Shown here: one piece after another, positions 1-64,000 of the stretch
Position numbering within the stretch: the stretch's first letter is position 1
Layout of the letters: each line of letters opens with the position of its first letter
Source of the DNA: a virus
Lineage: Duplodnaviria > Caudoviricetes
Direction: 5' to 3' (one strand)
Length of the DNA: 64,000 nucleotides
IMG/VR virus record: IMGVR_UViG_2903352716_000007
Location: 1-64,000 of that record
The notes under the pieces: model-generated
What the model was told of the DNA's origin: nothing
What the model saw: the letters and a program-made list of their open reading frames with translations, nothing else
The model's database searches: none
Program-made: the position numbers and the translations under genes

Positions 1-2
1 TC

Positions 3-266
3 TGTCGCGACCAGGAGCACGGCGAGGTTATCCGGTTTGACGATCGTCGTGACGTTCTTGACGAGTTCCAGCGCGGGATTGTCGATGCTGAGTCAGGCAA
101 TCCTGACGACGCAGAAGACTCTACCAGCCCTTACGCCTACCTTGCCGGGAGAAAGTTCTTCCACCAGCGCCAGCGCTACGGAGGTATGGCATATCGGGAG
201 GACCAGGGGCGAGTGTGTCACGGCATGGTATGTGCCGATACAGGGGAACGATGGGCGCAAGGGTAG
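3..266 (+). CDS. hypothetical protein, 5'-truncated by window edge
   Basis: Open frame from 3 to TAG 264-266 (CRDQEHGEVIRFDD...ERWAQG), followed directly by a terminator; not in the ORF track. Confidence 0.55.
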   Translation, partial: CRDQEHGEVIRFDDRRDVLDEFQRGIVDAESGNPDDAEDSTSPYAYLAGRKFFHQRQRYGGMAYREDQGRVCHGMVCADTGERWAQG

Positions 267-270
267 ACAG

Positions 271-301
271 AAAAAAGGGGGCCATGACAGCCCCCCTTCT
301 T
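271..301. terminator. Rho-independent terminator-like hairpin
   Basis: AAAAAAGGGGGC-CATGACA-GCCCCCCTTCTT. Confidence 0.6.
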
Positions 302-345
302 CATTGCGATTTAGCCTTTGAAAAAGCCACTGACAGGATAGCAAA

Positions 346-828
346 TTGAACAACGCCTTCCCACAATTACAGATTTTTTCTTCTCCGTACCCGGACGTCG
401 CTAACCGCATTATTGCGCTGTACTGCGAGGAAAAGCGCGGCCTGACGCTCTCGCGCCGTGACTTTACCGCCCTTCTCCCTGGCGTCTGTACCGACCACAT
501 CCGCAAAACAGTACGTGATTTGCTGGAAAACAAGGTGCTGGCGCGCAGTGGATGCCGTTACCGGCTTGCTGTTACTCCCGCCCGAATCATCAACATGAAA
601 CCCCACCGGCTGTACCGCGTGGACTTGCAGATCCTGCGGCTCATCCAGTCAAAGGGGGTCATTACGGCAAATGACATGCTGCGGGTTAACGGGGTGTCAC
701 GCACGATATTCCTTCGCGCTGCAGCACGACTGAAGCAACAGGGACTGATTGAGTCCTACCAGGAAAAACCATTCCCGGCGGCGTGTCGGTTCTACAGATT
801 TAAAACACAGGAGATTTCCCATGAGTAA
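346..828 (+). CDS. hypothetical DNA-binding protein, two winged-HTH-like repeats
   Basis: 160 aa; two HTH/wing-like segments (DHIRKTVRDLLENKVL; SRTIFLRAAARLKQQGLI); stop overlaps next start. Confidence 0.6.
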   Translation: MNNAFPQLQIFSSPYPDVANRIIALYCEEKRGLTLSRRDFTALLPGVCTDHIRKTVRDLLENKVLARSGCRYRLAVTPARIINMKPHRLYRVDLQILRLIQSKGVITANDMLRVNGVSRTIFLRAAARLKQQGLIESYQEKPFPAACRFYRFKTQEISHE

Positions 829-1291
829 ATTACAGGTTCGCAAGATTGATGATAACGCCGTTATCCCGGTACTGGCTGGCGCGGCGACGTTCCCCATCAA
901 GGCGACTGATATTCGCTACGAGGCGACGATCCGCACCGGACGCGAGCAAGCAAAAGCGTACTGGCTTAAAACAGGCTTGCAGTTCGACGTACCAGAAGGC
1001 CATGTTCTGAAGGTATTCCCCGTGCAAGAGCTGGCGCACAAAAACCTTGCGAGACTCGCTGATTGTGTGGCGCTGGTGGAACCTGGCGACCATAACGAGC
1101 TAATCCTCCGGATGGTGATCGACGATGGCGGTAAATCCTTTGAACCACGAGCGGGAATGGTTGTGGCACGGGCCATGCTGGAGAAAATCGTGTCTCCGGA
1201 GCTGGTGGAAGTCGAAGAGTTTGACTTTCCAAAGCCGGTAGCCAAAACCGAAAAGGCGAAGAAAACCGTGACCGCTCAGGCAGAGAAGTAA
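821..1291 (+). CDS. dUTPase-fold protein with degenerate catalytic motifs
   Basis: ATG 821 after AGGAG; MSKLQVRKIDDNAVIP and KTGLQFDVPEGHVLKVFP match trimeric dUTPase strands; motifs 1-5 altered or missing. Confidence 0.7.
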   Translation: MSKLQVRKIDDNAVIPVLAGAATFPIKATDIRYEATIRTGREQAKAYWLKTGLQFDVPEGHVLKVFPVQELAHKNLARLADCVALVEPGDHNELILRMVIDDGGKSFEPRAGMVVARAMLEKIVSPELVEVEEFDFPKPVAKTEKAKKTVTAQAEK

Positions 1292-1292
1292 T

Positions 1293-1967
1293 ATGCAATA
1301 TCTCATTGGCAAGGGAATGAGCATTTTCGTTGATGACAGCAGCGTGATTGACCAAAACTCCATTAATCAGGCCTTGTTCATTCTGACCGGCTTCACCCCC
1401 ATTAACACGGGAGGCTTCACTGTTTGGGAGAACGGGCGCGAGCGCTATTGGGTGCCGTCCGACGCACCAGACGAGGACATTGCAGCTATCACTGAGGAAC
1501 TGAACGCACAAGCGATCGTGCCGTCCCTCGATGCTGATTTTGCGCAGCGGTTGTTACGTCTGGTGCCAATGGCGATCAATCCAATTGTGCAGGTGAATGG
1601 TCGCCTGATCGGTGGCTGGCAGGTAGAGAGCAACCCAACACCCAGTGATGGCGACATTATGACAAACGGTCATCAGTCCCATTCCTACCAGCACACCGTA
1701 TTACCAATGGCTATTGCTATGGTGTTCCTACAGGCGCAGGGGATAGGCCAACAAGCCTGGATTTATACCGGCGAACATGACACGGCAACACCAGAGTTAC
1801 ATTACGTGGTCCCGCTTGATAGCAATCTGAAAGTGCTGGAAAACACCCCTACTTTCATCCGTGCGCCTGACTTAGACCAGTTCGCTGCTGTCGGGGTGCC
1901 TCTTCACGCTTGGGAAGATGCACTCACAACGGCCCTGCTAACGAAGGCCGCACGTACACCAGCATAA
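1293..1967 (+). CDS. hypothetical protein
   Basis: 224-aa ORF starting 1 nt after previous stop and ending at a terminator. Confidence 0.7.
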   Translation: MQYLIGKGMSIFVDDSSVIDQNSINQALFILTGFTPINTGGFTVWENGRERYWVPSDAPDEDIAAITEELNAQAIVPSLDADFAQRLLRLVPMAINPIVQVNGRLIGGWQVESNPTPSDGDIMTNGHQSHSYQHTVLPMAIAMVFLQAQGIGQQAWIYTGEHDTATPELHYVVPLDSNLKVLENTPTFIRAPDLDQFAAVGVPLHAWEDALTTALLTKAARTPA

Positions 1968-1970
1968 ACA

Positions 1971-1992
1971 GCCCCGAAAGGGGCATTTTTTT
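1971..1992 (+). terminator. Rho-independent terminator
   Basis: GCCCC-GAAA-GGGGC followed by a T run, between convergent genes. Confidence 0.8.
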
Positions 1993-2422
1993 ACCCTTCT
2001 GCATCCTCTGCCAAGAGTTCTAGCATTGACGGTTTTGGCGCACCGGCAGCGATCTGAGTGGGAGTGTCACAGGCGTCTATTTCAGCTTTATGGCGAGGGT
2101 TACTGTCGGCGTCCAGCCACTGATGAATTAATCCGGGCATTTGCTTTTTGTTCATATCCGTCTTGAACCAGAGACTGTATGCGGTTCTTGAGCCACCAGC
2201 CGCCGCGTACTCTGCAAAATTGATAACATAGCCATCCACGCCGCGTTTAAATTCCGTGTCATCCATCTTGTTACCATTTAATGCCACGACACCGGAGTCC
2301 TGATAAACAGTGACTTTACGGTCGCCACAATCAAAATAAAGCGCCCGTTGGCTGGTGGATTGTGCTGCGACTGCCCCGGAAATTAGCAGCGTCGAAAGTA
2401 AAAGCCCTTTTATAGTGTTCAT
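1991..2422 (-). CDS. predicted secreted/periplasmic protein
   Basis: Sec-type signal peptide MNTIKGLLLSTLLISGAVAA; two Cys in the mature part. Confidence 0.7.
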   Translation of the reverse strand: MNTIKGLLLSTLLISGAVAAQSTSQRALYFDCGDRKVTVYQDSGVVALNGNKMDDTEFKRGVDGYVINFAEYAAAGGSRTAYSLWFKTDMNKKQMPGLIHQWLDADSNPRHKAEIDACDTPTQIAAGAPKPSMLELLAEDAEG

Positions 2423-3159
2423 GCGTCCCTACCATACAAAATGTGTATTGAATTTATCTTTTTGATATATCAGGCATATAAGGGTAACGAACTTTTCACC
2501 ATATTAATATGTTTCTTGCCCCCTTCCCTGTCCCATCGGCAACTGCCACGCCAGCCGTGGCGCGGGATTGAGGGGGGTCTCAGGTGGTTGGGGTAGCATG
2601 ATTACCAAAATAACCAATAATATCTAAGGATTTAATTTAAATTAATATCCAAACAAAACTAATAATATATATTATTGAACTTAATGTGAGAATAATCTTG
2701 ATTAAGCGCGAATGCCGTTAATACCTTTACGATTAACAGCCAGGCGGATACTTCTTAAGGGCATGATTAAATATGCCGACTCATGGTCCAAACCAGCAGC
2801 GCAACAACAGCAACAGAAGCAATAAATTAAATGCCGCCAGTTATGGCGGTCCCGGACTGGCTGTCATCCATTGCTGTGATAGCCCTATTTAACCTTAACA
2901 AACACCTTCCCCCGAAGTGCAAGATCAAGCCGACTCCATTTTAGGTGGCTTGATGCCTGACGCGCCCCCCTTTATGATGCTCCGGCCTGGATTATCAGGC
3001 AAAACACGGTCATACAGTCAGGTGGGCTGTGAGCCAACAGGCAAGCATGTCGGCTGCTGTCACAATCTTACTGACTCCCTTTGACCACTCAACTCATCCA
3101 TAACCCAGTAATGGTGACTTTATGGTTAGAACTATGTTCAAACGACTCAGAGGTATCAA

Positions 3160-3879
3160 ATGGCAAACCAAACTAAGAAAACAGGAGTTTCACTATATGA
3201 ACAGCTAACAGCTATTCATAATTCGGGCCGTATGCCTGTGAAGGTTAACGGCATTATCCAGTTCAAACGCTGGCAACGTAGCAAGCAGGAATCCGGTGTG
3301 TATTTCGGATGCCCTCAAGAAAAGCTCCAGATGGGCCGCTACAATGACCCAACAGCGAAAACTGGAATCTGTTACGTCGCAGACTACGCTGTCACGGCAA
3401 TTGCGGAATCGTACGGACGCGAGTATCACAAAAAACCAAACTGTAAGTTCAGTATCGGCTTCGATGAGGTTTCGAAGGCTCAAATGTGTACGTTGGAAAC
3501 AACCCGTGAAACAACAACTATCGACATGGGAAGGCTGCTGGGCTTGCTTCATATCACAGCAGACGAAGTAATGGGCGATGGTCAGGACATCACACGGACT
3601 GTGACGGACTGGGCGGCTAATACGCCAGGACTCCATTATGACGGCATTACCTATATGTCCCGTCATTTACTTGGGGTTGGGACATGCACCGCGTTCTGGC
3701 AGCGCGAGGGGATGGATTTACCCCTCAAAGATGTTGATATGACACAACTGGACGAATACGTTGATACCGACAAGGAAAACTTCCCGCAAGGTTGGCCCGA
3801 GTCGGATATAGACGGGTTTGAAATTCTGACAGAAACGTTAGATTTCACAGTAGTAAATAACAACGAAGAAGACGTGTAA
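3160..3879 (+). CDS. RES-domain protein (NAD+-degrading toxin family)
   Basis: R-E-S pattern: GRYNDP, AIAESYGR, DGITYMSRH; GAGGT RBS. Confidence 0.85.
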   Translation: MANQTKKTGVSLYEQLTAIHNSGRMPVKVNGIIQFKRWQRSKQESGVYFGCPQEKLQMGRYNDPTAKTGICYVADYAVTAIAESYGREYHKKPNCKFSIGFDEVSKAQMCTLETTRETTTIDMGRLLGLLHITADEVMGDGQDITRTVTDWAANTPGLHYDGITYMSRHLLGVGTCTAFWQREGMDLPLKDVDMTQLDEYVDTDKENFPQGWPESDIDGFEILTETLDFTVVNNNEEDV

Positions 3880-3885
3880 ATCTAA

Positions 3886-3908
3886 TGCCCGGCCTGTTAA
3901 GCCGGGTA
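3886..3908. terminator. hairpin between convergent RES and HTH genes
   Basis: TGCCCGGC-CTGTTAA-GCCGGGTA. Confidence 0.6.
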
Positions 3909-3910
3909 TA

Positions 3911-4534
3911 TTAAGAAATGTGCCTACCGAAAATCGAAGCCTGATGTTTAATCTCTTCCCAATAATCCTTTACGTTATCTGACTTCATCGCAGTGATGAC
4001 GTTGGGACCGTCCTCGCCAAAGAAGTACATGTTCGTAAAGAACGAGACTTTTGATACTGAACCCAAGTCATCACCAAGACAGGAAAGAATTTCCTCAAAC
4101 CCGTCAACTACCTTTGATTCAGAAAACTGAAAGTCAGGAAATAAATAATCATTTCCAGGACGAACGGCAAGCAGCTTGTTCGCCTTCAGCTTATTATTAA
4201 CAGTCTGTCTGCTAGTCTTCAGACGCTTTGCTACATCCCCAGCCTTAATCGTGCCACCATGCTCTTTAAGTTGCTCGGTGAATGCTCGGGTACCTTCATT
4301 TAATCTGTGGATACGGCGCAGTTCACGCTCAGACAACAGCGTGTTGTTCTCCAATATCTTTTCAAAGATAAACTGCATCAACTCGGTATCGTTCATGCTA
4401 CTTGCACGAGATAACACTCGGTCTTTAGCCATTTGCATAATTGCTGTACTTGCGATGCTAACAGTTCGCTCAAGCAACAGTTTTTGCTCTTTAGGAATCT
4501 CTTTGTGTGGAGTGCTTCTATCTAAAGTATTCAT
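3911..4534 (-). CDS. HTH protein, probable RES-associated antitoxin
   Basis: HTH AGDVAKRLKTSRQTVNNKLK followed by LLAV..G.DYLFPDFQF, a pattern recalled from RES-neighbour proteins. Confidence 0.7.
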   Translation of the reverse strand: MNTLDRSTPHKEIPKEQKLLLERTVSIASTAIMQMAKDRVLSRASSMNDTELMQFIFEKILENNTLLSERELRRIHRLNEGTRAFTEQLKEHGGTIKAGDVAKRLKTSRQTVNNKLKANKLLAVRPGNDYLFPDFQFSESKVVDGFEEILSCLGDDLGSVSKVSFFTNMYFFGEDGPNVITAMKSDNVKDYWEEIKHQASIFGRHIS

Positions 4535-4558
4535 AATTCAGCCCCTCTCTTTACACTT

Positions 4559-4587
4559 ATAATAGATATCTAAGCGTAAATCGTCAA
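4559..4587 (-). promoter_or_regulatory. sigma70 promoter of the HTH gene
   Basis: TTGACG-17 nt-TATTAT on the minus strand. Confidence 0.7.
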
Positions 4588-4646
4588 GCTGGATTATTAA
4601 TTGAGCTATTCCTGTCTGAAAATTGTGTAGCGCCCCATCTGTAAGG

Positions 4647-5087
4647 TCAGGCAACCTGGTGACAGGTGATGCCCATAGAACGAATGGCAGTACACACTTC
4701 CGGGTTATCGTCGAACGCGCACAGGACGTTTTCGGGGCCGATGTTTCTGATCCACTCCCGCTTGATGTCTGCTGGTGGGCGGTGCTCCTTCTCTCCACGC
4801 ATTATCAGACGGTCATAAGGGATCTGGAATCGTGACAACCAGGCCGCTGTCTCTGCATAGGCCACGTCTCCCCGACTGGTCAGAATAAAAATCCGATAGT
4901 GACGGCTCAATGCCACCAGCAACGCGATATTCGTAGTGATGGGTGTGTCTTTGTCACACGCCAGGCTAAACCGATCCCAGTTCGGCGCGTAGCCCATCAG
5001 GTCGGGGTGTGGGATGAGATGCCCCCGGTGGCTGGAGTCAGCCAGCGTGTCATCCAGGTCAAAGACAACGATATCCGCAGTGGTCAC
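4647..5087 (-). CDS. HAD-family phosphatase (T4 PNK 3'-phosphatase-like), stand-alone
   Basis: VFDLDDTL (DxDxT), LTSR, K..W and FDD motifs; GTG 5087 preceded by AGGAG. Confidence 0.85.
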   Translation of the reverse strand: MTTADIVVFDLDDTLADSSHRGHLIPHPDLMGYAPNWDRFSLACDKDTPITTNIALLVALSRHYRIFILTSRGDVAYAETAAWLSRFQIPYDRLIMRGEKEHRPPADIKREWIRNIGPENVLCAFDDNPEVCTAIRSMGITCHQVA

Positions 5088-5125
5088 AAAAAAAGCTCCT
5101 GTCATTCGTGTGCGCGCAGCATAAA

Positions 5126-5224
5126 TCACATTAATTCTAAGAAAATAATAAATTTGTATTTATCGAATAGAAAAATGATAGCTGTAGGACTTATACTAAG
5201 AAAATACCATCAATTCTAAGGTAT
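5126..5224 (+). promoter_or_regulatory. cluster of putative phage-repressor operators between the HAD gene and ref
   Basis: TCACATTAATTCTAAGAAAA, TTATACTAAGAAAA and TACCATCAATTCTAAGGTAT; the motif recurs at 12531, 31744 and 58841. Confidence 0.55.
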
Positions 5225-5239
5225 TTTTAAAGGCTTATC

Positions 5240-5878
5240 ATGCACAGTACAGAGGAACGTAATGCACTCTACGAAAAACAGCGCATCGCCGCGCAACGCC
5301 AGCGCGAACGCCAGAAAACCAAACTGGCTGATCCAGCTTATCGGCAACATCAACAGGAAAAACGCCAGGCAGCAGCGCAACGATCAGCTGAGAAACGGTT
5401 AGCCCGTATCCGGTCGCCGGAGTATCAGGCAGAACAACGCGAGAAACAGCGGGTTAAGCGCCAGGAGGCGGCGCAGACACCACGCAAACTACCCGCAGCA
5501 CCTAAACCCCGCAAAACATCAACGCGGGGACTCAAAGGGCGAACCCCGACCGCAGCCGAACGCCGCGTAATGGATGCTCTCGCTAAACTCCCCTGCACTG
5601 CTTGCTGGCTGCACAAACACCACCAGCCGCTTATCAGTCTGCATCACGTTAATGGGCGTACTGCCGACGGCGCGCATATGGACGTGATCCCGTTGTGCCG
5701 GTGGCATCACCAGGACGCGGCACCAAAAGACGTCCGTGAACAATATCCGTGGCTGGTGCCAGTTCACGCCAGCGGCATTGTCGGCGGCAAGGCTGAATTT
5801 GCGCACCTGAACGCATCAGAAGAGGATTTGCTACTCATGGCCTATGAACAAGCCGGAATTGTCAGGGAGGCGCGCTAG
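5240..5878 (+). CDS. ref: Ref recombination-enhancement (RecA-dependent HNH) nuclease
   Basis: LPCTAC..SLHHVNGRT..PLCRWHHQ..YPWLVPVH..GGK..F..LNASE matches P1 Ref; basic Q/R-rich N-terminus. Confidence 0.9.
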   Translation: MHSTEERNALYEKQRIAAQRQRERQKTKLADPAYRQHQQEKRQAAAQRSAEKRLARIRSPEYQAEQREKQRVKRQEAAQTPRKLPAAPKPRKTSTRGLKGRTPTAAERRVMDALAKLPCTACWLHKHHQPLISLHHVNGRTADGAHMDVIPLCRWHHQDAAPKDVREQYPWLVPVHASGIVGGKAEFAHLNASEEDLLLMAYEQAGIVREAR

Positions 5879-6108
5879 TGGCCCGTACAGCGACAGACCG
5901 GATGTTAAACCCACACGGGCATGTTTATGTGCTTGATGGCCTGACCGGACACCACATCTGCAAGATTTGCGGTACTTGTGAACGCCGGAACGGGCAATAC
6001 TGGTGGGCGGGAAAGTGGAGTAAGACAGAGCCGCCGTGCGGCCTCAATACTGATAAACAGCGGGACTGGCATACCGCCGCCAACCCCGATAATGAGAGAG
6101 ATAAATAA
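5878..6108 (+). CDS. small hypothetical protein with CxxC motif
   Basis: 76 aa, start overlaps ref stop; HICKICGTCE. Confidence 0.6.
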   Translation: MARTATDRMLNPHGHVYVLDGLTGHHICKICGTCERRNGQYWWAGKWSKTEPPCGLNTDKQRDWHTAANPDNERDK

Positions 6109-6129
6109 TTTATTGACGCGGGAAATGAC

Positions 6130-6150
6130 AAAGTACAAACCGCATAAAAT
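6130..6150 (+). promoter_or_regulatory. putative late promoter
   Basis: AAAGTACAAAC-cgca-TAAAAT; one of 12 copies of the motif. Confidence 0.65.
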
Positions 6151-6279
6151 CCTCGCAGCCGTTGTGTTCCCTTGAGGGTACTTTTGACAATTTAACTTCC
6201 TGCTTTAGCGCGGTTGGGAACATCAATAGCCAGTAAGGGGCCGCAATAGCGGCCTTTTTGCTTTCTGGAGGATAGAAAA

Positions 6280-6936
6280 TTGAGTCAGAAAATTGCTGTC
6301 TTTAGTCTCTCAACAACAACCCCGTTCTTTATCACCGGTATCTATAACGATAACACCCTGATAATGAGCGTCCCGAAGTCCCTCCCCAACTCATTAAAAA
6401 AACAGCGCGAAAAGGTGATCCCTGCCGTTCAAAAGCTGCGAAATTCCGGCTTTAAGGTGCTGGTGGAGGAAACCAGCGGGACAATCGCCAGCGAGTGTGG
6501 TGCTCACCACGTATCCCTCAATACGCGGCATACGGACGGACGTGCTGCCGTTCTCGTCGGTATCGAGCGCTACAACGAATTACGGCTACAAAAAGCCATT
6601 TTGCTCCCTGAGAAAAACCCCGGCGCGTATGAGATCCCCTCTTCCATCGTGGATGTCGATTACAACGCTGCCGGTGACGTGGTGTATCACATCAACTGGC
6701 AGGATATCAGGCCAGAGCACCGACTCACGATCCTTTGCTGTTTCTCCACGGTGTACCATCCGGTCACGTCTGCTGATTACATCAACGCCATGACCGGCGG
6801 GGGCGAAGAACGCGAGGCAAACCCGTTTTTTCGTACCTTTGCCAATCTCATCCGGCATCAGGACGTCACCAGTGCAAACGCCGTCCCTGCATCCCTTTCC
6901 GGCAACCGCGTCAGTGAAAATGAGGTCATCCTGTGA
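6280..6936 (+). CDS. phage morphogenesis-region protein
   Basis: 218 aa, TTG after GGAGG; first gene downstream of a late-promoter motif, coupled to gp26. Confidence 0.65.
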   Translation: MSQKIAVFSLSTTTPFFITGIYNDNTLIMSVPKSLPNSLKKQREKVIPAVQKLRNSGFKVLVEETSGTIASECGAHHVSLNTRHTDGRAAVLVGIERYNELRLQKAILLPEKNPGAYEIPSSIVDVDYNAAGDVVYHINWQDIRPEHRLTILCCFSTVYHPVTSADYINAMTGGGEEREANPFFRTFANLIRHQDVTSANAVPASLSGNRVSENEVIL

Positions 6937-7262
6937 GTTATAACCGCCTGGATGATCGCACCATTGACGATCCTGTCTTGCTGGCATTGTTCCATCAGGA
7001 GGTCATTGCTCGGGCCACCAGCTACAGCGCCGATAACATCCCGTACACCATCAAAGTTGATGAGGTTTACCGTTCCGATCTGGCGGCGTTTCGCTGTTAC
7101 GGCAATATGGAACTACGCTGGGTGTTCCGTCTGCTGGCGGGGCATGAAGCAGAAACTGAGGCAATGTCCGTTGGCACGACGTTCACCGTGCCGCCGGTGG
7201 CCTGGATACGTGACCGTATGCGTGATTACGCGTCGGGATCGGTGGAGTTAACCAGTGGCTGA
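6933..7262 (+). CDS. baseplate protein, P1 gp26-like (LysM/tail-X-like)
   Basis: YTIKVDEVYRSDLAAFRCYGNMELRWVFRLLAG tail-X pattern; gene order. Confidence 0.75.
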   Translation: MSYNRLDDRTIDDPVLLALFHQEVIARATSYSADNIPYTIKVDEVYRSDLAAFRCYGNMELRWVFRLLAGHEAETEAMSVGTTFTVPPVAWIRDRMRDYASGSVELTSG

Positions 7263-8454
7263 TTTCCCACGCGCCAGCAACGGGCGCTATCAGACTGAGG
7301 GACTGAGTGCGAAGGAGTTTGAGCGCCTCTTCAACCAGATTGAGAAGGACAAGCGGAGTAAACGCCGTGGCGCGCGCCGTACCCTCACCCCTGCATCACT
7401 GAAGAATAAAACGGTCGAAGACATTCTCTCCCTGGGGAAAAAGAAACAGGCCGGTACGTTCTTCACGGTTGACGATCTGAAGGAGTTCGAAGGGCGCCGC
7501 AAGGATATTCGTACCACGCTCAATGCGGGTGTTGCCGGGATAACCTACGCCCAGCTTATTGCTGGCAGTGAAGCAATCGACGTTAAGCGCGCAAACAACG
7601 CCGTGGACGACGGTTCAGGGATTAAACGCGCCGTTCCATCATCTATAAAACATAACGTCGTTACCGTCAGCGTGGAGGCGTCTGACCGTTCCGAAGACCA
7701 GCATCACCGCGTCAAAGTGCGCTTTGAGGAATGGGATACGCTGATTGACGAGCTGGGGGACGAGAAAAGCGCCGTTAAGGTGGCGAAAAAGCTATGCGCC
7801 GGTCGCGTGTCCTTCGACTGTGATTGTGGTCGTCACCAATACTGGTATCGCTACATCGCGACCGCCGGTAACTTTGCACTGGCTCCACCGAAAGAATACG
7901 CCTATCCCAAAATCCGTAACCCGAATCTCAAAGGGATCGCCTGTAAGCACGTGATCCACTCAATGACGCGTCTCCAGTCGGCGAGCTGGCAACTACGCAT
8001 AGGCCAGGCCATGCTTCAGGCCGCAAAACGTGTCGGGTTCGGTGACGACAAGCGGCGAACCACGAAGCACTTCACCGATGAAGATAAAAAGGCGTTTAAC
8101 AAAAACCGTAGCTCTCAGACCAACCAGGCGGCATTGCGTCAGGAGTGGGATAAATACCAGCGCCGACAGAAAGCCCTGGGTAAACAGATCGCGCGGGACG
8201 ACACGAAGTTACGCTCACTGAGCGATAAGCTACTTAAAGCCAGAAAGATGTCGAAAGCGCAACGCGCCAGAGCCGAAGAAAACCAGAAAAAGCTAAAACT
8301 CGAACAGGACAAAAACAAGCTACTGCAACAGCAACTGACCGACAGTTTTAAAATCAAACGACAGGCGTTTATTGATGCGCTGGTGATGACGGGTACGCCA
8401 CCAGCGAAAGCAGAACAAATGTTTTTGGACTACGTGAAGAAAGGCGGCGGTTGA
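7255..8454 (+). CDS. P1 gp25-like tail protein with SWIM Zn finger
   Basis: FDCDCG...CKH SWIM motif; coiled-coil C-terminus; gene order. Confidence 0.75.
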   Translation: MADFPRASNGRYQTEGLSAKEFERLFNQIEKDKRSKRRGARRTLTPASLKNKTVEDILSLGKKKQAGTFFTVDDLKEFEGRRKDIRTTLNAGVAGITYAQLIAGSEAIDVKRANNAVDDGSGIKRAVPSSIKHNVVTVSVEASDRSEDQHHRVKVRFEEWDTLIDELGDEKSAVKVAKKLCAGRVSFDCDCGRHQYWYRYIATAGNFALAPPKEYAYPKIRNPNLKGIACKHVIHSMTRLQSASWQLRIGQAMLQAAKRVGFGDDKRRTTKHFTDEDKKAFNKNRSSQTNQAALRQEWDKYQRRQKALGKQIARDDTKLRSLSDKLLKARKMSKAQRARAEENQKKLKLEQDKNKLLQQQLTDSFKIKRQAFIDALVMTGTPPAKAEQMFLDYVKKGGG

Positions 8455-8513
8455 GGTCTACAGCGGGGGGAATGACGGCGACCGGTGAAAACGGTAGCCG
8501 TCATGGGATGTTC

Positions 8514-8933
8514 TTAGAGAAACCACTCGGGTTTCACACCAAAGCGCGCGGAAAGCGCCTTAATGTGGGTAATGGTTAATGAGCGCTGCCCGGACAGGAT
8601 CTGGCTTACCAGTGATTTAGAGCCGATCTCGTTCTTCAGGTCAGAGTATGACAGCTTGTACTGGTCAATCAGAGTACGCAACAGGGCAACGCCCACCGGC
8701 ATTTCAGCAATCGCTTTATTGAACTCCGCAAACTGCTCGCTGCTATCTTCAAAGTCGGCAATTTTCGCCGCCAGGAAGTCAATCAACGGGTTTTCATCAT
8801 CGTTCTCGATGAGGTAATCCACCAGCGCCAGCGCGTCACGGTAATCTTTCTCTGAGGCACTGCCCCCCAGGAAGGGGACAGCGGCTACCAGTTGTTTTGT
8901 TGCTTCGATGGCCTTTGTAGTGTCGGCAATCAT
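8514..8933 (-). CDS. higA: HigA antitoxin (Xre HTH)
   Basis: Resembles E. coli HigA; C-terminal HTH LSYSDLKNEIGSKSLVSQILSGQRSLT. Confidence 0.9.
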   Translation of the reverse strand: MIADTTKAIEATKQLVAAVPFLGGSASEKDYRDALALVDYLIENDDENPLIDFLAAKIADFEDSSEQFAEFNKAIAEMPVGVALLRTLIDQYKLSYSDLKNEIGSKSLVSQILSGQRSLTITHIKALSARFGVKPEWFL

Positions 8934-9241
8934 TCTTTGTTCTCCCTGTAATAGCGGTTCAATTTGTCGTATTCAGCGTGGGTGACGATATGCTTTACAT
9001 AAAAGCGCTTATTCACGAAGTTGATGTAGGCGATCACTCTTAAATTATTTCCTCCTACGTCCAACACCCACCACTTGTTTCTGTACTTAAAGTTATCAAG
9101 GCTTGGTACTGCTGCTCTTAACTCTGCCGGTGATGTGAAGTCATTTTCACGTACCAGGCGATACAGGGCGAATATGGCTAACGAGTCGTTGGGATTTCGC
9201 CTTGCCGCTACCTCAAAAGGTTCCTTTGATATGACGTGCAT
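8930..9241 (-). CDS. higB: HigB mRNA interferase toxin
   Basis: MHVISKEPF..WWVLDVGGNNLRVI..FYVKHIVTHAEYDK; toxin-first order. Confidence 0.9.
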   Translation of the reverse strand: MHVISKEPFEVAARRNPNDSLAIFALYRLVRENDFTSPAELRAAVPSLDNFKYRNKWWVLDVGGNNLRVIAYINFVNKRFYVKHIVTHAEYDKLNRYYRENKE

Positions 9242-9260
9242 CGTGCGTTTCCGTTCATCC

Positions 9261-9315
9261 GTTTACATTATGTGAACACTATAGCAAGCCCACAGACCGT
9301 TTACAATATGTGAAC
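9261..9315. promoter_or_regulatory. two HigA operator-like imperfect palindromes
   Basis: GTTTACATTATGTGAAC (9261-9277) and GTTTACAATATGTGAAC (9299-9315) upstream of higB. Confidence 0.7.
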
Positions 9316-9339
9316 GGTGCTTTTTCTGTCCCCATCCAC

Positions 9340-9360
9340 AAAACACAATCTGACTAAACT
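9340..9360 (+). promoter_or_regulatory. putative late promoter
   Basis: AAAACACAATC-tgac-TAAACT upstream of the gp7-like gene. Confidence 0.55.
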
Positions 9361-9398
9361 GCCCTCCTGACTGAATACCCCCATCAGCGAGGCATTGA

Positions 9399-10160
9399 AT
9401 GGGCCGTTTTGATGAATGGTTAGACGACGAACAACCGGAACCAGCCGCACCAGTTGACTATCAGGTTGTCCAGCCAGAGGACAATGACGAAATCACGCCA
9501 CCAGCCGCTACCGATATGGATCAGCTGGTGGAGGGCGACACCGCAGCCCCGTACCCGCCGGAGGAAGTCTATTTTGATGAACCTGACGCGCCGGAAACTG
9601 AGGCTGTCGCCGCGCTGCCTGGCGCATTAGCGGCACGGGATCAGGACACGTCGCTGAAGCCGCGCTTTAAAGGCCACTCGCCGCTTAACACGATGGTGCG
9701 CAAAGACTGGATGAAGTTGATTGACCGGCACCCGGACAACTTTGACGCCCTGCTGTTTCGTCCTGATCCCGAGGACGTGGGCGAAGTGGATGAGGAAAGC
9801 GGGATTGAAAGCCCCTCCTACACCGAACTGAACAACAACCAGCGCGATTTGCGCTATCTCGATCCGGTGCTGGTCAAAGTGCTGGACTGTCCTGATGAAC
9901 GGGACGCATTTCAGGCCGTGGATTCGGACAACGAGCAGGACGGGTTAGGCGACGAACTCCAGCTACTGCGTATCGCCGCAGAGAATGTATCTATCGGCTC
10001 TATCCTCACCTGGAATGAAGAAATGGCGTCCGGGAAGCTGGCGCAGCGCTGGTGGTATGTACACCGTATTTTCAGCTTAGGGACTCAGCACGTCGGCTCA
10101 CTGTATTACTGCATTCCGGCGCGAAATATTGATTCAACAGAAGGAGGGATCGCGAAATGA
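9399..10160 (+). CDS. P1 gp7-like tail protein
   Basis: 253 aa, acidic N-terminus; position in 25-7-24-6-5 order. Confidence 0.7.
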   Translation: MGRFDEWLDDEQPEPAAPVDYQVVQPEDNDEITPPAATDMDQLVEGDTAAPYPPEEVYFDEPDAPETEAVAALPGALAARDQDTSLKPRFKGHSPLNTMVRKDWMKLIDRHPDNFDALLFRPDPEDVGEVDEESGIESPSYTELNNNQRDLRYLDPVLVKVLDCPDERDAFQAVDSDNEQDGLGDELQLLRIAAENVSIGSILTWNEEMASGKLAQRWWYVHRIFSLGTQHVGSLYYCIPARNIDSTEGGIAK

Positions 10161-10921
10161 CCAGGGAGCTACTGGCTAAAACCCGTCAGTGGGAAAAAAC
10201 GCGTACCGGGAAATTTGAGATAACCGGTTTTGCCGCCACTGATGACGCCGTTGCGCGGGAAATTAACAGCATTTTCAGCAATGTCGTTGTGACTCACGTT
10301 ACCCGTGATCGCGAGCGCTTTGCGGCGTTCCTGGCGCGCGCACCGCAGGACCGCGTATTTGTGGGCAATTTTGACAACGTGGTTGAGTTTTTGGGGGCCG
10401 TTCGCCGAGCGGCTGCTGGACGACGCAGTATTCCATCCAGTGAATCCATTAACCGCGATGCTATGCCGTTTATCAACATTTCCCGATCCTTTGATGCTGA
10501 CTATGACAGCAACGACAACCAGCGTGACCGTGACGACCTGGCTGATCTGTATGGGTCGGACGGCATAACGCCAGTCGCAGAGGTGTCTGCGACTCAGGTA
10601 GTGCTCACCTACAACGTCACCCTGATCGCCGCCGAGAAATCCACACTCAGCCTGATGTGCAATACCCTGGCATCATCAATGCGCTGGCGCGAGTCCACCA
10701 GCTTTACGGCAATTGACCGGCTGGTACACCTGCCCGTCGAAATTGATTGCTCATTCCAGGACGCAAAGGGGATCGGGTACAGCGATTTATCAACACCTAT
10801 CATGGAAAACCGTATCTTTGCAGCACAGGCAACGCTTACCGTCATGGCTGACATGATGACCGCCTTCGAGGTTGATGCAAAACAGATGCGCGTTAACACC
10901 TACAGTGGCGTGGAGGGCTAA
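10157..10921 (+). CDS. P1 gp24-like tail/baseplate protein
   Basis: 254 aa; gene order; tail-terminator-like MPFINISR strand. Confidence 0.7.
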   Translation: MTRELLAKTRQWEKTRTGKFEITGFAATDDAVAREINSIFSNVVVTHVTRDRERFAAFLARAPQDRVFVGNFDNVVEFLGAVRRAAAGRRSIPSSESINRDAMPFINISRSFDADYDSNDNQRDRDDLADLYGSDGITPVAEVSATQVVLTYNVTLIAAEKSTLSLMCNTLASSMRWRESTSFTAIDRLVHLPVEIDCSFQDAKGIGYSDLSTPIMENRIFAAQATLTVMADMMTAFEVDAKQMRVNTYSGVEG

Positions 10922-10923
10922 CG

Positions 10924-11904
10924 ATGGCACAGTTACAGCAATACTTTTTGCAGTCGGCAACGCTAAACGGAGAGGTTATCCCCAGGGAATGGATAAACAC
11001 CGTTCTCTACATCGAGAAAACGGAACTGTCTGGCCCGATACTGCGTCTTGAAGTCAGGGACGCGACCGGTTCTGTCGTTGACGACTATAAAGCGGCATAT
11101 GGCGCTACGCTGGTGGTCGAGACTGGCGACCCGACCGGCGACCGGAAAACCATCAAAGAAACCTTCTTTGTCACATCAGCACCGGCACAGGGCGACGTGA
11201 TCCAGATAACCGCCGTTCATGACACATTGAAGCAGATAAAAACCCCCTCCAGCGGCGCAAGGCTGTACTCAAACAGGCAACCAGGGGACATCCTCAAAGA
11301 CTTCGCCGGTAAACTCACGGTCGAGGCTGACAAGTTCAAAAAGGCCGGGACTTATCATCTGAATATGGGGGAAAAGCCGTCGCTGGTACTCAGCCAGATA
11401 GCCGCCGATAACGGCGCGCTGGTGTGGATGGCGCGCGGTAAATTCTGCGTCAAAGAAATGGCGCGTTTGATTAAGACAAAAGCCGCAATGGTCTATGAGG
11501 CCAATAACCCATCGGCGCAGTACACGATCAGCCGCTTAGAAAACATCAATCAGGACTTTGCCGCCACACAGGGGAGCCAGTACCGGTTTGTCGGGTACTC
11601 CGAAACGGACGGGTATATTGAGTCCGGGGACAAATCCCTGCCCGTTCGCTACGTTTCTGATGCTGATATGGCGACCCTGAAGAACATGCAACAGGTGCTG
11701 GTGCCAAAACTGGATCTGGAAGTGTCGGGTAACTCCGATATCTCCGCCGGAATGGTGATCGGTATCCAAATCCATCGCTATGACCAGCAAAACCAGGTGG
11801 ATGAGTCCCTTCCGAAAAACTTCATTGTCGGGCGCGTAGCGCATTACGAAGACCGCGTGTCGTATATCACGCGCATGGTGTTAGGAGTGCCATACATTGA
11901 GTAA
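10924..11904 (+). CDS. P1 gp6-like baseplate hub protein
   Basis: 326 aa; hub-like features (PSLVLSQIA, GNSDISAGMVI); precedes spike gene. Confidence 0.75.
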   Translation: MAQLQQYFLQSATLNGEVIPREWINTVLYIEKTELSGPILRLEVRDATGSVVDDYKAAYGATLVVETGDPTGDRKTIKETFFVTSAPAQGDVIQITAVHDTLKQIKTPSSGARLYSNRQPGDILKDFAGKLTVEADKFKKAGTYHLNMGEKPSLVLSQIAADNGALVWMARGKFCVKEMARLIKTKAAMVYEANNPSAQYTISRLENINQDFAATQGSQYRFVGYSETDGYIESGDKSLPVRYVSDADMATLKNMQQVLVPKLDLEVSGNSDISAGMVIGIQIHRYDQQNQVDESLPKNFIVGRVAHYEDRVSYITRMVLGVPYIE

Positions 11905-12529
11905 GAAGAGAGCCGTCATTGTAGGGACAAAGCACCCTGCCGGGTTAATGCGCGCACAAGTCAGGGTGCTACCGGACTGGAACGGCGTACCAGATGACGC
12001 GCTACCGTGGGCGGAATACATGATGCCCATTGGCAACGCCTTTACACCAACCATTACCGGCGATCTGGTATGGGTTGAATTTCCGTACCTTGATGTGCGA
12101 GGACGTCCTGACACCCGGCGACCGTTGATAGTAGGCGCGGCCTCCGATTCCCCTGGCGGTGTGCCGAACGTCGCCCCTGAAGCGTCCGGGCAAGGCTCAG
12201 CATGGGAACCACCAGCGGTTGACGGCGCACCGGCGCGCCCACAGCTTACGTCGAGTGAAGACTTTGTAGTACATCGCAATAACATTCTTGAAGTGCGTAC
12301 TGCTGGTGGCGGGTATGAGATAGCAAATACGGCCTCCGGTTCACGCGTGGGAATGAATGAGGCGGGGGACATCTATATTTTGGGCCCTGGCAACATGGTC
12401 TTTGATGCTGGTGGAGACTTCATCGCTAAAGCCGGTGGCAAGATTTTGCTGCAAGCCGGGGCGGATTTAGGACTGACGGCAACCGGGAAACTGAGTGGCA
12501 AGGCTGCATCGGTGGACTTCTCAAAATAA
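11897..12529 (+). CDS. P1 gp5-like baseplate spike
   Basis: OB-fold RAQVRV..LPWA..P..GDLVWVEF and a beta-repeat C-terminus. Confidence 0.8.
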   Translation: MSKKRAVIVGTKHPAGLMRAQVRVLPDWNGVPDDALPWAEYMMPIGNAFTPTITGDLVWVEFPYLDVRGRPDTRRPLIVGAASDSPGGVPNVAPEASGQGSAWEPPAVDGAPARPQLTSSEDFVVHRNNILEVRTAGGGYEIANTASGSRVGMNEAGDIYILGPGNMVFDAGGDFIAKAGGKILLQAGADLGLTATGKLSGKAASVDFSK

Positions 12530-12530
12530 A

Positions 12531-12550
12531 TAACATCAATTCTAAGGCGT
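12531..12550 (+). promoter_or_regulatory. putative phage-repressor operator upstream of rdgC-dmt
   Basis: TAACATCAATTCTAAGGCGT. Confidence 0.55.
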
Positions 12551-12594
12551 GATGTGATTTAATACCTTGTCTTTTTTGGGTAGGTAATCACAGG

Positions 12595-13503
12595 ATGAAA
12601 TCTCCGTTTTTAAAAAACGTCTGTATCTATACGCTTTCGCGTGAGTTCTCACTGTCACGCGAAGCATTTCACGAGCAACTGTCTCATTTCGCTTTCAGCG
12701 CTTGCGGCGCACACGACATGGCGACGTCGGGCTGGACGAACGTCACCCCGGAGACAATGGTTGCCGAGCATGAAGGCTCATTCCTGATTTGCTACTGCAA
12801 CGAAAGCAAGATTCTCCCCGCGCATGTGGTTAACGAGGAAGTCGCAAACCGCGTGAGTAAGGTCGAAGCCACACAAGGCAGAAAAGTACGCCGTGCCGAG
12901 CGTCTGAGCCTCAAAGATGAGGCGCTGCAAGCACTTGTCCCCCGCGCATTCACTAAGTTCACGCATAACTACGTCTGGATTGACCTTAACCACCAGCGCG
13001 TCATTGTTGAAGCCGGGAGCGCCAGAGCCGCCGAAAACATCCTTGCGCTGCTGCGTAAAACACTTGGCTCACTGCCTGTCGTGCCTTTGATGATGGAAAA
13101 TCCCATTGAACTGACGTTGACCGACTGGCTCAAAACGAACCAGACACCGACGGGGTTCACTTTCGGCACTGATGCCGTGCTCAAAGCCATTCTGGAAGAT
13201 GGTGGCGCGCTACGCGTCAGTAAGCAGGAGCTGGTGAGTGAAGAAATCTCCACGCACCTGGACGCCGGAAAGCTGGTAACAACCGCCGGATTACGCTGGC
13301 AGGATCGCATTTCGTTTCGTCTGAATGACGATATGACCATTAAAGCGATCCATTTCGCCGACGAGCTGCGCGACCAGAACGACGACATCGAGCGCGAAGA
13401 CATTCACTCCCGGCTGGTGGCTGACTTCATTCTCTTTAAAGCTGAGTTCACTGACATGCTGCGCGCGCTCACTACCGCGCTGGGCGGTGAGTGTGAACGC
13501 TAA
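12595..13503 (+). CDS. rdgC: RdgC recombination-associated protein (P1 HrdC-like)
   Basis: FLKNVCIYTL, ESKILPA, ALVPRAFTK, LGSLPVVPL, ADFILF. Confidence 0.92.
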   Translation: MKSPFLKNVCIYTLSREFSLSREAFHEQLSHFAFSACGAHDMATSGWTNVTPETMVAEHEGSFLICYCNESKILPAHVVNEEVANRVSKVEATQGRKVRRAERLSLKDEALQALVPRAFTKFTHNYVWIDLNHQRVIVEAGSARAAENILALLRKTLGSLPVVPLMMENPIELTLTDWLKTNQTPTGFTFGTDAVLKAILEDGGALRVSKQELVSEEISTHLDAGKLVTTAGLRWQDRISFRLNDDMTIKAIHFADELRDQNDDIEREDIHSRLVADFILFKAEFTDMLRALTTALGGECER

Positions 13504-16141
13504 TTTCACGGCAAACCACCAGCTTACCTATGGCTCAGTCTGTAGCGGCGTGGAAGCCGCTAGCCTTGCCTGGGAAGGATTAGGGCTAAAGCCGGTATGG
13601 TTTGCTGAGATAGAAAAATTCCCGTCTGCAGTGCTGGCGCACCACTGGCCCAACGTCCCTAACCTGGGCGACATGACGCTGATTGCCGACAAGATCCGCG
13701 CCGGTGAAATTGAAGCGCCTGATGTGCTGGTAGGAGGTACGCCATGCCAGGCGTTCAGTCTCGCTGGCTTGCGTCAGGGGATGGACGATGAGCGCGGTCA
13801 ACTTACTCTTGCTTTTGTGGAGCTGGCAAATGCCATTGATGATGTTAGAACCCGGCATGGGAAAAACCCGTGCATTATTGTCTGGGAAAACGTCCCAGGC
13901 ATTTTCAGTAGCGCCGACAACGCATTCGGCTGTTACCTTGCCGGATTGGGTGGCGAAAATGTGCCATTCGAGCCAGGCGAAAAGCCAGAACCAAAGAAAA
14001 ACAGCAAATTCTGGCGCTGGAGCAAAACAACCCGTCAGCATATTCCAAAATGGTCAAAGTCAGGTTGTGTTGTTGGACGACAGCGCCGACTGGCCTGGAG
14101 AGTCCTTGATGCCCAATACTTCGGAGTGGCCCAACGACGCCGCCGTGTGTTTGTTATCGCAAGTGCTCGAAAGGATGTTGATCCCTCCAAAATACTTCTT
14201 GAGTCCGACGGCTTGCGCCGGAATATTGCGCCGAGCAGAAGCGCGTGGACGGAAATTGCCAGCGCTACTGGAGGATGCACTAAAGTCGGTAGCCACTGGG
14301 ACAACCCATCAAACCCACACCCAACCTTAAACCAGTCCCATAACACCGGGGGAATTGGTGCGAGCAACCAAGAATTATTCGCCCAGCGCGGCAGCGGTAT
14401 CATTTTAATGGCGCATGGTCAGGGAGGGGCAGAGATAAAAACCGACGATTCTGCACCGACCCTCACATGCAACCACGAAGCACCTATAGCTGTATTAGCA
14501 TTCCCTGAGTACATGAGCGGCACACAGTGCGCAACTATGGAAGGTATTTCGCCTTCACTTATGTCACGAAACCCAACAGCCATTGCTTTCAATAGCAAAG
14601 ATTATGGGCAGGATGCCGCCGAAGAAATAGCACCAACTTTACGAGCAAGTGGAAGCGTAAACAGCAACCAGAATGCAGGAGCACCACCAGCAGTTGCTTA
14701 CGGAATCCCAGGTAACTGGATTGGCAGGGCCCCGGAAAATGGCGGTAACGCCGTCGAACCAATGAATGACATTTCTCCATGCCTGACTGTTTCAGACCGG
14801 CATGGCGTCGCCTATGGATTCCAGCCGCGTATAGCGCGCAACGGGCGCGGTGATATGGGGGATATCTGTCACACGTTGAATGCTCAGTCAGGTGAGACGG
14901 GGAAAGGTGATGCTGCGCCGTGTGTCGCAGTAACAGGTTATTCGAATCGTGATCCCCAAAAGTCAATTCGCCGCCTCACCCCACTTGAGTGTGAACGTCT
15001 CCAGGGAATGCCGGATGGACATACTCTGATCCCCTCCGAAAAAGTTAAGAAGTTAACGACAGAAGAGTACGCGTATCTTCGCTCTCACTTCCCAGCACTG
15101 ACAGCAGAACAAGCGTACCGGCTTGCCGCCGACGGCCCGCGTTATAAAGCGATTGGTAACTCTATGGCCGTTCCCGTCATGCGCTGGCTGATGACCCGCA
15201 TTCTTGGGGAATTACCCGTTACTACCGCACCTGTCACCCCTTCCCCTGTTCCTGATACCGGAAAAACAATGACACCGAAAAAACGCAAATCCACTAAAAA
15301 AGCGAAAGTGGAAACGTCCTCTTTTGTGCGCCCGTTCCTCAAATGGCCCGGAGGGAAATACACTCAGCTTAATCAAATTCTGCCGCTGATTGGCACGGGT
15401 AAGCGCCTCATTGAGCCGTTCGTCGGTGCCGGTTCTATCTTCATCAATGCACAAGGCTTCGACCAGTACATCGGAGGGGATACCAGCGCCGATCTGATTG
15501 GCCTTTATCACGGGCTACAGCAAAACCCCACCGCGCTGGTGGACAAGGCCAAAGCGATGTTTGAAACGCTTAACACCAGCGATGGCTACAAGGACGTGCG
15601 AGAGAAGTTTAATCGCCTCCACTACACACCGCTGGAACGCGCTGCAGCGTTTCTGTATCTCAATCGTCACGCGTTTAACGGCCTGATGCGCTACAACCAG
15701 CAGGGAGGGTTCAACACGTCTTACGGTCACTACAAAGCCCCTTACTTCCCAACGAGTGAGATAGAGTCCTTCTCGAATATGGCTGCATCTTGTGAGTTCC
15801 ATTGTCAGTCGTTCGTAGACACGATCCGGCTGGCTGGAAAAGACGATGTGGTATTTTGCGATCCCCCGTACATGCCATTACCCGGTAAAGACGGTTTCAC
15901 GCAGTACACAGACACGCCGTTTAAAGACGAGCACCAGTGGCAATTGCTCAATGAAATGGTTGCAGCCCACCAGCGAGGCGCGCGCGTGGTCGCCACGAAC
16001 TCAGGCAACGAACAACTGATTGAGGCCTATACTAAAGCTGGTTTCAAGGTGAATGACCTGTTTGCGCGCCGCTCTATGTCCTGCAAAGGAGATACGCGAG
16101 AAGTCGCTATTGATATCGTGGCAACGCTGGGGGTGGCATGA
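13487..16141 (+). CDS. dmt: bifunctional DNA methyltransferase, C5-cytosine domain fused to Dam-like domain (P1 Dmt-like)
   Basis: SVCSGVE, GGTPCQ, ENV, QRRRRV, YKAIGNS; then FLKWPGGK, EPFVGAG, FCDPPY. Confidence 0.9.
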   Translation: MSVNANFTANHQLTYGSVCSGVEAASLAWEGLGLKPVWFAEIEKFPSAVLAHHWPNVPNLGDMTLIADKIRAGEIEAPDVLVGGTPCQAFSLAGLRQGMDDERGQLTLAFVELANAIDDVRTRHGKNPCIIVWENVPGIFSSADNAFGCYLAGLGGENVPFEPGEKPEPKKNSKFWRWSKTTRQHIPKWSKSGCVVGRQRRLAWRVLDAQYFGVAQRRRRVFVIASARKDVDPSKILLESDGLRRNIAPSRSAWTEIASATGGCTKVGSHWDNPSNPHPTLNQSHNTGGIGASNQELFAQRGSGIILMAHGQGGAEIKTDDSAPTLTCNHEAPIAVLAFPEYMSGTQCATMEGISPSLMSRNPTAIAFNSKDYGQDAAEEIAPTLRASGSVNSNQNAGAPPAVAYGIPGNWIGRAPENGGNAVEPMNDISPCLTVSDRHGVAYGFQPRIARNGRGDMGDICHTLNAQSGETGKGDAAPCVAVTGYSNRDPQKSIRRLTPLECERLQGMPDGHTLIPSEKVKKLTTEEYAYLRSHFPALTAEQAYRLAADGPRYKAIGNSMAVPVMRWLMTRILGELPVTTAPVTPSPVPDTGKTMTPKKRKSTKKAKVETSSFVRPFLKWPGGKYTQLNQILPLIGTGKRLIEPFVGAGSIFINAQGFDQYIGGDTSADLIGLYHGLQQNPTALVDKAKAMFETLNTSDGYKDVREKFNRLHYTPLERAAAFLYLNRHAFNGLMRYNQQGGFNTSYGHYKAPYFPTSEIESFSNMAASCEFHCQSFVDTIRLAGKDDVVFCDPPYMPLPGKDGFTQYTDTPFKDEHQWQLLNEMVAAHQRGARVVATNSGNEQLIEAYTKAGFKVNDLFARRSMSCKGDTREVAIDIVATLGVA

Positions 16142-16176
16142 GTCCACTCGACAGTTAGACCCTTTGCTGTGATAGC

Positions 16177-16207
16177 AAAAAGCCCACCGGAGTGGGCTTT
16201 ATTTTTA
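16177..16207. terminator. bidirectional Rho-independent terminator
   Basis: AAAAAGCCCAC-CGGA-GTGGGCTTTATTTTT. Confidence 0.8.
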
Positions 16208-16501
16208 GTCTTTTTTCGTCTGTCTCAGTAACTTCATGACCTTTTCCGGCGGCAACTCTGCCAGCGCCAGCAGCCCCGCTTTGACAACATCGGTACGCGT
16301 CAGGCTTACTTCGCCCTCCGCCGCCGCTTGCTGCAAATGAGTAGTTATCTGGTTCAGGTAGTTGTCGGTCAGTGACACCGTAACAGGGCGGCTTTTAGCG
16401 CGGCCTTTTGGTGCAACAATTGCAGCAGTAGTGGCAACATTAGCAGTGCCACCACTGATAAACGCCTCTTCACCGGGTTTGCTTGCAGCGCGGTTTCTCA
16501 C
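16205..16501 (-). CDS. ParG-like centromere-binding protein (ribbon-helix-helix)
   Basis: 98 aa directly after parA; flexible N-tail with FISGG, then strand RPVTVSL and two helices (LTRTDVVKAGL). Confidence 0.7.
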   Translation of the reverse strand: MRNRAASKPGEEAFISGGTANVATTAAIVAPKGRAKSRPVTVSLTDNYLNQITTHLQQAAAEGEVSLTRTDVVKAGLLALAELPPEKVMKLLRQTKKD

Positions 16502-17124
16502 AAAATCACCTCATCAACTAACTTACGGATTTCTTCTTTCGCTTTCTCGTTATCCGCTTCAAAAACGGTTGTGCTGGTGGCCCATGTATCACGGAACACC
16601 TTACGGTCACAGATTCGGTTTGAAGCCTGAGACATTGCCGGGAAGTCCCTCAGCACTTCCGCCGCCAGATTGCCTTCATTCACAAACAGGTTTGTCGGCG
16701 TCATGTTCAGGACAAGGTAGCCACGAACCTTTTCGTTAAAAATTTGCGCGTTAGTAAACACGTCACAGGTATGAGGAACAACATCCAGATCCATCTGTGA
16801 CGGACGCAGCGGGGAAATAAACACATCTGCAGCCATAAGCCCGGAGCGCAGTTCGCTACTGTCTCGTCCTGCACTATCCGCGATCACATAGTCGTAATGC
16901 TGTGCCATTTCCAACAGGGTATTTTTGATGTTGCCGGTCGCAGAGACAACAGGTACGCGCGGCAAGTTTTCATCCCGGTTGTTGTACCAGGTAAGGACAG
17001 ACTTCTGATCATCAGCATCGACAATCATTACGGTTTTCCCCAACTCCAGCAGGTACGCCGCAATAGAGACGGCGAGCGTAGATTTACCCACGCCGCCCTT
17101 TTGAGATCCCAGCAATACAATCAT
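16498..17124 (-). CDS. parA: ParA/ParF type Ib partition ATPase
   Basis: Deviant Walker A KGGVGKST, DADDQ, DSAG; 208 aa, no N-terminal HTH. Confidence 0.9.
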   Translation of the reverse strand: MIVLLGSQKGGVGKSTLAVSIAAYLLELGKTVMIVDADDQKSVLTWYNNRDENLPRVPVVSATGNIKNTLLEMAQHYDYVIADSAGRDSSELRSGLMAADVFISPLRPSQMDLDVVPHTCDVFTNAQIFNEKVRGYLVLNMTPTNLFVNEGNLAAEVLRDFPAMSQASNRICDRKVFRDTWATSTTVFEADNEKAKEEIRKLVDEVIL

Positions 17125-17138
17125 CGTGTAACTCCGTG

Positions 17139-17183
17139 TCATACTGTCATATTGAATGACACTATTATAATGTGACGATAACA
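17139..17183. promoter_or_regulatory. par operator: TCAY boxes at 8-bp spacing
   Basis: TCATA 17139, TCATA 17147, AATGA 17155, TATTA 17163, TGTGA 17171, TAACA 17179. Confidence 0.6.
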
Positions 17184-17229
17184 AAAAAAACAAACATCAC
17201 CTGCCCTCTACATGCGTATTTCACGGCAT

Positions 17230-17250
17230 AAATCACAGACCCCCTATCCT
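17230..17250 (+). promoter_or_regulatory. putative late promoter
   Basis: AAATCACAGAC-cccc-TATCCT. Confidence 0.65.
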
Positions 17251-17279
17251 GCCCCTGCGTAACCAACACAGGAGGCGCT

Positions 17280-17564
17280 ATGAGCGCAGCAGGAACGATA
17301 GATTCCGTTTGTTCGGGACACGGTGGCTTCCCATCAAGGAAAACAGCAGAAGCAGAGCCATTTTTAACTATCAACGGCAAGCCCGTGCTGGTGGATGGAA
17401 ACCTCTTCCCTGACCACACAGACGGCAACTCCACCCACAGCGGCGTAGCGGTATCTACGCGCCCGTGGTTCACCATTAACGGCAAGCCTATCGCGTGTGT
17501 ATCCGATCCCGTGTCGTGCGGTTCAGTGGTTGCCACCGGCGACGATTTTTTTCAGGTGGCATGA
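17280..17564 (+). CDS. upfC: PAAR-domain spike tip (P1 UpfC-like)
   Basis: CSGHG, INGKP..GN, H, INGKP..SDP..CG PAAR pattern. Confidence 0.85.
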   Translation: MSAAGTIDSVCSGHGGFPSRKTAEAEPFLTINGKPVLVDGNLFPDHTDGNSTHSGVAVSTRPWFTINGKPIACVSDPVSCGSVVATGDDFFQVA

Positions 17565-18352
17565 TGTTAGATAACGACAAACAAATTGATGCTTTCGGCA
17601 TACTCACCGCTCAGGGAGCTGCAACACCGGCGCCCATCATTCGTTACCGCGAGGCTATCAGTCTCGCTGACGGCTTAAAGCGGGATATAACCGCGCTTTA
17701 CCTGGATGACGTCACCTATCCCCCTTCCATATCAGAGTTCACCGGCAAGCTGCCCGGATACATCGACACCCTGACAAAATCCAGCGCGGAGGCCAGCAGG
17801 TTTATCGCAGCCATTCAGGGTTACACCACTCCGTCTGATCTCATGCAGATGAAAATTGGCTGGGAGTGCTACGCCAAAGGCAACCGCCTGAATCCGGCAC
17901 CGCCTTTTGCGCTGGTGGAAGGGTTATGTGACACCGCTGTTTGCGAAGGCCTGACCGACGTGCTGAAGCAGATCACCTTAACCGGGCTGGCTGGCGCGAT
18001 GACCACCATTAACGAGCTTATGCTTGCCGCTGCCGTCCCGCCCGGAGACGAAGGAACGACAACACCGCCCCCACCGCCGCCCAGCTTTACGCCGGAAGAA
18101 ATTGAGGCACTGAAAGTCGCGACAGAAACGCTATCCCCGCATTTTTCGACGATTGATGCCACCAGCAAAGTAACCAGCGATTACACAGACCGAGTACAAA
18201 CCTCCACGGCGTTAGCAGCAAAGTCTCTGAACGATGCCGTCGCCATCACGCTAACCGTCGGACTGACAACCGATCCGGTTATGTCACAAGCCATCGCCGC
18301 AATCATGCCACCAGACGTGATTAGCGCGCTGAAAGAGGATTCAAAATGTTAA
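17561..18352 (+). CDS. upfB: P1 UpfB-like structural protein
   Basis: MQMKIGWECY..N and PPP..TPEEIEALKVATE as recalled for UpfB; gene order. Confidence 0.7.
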   Translation: MMLDNDKQIDAFGILTAQGAATPAPIIRYREAISLADGLKRDITALYLDDVTYPPSISEFTGKLPGYIDTLTKSSAEASRFIAAIQGYTTPSDLMQMKIGWECYAKGNRLNPAPPFALVEGLCDTAVCEGLTDVLKQITLTGLAGAMTTINELMLAAAVPPGDEGTTTPPPPPPSFTPEEIEALKVATETLSPHFSTIDATSKVTSDYTDRVQTSTALAAKSLNDAVAITLTVGLTTDPVMSQAIAAIMPPDVISALKEDSKC

Positions 18353-18852
18353 GCACCTGGCGAACGCCGGTCATAGCCATCGTATTAGCCCTGGTCAGTT
18401 ATGTACTGATAAAGGGATATAACGCCTATTCCGACCACTGGGAATATGTGAGCACCCTGGAAAATGACAACCAAACGCTGACTGAAGACAAAAACGATCT
18501 GAATGAGCAGGTGAGCAGCATGACCGTTGCCATCCATCAGCAACAGCAGGAAAACGACGAGCTGGTGGCGGAGCTGGAAAGGCGAAGGTTACAGCAGGTC
18601 GACAATGAGCAAAAAGAACGTGAACTGGAAGAACAACTCAAAAAGCATAAGAAGGAAACATCAGATGCAATTAGGAACCTCACTAAGCAACTTCAGCAGT
18701 CTGGCTTTCGCGATTTGCGTCTCCCTGATGATGTTATCCGGATGCAGCGCGAACGAGCCGAAGAAGTCAACCGCAGAGCCAGTGGTAGTGACAAAGACAG
18801 TGGAGCGTCCAAAGCAGGAAGCAAAAGCGTACCTGCCGTGCCAAATAGATGA
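18346..18852 (+). CDS. i-spanin (Rz-like; P1 PpfA-like)
   Basis: N-terminal transmembrane anchor, long coiled coil, C-terminal LPDDVIR. Confidence 0.75.
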   Translation: MLSTWRTPVIAIVLALVSYVLIKGYNAYSDHWEYVSTLENDNQTLTEDKNDLNEQVSSMTVAIHQQQQENDELVAELERRRLQQVDNEQKERELEEQLKKHKKETSDAIRNLTKQLQQSGFRDLRLPDDVIRMQRERAEEVNRRASGSDKDSGASKAGSKSVPAVPNR

Positions 18853-18967
18853 AGCCCCGCCGGAATATCTGGAGCTATACCCGGCCTATACAGCGAGACT
18901 GTTTGACGTGTTTGAAGAATGTAACGCCCGAAATGCTATCCGGTCTGATTACAATATGAAGTTATGA
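18665..18967 (+). CDS. o-spanin lipoprotein (Rz1-like; P1 Mlp-like)
   Basis: ATG 18665 inside the i-spanin gene; lipobox LSGC. Confidence 0.75.
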   Translation: MQLGTSLSNFSSLAFAICVSLMMLSGCSANEPKKSTAEPVVVTKTVERPKQEAKAYLPCQIDEAPPEYLELYPAYTARLFDVFEECNARNAIRSDYNMKL

Positions 18968-18983
18968 CAGTGTGACTGTATGA
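18955..18983. repeat. short cluster of par-type boxes
   Basis: TATGA 18955, TATGA 18963, TGTGA 18971, TATGA 18979. Confidence 0.5.
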
Positions 18984-18994
18984 CAATGAGTGAC

Positions 18995-19020
18995 AAAGGC
19001 TGCGAATGCGGCCTTTTTTT
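18995..19020 (+). terminator. Rho-independent terminator
   Basis: AAAGGCTGC-GAAT-GCGGCCTTTTTTT. Confidence 0.75.
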
Positions 19021-19036
19021 CTATCTGCTATTCAAA

Positions 19037-19220
19037 TACGGTTACTTTCATAACGGAGGGAATAAATACGGTTAGTTTCATAAAATACGGGGCATAACGG
19101 CCCGTCATCCTGCCTTACAACCACCAGCATCCGGCTAAAACATGCAACTAACCGTACCAGTAAACTAACCGTATTCGCAGGAGCCAACATGCAACTAACC
19201 GTATTATGAAACTAACCGTA
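19037..19220. repeat. incA-like copy-control iterons downstream of repA
   Basis: Six copies of a (TTATG)AAACTAACCGTA-type motif in both orientations: 19037, 19067, 19141, 19158, 19188, 19204. Confidence 0.8.
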
Positions 19221-19226
19221 ATTGAC

Positions 19227-20099
19227 TCAGCCCGTAGCCGTCAGCTTTGGTGAACGGGAGTGAATAATAAACTGCACTTCCCTTCCCTTCTTGACCTCGG
19301 AGAAATCCAAATAGCCTATCGACACCAGGTCAGCCATAGCGCGCCTTACGACAACGTTCTGGTCACACACGCGGGATTGCATCGCCAGGCGCTCGCGTAA
19401 GCGCTTCAGCGACACAAACAACGTGCCAGAAGGCATTGACTCAAAATAGATATACAGCGACTGAGCGGCCTCCTTACGAGACAATTCACTCAACGCCTTC
19501 AAGCCCAGCAACACCTTATGGTCGTAGCGGTACAATTCCCACAGGTTAGGATCGCCAACAATCTCTACCAGGTCAGTTTCTGTATCGAGCTTGGCCTTTT
19601 GCACAAGGTGCGTAACCATTGCCTTCTTACCGTCTTTAGACCGGAAGGACAGCGTGACGCTGGACAGGTTAAACATGGAGTCAAACAAGCGCTTACGTGC
19701 TCGCTGATTAATATCCGTTGGACGCAATCCGCACATCCGCGCAAACTCGGTAAACGGTAGAGTTATCTTCTCAGACGTGAAGCCATAAACGGAGAACGCG
19801 CTGATGATCCCAACCCACGTTTTAAAATCCGTGGACATGTTGAGTTTAGCGCCCTGAATTTTAATGTCCGTATAGCCTTCTCTACGGGCCACCTCAAGGC
19901 TGGAAAGTTCTTCTGAGGCATCTATGAGAAAATCACGCTTGCCGCGCTCACGTGGCGATACAGGCGTGAATACGCTAAGACGCAGCAAAGCGACCGGCTG
20001 AACCGTCTTATTGCTGTTAGGTGTCAGTTCATAAACTGTGTCTGAATCTTTTTTAGTGACAGCAAAAGGGCTGACGATCTCTTTGTTATTCAAAGACAT
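19227..20099 (-). CDS. repA: plasmid replication initiator RepA (P1/RepFIB family, p0111-type-like)
   Basis: NSNKTVQPVALLRLSVF, STDFKTWVGII, LWELYRYDHKVLL, IGYLDF. Confidence 0.92.
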   Translation of the reverse strand: MSLNNKEIVSPFAVTKKDSDTVYELTPNSNKTVQPVALLRLSVFTPVSPRERGKRDFLIDASEELSSLEVARREGYTDIKIQGAKLNMSTDFKTWVGIISAFSVYGFTSEKITLPFTEFARMCGLRPTDINQRARKRLFDSMFNLSSVTLSFRSKDGKKAMVTHLVQKAKLDTETDLVEIVGDPNLWELYRYDHKVLLGLKALSELSRKEAAQSLYIYFESMPSGTLFVSLKRLRERLAMQSRVCDQNVVVRRAMADLVSIGYLDFSEVKKGREVQFIIHSRSPKLTATG

Positions 20100-20105
20100 T
20101 CCTAT

Positions 20106-20366
20106 TTATCCACATAGGGCGCTTAAAAAACAAGCAAATTATGAAAGTGACCGTAATCGGATTATGAAAGTAGCCGTATTTATTATGAAAGTAAACGTAT
20201 TTATTATGATAGTGACCGTATTCATTATGAAAGTGACCGTATGATCTGCCTTTTTCGGTAGTTATATCAAATGGATACGGCATCGGTGATCTTTATTGAT
20301 CTTTTAATGATCTCTATTGGACTAAAAGAATTGATCTATCAGGTGGATAAGTGGGTAAGTGGGTAA
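20106..20366. other. plasmid origin oriR: DnaA boxes, iterons, GATC cluster
   Basis: TTATCCACA 20106; five ATTATGAAAGTGACCGTA-type iterons (20138, 20161, 20182, 20203, 20224); GATC at 20243, 20288, 20298, 20309, 20333; DnaA-like boxes 20342-20366. Confidence 0.88.
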
Positions 20367-20721
20367 GTCAGGTAACTCTGAACCAGGACATAGATAGTCC
20401 CTCAGGCTGGTGGGCATTGCAGAAAACTACGAGAAACCTTTGAGTTTTTGCAAAAATAGCGCTGCAGCATACGGCGCAATGTCTACATTCGCCAATGAAA
20501 TCATCACTCGATCAAATTTTCATTTTTTTTTGCGAATAATTGACATAGCCTCCAGGCCTTATAAGACGCGCACTTAGCGTTTCTTTCCCTTTTGCAACCT
20601 CAATTTAACCTCAAAATCAACTCTTGTACTGAAAAGAATCCTTACTAGAATATCCCCATATACAGGAAGTTATAGCAGTGGTAGGCGCAAGATATAGTGT
20701 TAAGTCCATCGAAGGGTCAGA

Positions 20722-20870
20722 AATGAAAAGGCCCAGTTGATGAGACTGGGCCTTTCAATCGGTATTAAGAGTTCGCACCTCTTTAACCGTGCCGAATGTA
20801 TCTGGCAGCTCCGTTAATCTTAACGGCATGAATGACGTCCTTCAAACTTTTTTGTTTGATAGACGGGTTC
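20722..20870 (-). ncRNA. candidate antitoxin RNA, 5' end unknown; may also encode a 24-aa peptide (20755-20829)
   Basis: Minus-strand terminator 20722-20756; contains the complement of a 21-nt stretch in the leader of the divergent small ORFs. Confidence 0.5.
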
Positions 20871-21032
20871 ACCACTGATTAAGAAGTAAATTTAGTTCCG
20901 GGTTCTTTGTGATGCTTGAACCTTGCTCAAACCAAAATTCGAGCCGAATGTATCTGGCAGCTCAGGTACGACAACTGCAAAGGAAAACCCAAGAGTGTTT
21001 GCAGCCAGGCGCGAAGAAAGTAAGGAACCAAC

Positions 21033-21119
21033 ATGCAGATGCTGCTGTTGTTTTTGAAGCTCGCGCACCCAGTGACGGTCATTGTTTTGACCTTGTTGGG
21101 ATTTTTTAAAGGCCGTTAA
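21033..21119 (+). CDS. small hydrophobic peptide A (28 aa), type I toxin-like
   Basis: MQMLLLFLKLAHPVTVIVLTLLGFFKGR; AAGGA 6 nt upstream. Confidence 0.6.
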   Translation: MQMLLLFLKLAHPVTVIVLTLLGFFKGR

Positions 21120-21143
21120 CACTGAAGCCTATGGAGGCTCAAA

Positions 21144-21221
21144 ATGGTGAATTTGTTGTTGAAGATCGTACCTTCAATAGTCGAGATTGCTATCGCGATT
21201 ATTGATTACCTAAACCAATAG
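21144..21221 (+). CDS. small amphipathic peptide B (25 aa), TisB/DinQ/ZorO-like
   Basis: MVNLLLKIVPSIVEIAIAIIDYLNQ; GGAGG 6 nt upstream; terminator 10 nt downstream. Confidence 0.65.
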   Translation: MVNLLLKIVPSIVEIAIAIIDYLNQ

Positions 21222-21230
21222 CCGTAAGAC

Positions 21231-21256
21231 AAGGCCCACGGATGTGGGCCTTTGTT
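21231..21256. terminator. bidirectional Rho-independent terminator
   Basis: AAGGCCCAC-GGAT-GTGGGCCTTTGTT. Confidence 0.75.
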
Positions 21257-21261
21257 GCCTG

Positions 21262-21540
21262 TCATACCTTTGCGGTCTTATCTTCATCAAAGAGTTGTGC
21301 TTTACATGCCGCTTTGAAGGTCAGACAAGAACGGCTGCGTAACGCTGGTGCAAATGCCTTTTCCAGTTCCTGTCTATCAAACCCATCTGCAGCAAACAAA
21401 GATATTTTCTTTTCAATACGTTCTTTGGCTTCAGATAGCTTTACATCTTTGTTATTACGTAAAAACCGTAAGATGTAGTCAGCAATAATACGAACCGGTT
21501 TAGTGACATTACGCTCAGTCTGGATGGCGGAATTACTCAT
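21262..21540 (-). CDS. hypothetical protein
   Basis: 92 aa, coupled to the upstream gene, ends at terminator. Confidence 0.7.
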   Translation of the reverse strand: MSNSAIQTERNVTKPVRIIADYILRFLRNNKDVKLSEAKERIEKKISLFAADGFDRQELEKAFAPALRSRSCLTFKAACKAQLFDEDKTAKV

Positions 21541-22424
21541 TTTTCCAGCTCCCAGCGGCGAACAATTTCGATCCAGTTAGCGCCTAACGCGAACACCATC
21601 GTTTCTGCAATAGCATTGCCAATGCTGATTATCGTGTCGCCCTCGCGCATGAATTGACGCATTTTGCTCTGTGTCTCCCTCTCGTGAGTGGGTTCACCTG
21701 AAAAACCTGGCATTACCTCCCAAAATGAAGCAGCTAAAGGGTTATATGTCACTTGCGGGGTCATGTCAGATACCCTGACAGCATATCCACCATCACGGCG
21801 CTTGATGATCAGGTGAAGCATAAAGCGCGGGACATCGACCCCAATAGAAACCAGCTCGTTTATTTCCAGCGCTTCGCTGTGAGCGGCGTTAAGTGCTGCA
21901 GTTTTCAGCAAACCATCCGGCAGGTTCTCAATAGCGCCGCCAGGTAGAGCAATACTGCGTAACCGCTCCTGATTCCCCGCTTCATTAAGCGCCATTTCTG
22001 TCTGAATGGCCTCCAAAGCTCGGTTGTAATAGTTATCAGCCTTGCGGATAGCCAGTAGTGCTGTTTCTGCGCTACAGCCAGTGGCTTCCACCAGATTCAC
22101 CACGAATTGTTTACGGTATTGCTCTGTGTTGCGAATGTGGTTTTCTACTTCACCTTTCAGGCGTTTGTAGTCGGCCTTGAACTCGTCAACTTCGCTCAGG
22201 TCGATCCACCAGCCACAACTGACGCCTTCATCATAAATTGGACAGGTGTCGTTCTCCCAACCCGCAGCCGTTAGCATGTCATCCATTGCTTCCAGAGTCG
22301 CAGCCGGTGCGTTATCAATGGTGAAGTGCTGTTTACGACCACGCAGAGCAGGGTTTGCTTCAGTGATGGCGTTGCGAGTCAGTTTCATAATGTTTTCCTG
22401 AATTTTCATCGTCGGCTGCGTCAT
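21537..22424 (-). CDS. hypothetical phage protein with acidic N-terminal domain and UBA-like helical segment
   Basis: 295 aa; VVNLVEATGCSAETALLAIRKADNYYNRALEAI resembles a UBA-like motif. Confidence 0.7.
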   Translation of the reverse strand: MTQPTMKIQENIMKLTRNAITEANPALRGRKQHFTIDNAPAATLEAMDDMLTAAGWENDTCPIYDEGVSCGWWIDLSEVDEFKADYKRLKGEVENHIRNTEQYRKQFVVNLVEATGCSAETALLAIRKADNYYNRALEAIQTEMALNEAGNQERLRSIALPGGAIENLPDGLLKTAALNAAHSEALEINELVSIGVDVPRFMLHLIIKRRDGGYAVRVSDMTPQVTYNPLAASFWEVMPGFSGEPTHERETQSKMRQFMREGDTIISIGNAIAETMVFALGANWIEIVRRWELEK

Positions 22425-22436
22425 GCTGCCGCCCTA

Positions 22437-22517
22437 ATGAGTAAATATTTACTCATTTGAAGCAGGGAGTCAATGAAAAGAGTAAATATTTACTCATGAA
22501 CATTAAGACGATATGAT
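22437..22517. promoter_or_regulatory. divergent promoter region with two perfect palindromes
   Basis: ATGAGTAAATATTTACTCAT (22437-22456), GAGTAAATATTTACTC (22480-22495); TTTACT-17-TATGAT on +. Confidence 0.75.
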
Positions 22518-22547
22518 GCCCTTACCCAAAGTAACCAGGAAGAGAGT

Positions 22548-22961
22548 ATGAAAGTGAACTACGTGAGGAAAGGCACCGGCACACGCACGACGATCGTTAT
22601 ACCCGATCATCTATGCCAGCTTTGGTTAGCCGCCACCCCTTCTGATGCGGTAAAGCGCGATACGCAGCGCATTAAAGAACGTCTGGAACAACTGGACGAA
22701 CCAGGCGAAGGCGAGCCGTTCCAGCGTATGGCAGAATCGGCGCTGGTGGCGGATATCGACGCGTACCAGACTCGGTTGCTTGCGTCCGGTGAGCACATGA
22801 AAAACCGTGTTATTGATGCCCTGCTGCCGTGGTTACAGGGTGCGGTTGAGCCGACAGCCAGCGTAGATGATGTGTTTAAGGCGATTGAGCAGTTCAAGTC
22901 CATTCCGTGGGAGATTGAGGAATCATTCGAAAGCCTGGAAAGACAGCACTATGCAAGTTGA
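22548..22961 (+). CDS. putative transcriptional regulator
   Basis: 137 aa; N-terminal RTTIVIPDHL strand-helix suggests RHH; sits at the palindromes. Confidence 0.55.
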   Translation: MKVNYVRKGTGTRTTIVIPDHLCQLWLAATPSDAVKRDTQRIKERLEQLDEPGEGEPFQRMAESALVADIDAYQTRLLASGEHMKNRVIDALLPWLQGAVEPTASVDDVFKAIEQFKSIPWEIEESFESLERQHYAS

Positions 22962-23030
22962 CCGCTATCATCAAATAACCCAGCATGCATAGGGAAGTGC
23001 TCTCAAAACCGTATCGAGTGAGTAATAAGA

Positions 23031-24104
23031 ATGACAAAGGATCAAGGAACGCCGCTGCAAGGAGAAATCCAGGCACTGATAGAAAACGGTCTCGATTTCC
23101 TCAATAAGGCGCGAAAAGAGCTGGAAGCTAAACAGTATAAACACTCAATCGTAAATTTCTGGACAGCGGTTGAGATCATGCTGAAAGTCCCATTGGTTTA
23201 CGAGCATTGGACTCTGGTCTGCAGCAAAAAAAACAAACCTAAAAAGCAGGACTATCTTGATGGCGATTTTCAGTCTGTCACTTACGATGAAACACGGGAT
23301 CTGTTTCGTGACGTGTTAGAAAAACCTATCAGTAAAGAGACACATGAGGCCTTTAATAAAGTCCGAAAACATCGGAATCGCGTCGTGCACTTTTACCATT
23401 CATCATTCTCCTCTGCAGATTTGGATACAATCTTGAAAGAACAGGCGGATGCATGGTTTGCGTTAAACCGTCTGATGCGGGACGAATGGCAAAATATATT
23501 CGGTGATAATCACAAACACATTCTCGCTTCCGGTGAGACTCGTCTTCTTCAGGGAAGCAAGTTTTACTCCACAGCACGGCTAAAACAGGTTGAACCTGAA
23601 CTGAGAAAGCGGGAAAAGGGAGGTGCTGACATTCAGTGTTGCCCTGATTGTGGACAGAATGCGGTTGTTAACGAACCTATCCACACAGGCAATCAGTCAA
23701 TGCCTGAACTTATAGTTGGTCGATGTCTCGTGTGTGAGAGCATCAACCGCCAAGTTCGTCTGCACTGCCCAAGTTGCGGAGAGATCATGTCATGTGACGA
23801 AGGTGAATTGAGTGTAGAGTGTGATTCGTGCCATGACAGATTTGAACGATACGAACTGCTCGGTGATTATTTACTTCAAAATACTGATGAGGATGAATAT
23901 TTACCGGCTGGTTGTACTAATTGTATGAGTCCTGAATCGGTGGCTAAGTTTGGTAATGGCTATCTGTGTACACGATGTCTGAACTTTTATAATCAAATGG
24001 TTATTTGTAACTTCTGTGATCATATGAGTGATGCAGTCCCGGAATTCAGCCATATCAGAGGATGTGAGTTCTGTGACGGTGACAAGCGATACCTTGATGA
24101 TTAA
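23031..24104 (+). CDS. HEPN-domain protein with eight CxxC motifs, candidate defence RNase
   Basis: AVEIMLK helix and RNRVVH (R-x4-H) motif; CPDC, CLVC, CPSC, CDSC, CTNC, CTRC, CNFC, CEFC; AT-richer than flanks. Confidence 0.75.
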   Translation: MTKDQGTPLQGEIQALIENGLDFLNKARKELEAKQYKHSIVNFWTAVEIMLKVPLVYEHWTLVCSKKNKPKKQDYLDGDFQSVTYDETRDLFRDVLEKPISKETHEAFNKVRKHRNRVVHFYHSSFSSADLDTILKEQADAWFALNRLMRDEWQNIFGDNHKHILASGETRLLQGSKFYSTARLKQVEPELRKREKGGADIQCCPDCGQNAVVNEPIHTGNQSMPELIVGRCLVCESINRQVRLHCPSCGEIMSCDEGELSVECDSCHDRFERYELLGDYLLQNTDEDEYLPAGCTNCMSPESVAKFGNGYLCTRCLNFYNQMVICNFCDHMSDAVPEFSHIRGCEFCDGDKRYLDD

Positions 24105-24121
24105 AGAGTGCTATACGGGGG

Positions 24122-24433
24122 CTACCGCCCCCTCCCCTGGCGACACTCAGGGCATCGGTTATCACAAAAGTACGGGAGGCTGTTGTCCAGCTCGTCCACC
24201 CACTGTTTATGTTCGTAGCAGTAAAAGACCTCCCAGGGCAGACCATACTCAAACATCCATTCACGCACCGGCGCGCTGATCTGAATTGGCGGGATCGTGC
24301 TCTGGTTGGTGTGGTAGCACTCTAACCGACTTTCCGCCTCTCGTAGCTGGCGCTCAAGGCTCGCTATCTGCTGGCGCATCAGTCTACGCTCTCTCAGCAT
24401 TTTGAAGTAAATGCTTTCGTCAGTTACTGCCAT
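24122..24433 (-). CDS. coiled-coil plus Cys/His-domain protein, paralog 2
   Basis: PWEVFYCYEHKQWVDE..CPECR. Confidence 0.7.
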   Translation of the reverse strand: MAVTDESIYFKMLRERRLMRQQIASLERQLREAESRLECYHTNQSTIPPIQISAPVREWMFEYGLPWEVFYCYEHKQWVDELDNSLPYFCDNRCPECRQGRGR

Positions 24434-24719
24434 CTTCCCCCCTGCACTCCGGGCAACTACTGCCATACATATCGTGTGGGAAGCTACTGCACACCTCATC
24501 CAGCCAGCGTTCGTGCTCGTAACACCAGAACACTTCCCACGGAACCCTATGCTTTTTCATCAACGCCATAAGGTTCGTTGGCATGTCGGCTGGCTGGCGT
24601 TCTTCCGGAAGTAGTTTCCCGGTTAGTTGTCGTTCCATACAGAGTAGCTGGCGCTGCAGCGCGGCAATGTCCTTTTCCAGTTGCTCGCATCTGGCCTGGA
24701 GTTCCATTTTCGTTGGCAT
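24420..24719 (-). CDS. coiled-coil plus Cys/His-domain protein, paralog 1
   Basis: PWEVFWCYEHERWLDE..CPECR. Confidence 0.7.
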   Translation of the reverse strand: MPTKMELQARCEQLEKDIAALQRQLLCMERQLTGKLLPEERQPADMPTNLMALMKKHRVPWEVFWCYEHERWLDEVCSSFPHDMYGSSCPECRGEDGSN

Positions 24720-24727
24720 TATTCATC

Positions 24728-25057
24728 CTATATGACGGGCAGCTCATCGACCGCCGCCCTCGATGCTCTGTTAATGAGGAAGGTAACGACTCCTGCGACC
24801 GTTACATCATCAAGTGCATCCCCTTCCAAAGCCTCGCCGTCGTCTGTTATCAACGCCCTCCCCATTACGCGCGCAAACTGGCTGCGACCGCAGAATGAGA
24901 TAAGTACCAAATCCTGCTGTTTTGGTTTGATTGAGTGGTTTACAACGGCGTAGCCGGTTGATGTTTGTATTGTCAAACAGTTAGCGTCAACTTGGCAGAG
25001 ATCGTTAACAGTAAGTGTATGTTCTACATAGTCATTTGCTGGTGATGGGAAGCCCAT
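24728..25057 (-). CDS. UmuD'-like protein (P1 HumD-like), no S24 catalytic serine motif
   Basis: Starts MGFPSPA, i.e. at the UmuD cleavage site; no GxSM motif; LexA box upstream. Confidence 0.75.
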   Translation of the reverse strand: MGFPSPANDYVEHTLTVNDLCQVDANCLTIQTSTGYAVVNHSIKPKQQDLVLISFCGRSQFARVMGRALITDDGEALEGDALDDVTVAGVVTFLINRASRAAVDELPVI

Positions 25058-25080
25058 ATAAATCGCCCTTCATAATAATA

Positions 25081-25096
25081 CTGTATATGTAAACAG
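25081..25096. promoter_or_regulatory. LexA (SOS) box
   Basis: TA-CTGTATATGTAAACAG-TA, matches CTGT-N8-ACAG. Confidence 0.88.
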
Positions 25097-25129
25097 TATT
25101 ATTATTCTTGGTCATGGTGTCAATCCTGG

Positions 25130-25423
25130 TTACTTGCTGTACTTCTCTTTGATGTGCGTGACTGTTCGGTCAACTATGCGGATCAGGGCTTCGGCATCGA
25201 TACCATCAACCGATTGGGCTTGGTGTTTCGCCGTCCATTCTAGCGGTTCTTTCACTATGGCCAGCATGTCCAGCGCCCGGTCTGCACTGTCCTCTACTAT
25301 CATCAATTCTGCTAATTCCAGGCGCTGTTGCTTCACCAGGTCCAGTACCTCTTGCTGGTGGCAAATTAACAGCCGGTTAAGTTGCTGCCCATGACGGGCC
25401 AGCAGTTCGCTACGTTTACTCAC
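25130..25423 (-). CDS. hypothetical protein
   Basis: GTG 25423 overlaps the upstream stop; helical. Confidence 0.6.
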   Translation of the reverse strand: MSKRSELLARHGQQLNRLLICHQQEVLDLVKQQRLELAELMIVEDSADRALDMLAIVKEPLEWTAKHQAQSVDGIDAEALIRIVDRTVTHIKEKYSK

Positions 25424-25767
25424 AGAATGATCTCCACGTATACACAGCAACAATCCCGCGCCCAATCAGCGTTGGCAGACATCTTCCATCGAGTCCATCC
25501 AGAGATAGTGGTTTCAGGCCATAGATAAACGTAACCGTCCTGATTTTGTGCCACCTGGTGAGGATGCTCGCCGTAGGCATAGTGATCAACACGACCAGCC
25601 CAGCTCGCAAAGAATGTTTCTGGCGAGAAAACCAGATCATAGAACCGGCCCAGTTCCTCAGATTTACGCGGGGGTGTTTTGAACTTCACGCCTTTCAGCA
25701 GGGTTTGCTTATACGTCACTCCATTAAGTTCTGTCACTTCCATATCCGAGCAGAAAAGAGTCACCAT
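25420..25767 (-). CDS. hypothetical protein
   Basis: ATG 25767 with GGAGG upstream. Confidence 0.6.
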   Translation of the reverse strand: MVTLFCSDMEVTELNGVTYKQTLLKGVKFKTPPRKSEELGRFYDLVFSPETFFASWAGRVDHYAYGEHPHQVAQNQDGYVYLWPETTISGWTRWKMSANADWARDCCCVYVEIIL

Positions 25768-25787
25768 CTTATTTATCCCCTCCATTT

Positions 25788-26597
25788 TTAGTCGAGTAAG
25801 TGTTTCCATGACCGGTTGTGAACTATGTTTGAAATTGATGCTACGTGAGTGTCATAAAGTTTAGATATTTCACAAATGCGATTACCTTTTTTGTAGAGCG
25901 TTCGAATCGTTATGACATCTTCACTGGTTAATTTTGCACGATAGTGTTTTTCACCTCTTGGTTTCAGAGTTAATCCTCTCTCGGCCCGTGTTGTATAAAA
26001 CAAATTTTTTGGTGATATATCATTCTTAATCAAATTTTTAAAACCGATAATTTGTCCTTCTGGATGCGGTCCGTGAAAAGCATCAGCAACAAGGTAATGA
26101 GCTAATTTTGTTTGATTCACACCAGTTTCCGAAACGATGTTTACTGTTAAATAGCCTGTCGAACCATGAGATAAAGTCAGAACGCGATGTAGCTTTCTTT
26201 TTTGTGAGATAATCAGCCCTGTATCTGTTGCTGAATAACCCGGAAAAGATGGGCATGGTCTTATATCTATCGGATCTGGAGAAGGGGTGTCTTTTGATGG
26301 GATTTCTCCTTGCCATGAGCCATCATCATTCTTTGTTAAAAAAATTCGCTGTTCCCCGCAAATATCCACAAATTTCCGAGGACATGAAAACGTCGACCTA
26401 TATCTTTTTGCTAAATTGAACTCCGTACCTTTCGGTATCAATTTAATTTTGTTATCACTAAATTTTAAGTCGACAGTCTGACCCTGTAGGTTCATTTTAC
26501 TACTTGTATAGCATTCAGCCCCTGATTTATTATAGTTGAACCTGATAAATGCTTTTAGTTTAACCTTCTGGTTTCTCTTGGTAATCCAATCTTTCAT
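25788..26597 (-). CDS. NUMOD4/HNH-like protein with degenerate active site and extra N-terminal domain
   Basis: FPGYSAT..G.I, GYLTV, HYLVADAF, NL.Y.T, RGEKHYRAKLT, SWKH; AT-rich. Confidence 0.75.
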   Translation of the reverse strand: MKDWITKRNQKVKLKAFIRFNYNKSGAECYTSSKMNLQGQTVDLKFSDNKIKLIPKGTEFNLAKRYRSTFSCPRKFVDICGEQRIFLTKNDDGSWQGEIPSKDTPSPDPIDIRPCPSFPGYSATDTGLIISQKRKLHRVLTLSHGSTGYLTVNIVSETGVNQTKLAHYLVADAFHGPHPEGQIIGFKNLIKNDISPKNLFYTTRAERGLTLKPRGEKHYRAKLTSEDVITIRTLYKKGNRICEISKLYDTHVASISNIVHNRSWKHLLD

Positions 26598-26599
26598 AC

Positions 26600-26881
26600 T
26601 CAGTTCTCAATTCGTATTTTAATAGCAAACACGTTTACCGGATCTGGTCCAAAGTGCTTGTGAGTTATTGATTGCAACTCGTAGCCACAATACGGAATGT
26701 TTATGCGCTTGCTCAGGTCATCACGCTTTGGATACCCTCTCGTGATTATCAGGCGGTCATATTCACGATTAACCAAGCGCTTTCGCCAATAGTCGCTCTG
26801 CAGCCGGTATTCGAATTCCTTCTCACCTGACTTCATCTGATCGAAGTATTCACCGTTTACAGCGATCTGCAGGTTAGCCAC
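26600..26881 (-). CDS. ASCH/PUA-like domain protein
   Basis: YFDQMKSGEKEFEYR motif. Confidence 0.8.
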   Translation of the reverse strand: MANLQIAVNGEYFDQMKSGEKEFEYRLQSDYWRKRLVNREYDRLIITRGYPKRDDLSKRINIPYCGYELQSITHKHFGPDPVNVFAIKIRIEN

Positions 26882-27155
26882 GGTTCGCCGCCGATGTAAT
26901 CGTATTTAATGGACATGCAACACCGAATGGGTGAAAACCATTACAGATAAAACAGCGGATAGAGTTGAGTGGCTTATAAGTGCTGACCACCCTCTCACGA
27001 TCTTCCAGCGCATCACGAAACTCTACGGCGACAACCTTGCCGCCGAACGCTTCCATGTGAGCGTGTACAGGAGGCTCTTTGCCATCTTCAAACTCAATGA
27101 CGAAAGTTAACTTAATGAGTTTTTTTTTAGCATCAGGCGTCATTTTTCCCACCAC
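26874..27155 (-). CDS. hypothetical protein
   Basis: Coupled ORF in the early operon; C-terminal CFICNGFH..CP. Confidence 0.6.
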   Translation of the reverse strand: MVGKMTPDAKKKLIKLTFVIEFEDGKEPPVHAHMEAFGGKVVAVEFRDALEDRERVVSTYKPLNSIRCFICNGFHPFGVACPLNTITSAANRG

Positions 27156-27618
27156 TCAGGCTATGTGTATGGCGTCCCTGACTTGCATCAGGCTCTCCAA
27201 GATGGAGATGACCGAAATTGCAATAAAAACTAATACAGCCAACATGCGCGCAGATTCCATGCGGAACATGCTCATTGCCTGAAGGGGCTACGGAATATAT
27301 CGAGTTCGGCCCCGGACATTCACGCAGCGAGCCATAGATTCGCTCATAAATCCCAACTCTAGTTGCCAACTGACTGTTACGTACATCTTTCGCAGTCCAG
27401 GCTACAGGATAAGCGCTATCAGTCTTGCGGCGTTCCTGCAGCTCAAGCAGTGCTTTAAGTAGCACGGTGTGTACAGCTTGTTGCGCTGCATCACCCTCTC
27501 TGGCGTGACGATCTACCATTTTCCGCCCAATAGTTATCAACATTTCCAGTGATTCGTTATCAAGGCGTTCGTCTGTTTTTTTGTTATTGATCATCCTGTT
27601 TTGCCCCTTGCGGGGCAT
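27133..27618 (-). CDS. hypothetical phage protein (Ea/Ead-like N-terminus)
   Basis: LLELQERRK..PVAW motif common in lambdoid accessory genes; 3' part uncertain. Confidence 0.55.
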   Translation of the reverse strand: MPRKGQNRMINNKKTDERLDNESLEMLITIGRKMVDRHAREGDAAQQAVHTVLLKALLELQERRKTDSAYPVAWTAKDVRNSQLATRVGIYERIYGSLRECPGPNSIYSVAPSGNEHVPHGICAHVGCISFYCNFGHLHLGEPDASQGRHTHSLSGGKNDA

Positions 27619-27639
27619 CTCCGCTAGTGTGGTTATAGG

Positions 27640-27846
27640 TCATTCTTTATCTGTCTTAGCTTTGCGCTCGACTTCACGGATGGCATATGAGAAATCATTC
27701 AATATGATGACTGCAGCCATAATATTGTTATGAAGTTGCTCCTCGATGCGATTAAGCATGACGCGCTGGTCAGGGTGTTTTTCTTCGAATTTTGCGCGCT
27801 CAATCTGCCAGAAGTTTGCCGCTTCAAGGGTTTTGTTGGTAGCCAT
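27640..27846 (-). CDS. hypothetical protein
   Basis: ATG 27846 after AAGGAG. Confidence 0.6.
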   Translation of the reverse strand: MATNKTLEAANFWQIERAKFEEKHPDQRVMLNRIEEQLHNNIMAAVIILNDFSYAIREVERKAKTDKE

Positions 27847-27847
27847 C

Positions 27848-28195
27848 TCATTCTCCTTTGCTGATGTTAGCGGCTCGGTCAATTCGCTCAATTTCAGCCA
27901 AAATAAGAGCACCCGCTTTGACTAAATCCTTTCGCTGCCCTGATTGTTTCCACCAGTTATCAGACCAGGGCCAGTGGACCGGAATGGAGAAACCCTGTTC
28001 ACTTGCCAGAAGTGCATAACATGCTGCAGCGTCAGCCATTTGACCTTCAACATGTTCATCATCGTGTTCTGGAGTCCAGCCCTCTGCGTTTATCTGGCGC
28101 TGGCGCTCTGCTAGGACATCAGTTGCGGCGGCGGTGAGTGCCACCCCGTTGAGTTCAGTGATGCCTGGCGGGGTTAAGTCACGCTTCTGGTTCAT
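27848..28195 (-). CDS. conserved phage hypothetical protein
   Basis: DVLAERQRQ..EGWTPEHDDEH..WPW..LVKAGALILAEIERIDR family. Confidence 0.8.
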   Translation of the reverse strand: MNQKRDLTPPGITELNGVALTAAATDVLAERQRQINAEGWTPEHDDEHVEGQMADAAACYALLASEQGFSIPVHWPWSDNWWKQSGQRKDLVKAGALILAEIERIDRAANISKGE

Positions 28196-28509
28196 AAGCC
28201 CCTCTTTGCCTCGAATTGAAATTGTTCGGCCTCTTCCGCGTCGTGGCGGTCGCGTTCGCTACAGAAAAATTCGTATTCCGTCAGTATTTCTGAAGGCCAC
28301 TTGTCGGTGTCCGGGCCATACTCTTCCTGAATGGCTGAAATACGTTTTACACACTCGCGATGTGGGTTTTTAAGAGGGTTTGCGGGGGCTAGCATGGAAA
28401 GAAGTTCGTCCATGCTCCCTGCCCCGTTAATGTCGGCAATTAGTTGTTCGGCGATTTTAGCCACGGTGATCCTCCGGCAACTCCTTGTTAATTTTTTCCA
28501 CCAGCTCAA
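28192..28509 (-). CDS. hypothetical protein
   Basis: Coupled ORF in the early operon. Confidence 0.55.
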   Translation of the reverse strand: MSWWKKLTRSCRRITVAKIAEQLIADINGAGSMDELLSMLAPANPLKNPHRECVKRISAIQEEYGPDTDKWPSEILTEYEFFCSERDRHDAEEAEQFQFEAKRGL

Positions 28510-28696
28510 TCCACTGCGGCTCCAGCGTTTCTATCGCTTTTGCGCGACTACCAGCCGGACCTCCCAATAGCACACTGTAATGGTTGTATGGACATTTCAA
28601 TCCACCCCACACCCAGCCCATATAATTTGGCTTCAGCGCGTATTCCGGCATGTTTCCGCAGGTCGGGCAGCGGGGTAAGTCAGACTGCTTCATCAC
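28457..28696 (-). CDS. small Zn-binding protein (Lar-like CPxCG)
   Basis: LPRCPTCG..CPYNH..A...W. Confidence 0.6.
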   Translation of the reverse strand: MMKQSDLPRCPTCGNMPEYALKPNYMGWVWGGLKCPYNHYSVLLGGPAGSRAKAIETLEPQWIELVEKINKELPEDHRG

Positions 28697-28899
28697 GCAA
28701 CCCCTGCTTCGATAATTGGCTTAATGCTTGTCAGCACAAGGCGGCGTTTTGTGAGTGGTGCGCCTACGCGACGACCGGTGAATTTGTCGTATGTCTCTTT
28801 GGGGCCGACACACCAGGTTGTCGCTGTTCCATGCAACTTAACGGTCTTTTCGCCATCTTTGGTGATGATGGTTCCCGTATGCGTTTTTGGTGTGCTCAT
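28693..28899 (-). CDS. hypothetical phage protein
   Basis: 68 aa with overlapping start/stop coupling. Confidence 0.65.
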   Translation of the reverse strand: MSTPKTHTGTIITKDGEKTVKLHGTATTWCVGPKETYDKFTGRRVGAPLTKRRLVLTSIKPIIEAGVA

Positions 28900-29471
28900 A
28901 GTGCTGCTTCCTTACGAATTGAATTATCTGCCAATACCAGACGCCCATCGCACAGCGCCGCAATAACTTCCTGATATTCCCAGCCGTAACACATGCTTTC
29001 GACGTACACGCGCAATGGTGGGTAGTCGTGTTGCTTGCGACGAATGAATGCGTCTGCCGCTTCTCTGGTCAGGTGCGCATTTACGTGCTGCCATTCTTTG
29101 CGATACCCACAAACGGTATGGTCGTCCAGGTCAGCAAGAACCAGCCACTGCTCATCCTCTTCGCACTCAAGGAAATCGCATTCCCATGCTCCCTGGGCCA
29201 TGCTGTTCAGCTTTTCCCGGTCTTCCTCATCGGCGTCATCCCAATACTCCTGCGGTGAATGCCAGTCGTATTCCTCGTAATGAAGTACCTTGCCTTCGCA
29301 GTATTCGTCAGCCAGGCCGTAAATTGTCGATTGCTTCTGCACCATGAAAATTGGATCGGCGGTGTGGTGGCGGCTCACTCCTTCGCCTTGATGGTGATAC
29401 TTCAGGCGCTCAATAAAATCAGCGAAGGTTTCCGGCGTCAGCTTTGCCCCGTCAGCGATAGACTTGCTCAT
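28896..29471 (-). CDS. hypothetical phage protein
   Basis: 191 aa, acidic; TADPIFMVQ..HLTREAADAFIRRKQHDY. Confidence 0.7.
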   Translation of the reverse strand: MSKSIADGAKLTPETFADFIERLKYHHQGEGVSRHHTADPIFMVQKQSTIYGLADEYCEGKVLHYEEYDWHSPQEYWDDADEEDREKLNSMAQGAWECDFLECEEDEQWLVLADLDDHTVCGYRKEWQHVNAHLTREAADAFIRRKQHDYPPLRVYVESMCYGWEYQEVIAALCDGRLVLADNSIRKEAAL

Positions 29472-29668
29472 TGGGCTGCCTCCCCTTCGGATTTTTTAGC
29501 GATAAAGCGGGATGGTGACCAGTCGCAATAGGTGTCTGTCTCAGTGTGACCAAACATAGCTTTGCAGCGGCGAATGTGATGGCAATTACCACATGTCACA
29601 CCAGTCGGTAAACGCATCTTGTCAGGATCGGCAGGGTCGTAATTCAGCGCTTTGGTGTTGATGCTCAT
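29468..29668 (-). CDS. small Cys-rich hypothetical protein
   Basis: TCGNCHH..C..YCDWSPSRF. Confidence 0.65.
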   Translation of the reverse strand: MSINTKALNYDPADPDKMRLPTGVTCGNCHHIRRCKAMFGHTETDTYCDWSPSRFIAKKSEGEAAQ

Positions 29669-30096
29669 TGGGCCTCCTGGCGAAGCTGTGCAGCGAACTC
29701 TGCAACGGCATCCGGTAGTGAACGGTAATAAGCCTTAGATTCAACAAATACGGAGTTTTCTTCACCACAGAACGCTATAAATCCCTCCGCACCCTGCGCC
29801 CGTACTTCAGACAGGCTCTTACCGAACGCGTGAACGTATTCTTCAACTGACATTCCCCAGTGCATCGGGCATTGCTCTACGGTTTCGTCTTCGTTCTCTT
29901 CATCCGGCACTTCGCGAGTAAAGAACTCGCGTTCAACGGCATGTAGCGTGTCAGCGAAGCGCCGCAGGTTGCCGATCCCGACTGTTATGGCGAATACTGG
30001 AGCCTCACAGCCAACATCCATTTGCTGGTACACAGCGGTTTTAAATTTGTTAAGCGCCGCGCATTCGGCTTCTAATTCTTCATAGGTCGGTTTCAC
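29665..30096 (-). CDS. hypothetical phage protein (Ead/Ea22-like)
   Basis: YEELEAECAAL..LSEVRAQG..EFAAQLRQEA. Confidence 0.7.
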   Translation of the reverse strand: MKPTYEELEAECAALNKFKTAVYQQMDVGCEAPVFAITVGIGNLRRFADTLHAVEREFFTREVPDEENEDETVEQCPMHWGMSVEEYVHAFGKSLSEVRAQGAEGFIAFCGEENSVFVESKAYYRSLPDAVAEFAAQLRQEAQ

Positions 30097-30106
30097 TGTT
30101 AATCCT

Positions 30107-30460
30107 TTATTTCGCAGTCATTCGGAGCAACTTCACACCGAAATTGCATAACTCGCACCTGGCAGACATAGAACCGGCGCGGGACTGTTTGAGGCTGTAT
30201 TTCTTGCACTGAGGACACTGAACTTCAGTGATCCGTATGGTCATGAGGCGGTTAATCTCGGCAATAGCTTCTGGTGACTTCGTGCGGCGTTTCCTGCGTG
30301 GTGGAGCCATGCCAAGCGCTTTAAGGATGCGGTTGTATTCTTTATTTACCCATTTTCCGCCTGGCTCGTTAGCAACACCGTCGCCGATCATATCGCCCAG
30401 CTTTACCAACTGAGCGTGAAGGTGCGCTTTGGTTTCTTTGCTGAGGTTGCTGGTGGTCAT
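30107..30460 (-). CDS. hypothetical protein with C-terminal Zn ribbon
   Basis: QLVKLGDMIGDG..WV.KEY..ILKALG; CPQC..CELC. Confidence 0.7.
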   Translation of the reverse strand: MTTSNLSKETKAHLHAQLVKLGDMIGDGVANEPGGKWVNKEYNRILKALGMAPPRRKRRTKSPEAIAEINRLMTIRITEVQCPQCKKYSLKQSRAGSMSARCELCNFGVKLLRMTAK

Positions 30461-31089
30461 CGTGCGCCCTCGCAACTGTAGTTTCTGCATCCCTCAAAGT
30501 CATAAGGGTTGAGCTGCCAGCTAATGCGCCCACAGTAAGGGCAATTCCAGCGGGTTTTGCCTGTGTTTTTGCGTTTACGACGTTTCAGGAGTGCAGGTAC
30601 GCGCAAGCCAGCGCCCTGGACCATCTTGCGGCGGTTTAGCAGGTTTATATTGAACGTGCGGCGCTTAACTGCGTCCACGGTGGAGAACGGAAGCCAGACA
30701 AGACCCTCGCTATCTTGGCGCGCCGCCGGGTAAATCGCGGCTTTGCTAAAATCGGTCGTTGGCAGTGAGCCGTCAGCCAGCCAATAAACGTCGTTACCAT
30801 CCCACTTGCCAGTAACGAATGCGACGTAGGCGTTACAGCCATCCACCAGCGTTGTCGTATTGGGGATTTTCTGGCAGTCAACGTGCCACACTGCCAGCGC
30901 ATCGATGCAGTCAGCAGAAACAGGGAGATCAATATCCCGGCCCTTGTTCCATTTGGCCTGTGCTTCTTCCTGGGTGTACACGTGAGCTGAGTCGATATTG
31001 GTGTTGTAACCATGTCCATCAACGCAATGAAAGGACATGTTGGTGCCAACGGTATCGCGCAGACAGGCCATGTAAAATCGGTCACTCAT
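30457..31089 (-). CDS. hypothetical phage protein with two internal repeats and C-terminal CxxC
   Basis: 210 aa; two F...G....T..A..Y repeats; WNCPYCG. Confidence 0.7.
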   Translation of the reverse strand: MSDRFYMACLRDTVGTNMSFHCVDGHGYNTNIDSAHVYTQEEAQAKWNKGRDIDLPVSADCIDALAVWHVDCQKIPNTTTLVDGCNAYVAFVTGKWDGNDVYWLADGSLPTTDFSKAAIYPAARQDSEGLVWLPFSTVDAVKRRTFNINLLNRRKMVQGAGLRVPALLKRRKRKNTGKTRWNCPYCGRISWQLNPYDFEGCRNYSCEGAR

Positions 31090-31104
31090 GCGATTCTCCT
31101 TCCT

Positions 31105-31311
31105 TCAATGGGTTCCATTTGTTGTTCCCCTTTTCCTGTTTCGTCCTTTCCTTCGATAGCTATCACAGCCGTAAACAATGGCGAGAAGGCTTGAACCCAG
31201 GGCTATTTTTCCTGCTGCTTCTGTCCCCCACTCCACTCCCCATGCCAGAGCGATGAATACGCCCCAACCGAGGAAGGACAAGCCCACAAACAGCGCTCTA
31301 ACCAGTCTCAT
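31105..31311 (-). CDS. small membrane protein
   Basis: Two hydrophobic segments and a basic tail; coupled to the upstream gene. Confidence 0.55.
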   Translation of the reverse strand: MRLVRALFVGLSFLGWGVFIALAWGVEWGTEAAGKIALGSSLLAIVYGCDSYRRKGRNRKRGTTNGTH

Positions 31312-31748
31312 TTTTTTGGCTGGTATGCCTGACGCATTTCCTCACCGCCGACTTCAATCAGGATCAGGCGCAATCCCTTTGATGCAGAGCCGTCACCGCG
31401 TTTCTTTAAAAAATCGGCGGCTTTACCGGGGATATAACAAGAAAGTGATACGGGGTTTTCTATCTTGCTTGGTGCGCCTACGCGGGGATAAAGCACCGAG
31501 CTAATGATCTCTTTGTTACTGGCGCTGGTGGGCATATCCAGAATGATGGCCCCGGCACGTTTCATGACGATGCGATCCGCCATCTGACGTGTCTCGGTTT
31601 CGTTGGTCAGCAATTCACGTAATCGGGCATCAATAACCCGGCGCGAATCCGTCTGTAAGTTGTGGCTTGTCGCCCCCGACTTGTATGCAAAGTAAATCTC
31701 GTAAGACACGGTAATTCCCTGTTGGACAATTTCAGAGTAAAGATACAT
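31308..31748 (-). CDS. hypothetical protein, possible C-terminal RHH; first gene of the early operon
   Basis: SLSCYIP..AADFLKKRG.GSASKGLRLIL; operator-like motif abuts its ATG. Confidence 0.65.
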   Translation of the reverse strand: MYLYSEIVQQGITVSYEIYFAYKSGATSHNLQTDSRRVIDARLRELLTNETETRQMADRIVMKRAGAIILDMPTSASNKEIISSVLYPRVGAPSKIENPVSLSCYIPGKAADFLKKRGDGSASKGLRLILIEVGGEEMRQAYQPKK

Positions 31749-31763
31749 GCAATTCTAACGAAA
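31744..31763 (+). promoter_or_regulatory. putative phage-repressor operator
   Basis: TACATGCAATTCTAACGAAA, overlapping the start of the leftward early operon. Confidence 0.45.
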
Positions 31764-31799
31764 ATAAATATTTTTGATGGTATTTTTTGAAAGGTAATC

Positions 31800-31820
31800 A
31801 AAGTACAAACCGCATAACTT
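31800..31820 (+). promoter_or_regulatory. putative late promoter of the capsid operon
   Basis: AAAGTACAAAC-cgca-TAACTT; first 17 nt identical to the 6130 copy. Confidence 0.7.
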
Positions 31821-31872
31821 CTACGCGTCAAAAGTAACTCTCGCATCCGCGCCCTAAGATAAGGGCTAAATT

Positions 31873-33624
31873 GTGAGCAAAGATATTCAACCTGCCCGCG
31901 CGCGTTTGGAGGACATCAACCACCGCGCCGCGCGAGTCGCAGCATTTACCGTCGACATTCAGAAAAAGAATGGCGTCACCATTACCGATCCAAAGGAACT
32001 GGCTCAGGCCTCAATGGATGCGGCGTTACGTGATCCAATGTTTGAGAATGTTGACCCACGCTTTGTAAAACGCGTAGCGAGTGCGTGGACGTCTGCTGTT
32101 ATGGAGCATCAGGAACGCACTGGTGATCTGCCGTCTGCTGATTTGCTGGCGAACGCTCAACATTGCTGTGAAAAACTGATGCTGGAAGCCGCAGCCGATT
32201 CGCACACAGGCGCAGGCCGCGCGATGTTTGAATCTGTCGCAGCCGATATGCGCACCTCTGATGGTGTTTTACGTCTGGCGCAGTTTGTGGCTCTTATCCT
32301 GCCGGTATCTTTGGGTGCTGCGACGTCTGACGCATGTACGTTCGTACCGTGCGAGCGTGATAAGGCCAACATCTTCGAATTACTGAACGTTGCGGGTACT
32401 GAGTTCGGCTCGTTCAAGCCTGGCGATGAGCTGCATATGCAGCGCGCGGGTATGTATTCGCAACTCAAGCGTTACTACATCTTCCCTAAAACCATCCAGC
32501 CAGACGGCACGAAAAAAGTCTTTAACTTCGCGATTAAAGATCTGGAAGGCAAAGACATGCCGATTCGTGCCGGTCGCACGAAATTGCTGATTAACCGTCG
32601 TCAATCCAAAGCCGATGATGGTGATGGCAACCTGTATTTCAACGATAAAGACTTTAACGGCGTTGCGTACTCCGCGACCTGTAAAGTGGCCTATGACAAG
32701 GGGACCGTTGCTGTCACCTTTACTGAAGTGCCACCAGCCGACACTGAATTGGCTATCCAACTGGAAATCAACATCGAGAAAGCGCCAGAGCTTATCCCTG
32801 TGATTAACCAGTCTATGCGTGAGTGGGAAGTTAGCCCGTCTCAGTACGTCGTAGCGTCCGAACACACTGTAATGTCGGCGTCCGATCTCAGCCGTGAATT
32901 TGGTATCAACCTGCAGTCTGTCCAGTTTACCGCGCTGCGTAACTGGCTGTCCCACGAGCAGGACATGATGCGTCTGCGTCTGATGGCGTTCTTCTGCGTT
33001 AACAACTACGAGTTTGACGTGGCAATGCCGGAAGCCCAGCAGTATGAGTCCTGGGTAGGTCTGATCCGTCACCGCGTGAACGAGATGAGTACGGCGATGG
33101 TCAACAAGACCCGCAAATCTGGTATCCGTGGTGGTTTTGCTGGTGGTGAAGCGGCGAACTTCATTAAGTCCCTACCTCCGCAGTATTTCGCCCAGGACTC
33201 GAACTACGTTGAAAGTCCTCACGTCCAGTATATCGGTACGCTGTTTGGCTACATCCGTATCTACGAAGTCCCGACCGCTGTCTGTGAGCAATTCGTTGAA
33301 GATGGTTATAACTTCAATCCGAACGACGTAATTTTCTACGGTCGTGGTAACAGCATTGGCGAAGCTGGCCTGATTGCCGGTGATGCCGTCCCTGCCATTC
33401 CGTACATCCATGAAACCAACCCTGCTTTGGTTAACCGCACCACTATGTGGGGATCTGCGCTCAACGAGATCCACCCGCGTAAAGGTGAAAACTACTTCTG
33501 CAAGCTGAAGCTGACCAACACCAAAGTCGGTGCGTTCAACATGCTGACCGGCAAGAAAATTGAAGCCGAACAGCCACCTGAAGTTGACGAGCCTGAAGAT
33601 AAAGCGGCTAAAGCCTCCAAGTAA
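31873..33624 (+). CDS. major capsid protein (P1 gp23-like)
   Basis: 583 aa, biased codon usage; first gene of 23-22-21 order. Confidence 0.85.
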   Translation: MSKDIQPARARLEDINHRAARVAAFTVDIQKKNGVTITDPKELAQASMDAALRDPMFENVDPRFVKRVASAWTSAVMEHQERTGDLPSADLLANAQHCCEKLMLEAAADSHTGAGRAMFESVAADMRTSDGVLRLAQFVALILPVSLGAATSDACTFVPCERDKANIFELLNVAGTEFGSFKPGDELHMQRAGMYSQLKRYYIFPKTIQPDGTKKVFNFAIKDLEGKDMPIRAGRTKLLINRRQSKADDGDGNLYFNDKDFNGVAYSATCKVAYDKGTVAVTFTEVPPADTELAIQLEINIEKAPELIPVINQSMREWEVSPSQYVVASEHTVMSASDLSREFGINLQSVQFTALRNWLSHEQDMMRLRLMAFFCVNNYEFDVAMPEAQQYESWVGLIRHRVNEMSTAMVNKTRKSGIRGGFAGGEAANFIKSLPPQYFAQDSNYVESPHVQYIGTLFGYIRIYEVPTAVCEQFVEDGYNFNPNDVIFYGRGNSIGEAGLIAGDAVPAIPYIHETNPALVNRTTMWGSALNEIHPRKGENYFCKLKLTNTKVGAFNMLTGKKIEAEQPPEVDEPEDKAAKASK

Positions 33625-33669
33625 TTGCAAGGCGGCGCCTGAACGGGCGCCGCTAAAAGGACTCTGAGA

Positions 33670-35256
33670 ATGAAACAAATTCCTTATGCAGTTGGTCAGG
33701 CGGCTGGTGTTGCGGTCATGCCGATCAATGCTGATGCGACCAACACCAATACGTCAGGCGGTGCTTCCGTTTTTGCCGGATTGGTTATTTCCCGTCGTGG
33801 TAAGCCTGGCGAAGTATTGCGCGTCACTGCCAATAACTTCGAGTCAGTGCTTGGCGCGGCAATTCACCCACGCCAGGGGGCAATTTTCGAGCCTTTACGC
33901 CACGTTGAACGTGCAACGAAAGGCGGTGACGGCTATGTCGTGCGTGTTTGCCCGTCAGACATGAAGATCCCGACGCTGGCCTTCATGCTGGATGCCGAAA
34001 CCAAAAAGCTTACGGTGACAGCCTCAACGGTAAATGTCGGCGCTGCACCTGCCCTGCCGGAAGGTGCTTATGCACTTATCTACATTGATGACGGTGACGC
34101 TTCTGCATCCCGAGCGATTAATTTCTATGAGGACGAAACCTCAGAAGGGTTATTCATGCTGGAGCTGCAGGAAACCGACTCCGCAGGGACTGTCACCATC
34201 CTGGAATCGCACCAGGTCTCTTTTGACCCGGAAGCGCGTTCTGATATGGGGACTCCGGCATTCATGGATACTGCGCTGGAAAATGGTTCCACGCGGTTAC
34301 GTGCGCTGGTGGCTGATGACGCGCATGAAGCGCTCTCTCAGCTTAAAGGGGAAGCCATTACGGTTGAGGCTGCGCCGTTTGTCGGTGGTAGCGATGGTGA
34401 CATGTCTAAGCTGGTCGCAAAGGACTATCAAAAAGCCCTTACCGTACTGAAAAAGTCTATGTTCAGCTTTACCGCCGTGCTGTCTCTCGGTTGCTATGAC
34501 CCGACCGTGATCGCGGATCTGGATAAGTTTGCTCAGGACGTGCGTGTTGACATGTTCTACGACCTGCTGGGCGCTCAAACCGCTGCATTAGCTATTACTG
34601 AAGCCAAATCTCACGGCCTCGGTGGTTCACATCAGCCGTGCCGTTACTACTTCCCGTATTCCTGCCGTGACGTGTTCACCAGTGCGAATGTCGTATTCGG
34701 GATCTCCTGTGATGCGTTTGTGGCTAAGGCTAAAGGTGTTGCGCTGGTCCCTGATGTTGGTGGATGGCACTACTCACCGGCTGGCGTCTCGCGCGCCATT
34801 ATCAGTCGTCAAAATATCAAGCCTATTCCTAACCTGGATGAGATTGATAACGAAGAGTTCGTGAAGGCGCGTATTAACCCGGTTGCCATGAATAGTGCGG
34901 GTGATCTCTATATCGACGACGCGCTTACCACTCTCACCAAAAATAACTACCTGCGTCTGCAGCATATTAGCTCGCTGATGAACGCTATTGCGCGTGGCTT
35001 CTATGAAGTGGCTGAAGCTGCAAAACATGAACCCGATGGTGTGACGTACACCGTGTTGATGTCCGGGATGACCGATTTGCTGGAGCGCTTTGCCGCCGCT
35101 GAAGCGATCGTGAAACCGCGTGACCCAAGCCAGGGTGAATCCCCGTTCGCTCTGACGCTGATTCAAAAAGATATTGATTTGTGGGAGCTGGAGTGGGCCG
35201 TTTGCCCGACTGGTTCATCCCGTCGAATTGTCGGTAAACCGATGCTCTTGCGCTAA
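33670..35256 (+). CDS. tail sheath protein (P1 gp22-like)
   Basis: 528 aa; GWHYSPAG..R, RINPV and W...CPTG sheath motifs. Confidence 0.85.
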   Translation: MKQIPYAVGQAAGVAVMPINADATNTNTSGGASVFAGLVISRRGKPGEVLRVTANNFESVLGAAIHPRQGAIFEPLRHVERATKGGDGYVVRVCPSDMKIPTLAFMLDAETKKLTVTASTVNVGAAPALPEGAYALIYIDDGDASASRAINFYEDETSEGLFMLELQETDSAGTVTILESHQVSFDPEARSDMGTPAFMDTALENGSTRLRALVADDAHEALSQLKGEAITVEAAPFVGGSDGDMSKLVAKDYQKALTVLKKSMFSFTAVLSLGCYDPTVIADLDKFAQDVRVDMFYDLLGAQTAALAITEAKSHGLGGSHQPCRYYFPYSCRDVFTSANVVFGISCDAFVAKAKGVALVPDVGGWHYSPAGVSRAIISRQNIKPIPNLDEIDNEEFVKARINPVAMNSAGDLYIDDALTTLTKNNYLRLQHISSLMNAIARGFYEVAEAAKHEPDGVTYTVLMSGMTDLLERFAAAEAIVKPRDPSQGESPFALTLIQKDIDLWELEWAVCPTGSSRRIVGKPMLLR

Positions 35257-35266
35257 GGAAAAAGAG

Positions 35267-35977
35267 ATGCTGAACAAACGAAACTTGAACCATAGCCTAC
35301 TTCTTCAGGCAGGTTTTGCACCAGCCCCGGCTTCCGGGGAACATGCCATGCTGGAAAACAACGGTGATAAGAAAGGTCAGGAGAAAAAGGGCGCCGATAA
35401 AGAAATGGCGATGATGGAAGCTGTCGAACGCCGCTTTAATGAAGACCGTCGCGGTTTGGCGGCGTCCATGCTGGTGGAATGGGCGAGCGATGGCGAACCT
35501 ACCTGGCAGGACTTCAGCGCCTTAGCTATTTCCCTGGCAGACCTCCCTGATCTGGAAGACGGTGACGACGACTACACCGACGAACAGGTGGACGCCTACA
35601 ACGAAGCGCTGGCTGATCTTGCTTATGCCGCCATTGCACTGGGCGCTGATCAGGATGACGTAACCAGCATGATCGACGATGAGGACGACGACGCCGCTGC
35701 CGCTGTCTATGACGCGATCAATGATATTGAAGATACCGATGACGCTATCGCTCAATACACCATTGCCGGTGACGACGACGACGCTATGTTTGAAGCGCCG
35801 AAAATCAAAGTGGTCCGTGATGGTAAGGTGAAGCTGATCCGTAAGCGTATCCGCAAGCAACGCCGTACTTCAAAGCAAAAAGCAGCCCTCAAAAAAGCCC
35901 AGCGTAAATCGCATACGTCTACGGCGAAACTCAAACAACGCAAATCCATGAAACTCCGCAAGAAGCGCGGAATGTAA
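35267..35977 (+). CDS. P1 gp21-like structural protein
   Basis: ATG 35267; very acidic middle and very basic C-terminus. Confidence 0.7.
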   Translation: MLNKRNLNHSLLLQAGFAPAPASGEHAMLENNGDKKGQEKKGADKEMAMMEAVERRFNEDRRGLAASMLVEWASDGEPTWQDFSALAISLADLPDLEDGDDDYTDEQVDAYNEALADLAYAAIALGADQDDVTSMIDDEDDDAAAAVYDAINDIEDTDDAIAQYTIAGDDDDAMFEAPKIKVVRDGKVKLIRKRIRKQRRTSKQKAALKKAQRKSHTSTAKLKQRKSMKLRKKRGM

Positions 35978-36028
35978 TGTGCTTGAGCCACCAGCGCCCT
36001 GCTGGTGGCTTTTCAGGGAGTCATCGTA

Positions 36029-36619
36029 ATGATTTGTGGCGCAATAATGCCAGACGGCGTAAGCCCTTTCCTGAAAGTCTTTATCACGTCTGAAACAGAT
36101 ATGGTTGTTGGCTATATCGGTCAGGGTAGCAGCGCTGATCTGCAGTCTATGTGGGAATCTCCATTCGGTAACGATAGCTTAGGGGGAATGGCTGGTGCGG
36201 TGAGTTCTGCAGCCGGTAAAGTGGCGTCAACCGGACAGGCAATGACTGACCAGACAACCAAATCAACGTTTAACAGTTTGCTGATATGGGAAGGCCAGAC
36301 CCCACCTACTTTTAACCTTGTCATTGACCTGATGGCGACGATGAATGCAAAGGTGGAAGTGAACGATGCCATCACAACCTTGCTGCAGATGGAATCGCCG
36401 GAGCTGGCTGCAATGGCGGCAACTGGGCGCCGACCAATACCTGTTGTGCTGGATGTTGGGCGGAGGCTCAAACTGATGGATGTCGTGATCCAGAATGTCA
36501 GTTTTCAGTTAGATGTACCGCGCACAAGCGATGGGTACTACACGCACAATACTGTAACGCTGCAGTGTTCAGGAATGGCTGTACAAAACCAGTCTGATAT
36601 TCCCTACATGTTTATCTGA
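36029..36619 (+). CDS. pmgG: P1 PmgG-like morphogenetic protein
   Basis: WESPF, LIWEG..PPTFNL, tube-initiator-like; gene order. Confidence 0.65.
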   Translation: MICGAIMPDGVSPFLKVFITSETDMVVGYIGQGSSADLQSMWESPFGNDSLGGMAGAVSSAAGKVASTGQAMTDQTTKSTFNSLLIWEGQTPPTFNLVIDLMATMNAKVEVNDAITTLLQMESPELAAMAATGRRPIPVVLDVGRRLKLMDVVIQNVSFQLDVPRTSDGYYTHNTVTLQCSGMAVQNQSDIPYMFI

Positions 36620-36629
36620 CCCCCTTCGC

Positions 36630-36650
36630 AAATCACAGACTACTTATTCT
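36630..36650 (+). promoter_or_regulatory. putative late promoter
   Basis: AAATCACAGAC-tact-TATTCT. Confidence 0.65.
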
Positions 36651-36698
36651 ACCCCCGGTGCAAATTGGCACTGCCATTGTGTTAACTGAGGGGTATTT

Positions 36699-37190
36699 AT
36701 GTCTGGATTTTCCAACACCAAAGCCGATGTAGGCTTCCTTAAAAAACGTCTCAATCAGAGTATTGCCGCCGGTGAAAAACTGATTGGCTCTGAGTTCTGG
36801 ATGCGTATCAAAGGGTATGACAATTTGTCGATCCTGGTGCGTACCGCTCAACTTCCCGAAATGACCCGTGAAGATGTGGAAGACTTCGCGCCTGGCGGCA
36901 TGAAGTTCAACCAGCACGGCGCTATTCGCAACTCTGGCGAACTGCAGGTTACTTGTGCTGAAACCATCAAAGGCGATGTGTTTAAAGCCGTCCGTCAAAT
37001 GGTATACGGCAAGGAATACGTCGACATCGAGCTGAAAGCGGCGGCTGAGTCCAATAGCGGCTCTGACGGTGGCATTTCCCGTACCCTGTTGCACTGTAAG
37101 GTTTACAGCGATGCTATTGATTTTGGTTCGGAAGACGTGACTACGGTCGTGCGCCCTACCCTGCGTATCGTTTTCAACTGGGCTGAATAA
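36699..37190 (+). CDS. bplB: tail tube protein (P1 BplB-like)
   Basis: 163 aa; AQLPEMTREDVE, GELQVTCAE tube fold; own late promoter. Confidence 0.75.
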   Translation: MSGFSNTKADVGFLKKRLNQSIAAGEKLIGSEFWMRIKGYDNLSILVRTAQLPEMTREDVEDFAPGGMKFNQHGAIRNSGELQVTCAETIKGDVFKAVRQMVYGKEYVDIELKAAAESNSGSDGGISRTLLHCKVYSDAIDFGSEDVTTVVRPTLRIVFNWAE

Positions 37191-37192
37191 TC

Positions 37193-37744
37193 ATGACGCC
37201 AGTCGAACTACTGGAAAGCGTCAAGGGGCGCTTTCAGCCGCTTTTAGCGGATGACGAAACATTGCTTCAAACCCTGCTACGTCAGGCGCTGACCACTTAC
37301 CAGGATAAGGCTGGCGTGATTAAGCCTGTGCGCATCAAAAAAGAGGATGGTGTCAGCCTGAAGCCACCAGAAGACTACCTGGCGTTAATCCACGTCACAG
37401 ATAGTCGTGGGTGTCTGGTGTATTCCGATCCCTTCCCGGACTCCATTGACCTTGATTTGAATGGGGATGAGCGCTACCCCTTCACAATGCTCTACCTGGT
37501 CAATCTGCGAGATCGCAATTACAAAGAATGGAATATACCGGCTGACATTATCGGGATGCTGGAAGACTACCTGGAGGCGCTTATCGCAATAAAGAACACA
37601 GAGAGACTTCGTATTGTCGCCATTGCCGGGAAGCTGGACACAAGCGGATACCCGGATGAAATCACCCTGCAGCAGCGCAAGCAAGAGCTGGAAGCGCAAA
37701 TGTCAGCTAACAGGGCCATTATTCCTGGGGCGACCGTTCTGTAA
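37193..37744 (+). CDS. pmgC: head-tail adaptor-like protein (P1 PmgC-like)
   Basis: LLRQALTTYQDKAG; gene order pmgC-tub-pmgB-sit. Confidence 0.65.
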   Translation: MTPVELLESVKGRFQPLLADDETLLQTLLRQALTTYQDKAGVIKPVRIKKEDGVSLKPPEDYLALIHVTDSRGCLVYSDPFPDSIDLDLNGDERYPFTMLYLVNLRDRNYKEWNIPADIIGMLEDYLEALIAIKNTERLRIVAIAGKLDTSGYPDEITLQQRKQELEAQMSANRAIIPGATVL

Positions 37745-37796
37745 CGCGTGGGAAAGTGCTGTATAGCTTGCAGCACTCCACCAGCATATTGAGGTG

Positions 37797-38501
37797 AATA
37801 TGGGATTCTTTGATGGGCTGGCGAGTAACATCACCGGCGGGGCCAGCGCAAAATCCATTGGCAGTAATTTAATCTCTAACATCCTTGATCGCGCCACATC
37901 CATTTCGAGTGGTAGGCCTGTGTCATTCGGTGGCCTACCCGCTGAGTTATCGAATGCGAAGTCTATTTTACAGGCCGCAATGCGTATTCGTTACGCGCAG
38001 GGCTGGCAGTGGACCATTGAGGCCGATGGTATGCCCGGACTCGACATGTACGCTAAAGACGTTACCTATGGGTTCGGCAACATAGAAACGGAGTCCAAAC
38101 TTATCGGAGGGATTGAGTTCAATAAACCGACTCACCGGACGGCTGGAAACCTTACGATGACCGTGCGTGATAACGAACGGGGTGATTTGTACCGGTGGTT
38201 TGATCAGCGCCGAGCGAGGGTTATTAATAATGACGGGACTATTAACCTCCCCCACGCCTATCTGATGAACATTCGAATTTACCGGGTAACGCAGGAAGGC
38301 CAGCGCAATTTAGAGGAAGAAGTCTCGGTGATTCCAACGACGCTTGGAGAGATTACCCGTTCGCGTGACCAGGTAACTGAGTTCACGTCCTACCCTTTGT
38401 CGTTTGTTAAATACTCGTCGATTAACCGGGGGCTGGGAGGCCTTGCAGAGAGCGCCATTTCAGGGCTGACAGGCAAAGTTAGTAGCGCCATTCAATTCTA
38501 A
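37797..38501 (+). CDS. tub: P1 Tub-like tail tube/baseplate protein
   Basis: GWQWTIE..DMYAKDVTY, LTMTVRDNE; gene order. Confidence 0.7.
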   Translation, partial: NMGFFDGLASNITGGASAKSIGSNLISNILDRATSISSGRPVSFGGLPAELSNAKSILQAAMRIRYAQGWQWTIEADGMPGLDMYAKDVTYGFGNIETESKLIGGIEFNKPTHRTAGNLTMTVRDNERGDLYRWFDQRRARVINNDGTINLPHAYLMNIRIYRVTQEGQRNLEEEVSVIPTTLGEITRSRDQVTEFTSYPLSFVKYSSINRGLGGLAESAISGLTGKVSSAIQF

Positions 38502-38504
38502 ATG

Positions 38505-38813
38505 TCACACAATCATATAGTGTGATTGTCATTTGATAATGCTGAATGATAGTCACACTGTCATAAGTTATGACTGAAACAAAAGATGACGTAGTGACCG
38601 TCGTATTATCGTAAGGAGTGTTTGTCACTCTATCATTCTTTCACATCATCACATCATCACATCATCACATCATCATTCTGTCATATCCTCATATCCTCAT
38701 ATCCTCATTCAGCGTTAATGCCGGTCTTTTGCAGTGCCACATTGTATTAAAGTAATATTGTCATTTTGTAATATCTTCACATCGTCATACATTCATATCA
38801 TATGAAAGTCACA
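38505..38813. repeat. array of TCAY boxes in 8-bp phase, putative centromere
   Basis: About 26 of 39 lattice positions carry TCAYN or its complement; uninterrupted run of 11 from 38625 to 38709. Confidence 0.85.
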
Positions 38814-38838
38814 TCAGTAATGTGTGGTGCCACGAGAT

Positions 38839-38859
38839 AAAACACAGACTGACTATCCT
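38839..38859 (+). promoter_or_regulatory. putative late promoter
   Basis: AAAACACAGAC-tgac-TATCCT; implies pmgB starts at ATG 38891. Confidence 0.65.
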
Positions 38860-38890
38860 ACCCGGCATCACTCAATTGCTGGGGCTTAAA

Positions 38891-39709
38891 ATGAATATTC
38901 CCGCTTTCCCATTACCATCCCGACCAAAAAAAGAGATCAGTTTTCGAATGCCCACTGTGGCGGATTCCATGGAATACAGCGACAGCCAGGAGGAGCAGGA
39001 AGAAGTCACTACCACTGAATACCTGAATGCCATGCAGCCTGGCGAAGTTAATGACTCTGCCCTATGGACGGCGCAGGACCGTCGGACCGCGTTATGGTGG
39101 ATTTACATCAATTCCCGCACGGACACCGTGACCACATTCCCTTATGAGTGCAAGCACTGCGGGGAAACTCATTTCTATGATTGCGACCTGAGAGCGCTGT
39201 CTGAAACTGCAGAGTTGCTGACGGAAGAACCAGTTCGCCGCGTCACGGTGCCGGTTAAAGGCGTTCCTACAGAGTGGACGCTAAAGCCGCTGGATGGTCG
39301 GGGTATTTGTATGCTCGAAAAACTCCGATTCATGCTGCCTGACGAAGCCGACCCTGAATACAACAACGCTGTACGGCGAATGCGCCTGGCTGAAATAGCC
39401 CTGCATACGGCGCTTGACGATGACCCTGAAGACTTTGAAGCCGCTGCAAACCGTCGCTTCGACCTGATTCAAAGCATGACCACTGATGCGGAATTTGTGC
39501 CGCTGGTGGCCCATGTTCACTTAATGCAGCGCGACTTACGGCATGGACTGGAAGTGAGCATTGATCGCGGCGCTGTCAGCCTGGTTTTACCTCCGCACCA
39601 CTGTGAAGCTGAGGGTAAGGAGGGTATGGCAACACGGTTGCTCGTTCCCTTTCGGCCTGGCGCATTCATTCCAAACTTTAAATCTGAGTGGCTGGCTAAC
39701 AATTATTAA
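38891..39709 (+). CDS. pmgB: tail assembly chaperone (P1 PmgB-like, T4 gp26-like)
   Basis: Zn knuckle CKHCG; directly upstream of the tape measure gene. Confidence 0.7.
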   Translation: MNIPAFPLPSRPKKEISFRMPTVADSMEYSDSQEEQEEVTTTEYLNAMQPGEVNDSALWTAQDRRTALWWIYINSRTDTVTTFPYECKHCGETHFYDCDLRALSETAELLTEEPVRRVTVPVKGVPTEWTLKPLDGRGICMLEKLRFMLPDEADPEYNNAVRRMRLAEIALHTALDDDPEDFEAAANRRFDLIQSMTTDAEFVPLVAHVHLMQRDLRHGLEVSIDRGAVSLVLPPHHCEAEGKEGMATRLLVPFRPGAFIPNFKSEWLANNY

Positions 39710-39824
39710 CAACCTCACGTTATACGGCTATCAGCCAGTGAGCGACGTCGAACGGTTGCCGGAGTGGAGAGCGCTGGAAATGAATAAAGCGCTACAGGAT
39801 AAGTACAAAATTAAGAGTTCTTGA
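39651..39824 (+). CDS. +1-frame extension of the chaperone (T4 gp51-like segment)
   Basis: Open frame ending ...WLTIINNLTLYGYQPVSDVERLPEWRALEMNKALQDKYKIKSS; no RBS-supported start of its own. Confidence 0.5.
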   Translation, partial: FGLAHSFQTLNLSGWLTIINNLTLYGYQPVSDVERLPEWRALEMNKALQDKYKIKSS

Positions 39825-39826
39825 CG

Positions 39827-42800
39827 ATGGTGAAACAGGATCGGTTGAGCATCATTGATGCCATAGAAAAAGCCAGCGAAGCGGAATTGGGCGAGTTAGC
39901 GCGGATCTCCCAGGCGTTACAAAATATCGCCCCGGCGCATACAGGCGGAGTACCAGCGAACGACAGAGGCTCATCTGAGCAAAGCGGTCCGACACTGGTA
40001 GTCAGCCGTCGGTTGAAGCAGAGAACCAATTCACACGGCACCCAACGCAAACAGTCGCATGAGGACGAAAACGACAATTCACAAAGTCCAAAAGGGGAAA
40101 ATAAAGACCATAAAAGGACTTATAGAAAGGACAATTTAAGCAAAGACTCGCGCAAACCCGAAAATGTACCTACCGAAAGGACTAAACAGGAACAAAAGGA
40201 ACCGAGAAAGCGAAAATATCAGGCCTCCGGTAACAGAACCTATGCTGATGTAATGGCGGCGAATGGTCTGCCGCTGACGCGGGAGCAGGGGCCAAAGCCA
40301 TCCCGGAAACAGCGACAAGTTCACGCTCGAGACACCGAAGCCAGCAATGACAGTAGTAACTCAACAAAACGCGATTCGTCCGGGCGTTTTGTGTCTCGTG
40401 ATAAAGCGGAAGAGACAAGCCGGGTTCGTCAGCAAAAGCTGGGGCAAAAAGAACAAGAGAAACTGCAGGTTGGTTTTTTCAGCCGCCTGAGCAACATGCT
40501 CAAAGGTAACAGCGACAAAGAAGCCAATTCGAACGCCGACGGCGCGGAGCTGGTGGGCGGTGCTGCCGTAGGTGGTCCGGTGTGGATGCTGGGGCGGGGA
40601 ATGTTCGATCTCGGCAAGAGTGTGAGTGATAACGTTGTTTCGCTGCAGAAATGGGCAAATGACAAGAAAGAGGGCAAAGAGCTGGGCGAGCCTTCGCCAG
40701 CAAAAAAATATCCTGATGTAGTAACACAGCCACTTCCTCCGCCGGTGATGGGCAAGAAGTCATCGGCTGAAACCTTCACGCGTGGAAACGTGGAAAAGGG
40801 CATCCAGGCCACCAAAGAACAAACCCAAACCATCGCCGCCAATGATGAGCGAATCATTGAAGGGCTGGACGAGATCCGGGAAGAAATTAAACGGAGTGGC
40901 AAGGGGGCGAACGGTGGCGGTTTAGGGGGCTGGTTCGGCGATCGCTTTGGTCGAAAGGGAAGGCGAGGGCGAGCTGGCCATATTGGGCGTGGAGACATAT
41001 CACTGCCTGATAAAGCGGGGAAGAGGGTGCGCAAGCCGACCGGGAAGGCGGGCAAGCTGGGCAAACTCAAGGCGGTTATGTCCTCCGCTAACGTGCTTAA
41101 AGGCGCTGGTGGAGTTGTTGCCAGTGGTGCGCTTGCTGCCACCGGCGCGAAAGTGGCATCCGACGCGGTTGCTAAACCCGCTGCCGAAAAAATTGCAAAT
41201 AAAGCCGTTGAAGCTGCCGCCAAACCTGCAGCGGTCAAGACTGCAACACCAATAGCGGAGGAAGCAGGGGAGGCCATAGCGAAGAAAGGCGCGCTAAAAG
41301 CGGGTGGCAAACTTGGGGCAAAAGCCGCATTGAAGACGATCCCCATTCTCGGTACTGCGCTTGGTATTGGCTGGGATGCGTATGACGGTGTAAATGACGA
41401 AGAAGGCCAGAGAGCCGCGTTTAACGTTGCCGAAGGCAAAGAAGTCAACGCCCGACAAAAAACAGCCTTCACCGCTGCGAATGTGCTCAATATGGGAGGG
41501 CTGGTATCTGGTGGAGCCGGATTACTGGCTTCCGGCGCGCGAATGATTGGTATGGATAAGGTTGCTGATTCGTTGACCTTTGACACCGAGACGATTGCTA
41601 AAGGCCTGGATTCAGGCATGGCGACTGTTGGTGATGCCATATCAAAGGTTACGTCATCCTATGAAGATAAAGGCAATGAGATAACCAAAGCCGTATCTGA
41701 TGGTACAGATAAAACCGTTACCGCCATCAATAAGCTTGGCTCACAAATGCAGGGCGGTGAATGGGGGCAAGATAACGTTGGTGCCGCCGGTCAATCTGTA
41801 TCGGATTACGCGTCCGTTCAGGCCAATGACATTTCGGCGGATCTGAACATTGGCGGGAAAAATGCAAAAGTACGCTCATTCCGTAACAACAACTTTGGGA
41901 ACCTGAATTACGTCGGGCAGGAAGGCGCGAGACTCGAAGATCCGAACGGGAAAGGCCTGGCAAGGTTCGCGAAGTTTAATACGCCAGAAGAGGGCTTTAG
42001 GGCGCTGGCGAACCAACTCACGCTGTATTCAAACGGGAAGTCAAAAGCTACTGGTGGTAAGAAACTCAATACCGTTGAGGACATTATCAAGATCTACGCA
42101 CCAGAGAGCGAAAACAACACGAAGAACTATATCAGTTCGCTTTCCAAAAAAATGGGCGTGGAGTCCGGGCAGCAACTGGATATGACCAATCCCGAGGTTA
42201 TGACCCAGTTAATGCGCGGCATCGCCACCATTGAAGGCGGGAACCCACAGGTTACGGATCAGTTCATTAAGGACTCTATCGGTACACACCAGGACGGAAA
42301 ATGGGTTGGCGGGAAATTTAGCAACGAATCCCTGAAAGTCGTCAATGAACAACGGGCCAGCAAAGGCCTGGCACCAATTGCAGGTAATTCCCTCTACAGC
42401 ACCGGCAGTAAGGCGATCACCACAGCGTCACCGAATGCGATTACCCCATCACCGGCAACTGGCGCCAGCGCAGCAGCAGCTATTGCCAGTGTACCGGCGA
42501 AGGTGGATAAGGCCGTTCAGGAGCAGTTAAACGAACACAATGTTAGCGGCCTGACAAAAAATCGTCCGGATGCAGGGATCACTCAACCAAAAGCAGCCAC
42601 TCAATCTGCCATTAAAGCCAGTGAAGAACGGGAAAAAGCGGCATCCAGTAAAGATGGCGTATGGGATAAAACGAAATCAGCTATGGCTACGGGCGCCAGC
42701 GCGGTAATGGCGGTACCTGGCAAGTTAGATGATGCGCTGCAGGAGAAAATGACAGAGTTCAGCGTCCGAGGCATGAAAAAAAATCGCCCGTCTGCCGGGT

Positions 42801-43582
42801 TAACTCTGCCTAACGGAGCTGCGTTGCCATCGTCACTTGAAATGGCAGCATTACCCGCCTCAGAAATCGCCCGTCGCAGCCGTGAGGCCAGCGCCAGGGC
42901 AACTACGCAAACAGCAAGCACTACGACAACAGTATCCGGGCGTTCGCCAGCCAATGCGTCAGGCGTTACGAAAGTCAGCGCCATCGATGCAGCCGTCCCC
43001 GAAGAAAGCATGTTTGAAAAAGCAATGGGCGGGGCCGTTGACGGACTGAAAACGGTCGGCGCGTCCATCCTCCCGGCAGTCAGCGACACGCTAAACCAGA
43101 CAATCAGTGGTTTCAGTGGTAGCCAGGTGGTAGGGGACGCGTTGAACGCAGCAGGAATGTCGGACCCTACCATTCAGCGCGCTATCGCGCCCATTACCGA
43201 TAAGGTTGGAACCTGGCTTGATGGCGGGGTTGATTCGTTTAAAGAGGCCTCGACGTCGCTGTTAACTAAGGATCAGACCGCATTACCGACATCCATTACG
43301 TCACAGTCGTCTGGCCTGTCCATTCCGAAGTCTATGCCTACCGTTCAGGATCTGGCGGGAAGTGGTATCCGACCATCGTTAAGCACTGACACTGCAAATC
43401 ATGATGTGGATATCCTGAAAGAGTTAAGAGGCATGGGGGCCACGTTAGAACAGCTTTTGAGTGTATCAAAACAGAAAGGGGATGCACCGGAAAAAGTTGT
43501 TCATACCGCACAACCAGCACCGCGCAAGGCGGCGTCTTTTTCCATTAAAGATGCGACGCTCGATGACCTATTGAGGGAATAA
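39827..43582 (+). CDS. sit: tape measure protein with muramidase-like domain (P1 Sit-like)
   Basis: About 1250 aa, Ala/Gly-rich; FRNNNFGNL..FAKF.TPEEGFRAL..YAPESEN.T..Y. Confidence 0.85.
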   Translation: MVKQDRLSIIDAIEKASEAELGELARISQALQNIAPAHTGGVPANDRGSSEQSGPTLVVSRRLKQRTNSHGTQRKQSHEDENDNSQSPKGENKDHKRTYRKDNLSKDSRKPENVPTERTKQEQKEPRKRKYQASGNRTYADVMAANGLPLTREQGPKPSRKQRQVHARDTEASNDSSNSTKRDSSGRFVSRDKAEETSRVRQQKLGQKEQEKLQVGFFSRLSNMLKGNSDKEANSNADGAELVGGAAVGGPVWMLGRGMFDLGKSVSDNVVSLQKWANDKKEGKELGEPSPAKKYPDVVTQPLPPPVMGKKSSAETFTRGNVEKGIQATKEQTQTIAANDERIIEGLDEIREEIKRSGKGANGGGLGGWFGDRFGRKGRRGRAGHIGRGDISLPDKAGKRVRKPTGKAGKLGKLKAVMSSANVLKGAGGVVASGALAATGAKVASDAVAKPAAEKIANKAVEAAAKPAAVKTATPIAEEAGEAIAKKGALKAGGKLGAKAALKTIPILGTALGIGWDAYDGVNDEEGQRAAFNVAEGKEVNARQKTAFTAANVLNMGGLVSGGAGLLASGARMIGMDKVADSLTFDTETIAKGLDSGMATVGDAISKVTSSYEDKGNEITKAVSDGTDKTVTAINKLGSQMQGGEWGQDNVGAAGQSVSDYASVQANDISADLNIGGKNAKVRSFRNNNFGNLNYVGQEGARLEDPNGKGLARFAKFNTPEEGFRALANQLTLYSNGKSKATGGKKLNTVEDIIKIYAPESENNTKNYISSLSKKMGVESGQQLDMTNPEVMTQLMRGIATIEGGNPQVTDQFIKDSIGTHQDGKWVGGKFSNESLKVVNEQRASKGLAPIAGNSLYSTGSKAITTASPNAITPSPATGASAAAAIASVPAKVDKAVQEQLNEHNVSGLTKNRPDAGITQPKAATQSAIKASEEREKAASSKDGVWDKTKSAMATGASAVMAVPGKLDDALQEKMTEFSVRGMKKNRPSAGLTLPNGAALPSSLEMAALPASEIARRSREASARATTQTASTTTTVSGRSPANASGVTKVSAIDAAVPEESMFEKAMGGAVDGLKTVGASILPAVSDTLNQTISGFSGSQVVGDALNAAGMSDPTIQRAIAPITDKVGTWLDGGVDSFKEASTSLLTKDQTALPTSITSQSSGLSIPKSMPTVQDLAGSGIRPSLSTDTANHDVDILKELRGMGATLEQLLSVSKQKGDAPEKVVHTAQPAPRKAASFSIKDATLDDLLRE

Positions 43583-43586
43583 GCAC

Positions 43587-43970
43587 GTGATATACGAGAT
43601 TGACGGATTACTCAGGGTTGATGCTGGTGGCGTCATCGTTGTTGAGGGGACTGGCAAGGTAAGCCAAATCCGGCTGGAGGAATGGCTGAGAACACCAATA
43701 GGCAGCGTTTACGGCTTGCCATCATGGGGTAATCCATTAGCGAAATTCAAACATGAACCCATTGGATCGGAGAAAAGCTATCTGGTGGAGGTCGCTATTG
43801 AAAACGAGCTGATTAAAAAACTCCGCATGGATTTGCCTTCCGTCCGTCTCCTGCAGGTGCGGTGTGAGTCGGTATCTGAAGATACGTTGGCAATTACCTT
43901 TGTGACGCCAGACGGTGAATTTACTACCCCTATGCCTATGCAAAAAGAATCAAACGGGAGAACATCTTGA
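43587..43970 (+). CDS. pmgA: baseplate wedge protein (P1 PmgA-like, gp25-like)
   Basis: WLRTPIGSVYGLPSWGN. Confidence 0.75.
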   Translation: MIYEIDGLLRVDAGGVIVVEGTGKVSQIRLEEWLRTPIGSVYGLPSWGNPLAKFKHEPIGSEKSYLVEVAIENELIKKLRMDLPSVRLLQVRCESVSEDTLAITFVTPDGEFTTPMPMQKESNGRTS

Positions 43971-45406
43971 GCATTCAGGAATTACTTGAAAAGTTTAACG
44001 GCTTACTTCAGGACAAGCCGTGGTGGGCGCGCTTCGCGAACAGTCAGTTTATCCAAATGATGAGCGTGTTTGGCGCTCAGGTTATCTATATCGCTCAATC
44101 CCACGCCAGGCGAGCGCTGGGGGAGGGCTTTATCTCTACGGCAACGAAACGTTCAAGTATTCTGGCTGCAGCCGAAGACCGTGGATACGTCGGGCCGCTA
44201 ATCACCCCGTCGTCAGGTGCTATCAGCATCAGGAACAAGACGAAAAAAGAAATTCAGTTACCCATCTATGCCGAATTGTTGTCTTCGCTGGAGTTGCCCT
44301 ATGTTCTTTCGGATGCCGTGACGATCCCTGCCGGGGGAACCGTTGAAGTCAAAAACGTCCTGCAGATGGAAATGGTCAGCATCAGTGCTGACATTGAAAA
44401 AGAAAGCGCCTTTTTCACCTTACTTTTACCTAAAGATATCACCGCAGAAACGGCCTCTATCAACGTGTTTGTGCTTGCTGGTGGGTTGCGCCGGAAGTGG
44501 AAATATAACCCTATGTTCAGGCTGTCACGTGCGACCAGCGAGCATTACGTTCTGGTGTACCGACCATCTGAACAATTAGGCGTCCGTTTTGGTAATGGTT
44601 CTACCGGCGCAATGCCACCGGCGGGAAGCCGTGTTGAAATTGAAGCATGGTGTAGCCAGGGCGAAACAACGTTGGCGCAGGGGCAAAAACTCACCCCCGC
44701 AGGTAATATTTCGTCAATGGCAGAAATGCTGGAAGTGGTCACGACGACCCCCATTACCGGCGGTAGTGGGTTTGAATCGACCGAAGATACGCGCTATCGC
44801 GCTCAGTATTACGTACCGTTTGATGAGCAGGTTGTATGGGGTGGTGATTATCGCTATTTCATTCATCGCCATGTTCCGGGCATGAGCTGGCTTGCTGTAT
44901 GGGGAGAACAGCAACAAGAAGCCGCAACCGGCGTCAAAGACCTTCGCAATATCAATACCATTTTCTTCAGTGGACATAAGCCGGGTGTTTCTCAGGAGCA
45001 GTTAGCCGATTCCATTCATATGGCACTGAAAAGCGTACCCAATGCCCTGAATAAAAACTTCCGCTGGATGGAGGTAAATCAGAAACCGTTCACCATTACT
45101 TTGACCGGTCGCGCCAATAAAAACGTGGTCATTAACGACGCCAAAAAAGCCATCACCGATGAACTGGAGTCTCGTTTCGGCTACGACTCCAAAAGCTTTG
45201 GTGACGAGCTGGAAAACGGCGACGTGCAGTTTGTTCAGGTGAAAGTGAAGGATATGTGGACGTGCGTTGATGAAATGGGGTTGCTAAGTACCTATGACAT
45301 AACGGTTGAGGGTATGCAGGAGTCAGAAAATCTCAACGATTTTATCTATCTCGATACCAAAAACTCTACGTTTGATATCCGCCAGTCAGGGGAGGTGATC
45401 CGGTGA
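43967..45406 (+). CDS. bplA: baseplate J-like protein (P1 BplA-like)
   Basis: A.KRSSIL..AEDRGY.., VRFGNG..G.MP, GG...ES.E..R. Confidence 0.85.
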   Translation: MSIQELLEKFNGLLQDKPWWARFANSQFIQMMSVFGAQVIYIAQSHARRALGEGFISTATKRSSILAAAEDRGYVGPLITPSSGAISIRNKTKKEIQLPIYAELLSSLELPYVLSDAVTIPAGGTVEVKNVLQMEMVSISADIEKESAFFTLLLPKDITAETASINVFVLAGGLRRKWKYNPMFRLSRATSEHYVLVYRPSEQLGVRFGNGSTGAMPPAGSRVEIEAWCSQGETTLAQGQKLTPAGNISSMAEMLEVVTTTPITGGSGFESTEDTRYRAQYYVPFDEQVVWGGDYRYFIHRHVPGMSWLAVWGEQQQEAATGVKDLRNINTIFFSGHKPGVSQEQLADSIHMALKSVPNALNKNFRWMEVNQKPFTITLTGRANKNVVINDAKKAITDELESRFGYDSKSFGDELENGDVQFVQVKVKDMWTCVDEMGLLSTYDITVEGMQESENLNDFIYLDTKNSTFDIRQSGEVIR

Positions 45407-46257
45407 TTAAAGACTGGTTAAAAAAACAGTTAATTCCCGAAAAACAGCGCCAGGGCTTATGGCCTGACTTCGCTGATGTGACACAGGCGGTCTATGAGGA
45501 ACAGGTAGCCCCTCTGCTTTCCCGACTCAGCGATCGTAAGTCGTTTTTTTCCATGCACCCGGAGGACATGGATACCCGTATCAGTGAGTACGGGCGATTT
45601 TTCGTTATTGGAGAAACAGACAAAGCGAGTAGGCCAATACTGCTGGCCCAGCGTCTTGATGAAGTCCATTTTAAGGGAACCGACCGGCCTATTGTCTCTA
45701 CGTTCTGGCGTGAGTTTGGCAACCTGCCGGTCAACTGGGAGCCGTTATACGCACCGGTAGACCAGGAGCGTTTCCCGTATGGCACGTTTTTTACTACAGA
45801 AAGCGGCGTTAAGATCGCGCAGGGGAGTTATGGGGATTTCTTTCTCACCTCGCGCGGCACCATTAATGTTGACCTGAACAAGCTGTATGAAATTTACGGC
45901 TATGAGGAACAGGACAAGTTAATTAAACGGCTGATAAAAGACGTAGACCGAATTATTGCCCCGTTACTGCCTCTCGAAACAGTATTTGATGGCATTTCTC
46001 TCCGTCTGGATTTCTGGCTTGAGGAAGCAGAAGAAACCATAAAGCTTGCCCATTCCTCGGTAGGTTGTAGCCGTGCTTTTCTGTTTCAGCCTGTCCAGGA
46101 GTTAGCGAACCTGCAACAAACACAGGTTAGTTATGATGCTGGCGAAGTGACACCCCAAACGTGTTCCCTGGAACCTATCTACCTAACCCTTGACACTATA
46201 CCGGTTGACGCGTGGCCTCTGGATTTACCTATCCTCGTGCGGGGGGAGGGGGGTTAG
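45403..46257 (+). CDS. P1 gp16-like baseplate protein
   Basis: RLDEVHFKGT; gene order bplA-16-R-S. Confidence 0.75.
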   Translation: MIKDWLKKQLIPEKQRQGLWPDFADVTQAVYEEQVAPLLSRLSDRKSFFSMHPEDMDTRISEYGRFFVIGETDKASRPILLAQRLDEVHFKGTDRPIVSTFWREFGNLPVNWEPLYAPVDQERFPYGTFFTTESGVKIAQGSYGDFFLTSRGTINVDLNKLYEIYGYEEQDKLIKRLIKDVDRIIAPLLPLETVFDGISLRLDFWLEEAEETIKLAHSSVGCSRAFLFQPVQELANLQQTQVSYDAGEVTPQTCSLEPIYLTLDTIPVDAWPLDLPILVRGEGG

Positions 46258-46267
46258 CCGCCGACAC

Positions 46268-46288
46268 AAAGTACAGACTGATTATTAT
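46268..46288 (+). promoter_or_regulatory. putative late promoter
   Basis: AAAGTACAGAC-tgat-TATTAT. Confidence 0.7.
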
Positions 46289-46319
46289 CCCGTCACAGTT
46301 CTAGTGACGGGGTTTTCAT

Positions 46320-46778
46320 ATGTCAGACAACATCAATTTATCTTCGCCGAATGGGAGTATGTATAAGGCAAAACTGCTGGATTACTACTATACCCGTCGC
46401 GCGGAATCCGCGATCGGCATTGGTAGCCGTTTTACGCTAATGAAAGCTTACTGGGGCCGCTCTGACCTGGTAACGAAAAATCCTGATGGCGGTTGGAATA
46501 TTGCCGAAATTCCAAATGATTTCGCCAATGAACAGCTCATCGGAAAGTTTGCCGAAAGTGAATTGATATGCACGTTGCAAGGTGCAGTCATCACGGTAAG
46601 CATTGTCCTTCCGGAGTCTGCACTGCCGGAAAATGATGTGTTCGATTTTAATACTCTTGCCCTAATAGACGATCAGGGCGCTGTATTTGCCGTGCTCTGC
46701 GCCCAGCAAGACAGTCTTTATAAGGGCAAAACGTACAATATTTTGCTCACGATTGAGCAGAAAGGAAACTCAAGATGA
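46320..46778 (+). CDS. P1 gpR-like tail fibre attachment protein
   Basis: [12 protein letters not shown]; directly before the tail fibre gene. Confidence 0.75.
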
Positions 46779-48874
46779 GCGAGGCCATTAACAAAATCGC
46801 CATCCTGAGTTCAGCGATCAAACATGCGCTTCTGGCTGATGTGCAGTTCATGGATGGTCATGTCTCTTCTGCATTTAACCGCAAGATGAAAGGGATCATT
46901 ACACCTGGCATCTACGGAGGATTTGCACCTGAACTTGCTGGTGGGTTAAACCTTAAAATTACATCTTTGCATGGTCCCGGTGGGCATGGAGTAGCCTCTG
47001 TAGATGTGAATAATCTTCAGATAACCGTCCAGCAAATCGAAGATGTGATACTGGCTATCCCGGTAAATGGCATAACGCGGGTAATGCTGGAAGCAAATTA
47101 CGAGTATGGTGTCAAAACCAACCAGATTGATGGTAGCTCAGATATTCCGGCTGCGCGGATTTTCACTGCCAGCATCAGTGAGCCGGTAGCTGGCAACCAT
47201 CTGGAGTTATGCCGTTTAACCGTTCCCGCTGATGCGACAGAGTTGACTCTGGATATGATCGACTTATCGCATCGCCGGAATAAAGCTCTTGGTATTACGC
47301 TGAGTAGTGAGATTGACAGTGATGATGACCATGTTGCGGCATCGTCACACGCAGTCAAAAAGGCGGTTAAAGCTGCTAATGACATAGCTACATTGCTGGT
47401 GAAAGAACTTGTTGGCGGCGCGCCAGCCATGCTGAATACGCTGAAAAAAATTGCGGATGCAATTAACAACGATCCACATTACAGCGCCACAGTAGCTGCT
47501 GCGCTTGCACAGAAAGCACCACTCAATAGCCCCGCTCTGACAGGGATACCAACGGCCCCTACAGCACCATTAACAGTTAATAACTCACAAATTGCGACTA
47601 CGGCATTCGTAAATGCTGCAGTGGCTGCATTAGTGGGATCGTCTCCTGAAGCGCTGGATACGCTCAGTGAGTTAGCGAAAGCGTTGGGCAATGATCCGAA
47701 CTTCGCAACAACGATTACTAATCAGTTAGCGAAAAAACAGCCACTGGATGCCACTCTAACGGCACTTGCAGCGTTGGCTACCGGTGCAAATAAACTACCG
47801 TATTTCACCGGTGCAGACACAGTTGCACAAACAGATTTCACGCAGGTGGCGCGTGATATCCTGGCTAAATCGTCGATCGCCGACGTTATAAAATACCTTG
47901 GTTTAAGCGAAACCATCGAGATCGCAAAAAATGCAGTACCGGCGACCCGAAAAATCAACGGTCACGCGCTGTCCGGAGACGTCAATGTCACGTCTCAGGA
48001 CATCTTCAACGGTCAGTGCGTCGAAATTGGCGCAAATCAGGATCTGAATAACTACAAAACACCCGGCCTCTATGTTCAGAGTGCAAATGCCAATACCAGT
48101 GCAGCGCTGCATTATCCAGAGAATAACGCCGGTTCTTTGGTCGTGTTGAAAAGTGCCGGAGTCACGCAGATTTATCGCACGTATAACTCTTCTCGCAGTT
48201 ATACGCGAAGCCAGTATTCAACTGGAGGTTGGACGCCGTGGACCCCCGACAATTCCTTCCCAGTGGGAGCGCCAATCCCGTGGCCATCTGATACCACCCC
48301 TCTGGGTTACGCATTAATGCAGGGCCAGGCTTTTGACAAATCAGCATATCCATTGCTTGGCAGTGCGTATCCGTCGGGGGTAATCCCTGATATGCGCGGT
48401 CAGACCATTAAGGGGAAACCTGCAACCGGGCGTGCGGTATTGTCACAGGAACAGGATGGCATCAAATCGCATAACCATAGTGCCACCGCTGCAAATACCG
48501 ATCTTGGGACAAAGGCGACGACGTCATTTGATTACGGCACTAAAACATCTTCCTCGTTTGATTATGGAACGAAAACAACGAATACAACGGGGGCACACGT
48601 ACACTCCAGGAATAATGGAGGTTCTTACGTAGATTCGGGTAATAACACACAAAACCAGGTGCCACGCTGGGGATCGGCGTCTAACTCATCATCGGCTGGA
48701 AACCACGCGCATGCTGTAACCATCGGCGCCCATGCTCATACTGTGGGTATAGGTGCGCACTCACATAACGTCACTCTTGGGCCGCATGGCCATGCCATTA
48801 CAGTTAACGCCGCTGGTAATGCTGAAAATACCGTAAAAAATACTGCATTTAATTATTTAGTGAGGCTTGCCTAA
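46775..48874 (+). CDS. tail fibre protein (S-like)
   Basis: P1-like N-terminus; [19 protein letters not shown] repeat; collar domain [15 protein letters not shown]; several HxH motifs. Confidence 0.9.
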
Positions 48875-49455
48875 TGACTTTTAAAATGACCGGAGAATGC
48901 CGGACTGTAACTGTTTATAATCTTCGCTCAGATACCAATGAATTTATTGGACAAGGCGATGCTTTTATTCCAGCATTTACTGGACTACCTGCCCATTGCA
49001 CAACCATGAAACCACCAGAGAGTAAAGACGGTTTTATTTTTATTTTTGATACTAAAAATGAAAAGTGGGAAGAGGCAGAGGATCATCGAGGTGAGATTGT
49101 TTTCGATACAGAAACCGGTAATCAAATAGAGATAACAGAACCAGGCGGATATCCTGTAGGAACAACGACAATTGCGCCTGAAAACGCTTGGCAAAAATGG
49201 GATGGCATATCTTGGGTCGATGATACTGATGCAGAGAGAAGTACGTTCATTGAGGAAGCACAAAACAAGAAAATTACGCAACTCAAACTAGCGAATGAAG
49301 CTATTGAAACATTACAGGATGCCGTTGATTTCGATATGGCAACCGATGATGAAAAAGAGTCGCTTGTTGCATGGAAAAAATACCGGGTATTACTGAGTCG
49401 TGTAAAACCAACTGATGCGCCAGATATTGAATGGCCCGAATCTCCGACCATATGA
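48874..49455 (+). CDS. tail fibre assembly chaperone (Tfa/U-like)
   Basis: EDHRGEIVF.T, WQKWDG..W, LQDAVD..MAT..E..L.AWKKYRVLLSRV. Confidence 0.9.
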   Translation: MTFKMTGECRTVTVYNLRSDTNEFIGQGDAFIPAFTGLPAHCTTMKPPESKDGFIFIFDTKNEKWEEAEDHRGEIVFDTETGNQIEITEPGGYPVGTTTIAPENAWQKWDGISWVDDTDAERSTFIEEAQNKKITQLKLANEAIETLQDAVDFDMATDDEKESLVAWKKYRVLLSRVKPTDAPDIEWPESPTI

Positions 49456-49493
49456 AAAAGCAAAGCCCGATTAGCTCGGGCTTTACTCAATTA

Positions 49494-49675
49494 TCATGAT
49501 GGGACCGGGGGCCACTCGGGGTTTGATGTATCTACCCGGTTAACCATCACGCTGTATCGTTCCCACGCCTCAAGTTGTTTGACCTCTTCATCAGTTGCTA
49601 TGTTCAGCCTTACCGTTCGTTCAAGTGGGGAAATGATTGACTCTGCTTCAGCAAGACGTTCTGATTTCTTTATCT
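49494..49675 (-). pseudogene. 3' remnant of a second, inverted tfa gene
   Basis: [40 protein letters not shown]; N-terminal half missing. Confidence 0.75.
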
Positions 49676-49720
49676 CATCCTCCCCCAATAACCACTTCCC
49701 CGGCTAACTCCTTCATTTGC

Positions 49721-49741
49721 AAATCACAGACTCACTATTCT
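49721..49741 (+). promoter_or_regulatory. putative late promoter
   Basis: AAATCACAGAC-tcac-TATTCT. Confidence 0.7.
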
Positions 49742-49775
49742 GCACCCTCTCAATCAGGAGTTTTACGGAGGGTTT

Positions 49776-50090
49776 GTGACAGAAGTAGAAGCGAATCTCA
49801 TACAGGCGCTTTTCCTGTCGCTACTCAGCGGCACAGGCGTTTTCCTGCATGGGGTGCGCGAGGAAAGGATAAAGGCGTCATCCCTTAACTTGCTCACCGA
49901 ATGGGTGTTAGCGGTACTCGCAGGACTGACCGCGTATTACATCGCCAGACATAAGGCGTGGGACGACAGCTTGCTTTATCTCGCCGTGTTGGTTGTCAGC
50001 AACAACGGTCGCGAGGTGTCAACAGCACTTAAAAACCGTCTTATCGAAGCTATCCAATTCTTATTTGGGCCAAAAGGAGGCCGGGGCTAA
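49776..50090 (+). CDS. lydA: holin (P1 LydA-like)
   Basis: 104 aa with three hydrophobic segments; order lydA-lydB-hdf-darA. Confidence 0.7.
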   Translation: MTEVEANLIQALFLSLLSGTGVFLHGVREERIKASSLNLLTEWVLAVLAGLTAYYIARHKAWDDSLLYLAVLVVSNNGREVSTALKNRLIEAIQFLFGPKGGRG

Positions 50091-50539
50091 TGAATGACAT
50101 TCAAAACTATTTCCTGCTGGGAATGGCGGCGGTGGCGGCAATTGATCGCTTCATTTTTAAAAGAAAACAGGTCGTGTTACTGGGCGCGGGGGAAGCAGTC
50201 GAAAGGGACAATGCGATAGCGTTTCCGGTCAAGTTTCAGGTCAACTGCGAGAAACTCACTGGGGCGCATATCGAATACTGGCTTCGTGACTCCAGTAACC
50301 CCACGGCAGTTATCACGGGCAAAACCAGGACGCTGGATTTAACGCCGAAAGGCTTAAACCATGAGTACCTGCTGATAGATACGCGTTATCTGGACAATGG
50401 TACATGGGAACTAACGATCCGTATTACCCACGGTAACAGCCGTATGAACCCGTTGTACCGCATCTTCCCACTTCAGGAGTCAACCGTTCGCAGCTATGAG
50501 ATTGCGAAAGGTAAGGGGGGATACAGTGTCATCAACTAA
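50090..50539 (+). CDS. lydB: antiholin (P1 LydB-like)
   Basis: N-terminal anchor; RMNPLYRIFP. Confidence 0.7.
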   Translation: MNDIQNYFLLGMAAVAAIDRFIFKRKQVVLLGAGEAVERDNAIAFPVKFQVNCEKLTGAHIEYWLRDSSNPTAVITGKTRTLDLTPKGLNHEYLLIDTRYLDNGTWELTIRITHGNSRMNPLYRIFPLQESTVRSYEIAKGKGGYSVIN

Positions 50540-51158
50540 AGATAAGGGCTACGTCACGCTTAACTTTGATGAGTTAAACGAGAAAGGCCTGGATAAGCTG
50601 AAAAAAGCGATTTCTAAAGCCGGTTATGAGGTCGTCAAAATCACCCCGGCAGGGCCAGCCAGACGAAAAGACGGCATTCCCGTAAAAACGTTTGAGCTGA
50701 AAGGAATTGATGAGCAGGTCATGTCAATTCAGGTGAACAACACCGGCGATATCTCCGGCATTAAGCTGAATGGCAAAAACGCACCATACACCCCCGTAAA
50801 AACAATGGCTGAACTGGGTAAATCACTGGCTGATTTATTCCGTAAAGGCTCAACCGCTTTTCAGAAGTCACTATCCAGAAAGCTGGCCCGTGCCGCTAAG
50901 AAAGACACCGACGGCAACAAGCCACAACCCAGCAAGGGTGTTAAGTCTGGGGTGCAAATGCTCAGTGACGCACGGGCGCGCCGCGACGAACTGAAGGGGA
51001 CGATCGCCACGACTCAAAAGAAAATTGAGTCCCTCTCTTCGGATTCCGACGAAGCGAAAAAATCGCAAGAGAACATTCAGGCGGCACTGAATCTCGAAAT
51101 GGCAAAGACCAGCCAGTTAGAGAAAGAGATCGCGCAACTGAAAGAAGGTACAAAATGA
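50526..51158 (+). CDS. hdf: Hdf, DarA-like head protein
   Basis: FDELNEKGL.KL.KAI; VNNTGDISGIKLNGK. Confidence 0.75.
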   Translation: MSSTKDKGYVTLNFDELNEKGLDKLKKAISKAGYEVVKITPAGPARRKDGIPVKTFELKGIDEQVMSIQVNNTGDISGIKLNGKNAPYTPVKTMAELGKSLADLFRKGSTAFQKSLSRKLARAAKKDTDGNKPQPSKGVKSGVQMLSDARARRDELKGTIATTQKKIESLSSDSDEAKKSQENIQAALNLEMAKTSQLEKEIAQLKEGTK

Positions 51159-53056
51159 CCGTTAAACTGATTGATACAATCACTCTAAAGGATGTGCCTG
51201 GCTACATCGCACCTGCAATCACTGACGCTATCTACGATGACCTGATGAAAGGGCAAGGTGCAGATCTGATGCTGGAAAGCGTCACGATTGATGAAGTGGA
51301 TCACTCTTATCTCGGTGACGAGCTGATCTACACCACGCACTCCGCGATGTTTGAAGCGATTACTACGGAACGTATGCGCCTGTCTCAGACCATGCGCGCC
51401 TTTGTCCGATCGCTCAATCGTGGCCTGAACGGGACGGGCATTAAAGCCGGGACCGATGATGCTGGCCTGGACGATAGCGGAGAAAAAACGATTGGTGGCG
51501 CCATTATCGGGAAGGTTCGCCGTGTTAACGGCATTCCGATCATGACTGCGCTGATACCGTTATCAGATGGTCAGTCTATTTCTCTGGTCTTCCACTCCCC
51601 GACCGCAGATAACGGGCGCATCAAAAACGATGATTTGCTGGTGGCTTTCCGTTTCCTGCTGAACAAGCGCGATGTAACGCATATTGTGGCCCCGATTGGT
51701 GGTCGCGACGTGTCGTTACAACAGGTTACTCAGGCGCTGGCGAACCTAGTCGAGCGCAACAGCGCAAAGTTCACCAAACAGCAATCGGCGCAGGTTAAAT
51801 TGCGTGGCGATATTGACGCAATGAACGCCGAAAACGACCAGTTAAGTGAGCAACAATCCTCATTGCTCACTCAGGTTGAATCCATGCAGAGCAAATTACT
51901 CACTCACCAGAGCGACGAGCAAAGCGCACGTGAGAAACTCGCCAGCCAGCGCCGCATTAACGCAGAGCTGGAAGCCGAGTTGGTTGCTTTACAGAACGGC
52001 ACTCCGTCAGGCAGTGATAGCGCTGCAGGTTCATCTTTCACTGATACGACGCGCAAAGTGAAAGAGCGCATGGGTGTTGATGGTAAAGCCACTTTGAGTA
52101 ACGGCGCGGAGATCCGTTACAACTCATATGACAACGACGGCGAATTGATGGGGAGCGTAATCATCGCCGATCCGTCCGGTAAGGTGTATGAAATGCCGTC
52201 CCCATCCTCCCAGGGCGGAGCTATGGGGGTTACGGCAACAAAACTGCTTAAAGCCTACCGTGAAGGGCGAGCAGACCGTTACGTTGTCACGACAGCGGAT
52301 GCCGGTCAGGAAGAAAAGCCGCCGCTACCAGAACAGCAACCGCAGCCGGAGCCACAACCGGAACCGGAGCAAGTCGGCAAATACCGCTATGCGCTGGTAA
52401 ATCGTCCTGCCGGGATTGGTGCCGTCCCTGCAGGCCAGACTGCTATTTTGGCAGCACCGGCGCAGGACGATAAATATGGTCGCGTAGCACGTCATGGCTT
52501 CATTGAATACGACCATAAACTGACGGAACAGGAGGCTTCTAACTTTGAGCTGAAGCTGATCCCGACTCAGGCCGATCTCGATGCGCTGGCGAAGGATGTC
52601 GCGAGTGATTCAATGGGGCGCTATGCAGAGCAATACGTTGAAATGGCTGAGACGGACGCCAAGATGTTTGACTCTCAGGTTAAGCTGAACGCAAAGAAAA
52701 TCGCACCGAATATGGCGTACCCGGAAGGGGACGATCTCGCTTACTTTTTAGGGCAAGTTAAAGCCGAGTTAGCGAACCAAACGCCACCAGCACCGGAACA
52801 AAACAACGAGGACCAGCCTGTGGTATCTGAAGCTGATAAAGCCGCAAATGACGCGTTAGATTATCTGGATGCCGTGACCAAATTGCAGTCCAAAGATATC
52901 GCGGAGATCCGTGATGCGCGCAGCAAGGTTCGCGGTGCCATTGCAACACTGCAGGACGCCGGTCGTTTTGACGAAAATGAAGACAAAGTGAATGCCGCCG
53001 CGCAACACCTGTCTGATCTGCTGGTGGCTATTCAACGAGAAGGGGCAGGGGCATGA
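51155..53056 (+). CDS. darA: DarA defence-against-restriction protein
   Basis: 633 aa; DGQSISLVFHSPT..VAFRFLLNKRDVTH.VAP..G.D. Confidence 0.88.
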   Translation: MTVKLIDTITLKDVPGYIAPAITDAIYDDLMKGQGADLMLESVTIDEVDHSYLGDELIYTTHSAMFEAITTERMRLSQTMRAFVRSLNRGLNGTGIKAGTDDAGLDDSGEKTIGGAIIGKVRRVNGIPIMTALIPLSDGQSISLVFHSPTADNGRIKNDDLLVAFRFLLNKRDVTHIVAPIGGRDVSLQQVTQALANLVERNSAKFTKQQSAQVKLRGDIDAMNAENDQLSEQQSSLLTQVESMQSKLLTHQSDEQSAREKLASQRRINAELEAELVALQNGTPSGSDSAAGSSFTDTTRKVKERMGVDGKATLSNGAEIRYNSYDNDGELMGSVIIADPSGKVYEMPSPSSQGGAMGVTATKLLKAYREGRADRYVVTTADAGQEEKPPLPEQQPQPEPQPEPEQVGKYRYALVNRPAGIGAVPAGQTAILAAPAQDDKYGRVARHGFIEYDHKLTEQEASNFELKLIPTQADLDALAKDVASDSMGRYAEQYVEMAETDAKMFDSQVKLNAKKIAPNMAYPEGDDLAYFLGQVKAELANQTPPAPEQNNEDQPVVSEADKAANDALDYLDAVTKLQSKDIAEIRDARSKVRGAIATLQDAGRFDENEDKVNAAAQHLSDLLVAIQREGAGA

Positions 53057-53409
53057 ATTTAAGCGCGCTGGAACGTCTTGACCTAAATGACCGTCTTGAT
53101 GAGCTGATGGTACAAGCAACGACGGCTAAAGGGCTGGATTTGCTGGACCTGAATGACGAAATCGACGCCATTTTAGTTAAGCTGGGCTATGGCGCTGAAG
53201 CAAGTCCAGACGAGGCCAAAGACGACGCCAAAGAAAATGCGCCGTCAATCGTTAAAGACTTTCTCTCCGGGAAGTTTGTAACACAGGCGCAGATGGACTT
53301 TGTGGACACGCTACGCCAGGTTGGTGAGTACCTTAACGAGTTCCTGACCCTGGATGATATGAAAGGCCAGGCTAACGCGTGGGCGACTCAAAACGAGTAT
53401 GCACTCTGA
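53053..53409 (+). CDS. ddrA: DdrA
   Basis: LERLDLNDRLDEL..GLDLLDLNDEID; follows darA. Confidence 0.75.
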   Translation: MNLSALERLDLNDRLDELMVQATTAKGLDLLDLNDEIDAILVKLGYGAEASPDEAKDDAKENAPSIVKDFLSGKFVTQAQMDFVDTLRQVGEYLNEFLTLDDMKGQANAWATQNEYAL

Positions 53410-53460
53410 ATACTGATTACCGGCCCCGTTCATCGGGGCTTTTTCTTCCTCCCCCTGAAT

Positions 53461-53481
53461 AAAACACACACTCCTTATCCT
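53461..53481 (+). promoter_or_regulatory. putative late promoter
   Basis: AAAACACACAC-tcct-TATCCT. Confidence 0.6.
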
Positions 53482-53512
53482 TCACGAAACCCAAAACGTG
53501 GAGGTATGACCG

Positions 53513-56500
53513 TTGGACGCAACACAACAGGCCATTAACGGCACATCAGGTCTGGATGGCCTTATTGCGCTGGTGGCATCGCTGCAATTCACTGAGTCCC
53601 CGCTGGGGCGAACGTCGTTTGTAGTGACGAGCAAGGGCGATGAAGTCAAAACGGGCTTTAAAGTTGTTAACGCCGGAAACCTGATCATCTCAAACAACCT
53701 GGACGGGACGATAAACCCGGCATTCCCGACAGAGCTGCAGCCGCGGGATCGAACCCGTATGTCGAGCAAAATTCAGGTGAGCAAGATCGCCGGTAACTTG
53801 AGGCCAGCACAGCTAACCGATTCGGGGCTAAGTAGCCACGGCGCGCCAATTGTTGGCCCCGACAATGTGGTTGAGTCGGGTAATGGGCGATCAATGGGGA
53901 TACTGAGGGCTTACGAGCAGGGGCAAGCTGACAGCTACCGCGAGTATCTTATCGACCATGCCGCCGACTATGGGCTTAAAGCTGAAGATATTGCCCGGAT
54001 GGACAGGCCGGTGCTGGTCAGGGAACGAATTACCGACGTCGATCGCGCGCAGTTCGCCAGAGACTCCAACCTTTCCGACCTTCAGGAAATGGCGGCAAGC
54101 GAGAAGGCATTCGTAGACGCTGAAATGCTGGATGAGCGCCTTATGGCAATGTTTTCGCCGTCCGAGGAAGGCAATCTCCTTGCCCGGTCAAACGACAGCT
54201 TTATTCAGGCGTTTATGCGCGAAATTGGGGACACGGCTACTGCAGGTCTGGTGACAACGGACGGCAGACCGACGAAGCAGTTAATTGACCGCATTCAGAA
54301 CGCTATTTTCGCCAAAGCGTACAAGGATGAGCGCCTGGTCAAAATGGTCGCAGAAGAACCCGATCCTGATATGCGCAATATTCTGACGGCACTCAACACT
54401 GCAGCCAGTGATTTTGCACAGATGCAGATGCTATCCGGTGATGTTCACAAGGAGGCCGTCAACGGGCTGGTGGGGGGACTTGATGAAGTTGATGGTCTGG
54501 ATAAACAGGCCATTGCCGCGCTACAGGAAGCAATCAACCTTGTCCGACGAGCGAAAGACTCCGGGCAAGCGCTGGAAGAGGTGATCGCCCAACAAGGCCT
54601 GTTTGAAGATACCAGCAAAGAGGCGGAAGCCCTGGCATTGTTTATCGTCGCTAACAACCGTAGCGCAAAGCGTATTGGCGCAGCGTTTAAGAAGATGGCG
54701 CAGAAGATTAACGATGAGCTGATCCACCAGCAACAGGCTTTAGGGGATATGTTCGGCGGCGGTAGTCTTTCTCTTGGGGATGTACTGTCATCAGTATCCG
54801 CCGAAATTGAAGAGGAATACGGCGAAGGAAAAGGGCTGAACTTTGCGATGTTTGAATCCGCACCGGGTGACACCGGCGCGTATATATCCCAAATGATCGC
54901 GAATGCAACCAGCGTAGACGAGCTGGTGAACGCCATCAAAATGAGCGGCAAAATTGAAACGGCTAACCCGGATACCGAAGAAAATCTCGCGCGCCTGAAT
55001 TTCTCACTGGGAAGAAAGATGCCGTTTGTTATTGGCGCTAATACCCTTACCAACATTCGGTCATGGGCAGAGTCGAACGGGTATAGCGGTAAGTTGCTGG
55101 GCGCGATGGCTGATTCGGTCGAAAACAGTGCCTTCTACAGTAAGGCTGTGCTTGAGTCCATCAATAGCAACACCCCAGCACCATCGCTGGCTGATGCACG
55201 AAATATTAATTACCGGGTGAAGATATTTTTGGAGGCTGCGGAGGCTGGCGCCAGTAGCGATCGTCTCTTCATGCTCATGCACCGGCTGGAAGAGGTAATG
55301 GCGTCAGACTTGAGCTGGAATGAGTTGCGCAAGGCTTGCCGTACCTGGATGGACAACAGCATGAAAATGCCGAAAAACATCTATGAAGAAATAACGAACA
55401 AGGTTGATAAACGTCTGCCAGAGGCAAACACAATCCCGGAGGTGATCTCCGTTCTCCAGAAGGCCATTACCGCCGGGAAAAAGGCGCTGACCAATATTGA
55501 CGGCGTAATGGGAGAAGGCAAAGCCGCGCTTGATGCCGTTGGGTTGTCACCGATTTTTAGCGGCGACGAGCTGGCGGATGCCTATATCGATGTTTTGCAG
55601 CGCGTTAAAGCAATTGCAGAGGTCGGTGATCAAAAGGACCAGCTTTCATTGCCGGAACAAATCGATTTTTATGTCGGTGAAATCAACAAAGTCCGTGACA
55701 GGCCCGAGAGGTTGAAGCCTTACTTGAAAGACGTCTTCACATCGCGTGGTGGGATAGGCATGGATATAGAACGGCTTGGCTGGCTGGTGGATCGTGAATC
55801 TGATGAATCATTCCAGTTGGCTGAGATAGGGCGGTTATTCAAGGGAACGACGCAATACCCTCCAATGATTATTGAGAACATTCACGGTAAGGTTAAAGCG
55901 GCCTTTGATGCGGTGATCCAGTCTTCGTCGGTGACAGAAGAAGAGGCCAGCGCATGGGCTGGCGCGCTCAACGTTAGCGATGATGTCACACAGAAAACGG
56001 CTGTTACTGCAAAATGGCGTCCTGGATACGATGCGCGCGATATTGCGGGGCGAGTCTATACCTTAACCGGCGGAAAGCTGAATACACTGGAAACGATCGA
56101 ACATCAGTCTCGTGTGAGGGCGTCAGCTAACAGGACATCAAAGTCTGTGACAATCGAAGCAGACAGTAACGATGAATCTGTTATGTGGCACGAGCTGGGA
56201 CACCATGTTGAATTTTCTAATCCGCACTTGCTTGAACGTGCAAAAGGTTTTCTGAAATCGAAGGCTGAAGGCCGACTGACCTACAGTAATTTCGGTGGGT
56301 ACGGCGATGCTGAGTACAAGGTCAAAACGTCACTGAGTCACTACTACATGTCCAAAATCTACATGGAAAGAAAGGTGAGTCTGGCTAGTGGCAAGGTATT
56401 ATCGAAAGCACCGTCGTTGAACAATTGCCTTTCTACTGAAGTGTTCTCAATGGCTTTACAGTGTTATGCCGATCCTGAATTGACGGCAAACTCATATTTA

Positions 56501-56563
56501 AACGGTGACGGCATTATTGAGTTTTTACTGGGATGCTTTAAGGAGCTGCAAAATGCGCATTAA
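53513..56563 (+). CDS. ddrB: DdrB (ParB-like N-domain, C-terminal HExxH)
   Basis: 1016 aa; LQPRDRTR..GAPIV..VESGNGR; WHELGHHVE. Confidence 0.85.
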   Translation: MDATQQAINGTSGLDGLIALVASLQFTESPLGRTSFVVTSKGDEVKTGFKVVNAGNLIISNNLDGTINPAFPTELQPRDRTRMSSKIQVSKIAGNLRPAQLTDSGLSSHGAPIVGPDNVVESGNGRSMGILRAYEQGQADSYREYLIDHAADYGLKAEDIARMDRPVLVRERITDVDRAQFARDSNLSDLQEMAASEKAFVDAEMLDERLMAMFSPSEEGNLLARSNDSFIQAFMREIGDTATAGLVTTDGRPTKQLIDRIQNAIFAKAYKDERLVKMVAEEPDPDMRNILTALNTAASDFAQMQMLSGDVHKEAVNGLVGGLDEVDGLDKQAIAALQEAINLVRRAKDSGQALEEVIAQQGLFEDTSKEAEALALFIVANNRSAKRIGAAFKKMAQKINDELIHQQQALGDMFGGGSLSLGDVLSSVSAEIEEEYGEGKGLNFAMFESAPGDTGAYISQMIANATSVDELVNAIKMSGKIETANPDTEENLARLNFSLGRKMPFVIGANTLTNIRSWAESNGYSGKLLGAMADSVENSAFYSKAVLESINSNTPAPSLADARNINYRVKIFLEAAEAGASSDRLFMLMHRLEEVMASDLSWNELRKACRTWMDNSMKMPKNIYEEITNKVDKRLPEANTIPEVISVLQKAITAGKKALTNIDGVMGEGKAALDAVGLSPIFSGDELADAYIDVLQRVKAIAEVGDQKDQLSLPEQIDFYVGEINKVRDRPERLKPYLKDVFTSRGGIGMDIERLGWLVDRESDESFQLAEIGRLFKGTTQYPPMIIENIHGKVKAAFDAVIQSSSVTEEEASAWAGALNVSDDVTQKTAVTAKWRPGYDARDIAGRVYTLTGGKLNTLETIEHQSRVRASANRTSKSVTIEADSNDESVMWHELGHHVEFSNPHLLERAKGFLKSKAEGRLTYSNFGGYGDAEYKVKTSLSHYYMSKIYMERKVSLASGKVLSKAPSLNNCLSTEVFSMALQCYADPELTANSYLNGDGIIEFLLGCFKELQNAH

Positions 56564-56849
56564 AGTGACGATGCCGGGGGATAAATCCGGAGTAGTTGAG
56601 TGTAGCGAGACTGGCGCACTGGCGATCGTCGAAGGGGGTATTACCCTGGACGATATGCGCGCCAGCCTTCACGGTGTGCGTCCGAACTCTGCGGTCGGAG
56701 AAGTGAACTCGCTGGATGCTGAGGCTCACCTGGTCCTACGCAGCCTGGAAAGCGCTGGCTGGCTGGTGGACTGGCCTGAAGTTGAAGGCGGAGACGATGA
56801 TCCGGACGACGATGAAGGCATACCGAATGTAGACAACACGGTCAACTAA
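56553..56849 (+). CDS. hxr: Hxr-like protein
   Basis: ATG 56553 after AAGGAG; acidic tail; follows ddrB as in P1. Confidence 0.65.
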   Translation: MRIKVTMPGDKSGVVECSETGALAIVEGGITLDDMRASLHGVRPNSAVGEVNSLDAEAHLVLRSLESAGWLVDWPEVEGGDDDPDDDEGIPNVDNTVN

Positions 56850-56912
56850 GAGCAAAGCCCACGTTATGTGGGCTTCTTTTTGTCACGGGGTCAGGATGCT
56901 CGCCAGCGGGGT

Positions 56913-56933
56913 AAAGTACAGACCGGTTACTGT
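56913..56933 (+). promoter_or_regulatory. putative late promoter
   Basis: AAAGTACAGAC-cggt-TACTGT. Confidence 0.65.
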
Positions 56934-56962
56934 TTTGGCTCAGAGCAAAAAGAGGAAAAAGC

Positions 56963-57454
56963 ATGAGTCAACCTATTGATCCGCGTTGGGTCGCGGAAGC
57001 CCGTAAACACATTGGTCTGCGGGAAATCAAAGGCCAGGAAAACAACCCTGAAATCGTCCAGATGTGGAAAGATATCAAGCGTGGCGGCATCAAAAACGAC
57101 GAAACCCCGTGGTGTGCGGCGTTCGTTGGTTCGATGCTTGAACGTGTGGGCATCAAGTCTACCCGCTTCGAATCTGCCCGAAGCTACTCATCCTGGGGTG
57201 TAGCCCTTCACGATCCGGCGTATGGCTGCATTGTCACGTTTACCCGTGACGGCGGCGGTCATGTTGGCTTTGTCGTTGGTCAGGACGCAAACCGTAATCT
57301 GTTAGTGCTGGGTGGCAACCAGGGCGATGCCGTGAATATCCGGGCGTTCCCGCGTAGCCGTGTGACAAGTTACCGCTGGCCTTCCGATGAACCCGGACCG
57401 GAGTCCTACAAGCTGCCTAACCTGAATGGGCAGACGTCCACCAGCGAAGCGTAA
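56963..57454 (+). CDS. NlpC/P60-type (TIGR02594-like) peptidoglycan hydrolase, probable endolysin
   Basis: DETPWCAAFV and GGGHVGFVVG..LGGNQG Cys/His motifs. Confidence 0.85.
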   Translation: MSQPIDPRWVAEARKHIGLREIKGQENNPEIVQMWKDIKRGGIKNDETPWCAAFVGSMLERVGIKSTRFESARSYSSWGVALHDPAYGCIVTFTRDGGGHVGFVVGQDANRNLLVLGGNQGDAVNIRAFPRSRVTSYRWPSDEPGPESYKLPNLNGQTSTSEA

Positions 57455-58378
57455 TTACCGAAAGCCTTTTGGTTTTTTGCTGTAATCCACGTTTGCGTAG
57501 CTTGAACGGAACATAACGTCTTCTCGCTGGTGGGTGGAGCTTTTAAAGACATCCATCAGCTTGATGAACATGTGTTTGTAGCGCTTCTCGTTGGCGCTGA
57601 GTGCTGACAGTCGTTCCTGGTAGTTGCGTTCTGCGGTGTTGAGCTGGCCCTGTATCCGGGTCTGGTTAATTTGTTCATCCCACTGCGTCAACGTTTTGCC
57701 CTGCGGCACTTCCGAGTTATCCACAGAATTAGTATCACCCGTCCCAATATTTATCTTTTCTTTCTGACTTTTAGAAGGGGGTAATATCTTGTTTTGTAGC
57801 GCATTCTGCGCCCCCTCTCCGGGTATCGTTTTGCGCCCCCCTGATTTGGTGAAAAGCACGGATGACGCGGCTTTCAAGGCGAAGGCCATTACCTTTTGTT
57901 TCACTCTGCTGACAGTCTTCCGAAACAGGGAGATCGCCAGACAAAACAACATGGCCCCGCGTGTCAGTGTGCGCCTTGCTGTTTCAAGGCCAATTTTATC
58001 TTTGGGAATTTCAGACGTGAAAATAGCACGACCTGCAGCGCCGGATGTGAAGCGATCCAGTGTGGCGACAGAGACTTCTGCATCGAGGGCGAGCGTTTTA
58101 CGGCTGGCATAGCAAACCCCTGTGTGTGATGGGTTCACTTTGTTGGCAATGCTGGCGGCAATCAGTTTTCCGGTGCGGCTGATAAGCGTGGCAGGGAGGC
58201 ATAAAAAGGCGTGGCTGAGTTTGTACCCGGTGGGATAGCTTTTCTGAACCTCATTCCAAAGCGCGTTGTTGTCCATGCTGCGGTAGTGCTCAAAATCAGG
58301 TAGGTCGGCGCTGATCACATAGCCCTGCATATCAGTCCGTGGTTCCTTTGCGTTATCCATTTTTCTGTCTTTTTCCAT
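57455..58378 (-). CDS. repL: lytic replication initiator RepL-like
   Basis: wHTH YASRKTLALDAEVSVATLDRF; C-terminal YANVDYSKKPKGFR; similarity to P1 RepL N-terminus. Confidence 0.7.
   Translation of the reverse strand: MEKDRKMDNAKEPRTDMQGYVISADLPDFEHYRSMDNNALWNEVQKSYPTGYKLSHAFLCLPATLISRTGKLIAASIANKVNPSHTGVCYASRKTLALDAEVSVATLDRFTSGAAGRAIFTSEIPKDKIGLETARRTLTRGAMLFCLAISLFRKTVSRVKQKVMAFALKAASSVLFTKSGGRKTIPGEGAQNALQNKILPPSKSQKEKINIGTGDTNSVDNSEVPQGKTLTQWDEQINQTRIQGQLNTAERNYQERLSALSANEKRYKHMFIKLMDVFKSSTHQREDVMFRSSYANVDYSKKPKGFR
57717..57840. other. candidate lytic origin within repL
   Basis: TTATCCACA 57717-57725, AT-rich stretch, direct repeat TGCGCCCCC at 57807 and 57832. Confidence 0.45.
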
Positions 58379-58471
58379 CGTTATATTGATTCAGAAACCC
58401 TTCAGACGCGGGGCTTCCTGTCACTGAGTAACATTTGGTCAAAGATGATCGTGAGTGAGCAAAAAAAACAC

Positions 58472-58715
58472 TTGAGTGCCGGGATCGGCGCTAGTAAACT
58501 GGACGCGAGTCTAGTTACCAGACAACAAAAGGCCTTCGCTCAGTAAAGAACGTTTCATCTTTGTTGGCGGGGGAAAGCGGTTAGGGTTAATTCATATTTA
58601 CCTCCTTATTGCCTCCTTGTTTGTTCCCTTTTTTGTTGGTCTTGGTTGCTGACTTATCACATAGAATTTCAGGGGTTTAACCCCCGGCAAGAACCACCTG
58701 GCAGGGTGGTTTTTT
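58472..58715 (+). ncRNA. candidate antisense RNA with its promoter, opposite the repL leader
   Basis: TTGAGT-17-TAAACT (58472-58500); no RBS-led ORF; terminator AACCACC-TGGCAG-GGTGGTTTTTT (58692-58715). Confidence 0.5.
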
Positions 58716-58840
58716 GCTTTCTGCGGGTAATATCCCCCACGCATTTACAAAAAGCACGATCTTTTTAACCATGAAGATCCGGATCGTCTGGAAATGGATA
58801 CTATTCTGATCTCCTGTTTTTGACAATGCTGTATTTATTT

Positions 58841-58860
58841 ACACCTTAGTATTTATGTTA
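58841..58860 (-). promoter_or_regulatory. putative phage-repressor operator upstream of repL
   Basis: TAACATAAATACTAAGGTGT on minus; 17/20 identical to the 12531 copy. Confidence 0.55.
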
Positions 58861-58925
58861 TCTTTTGGTGGAAAAAGGGTATAAAAAACCGCCAGTTAAG
58901 GCGGTTGGGTTGAGACGGCAGGTGT

Positions 58926-59939
58926 TTATCGTTTAGGGCGCAACCAGAAAACGTCCTCATCACTGGCGGTCGTGACTTGTTTCCCCGGATCGCGTTGGCG
59001 TGGCGGGGTATCGCCTAAAGGCAGACCGGATGATACATGCCCTGCAGCCGACTCCAGCATCGCAGACAGTACCTGAATGTCTTCCTCCGTTTCCATTCGG
59101 ATCAGTGCCTGACGTTGCTCCTTGCTGATAAACACCGGCAGGTTGTTCAGCGTATCCCGCATAATGCGACGACGGGCTTTCGCCAGTTCACCATTGCTTT
59201 CCAGCATGGCGTTTTGCTCATTAACCCGCGATTGCGCCTCTTCTAACCGGCCCCGTAATGCCCACACCTGGCTTTCAAGATGGCTGGTATGATCCACGGC
59301 CTCAAACATCGCCTGGTCTTTCTGCAGGGTTTCAAAGTGATGACAAATGTCGATAGCGGCATTTGGGCTGAAGCCTGACTCAATCAGGGATGCAATCATG
59401 ATATCCGTGCGCGTATCGGCGGATTCCAGCATCAATGACTTTTTGTCCAGACTGATAAAGTTAGGTGTGGTCACGTAGTCGAAGCCATAGAACCCGGTGA
59501 CAATCGAACGAACGGAACTGTCGTCGCCGCTGGTGGCCCAGCTCCAGCCGCCAGCCTTTGATGCCTCCATACCGCTGACGATCTGGCCTGGCTCAGTGTC
59601 CAGAATTTCCTGGGTGTGCGTGACTACCCCATCATCGTCTACGGATACCGAAAGGGTACGGTTTGAGGGGACATTCGTCAGGGTTACGGGCTTGCCTTCC
59701 ACGACGGCTACGGATACTTCAGGCAGAGTAAGTTTGCCCGTTTTGGCGTAGTGCATAGCGCGGCGCCCGTGACCGTAATAGCCGTACATTTCACCGAGCG
59801 CGATACATTCCTGCACCGATGGGTTGCTGAAGGTGGCGCGAACGGACTTGAGAATGTAATTGCGCTCATTCTGTGGCGTGTGGCGGCGAATAGTGTCCAC
59901 CAGAGAAAAGCGATCAGTAACTGTTTTAAGTGATTTCAA
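58926..59939 (-). CDS. pro: prohead protease/head processing protein (P1 Pro-like)
   Basis: 337 aa; YGYYGHGRR, HTQEILDT, GGWSWA, GFDYV..PNF. Confidence 0.85.
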   Translation of the reverse strand: MKSLKTVTDRFSLVDTIRRHTPQNERNYILKSVRATFSNPSVQECIALGEMYGYYGHGRRAMHYAKTGKLTLPEVSVAVVEGKPVTLTNVPSNRTLSVSVDDDGVVTHTQEILDTEPGQIVSGMEASKAGGWSWATSGDDSSVRSIVTGFYGFDYVTTPNFISLDKKSLMLESADTRTDIMIASLIESGFSPNAAIDICHHFETLQKDQAMFEAVDHTSHLESQVWALRGRLEEAQSRVNEQNAMLESNGELAKARRRIMRDTLNNLPVFISKEQRQALIRMETEEDIQVLSAMLESAAGHVSSGLPLGDTPPRQRDPGKQVTTASDEDVFWLRPKR

Positions 59940-59954
59940 AATGTGCTCCGTGTA

Positions 59955-61643
59955 TTACTGTTGGGTCATAACGAATTTGGCGAAATTAAGCAGTTGCTCC
60001 CGGCTCCATGTCTCCGGGTTGCTGTCGTCGCCTTTTCCTGGAGTGGATTCGTACATCATGTCGTCGTGTTCAGAGGGGTCTTGAGTGGCGCTAAACTCCT
60101 TGATCATGGACTGCAGTGTTTGGTCATCCATCTTGAGTTGGTCGCAGAACAGGTAACGCATAAACGTCTCGCTACCCGCCAGTTTCGGGCTTTGCTGGAT
60201 CTGGTCGAGAATTTGCGTGATGACGGCGATGAAGTTGGCGCGGGAATCCTGATCGCGGGCTTCTTCCTGCATCAGCGCGGTATTGATGGAATTAAACTGT
60301 ACGGTGTACGGTCGCTGGTTCGGCAGGTAGGCTTTGCCGTGTTTGTACGCCAGGTGAATATCTGCGATTCGGTAAATCGCATCACTACCGGCCTGTCGCA
60401 ACCATTGCGCGCGGATCGCCGCCTGTATAGCAGTTTGCGCCCAGCCTCCTTCCCCCAGTCCTCCGGACATTTGGTCTGCCCATCCGAGCATCGTCGAATC
60501 AATGCCCAGGCTTGAACACAACTGGCGCAGGTGAAACATCACGTCTTCAATTCCGTTGATATCCGCCGGAATGTACTGGGTATCAATCGTGACGTTGTTC
60601 TTCCCGTCACCCATTACCGGGATCAGGTGGTTTAGCACCGTTGGCATTGTGTTGGCTTGCAGCGAACGCCGTGACATAGCATCGCTGTTGCGCTTCAGTG
60701 ACTGGCTTACCGTGCGCGTGTAGTTGGCGGCGTTTACCGGATCGAGGGTGCCGGTCGTCAGGGCGATCAGGCGGTCAATTTTGGCGGCGTTATAGCGGGT
60801 GGCTTTCAGGGCATTCAGGGCGCCGCAAAGGTTCATAAACGGTTCATATGAGTTCTCCAGAAAGCTGGTGCCGTAATTCTGCGTTTCGGCGAGGGTGTGC
60901 TGGGCTTGTTCGGTTAATAGCGAATAGCCGCGCGTACCCGTTGTGACCGGAATGATATTCCCCGATGGTGTCCAGAAAGGGTTTTTCATCGCCACGATTT
61001 CCCACGGATTAGCCAGCATTCGTTGCATCGTGTCCGGGGCTAGAAGGTAATCACCGGCGAACCCCGCCAGTGTGCCGCCTTTGTTGAACTCCTGAATGAA
61101 GTACGGGAGGGTGTAATAGGATGACTCAATATTGATGATGCCGCGCCCTGGCTCACCGTAGGGACGCATATAACCCACGCCAAAAATTGCCATGAGCAAT
61201 CCCCATGACGGCAAACCGGTGTTAATCATTTCCCCCAGGTCGTCCATTAGCTCGTTGCAGCGCGCTACGGTTTCTTTGTCGCCGGGATCTTTTGCCGCAA
61301 TGGTAAAGGCCAGCCCGGTACGTTTGCTGGGGGATAGCGCTTGCGCGATATGGATATTCAGCGCCTGTGAGACGGTTGCGCTTTTCGACATTTCTTCCAG
61401 CACGGTATACCGGGACAGTCTGTCCAGCGGCAGCTCAAGATTAATGCCTATGTGATCCGCTTGTGTGGTCAGTTCTCCGGGGGCGTCCTGCCGGTTGCCC
61501 GTCATAAATGACAGTCCAGATCGCGAAACAACGTTGTGACCACTACTGATGGGGAGTTGTGCCAGTGGCGTACTCGGCGCACTGGAGAACAGTTTTTTCA
61601 GGGCAGCGAGTGGCCCGGAGTTCGTCGATTTTCTGTTAGCCAT
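59955..61643 (-). CDS. prt: portal protein (P1 Prt-like)
   Basis: 562 aa; directly upstream of pro, divergent from darB as in P1. Confidence 0.85.
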   Translation of the reverse strand: MANRKSTNSGPLAALKKLFSSAPSTPLAQLPISSGHNVVSRSGLSFMTGNRQDAPGELTTQADHIGINLELPLDRLSRYTVLEEMSKSATVSQALNIHIAQALSPSKRTGLAFTIAAKDPGDKETVARCNELMDDLGEMINTGLPSWGLLMAIFGVGYMRPYGEPGRGIINIESSYYTLPYFIQEFNKGGTLAGFAGDYLLAPDTMQRMLANPWEIVAMKNPFWTPSGNIIPVTTGTRGYSLLTEQAQHTLAETQNYGTSFLENSYEPFMNLCGALNALKATRYNAAKIDRLIALTTGTLDPVNAANYTRTVSQSLKRNSDAMSRRSLQANTMPTVLNHLIPVMGDGKNNVTIDTQYIPADINGIEDVMFHLRQLCSSLGIDSTMLGWADQMSGGLGEGGWAQTAIQAAIRAQWLRQAGSDAIYRIADIHLAYKHGKAYLPNQRPYTVQFNSINTALMQEEARDQDSRANFIAVITQILDQIQQSPKLAGSETFMRYLFCDQLKMDDQTLQSMIKEFSATQDPSEHDDMMYESTPGKGDDSNPETWSREQLLNFAKFVMTQQ

Positions 61644-61663
61644 GTTTTGACCAGTACCCTTAT

Positions 61664-61712
61664 TAAATACAGACCGCTTAGATTTGCTGGGATTTTATTG
61701 GGTCTATGTTTT
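61664..61712. promoter_or_regulatory. two late-promoter motifs, one per strand, for darB and prt
   Basis: +: TAAATACAGAC-cgct-TAGATT (61664-61684); -: AAAACATAGAC-ccaa-TAAAAT (61712-61692). Confidence 0.65.
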
Positions 61713-61731
61713 ACGGGCATAAGGTTAAAAA

Positions 61732-64000
61732 ATGGCAAATCAGCTTTCAGAAGCAATAAATGGGGCATCAACGTTAAGTGAGTTGATAGCCGTCATACTC
61801 CGGGCGCGTAAAGTTCGAAGCGTGGCGCGATTCGGTATTGAGAAGGAAAGCGGCGTCAGTATTCAGCGAGCACGGCGACAAGCGAACAATGACGCTATGC
61901 GCCTGTTGAACGAACTCCCGCAAAACTTCAACGGCAACAACCTGAGCGACGAACAGCGCGCGATTCTGGCTGGCTATACGGGGGAGGGTGGCCTTTCTGA
62001 TGGCGGAAGCCAGTACGAATATTACACCCCGCCATTTATGGCAGAAGGTGTGTGGGATCTTCTTGCCGACTATGGCGTTACGTCCGGTCACGTGCTGGAG
62101 CCGTCGGCGGGGACCGGGATTTTTCAGGAGACGAAACCCGCCGGTGCGATCATGACGGCTGCAGAAATCTCCCTGGTGTCCGGTCGTATTAACCAGCTAC
62201 TTCACCCCGAAGACAGTGTGAATATTGGCGCGTTCGAAAGCCTGGCAGTTAACGTGCCTGATGATACCTACGACCACGCGGTCGGGAACGTCCCGTTTGG
62301 CGAAAGCCGCACCGGGTACGCTGAACTCGATCCGGCCTACAAAAACGAAACGAACGTCGGGCATTACTTCATCCTGCGAACCATCGACAAGGTTAAGCCG
62401 GGAGGCCTGATTGTGCTGGTGGTCCCGAACGGCATGACAGACGGCGGCGGAACGAATAAGAAGCTGCGTGACCGCGTATCCCGCAAGGCGGAGTTTTTGG
62501 GCGCCCATCGTATGCCGTCCGGCACCTTTGCCGAGAGTGGTACATCAACGGTGGTCGATGTTTGGGTATTACGCAAACACACGAAAGCACTGGCGACGAT
62601 CGTCAACGATGCCACCGACAAGACGCTCACCGGCGCGAATGTGCTGTGGCCTGTTTTCATCAAGGGCAAGTGGTTCCTCACTCCGGAAGGAAAGCGGTTT
62701 GTTCACGGCGAAACTGAGCGCTCATCTTTCAACAACATACTCACGGTCAAGAAGGATGGCCAACTCACCAACGCCGCAATGAAACAGGCGCTGTCCCGTC
62801 GTTTTGACAGTCGAATTGACTGGTCCATGCTCACCATTGAACAGGATGCTTATCAGGGCGCGGTCGAAGGCGACAAGCGGCTGGTGGGGGATATCTGGCA
62901 TGTATTCGACGGCGAAAAATGGATACGCGACACAACCACTAACCACACGGCAATTGATCCCGCCAGATTCGGTGCTGCAACGTTTGGTGATCTGCAGACG
63001 AAATGCCGCTCACTGCAGGGGCTGCTGTCACTGACTGCCAGCGAAATTAAAGCCGTCCTCGATGTTTACCCGTCACTGCTTACCGACCGGCAAAAGGGTG
63101 TCGTTTCCTTTGCGCTGAAGCAGAAGGCCAGCCAGCGTGAACGTGTTATGCGTGGTGGTCTGATCGGCCTGACGATTAACGATGCGCAGGACATGATCGC
63201 CCAGGGGTATGACGCCGGTTCCGTGCTGGTGGACGCGGCGCGCCTCACCGCCGAAGAGGTCGCCCGAAGTGGTTCGCCTAACGGTCTGCGGTTAACGGGG
63301 TTGTCTGACAGCAAAGCGAAGGCCTGGCTCACCTTTCAGGCGAACGTTACCCGGGAAGGCCAGCTATCGGATTTGCTGACCGGAAATATGAATGATAGCG
63401 AACTGAAAACACTGGATACCGCCAATCCGGAGCAGGTCGTTAGCCATTTGTTCAGCCAGATTGACCTGATCCCCGTCACCCTGGAGCAATTCAGGGAAGT
63501 ATGCACCGCCAAACTGCCAGAAAGTGATGATGCGTTACTGGCCTACCTTGCCGGGTTCCCCGAAATTGCGCTCGACGGCTACGGAAATATGCTGCCAATG
63601 TCCCGCGCCACCAGCGGGAACGTGCGCGGCAAAATAAACCATCTGGCTGGGCTGGTGAATGAGTACCCGGACGGGCCAGAAAAGCAAAACTTTGTCCGTC
63701 AGATGGAGCTTATTAATACCCGTCGTGTTGCCGCCCCGATTGACAAAATCAAGGTGAACCTTAACGCCCGTTGGCTTGACCGCCGTCTGATTAAGGAGTT
63801 TCTCGCCGAACAGGGTTATGACGCGTTCCGGTACACGAAGGATCTGGAAGTCGAGGACGGCTATCTGATCTCTGAGGATGATTACGACGGCAAGGACGGT
63901 GTTTTTACCGGGTATCAGCTACGAACGGTCAACGGCAAAGGTGGTGTTGCTGAATTTAAGAAGGCCAATAACAGCGATGGCTTCCTGAACCAGTTGGAGA
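61732..64000 (+). CDS. darB: DarB antirestriction methyltransferase-helicase, 3'-truncated by window edge
   Basis: Open frame from ATG 61732; EYYTPP, VLEPSAGTG, VGNVPF, HRMPSGTF. Confidence 0.9.
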   Translation, partial: MANQLSEAINGASTLSELIAVILRARKVRSVARFGIEKESGVSIQRARRQANNDAMRLLNELPQNFNGNNLSDEQRAILAGYTGEGGLSDGGSQYEYYTPPFMAEGVWDLLADYGVTSGHVLEPSAGTGIFQETKPAGAIMTAAEISLVSGRINQLLHPEDSVNIGAFESLAVNVPDDTYDHAVGNVPFGESRTGYAELDPAYKNETNVGHYFILRTIDKVKPGGLIVLVVPNGMTDGGGTNKKLRDRVSRKAEFLGAHRMPSGTFAESGTSTVVDVWVLRKHTKALATIVNDATDKTLTGANVLWPVFIKGKWFLTPEGKRFVHGETERSSFNNILTVKKDGQLTNAAMKQALSRRFDSRIDWSMLTIEQDAYQGAVEGDKRLVGDIWHVFDGEKWIRDTTTNHTAIDPARFGAATFGDLQTKCRSLQGLLSLTASEIKAVLDVYPSLLTDRQKGVVSFALKQKASQRERVMRGGLIGLTINDAQDMIAQGYDAGSVLVDAARLTAEEVARSGSPNGLRLTGLSDSKAKAWLTFQANVTREGQLSDLLTGNMNDSELKTLDTANPEQVVSHLFSQIDLIPVTLEQFREVCTAKLPESDDALLAYLAGFPEIALDGYGNMLPMSRATSGNVRGKINHLAGLVNEYPDGPEKQNFVRQMELINTRRVAAPIDKIKVNLNARWLDRRLIKEFLAEQGYDAFRYTKDLEVEDGYLISEDDYDGKDGVFTGYQLRTVNGKGGVAEFKKANNSDGFLNQLE

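Follow-up and report, generated by a model that had tools for sequence, protein, structure and literature searches.

The region at about 20541-21256 of the window, the 64,000-nucleotide stretch of DNA analysed here, is best read as a mobile type I toxin-antitoxin module in which a divergent, trans-acting sRNA controls a toxin mRNA, a reading to which we assign a probability of roughly three in four. It would stand as a new sequence family within the tisB/istR-1-, zorO/orzO-, shoB/ohsC- and dinQ/agrB-like class. The family is apparently undescribed, and a literature search returned no paper describing it and no match for its peptide motifs; the architecture, with its divergent sRNA, is already known and does not constitute a new kind of system. 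The type I candidacy put forward in an earlier note on this DNA is supported by all of the computational tests run (co-variation, promoter, folds, selection), with toxicity itself a prediction, and the conserved unit proves larger than that note stated. Its elements are as follows.

20541..20623, plus strand: upstream conserved block, TTGACAT...AGGCCTTATAAGACG, weak hairpin and T-run, CAACCTCAATTTAAC...AAAATCA
20624..20651, plus strand: conserved promoter P2, hexamers kept across all groups
20658..20756, plus strand: putative RNA-U of ~100 nt, inferred from P2 and a two-way terminator
20722..20810, minus strand: candidate antitoxin sRNA, ~89 nt, with a common fold in 20 relatives and compensatory terminator pairs
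20791..20810, minus strand: sRNA seed, from the exact repeat, co-variation and a strand-specific wobble signature
20817..20845, minus strand: sRNA promoter, hexamers and spacing kept in 20 distinct relatives
20900..20927, plus strand: leader 5' hairpin and possible anti-SD, with compensatory stem changes
20939..21014, plus strand: leader junction, from consensus fold, covariation and shuffles
20943..20962, plus strand: predicted sRNA target site in the leader, from the repeat, co-variation and joint fold
21033..21119, plus strand: peptide A ORF, 15 distinct DNA versions, pN/pS 0.29
21126..21139, plus strand: inter-ORF hairpin, present in 10 distinct A+B relatives
21144..21221, plus strand: peptide B ORF, paralogue of A, pN/pS 0.38
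21231..21256, plus strand: toxin mRNA terminator, hairpin at the equivalent position in every relative

The source of the window is a diverged P1-like plasmid-prophage with ~80% identity to Citrobacter plasmids with tail, Dam and RepB genes; deposited phages offered no close match. The cassette sits just beyond a RepA/RepB-family gene (19227-20099, minus strand) and its iterons. These iteron-like repeats (TTCATAATGAAAGT-type units) occupy 20100-20290, immediately upstream of the gene, and are consistent with a plasmid origin. Relatives were collected by sensitive blastn with 20600-21300, which matched 119 of 72,556 PLSDB plasmids, 115 of 5,426 complete E. coli genomes and 3 phage records, two of the latter being E. 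coli LF82-type phage-plasmids. The exact leader-hairpin pattern added 28 further IMG/VR contigs and 2 genome contigs. Carriers thus comprise P1-like and E. coli LF82-type phage-plasmids together with conjugative plasmids of several enterobacterial genera. The flanking genes vary by site (RepB with phd, repA with a MobF relaxase, vapBC, Hha, S24 peptidase), showing that the cassette moves as a unit, untied to origins or phage-plasmids. Its placement beside a plasmid origin, as first described, therefore holds for the window and its closest relative and is not general, the cassette being specific neither to origins nor to phage-plasmids. None of the matching records annotates it. In NZ_CP074151.1 (L004, 1737-2090), an annotated 117-aa 'hypothetical protein' (KGP24_RS24060) spans the leader and both peptide ORFs, and is very probably a mis-call that masks real small genes.

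Central to the cassette is an exact 21-bp direct repeat, GCCGAATGTATCTGGCAGCTC, at 20791-20811 and 20943-20963, first pointed out in the earlier note and confirmed by direct reading. The 21-mer occurs exactly twice in the 64-kb window, against 0 expected, and the same two sites alone are recovered when up to three mismatches are allowed; 100 dinucleotide-preserving shuffles yielded zero 21-mer matches. A repeat search extends the similarity to 29 nt at 90% identity. Both copies are kept at the same two positions in 44 of 44 cassette copies compared, and the repeat sequence varies by lineage (e.g. GCCGTATGTGTCTGCCAGC, GTTGTTAACCGGCGAC and TAAGTATCTGGCGACT). Co-variation of the two copies had been named in advance as a test of the module, and it is found across 11 distinct pairs of sRNA copy and leader copy compared over a fixed 20-column core. 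Cognate pairs retain pairing at 19-20 of 20 positions, against a mean of 17.3 and a minimum of 11 for non-cognate combinations, with ~10 of the 20 core columns altered in both copies.

The differences that do separate the two copies of one locus are informative as to strand. Ten internal cases, representing 5 distinct site-and-type events, were recorded, and in all ten an A or C in the first copy corresponds to a leader G or T, respectively; opposite transitions number zero, and internal transversions are likewise absent from the set. Such differences keep a U-G or G-U wobble, and the pairing polarity is therefore that of a minus-strand transcript of the first copy on the plus-strand leader only. 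Counted over its 5 distinct events, this signature has a P of about 0.03 by itself. Neither gene conversion nor a DNA-binding protein would generate such an asymmetry. The sole recurrent mismatch between copies falls in the terminal column, which corresponds to the first base of the sRNA. Joint folding of sRNA and leader gives a 20-bp duplex at -83.5 kcal/mol, compared with -68.7 kcal/mol for the separate RNAs, a gain of ~15 kcal/mol. The first 20 nt of the predicted sRNA are thus complementary to 20943-20962 in a structured plus-strand mRNA leader. The perfect complementarity claimed for the whole repeat survives over those 20 nt and is lost at position 20811, which falls outside the probable sRNA: with a probable start at 20810, base 20811 becomes position -1, and 20 of the 21 nt pair.

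In the window, as in its closest relative, a RepA/RepB gene and iterons adjoin the cassette, and the direct repeats might instead be DNA sites for a protein, for example in replication or partition control at the adjacent origin, and not RNA partners at all. Protein sites would be expected to be conserved, however, whereas the repeat copies diverge jointly, and the differences between them all preserve RNA wobble in one polarity, an asymmetry that contradicts a DNA-site function. Moreover, the first copy begins exactly at a conserved transcription start, and in other plasmids the cassette lies away from any rep gene. We regard this explanation as very improbable.

Pairing between two RNAs, as favoured here, calls for a minus-strand transcript that starts at the first copy. 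The minus-strand unit ending at a terminator (20722-20756), proposed by the earlier note, is borne out by a conserved promoter, a shared fold and compensatory terminator pairs. Its promoter comprises a -35 element TTGAAG (20845-20840), a 17-nt spacer and a -10 element TAAGAT (20822-20817), followed by six bases and a start A at 20810, such that the predicted start coincides with the first pairing base. The same layout is present in 20 of 20 distinct relatives (TTGnnG, 17 or 18 nt, TAAGAT/TAAGCT/TAATCT, 6-7 nt), with diverging spacers. A consensus promoter scan missed it because 8 of 12 positions match and the scan threshold was 9. The predicted sRNA extends ~89 nt, from 20810 to a U-run at about 20722. 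Its 5' seed lies within a short GCC/GGC hairpin, followed by a second stem-loop and the terminator, a fold common to the 20 relatives despite sequence differences; in the second stem-loop the sequence varies among these relatives and the pairing is always kept. This fold was derived from per-sequence folds, RNAalifold having lost the middle hairpin through alignment shifts. The terminator hairpin (20726-20755) shows compensatory changes together with G-U pairs that work on the minus strand only. Taken together, these features point to an sRNA of ~89 nt transcribed from the minus strand by a conserved promoter. Rfam, searched over the whole window at gathering thresholds, gave no match.

The leader on which this sRNA would act is itself conserved in structure. 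At its 5' end is a hairpin (20900-20922) with a GGGTTC / GAACC stem that covaries between relatives and a conserved loop, TTGGTGAT. A possible anti-SD, CCTTGCT at 20921-20927, pairs with AGTAAGG at 21019-21025; the pairing is partly conserved: the window and some relatives have it, and mismatches occur in groups L003 and L009. When 17 distinct leaders were aligned, the consensus was a three-helix junction formed by a long-range helix (20939-20945 / 21008-21014), the target hairpin (20949-20954 / 20965-20970), which presents the predicted sRNA site in its loop and 5' strand, and a third hairpin (20975-20984 / 20995-21004). Across the 17 leaders, 98.2% of cells in the 23 junction pairs are paired, with 8 pairs changed on both sides; none of 500 shuffles reaches any of five measures, and slid partners are 29-50% paired. 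The 3' strand of the target hairpin varies in step with the seed classes, which implies that the same bases are constrained by two partners. The target site ends 70 nt upstream of the ORF A start codon. A single-sequence fold of the full-length mRNA was rejected as a basis for mechanism, being dominated by long-range pairs unsupported by covariation. In this fold the SD of A is not clearly buried, with a probability of being unpaired of 0.61 over 21018-21024 (overlapping AGTAAGG), so that the way in which pairing 70 nt upstream would block translation is drawn from analogy only.

Two further observations concern the DNA around the leader. The L027, L034, L019 and L003 loci contain 3-4 tandem units of ~11 nt (GAACGGTTTAG-like) located 30-80 nt upstream of the leader hairpin and absent from the window; their arrangement resembles that of phased sites bound by a toxin-promoter regulator. 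An inverted repeat of 14 nt (93% complementary) has one arm between the sRNA promoter and the leader (GTTTGATAGACGGG, 20854-20867) and the other in a downstream minus-strand ORF of 92 aa (CCTGTCTATCAAAC, 21369-21382), and could have arisen by chance.

Direct reading confirms the coordinates given above for the two tandem hydrophobic ORFs, their SDs, the inter-ORF hairpin and both terminators, all of which had been described from the window. Peptide A is a hydrophobic 28-mer with a basic C-terminus (KGR), preceded by the SD AAGGA (21022-21026), and peptide B is a hydrophobic 25-mer preceded by GGAGG (21133-21137); each SD ends 6 nt before its ATG. Conservation of the peptides, another test named at the outset, is seen as purifying selection with third-position bias. 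Differences by codon position run 764:378:1268 for ORF A (pN/pS 0.29 over 15 distinct DNA versions) and 835:389:1391 for ORF B (pN/pS 0.38), and both frames remain open, with third-position bias, at 66-86% DNA identity. On this sequence evidence both peptides are probably translated and retained by protein-level selection. The two peptides can be aligned with no internal gap and have in common, numbered by alignment column, K9, P13, I17, an acidic then an aromatic residue, and a C-terminal R28, identifying them as paralogues of one peptide family.

Immediately downstream of the shared leader, relatives carry A alone, a B-like ORF alone (E. coli LF82 group) or A+B; one group uses GTG as its start codon. 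The bicistronic occurrence in the window is one form of a conserved cassette family. Two peptides on one mRNA, the trait highlighted initially, is thus correct for the window as one layout and, given A-only and B-only relatives, falls away as a defining trait. Between the ORFs, beginning 6 nt past the A stop codon, AGCCT (21126-21130) pairs with AGGCT (21135-21139), enclosing part of the SD of B. This hairpin, AGCC(U)/(A)GGCU, is found in 10 of 10 distinct A+B relatives with an invariant stem, hence without covariation, and its position suggests translational coupling of B to A. The mRNA ends at 21231-21256, where every relative has a hairpin, each of different sequence.

Two features of the type I class have counterparts in the cassette: A and B are small hydrophobic proteins (<60 aa) encoded on the target mRNA, and the co-varying 20-nt complementarity corresponds to an antisense sRNA pairing with toxin mRNA, here as predicted from sequence. 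Short peptides afford little statistical power, and neither A nor B matched any Pfam or NCBIfam family at E up to 10 or the profile HMMs for Fst/Ldr, Hok, TisB, Ibs and ShoB. By exact look-up, 2 of 9 peptide versions are on record and 7 absent, none with a functional name; the four member entries of the two recorded peptides comprise three unnamed or 'hypothetical' proteins and one protein of 454 aa. Searches with tblastn placed the peptides in enterobacterial plasmids only, essentially never under an annotated gene.

The evidence up to this point covers RNA pairing and peptide selection only, and neither peptide matches a toxin family in Pfam or NCBIfam. The sRNA-mRNA pair could accordingly be real and the peptides benign or accessory membrane proteins, regulated by the sRNA in the ordinary way and acting, for example, in transporter modulation, superinfection exclusion or lysis timing. 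Their size, hydrophobicity and charged C-terminus and the long structured leader nonetheless fit type I toxins (PMC8309996), as do the dedicated divergent sRNA, the self-contained mobility and the vapBC and phd neighbours, and the near-complete lack of annotation is usual for the type I toxin class. A non-toxic function is unlikely on this balance, and the toxin reading is retained below.

The conserved unit extends beyond the two facing genes. The block at 20541-20623 is conserved in relatives from unrelated contexts and includes, at 20564-20592, a weak hairpin and T-run flagged as terminator-like. It is followed by P2 (TTGTAC, 16-nt spacer, TAGAAT; 20624-20651), whose predicted start, at about 20658, faces the sRNA terminator; in the E. 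coli LF82 group the promoter at this place reads TTGCAT-17-TATCTT. The RNA-U interval (20658-20756) is devoid of a conserved ORF, and its interior is poorly conserved. P2 would give rise either to a ~100-nt RNA converging on the sRNA or to a toxin transcript that begins here and reads through, and its conservation is not accounted for by a simple two-gene model. Neither a consensus scan nor an alignment anchored on the leader hairpin detected, in any relative, a sigma-70 promoter with a conserved -35/-10 pair for the toxin mRNA within 20811-20905. A duplex search for a site in the toxin mRNA that might partner the P2 RNA gave inconsistent, long artefactual duplexes and was discarded.

No plus-strand promoter of the cassette other than P2 is well conserved, and the interval from the sRNA gene to the leader contains none that can be recognised, which raises the possibility of a rewired arrangement: the toxin mRNA would start at P2 (about 20658) and read through the hairpin at 20730-20752, placing the sRNA gene within a ~370-nt 5' UTR. 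The sRNA would then be a full cis-antisense RNA as well as a partner for the second repeat copy, and cleavage of the long duplex would generate a shorter, translatable mRNA. The window's plus strand has just UUUC after the hairpin, and the extended part of the hairpin stem, with A-U and G-U pairs, forms on the minus strand only; 5' processing, moreover, activates other type I toxin mRNAs (PMC5397157, PMC7708055). Against read-through, the L010 and L013 groups have five plus-strand U after the same hairpin, a tract that would terminate most transcripts, and the arrangement gives no reason to retain a second, co-varying seed copy. It is possible, and appears doubtful.

A separate leader transcript with P2 as an additional promoter could also be accommodated in a cassette of three RNAs, comprising the mRNA of coupled paralogous toxins, the trans antitoxin sRNA and a P2 RNA that tunes the antitoxin, as an anti-antitoxin or through transcriptional interference, with the seed classes as recognition groups. 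The third RNA is predicted to run from P2, convergent on the antitoxin gene and overlapping its terminator. We put this forward tentatively, as an elaboration with a small chance of being right; if true, the diversified seed classes would serve in competition between co-resident plasmids and plasmid-prophages.

Among the closest characterised systems are zorO/orzO and zorP/orzP of E. coli O157:H7, which share a divergent sRNA of ~80-90 nt (PMC3919570, PMC5397157). In zorO/orzO, as proposed here, the sRNA uses its 5' end to pair with ~18-20 nt of a long, structured 5' UTR at a site far upstream, the hydrophobic peptide is shorter than 30 aa, and variation in the pairing stretch creates specificity classes (PMC3919570, PMC5397157). 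In contrast to zorO/orzO, the cassette resides on plasmids and phage-plasmids and is often bicistronic, and its peptides lack the ALLRL motif of ZorO. Identity of the sRNA with OrzO-P (RF02083) was rejected: the match of 23.1 bits (E 0.55) against a gathering score of 60 is at noise level, where one Citrobacter genome alone gives 25 matches at E up to 10, the best of 26 bits, and true orz genes score 99.9 bits. A leader profile (nhmmer) found no match in the zor loci, blastn found only chance matches of 10-16 nt, and the cassette search of 5,426 E. coli genomes matched no zor loci. In 2024, the Fozo laboratory described 18 plasmid matches with a zor-like 5' UTR before a 'dinQ' ORF (PMC11264685). 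Those matches may or may not belong to the present family; searches with the cassette returned no zor similarity. In an Enterobacteriaceae genome (G119; L054/L055), two tandem diverged orz-like sRNA genes, scoring 47-49 bits and below the Rfam threshold, lie beside a zor-like ORF of 33 aa; the arrangement suggests that a diverged zor/orz locus exists outside E. coli.

The tisB/istR-1 system of E. coli likewise pairs a divergent sRNA with a target that precedes the start codon by ~70-100 nt, within a structured leader that follows standby-site logic, and its mRNA carries an upstream ORF, tisA (PMC7708055). tisA is reported to be untranslated (PMC7708055), whereas both cassette ORFs are under protein-level selection, and tisB is chromosomal. 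The cassette also differs from tisB/istR-1 and dinQ/agrB in its lack of a LexA box, none being found in 20541-21256 with CTGT-N8-ACAG and 1 mismatch allowed. Elsewhere in the window, a perfect LexA-type box, CTGTATATGTAAACAG, at 25081-25096 is the only exact match and may mark an SOS-controlled promoter of the plasmid-prophage. With dinQ/agrB of E. coli the cassette has in common a divergent trans-acting sRNA, a membrane peptide of similar size (27 aa in DinQ) and a proposed refolding of the leader on sRNA binding. No profile or blastn similarity to the leader or sRNA was detected at the K-12 tisB/istR-1 locus, and no significant match at the K-12 dinQ-agrAB locus. Taken against the zor, tisB-istR and dinQ-agrAB loci together, sRNA and leader profiles gave nothing meaningful, the sole match (E 0.003 in a 13-kb search) covering a terminator. 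The comparison with tisB/istR-1 and zorO/orzO drawn by the earlier note is therefore sound as to architecture and does not extend to homology, which neither profile nor blastn searches detected.

Two peptides under one antisense RNA have a precedent in yonT-yoyJ/SR6 of the B. subtilis phage SPbeta, in which two toxin ORFs on one mRNA are controlled by a single antisense RNA (PMC5848175), and coupling of toxin translation to an upstream ORF is a feature of hok/mok/sok. Both systems, however, use cis-encoded overlapping antisense RNAs, whereas the cassette sRNA is predicted to act at a distant leader site. Nor are the yonT-yoyJ and hok toxins related to one another or to A or B, whereas the two ORFs of the cassette are tandem paralogues.

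In the mechanism we propose, the sRNA 5' end would nucleate on the loop of the target hairpin (UGGCAGCU), and pairing would zip along the 5' strand of the hairpin into the long-range helix to give the 20-bp duplex. Formed 70 nt ahead of the first start codon, this duplex would remodel the three-helix junction, and the remodelled junction may block ribosome loading in the style of a standby site, lead to RNase III cleavage, or both, by analogy with tisB/istR-1 and zorO/orzO (PMC7708055, PMC5397157). Peptide B would be translated only once ribosomes finishing A open the hairpin over its SD, and through this dependence of B on A a single sRNA could control both peptides. The peptides would insert in the inner membrane and depolarise it. 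At the level of the replicon, the cassette would stabilise its plasmid or plasmid-prophage, with cells that lose it killed or arrested, a role suggested by the neighbouring genes. Diversification of the recognition sequence into several classes would lessen cross-talk between co-resident elements.

The biological roles of divergent trans-acting type I systems are still debated. dinQ/agrB, which is of the same divergent trans-acting kind, was named after 2010; in that year the tisB, zorO and shoB class was reported from the chromosomes of E. coli and close relatives only, without plasmid homologues (Fozo et al., PMC2887945). The cassette would represent a self-contained, horizontally mobile version of a divergent trans-sRNA system, and as such a natural setting for testing stabilisation, exclusion or dormancy. 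Its natural seed variants and its A-only, B-only and A+B layouts provide material for studies of sRNA specificity, leader remodelling and translational coupling, making it of interest to RNA and plasmid biologists alike. Since only a few public records annotate the peptides, the plasmids that carry the cassette hold a probable toxin module missed by current annotation.
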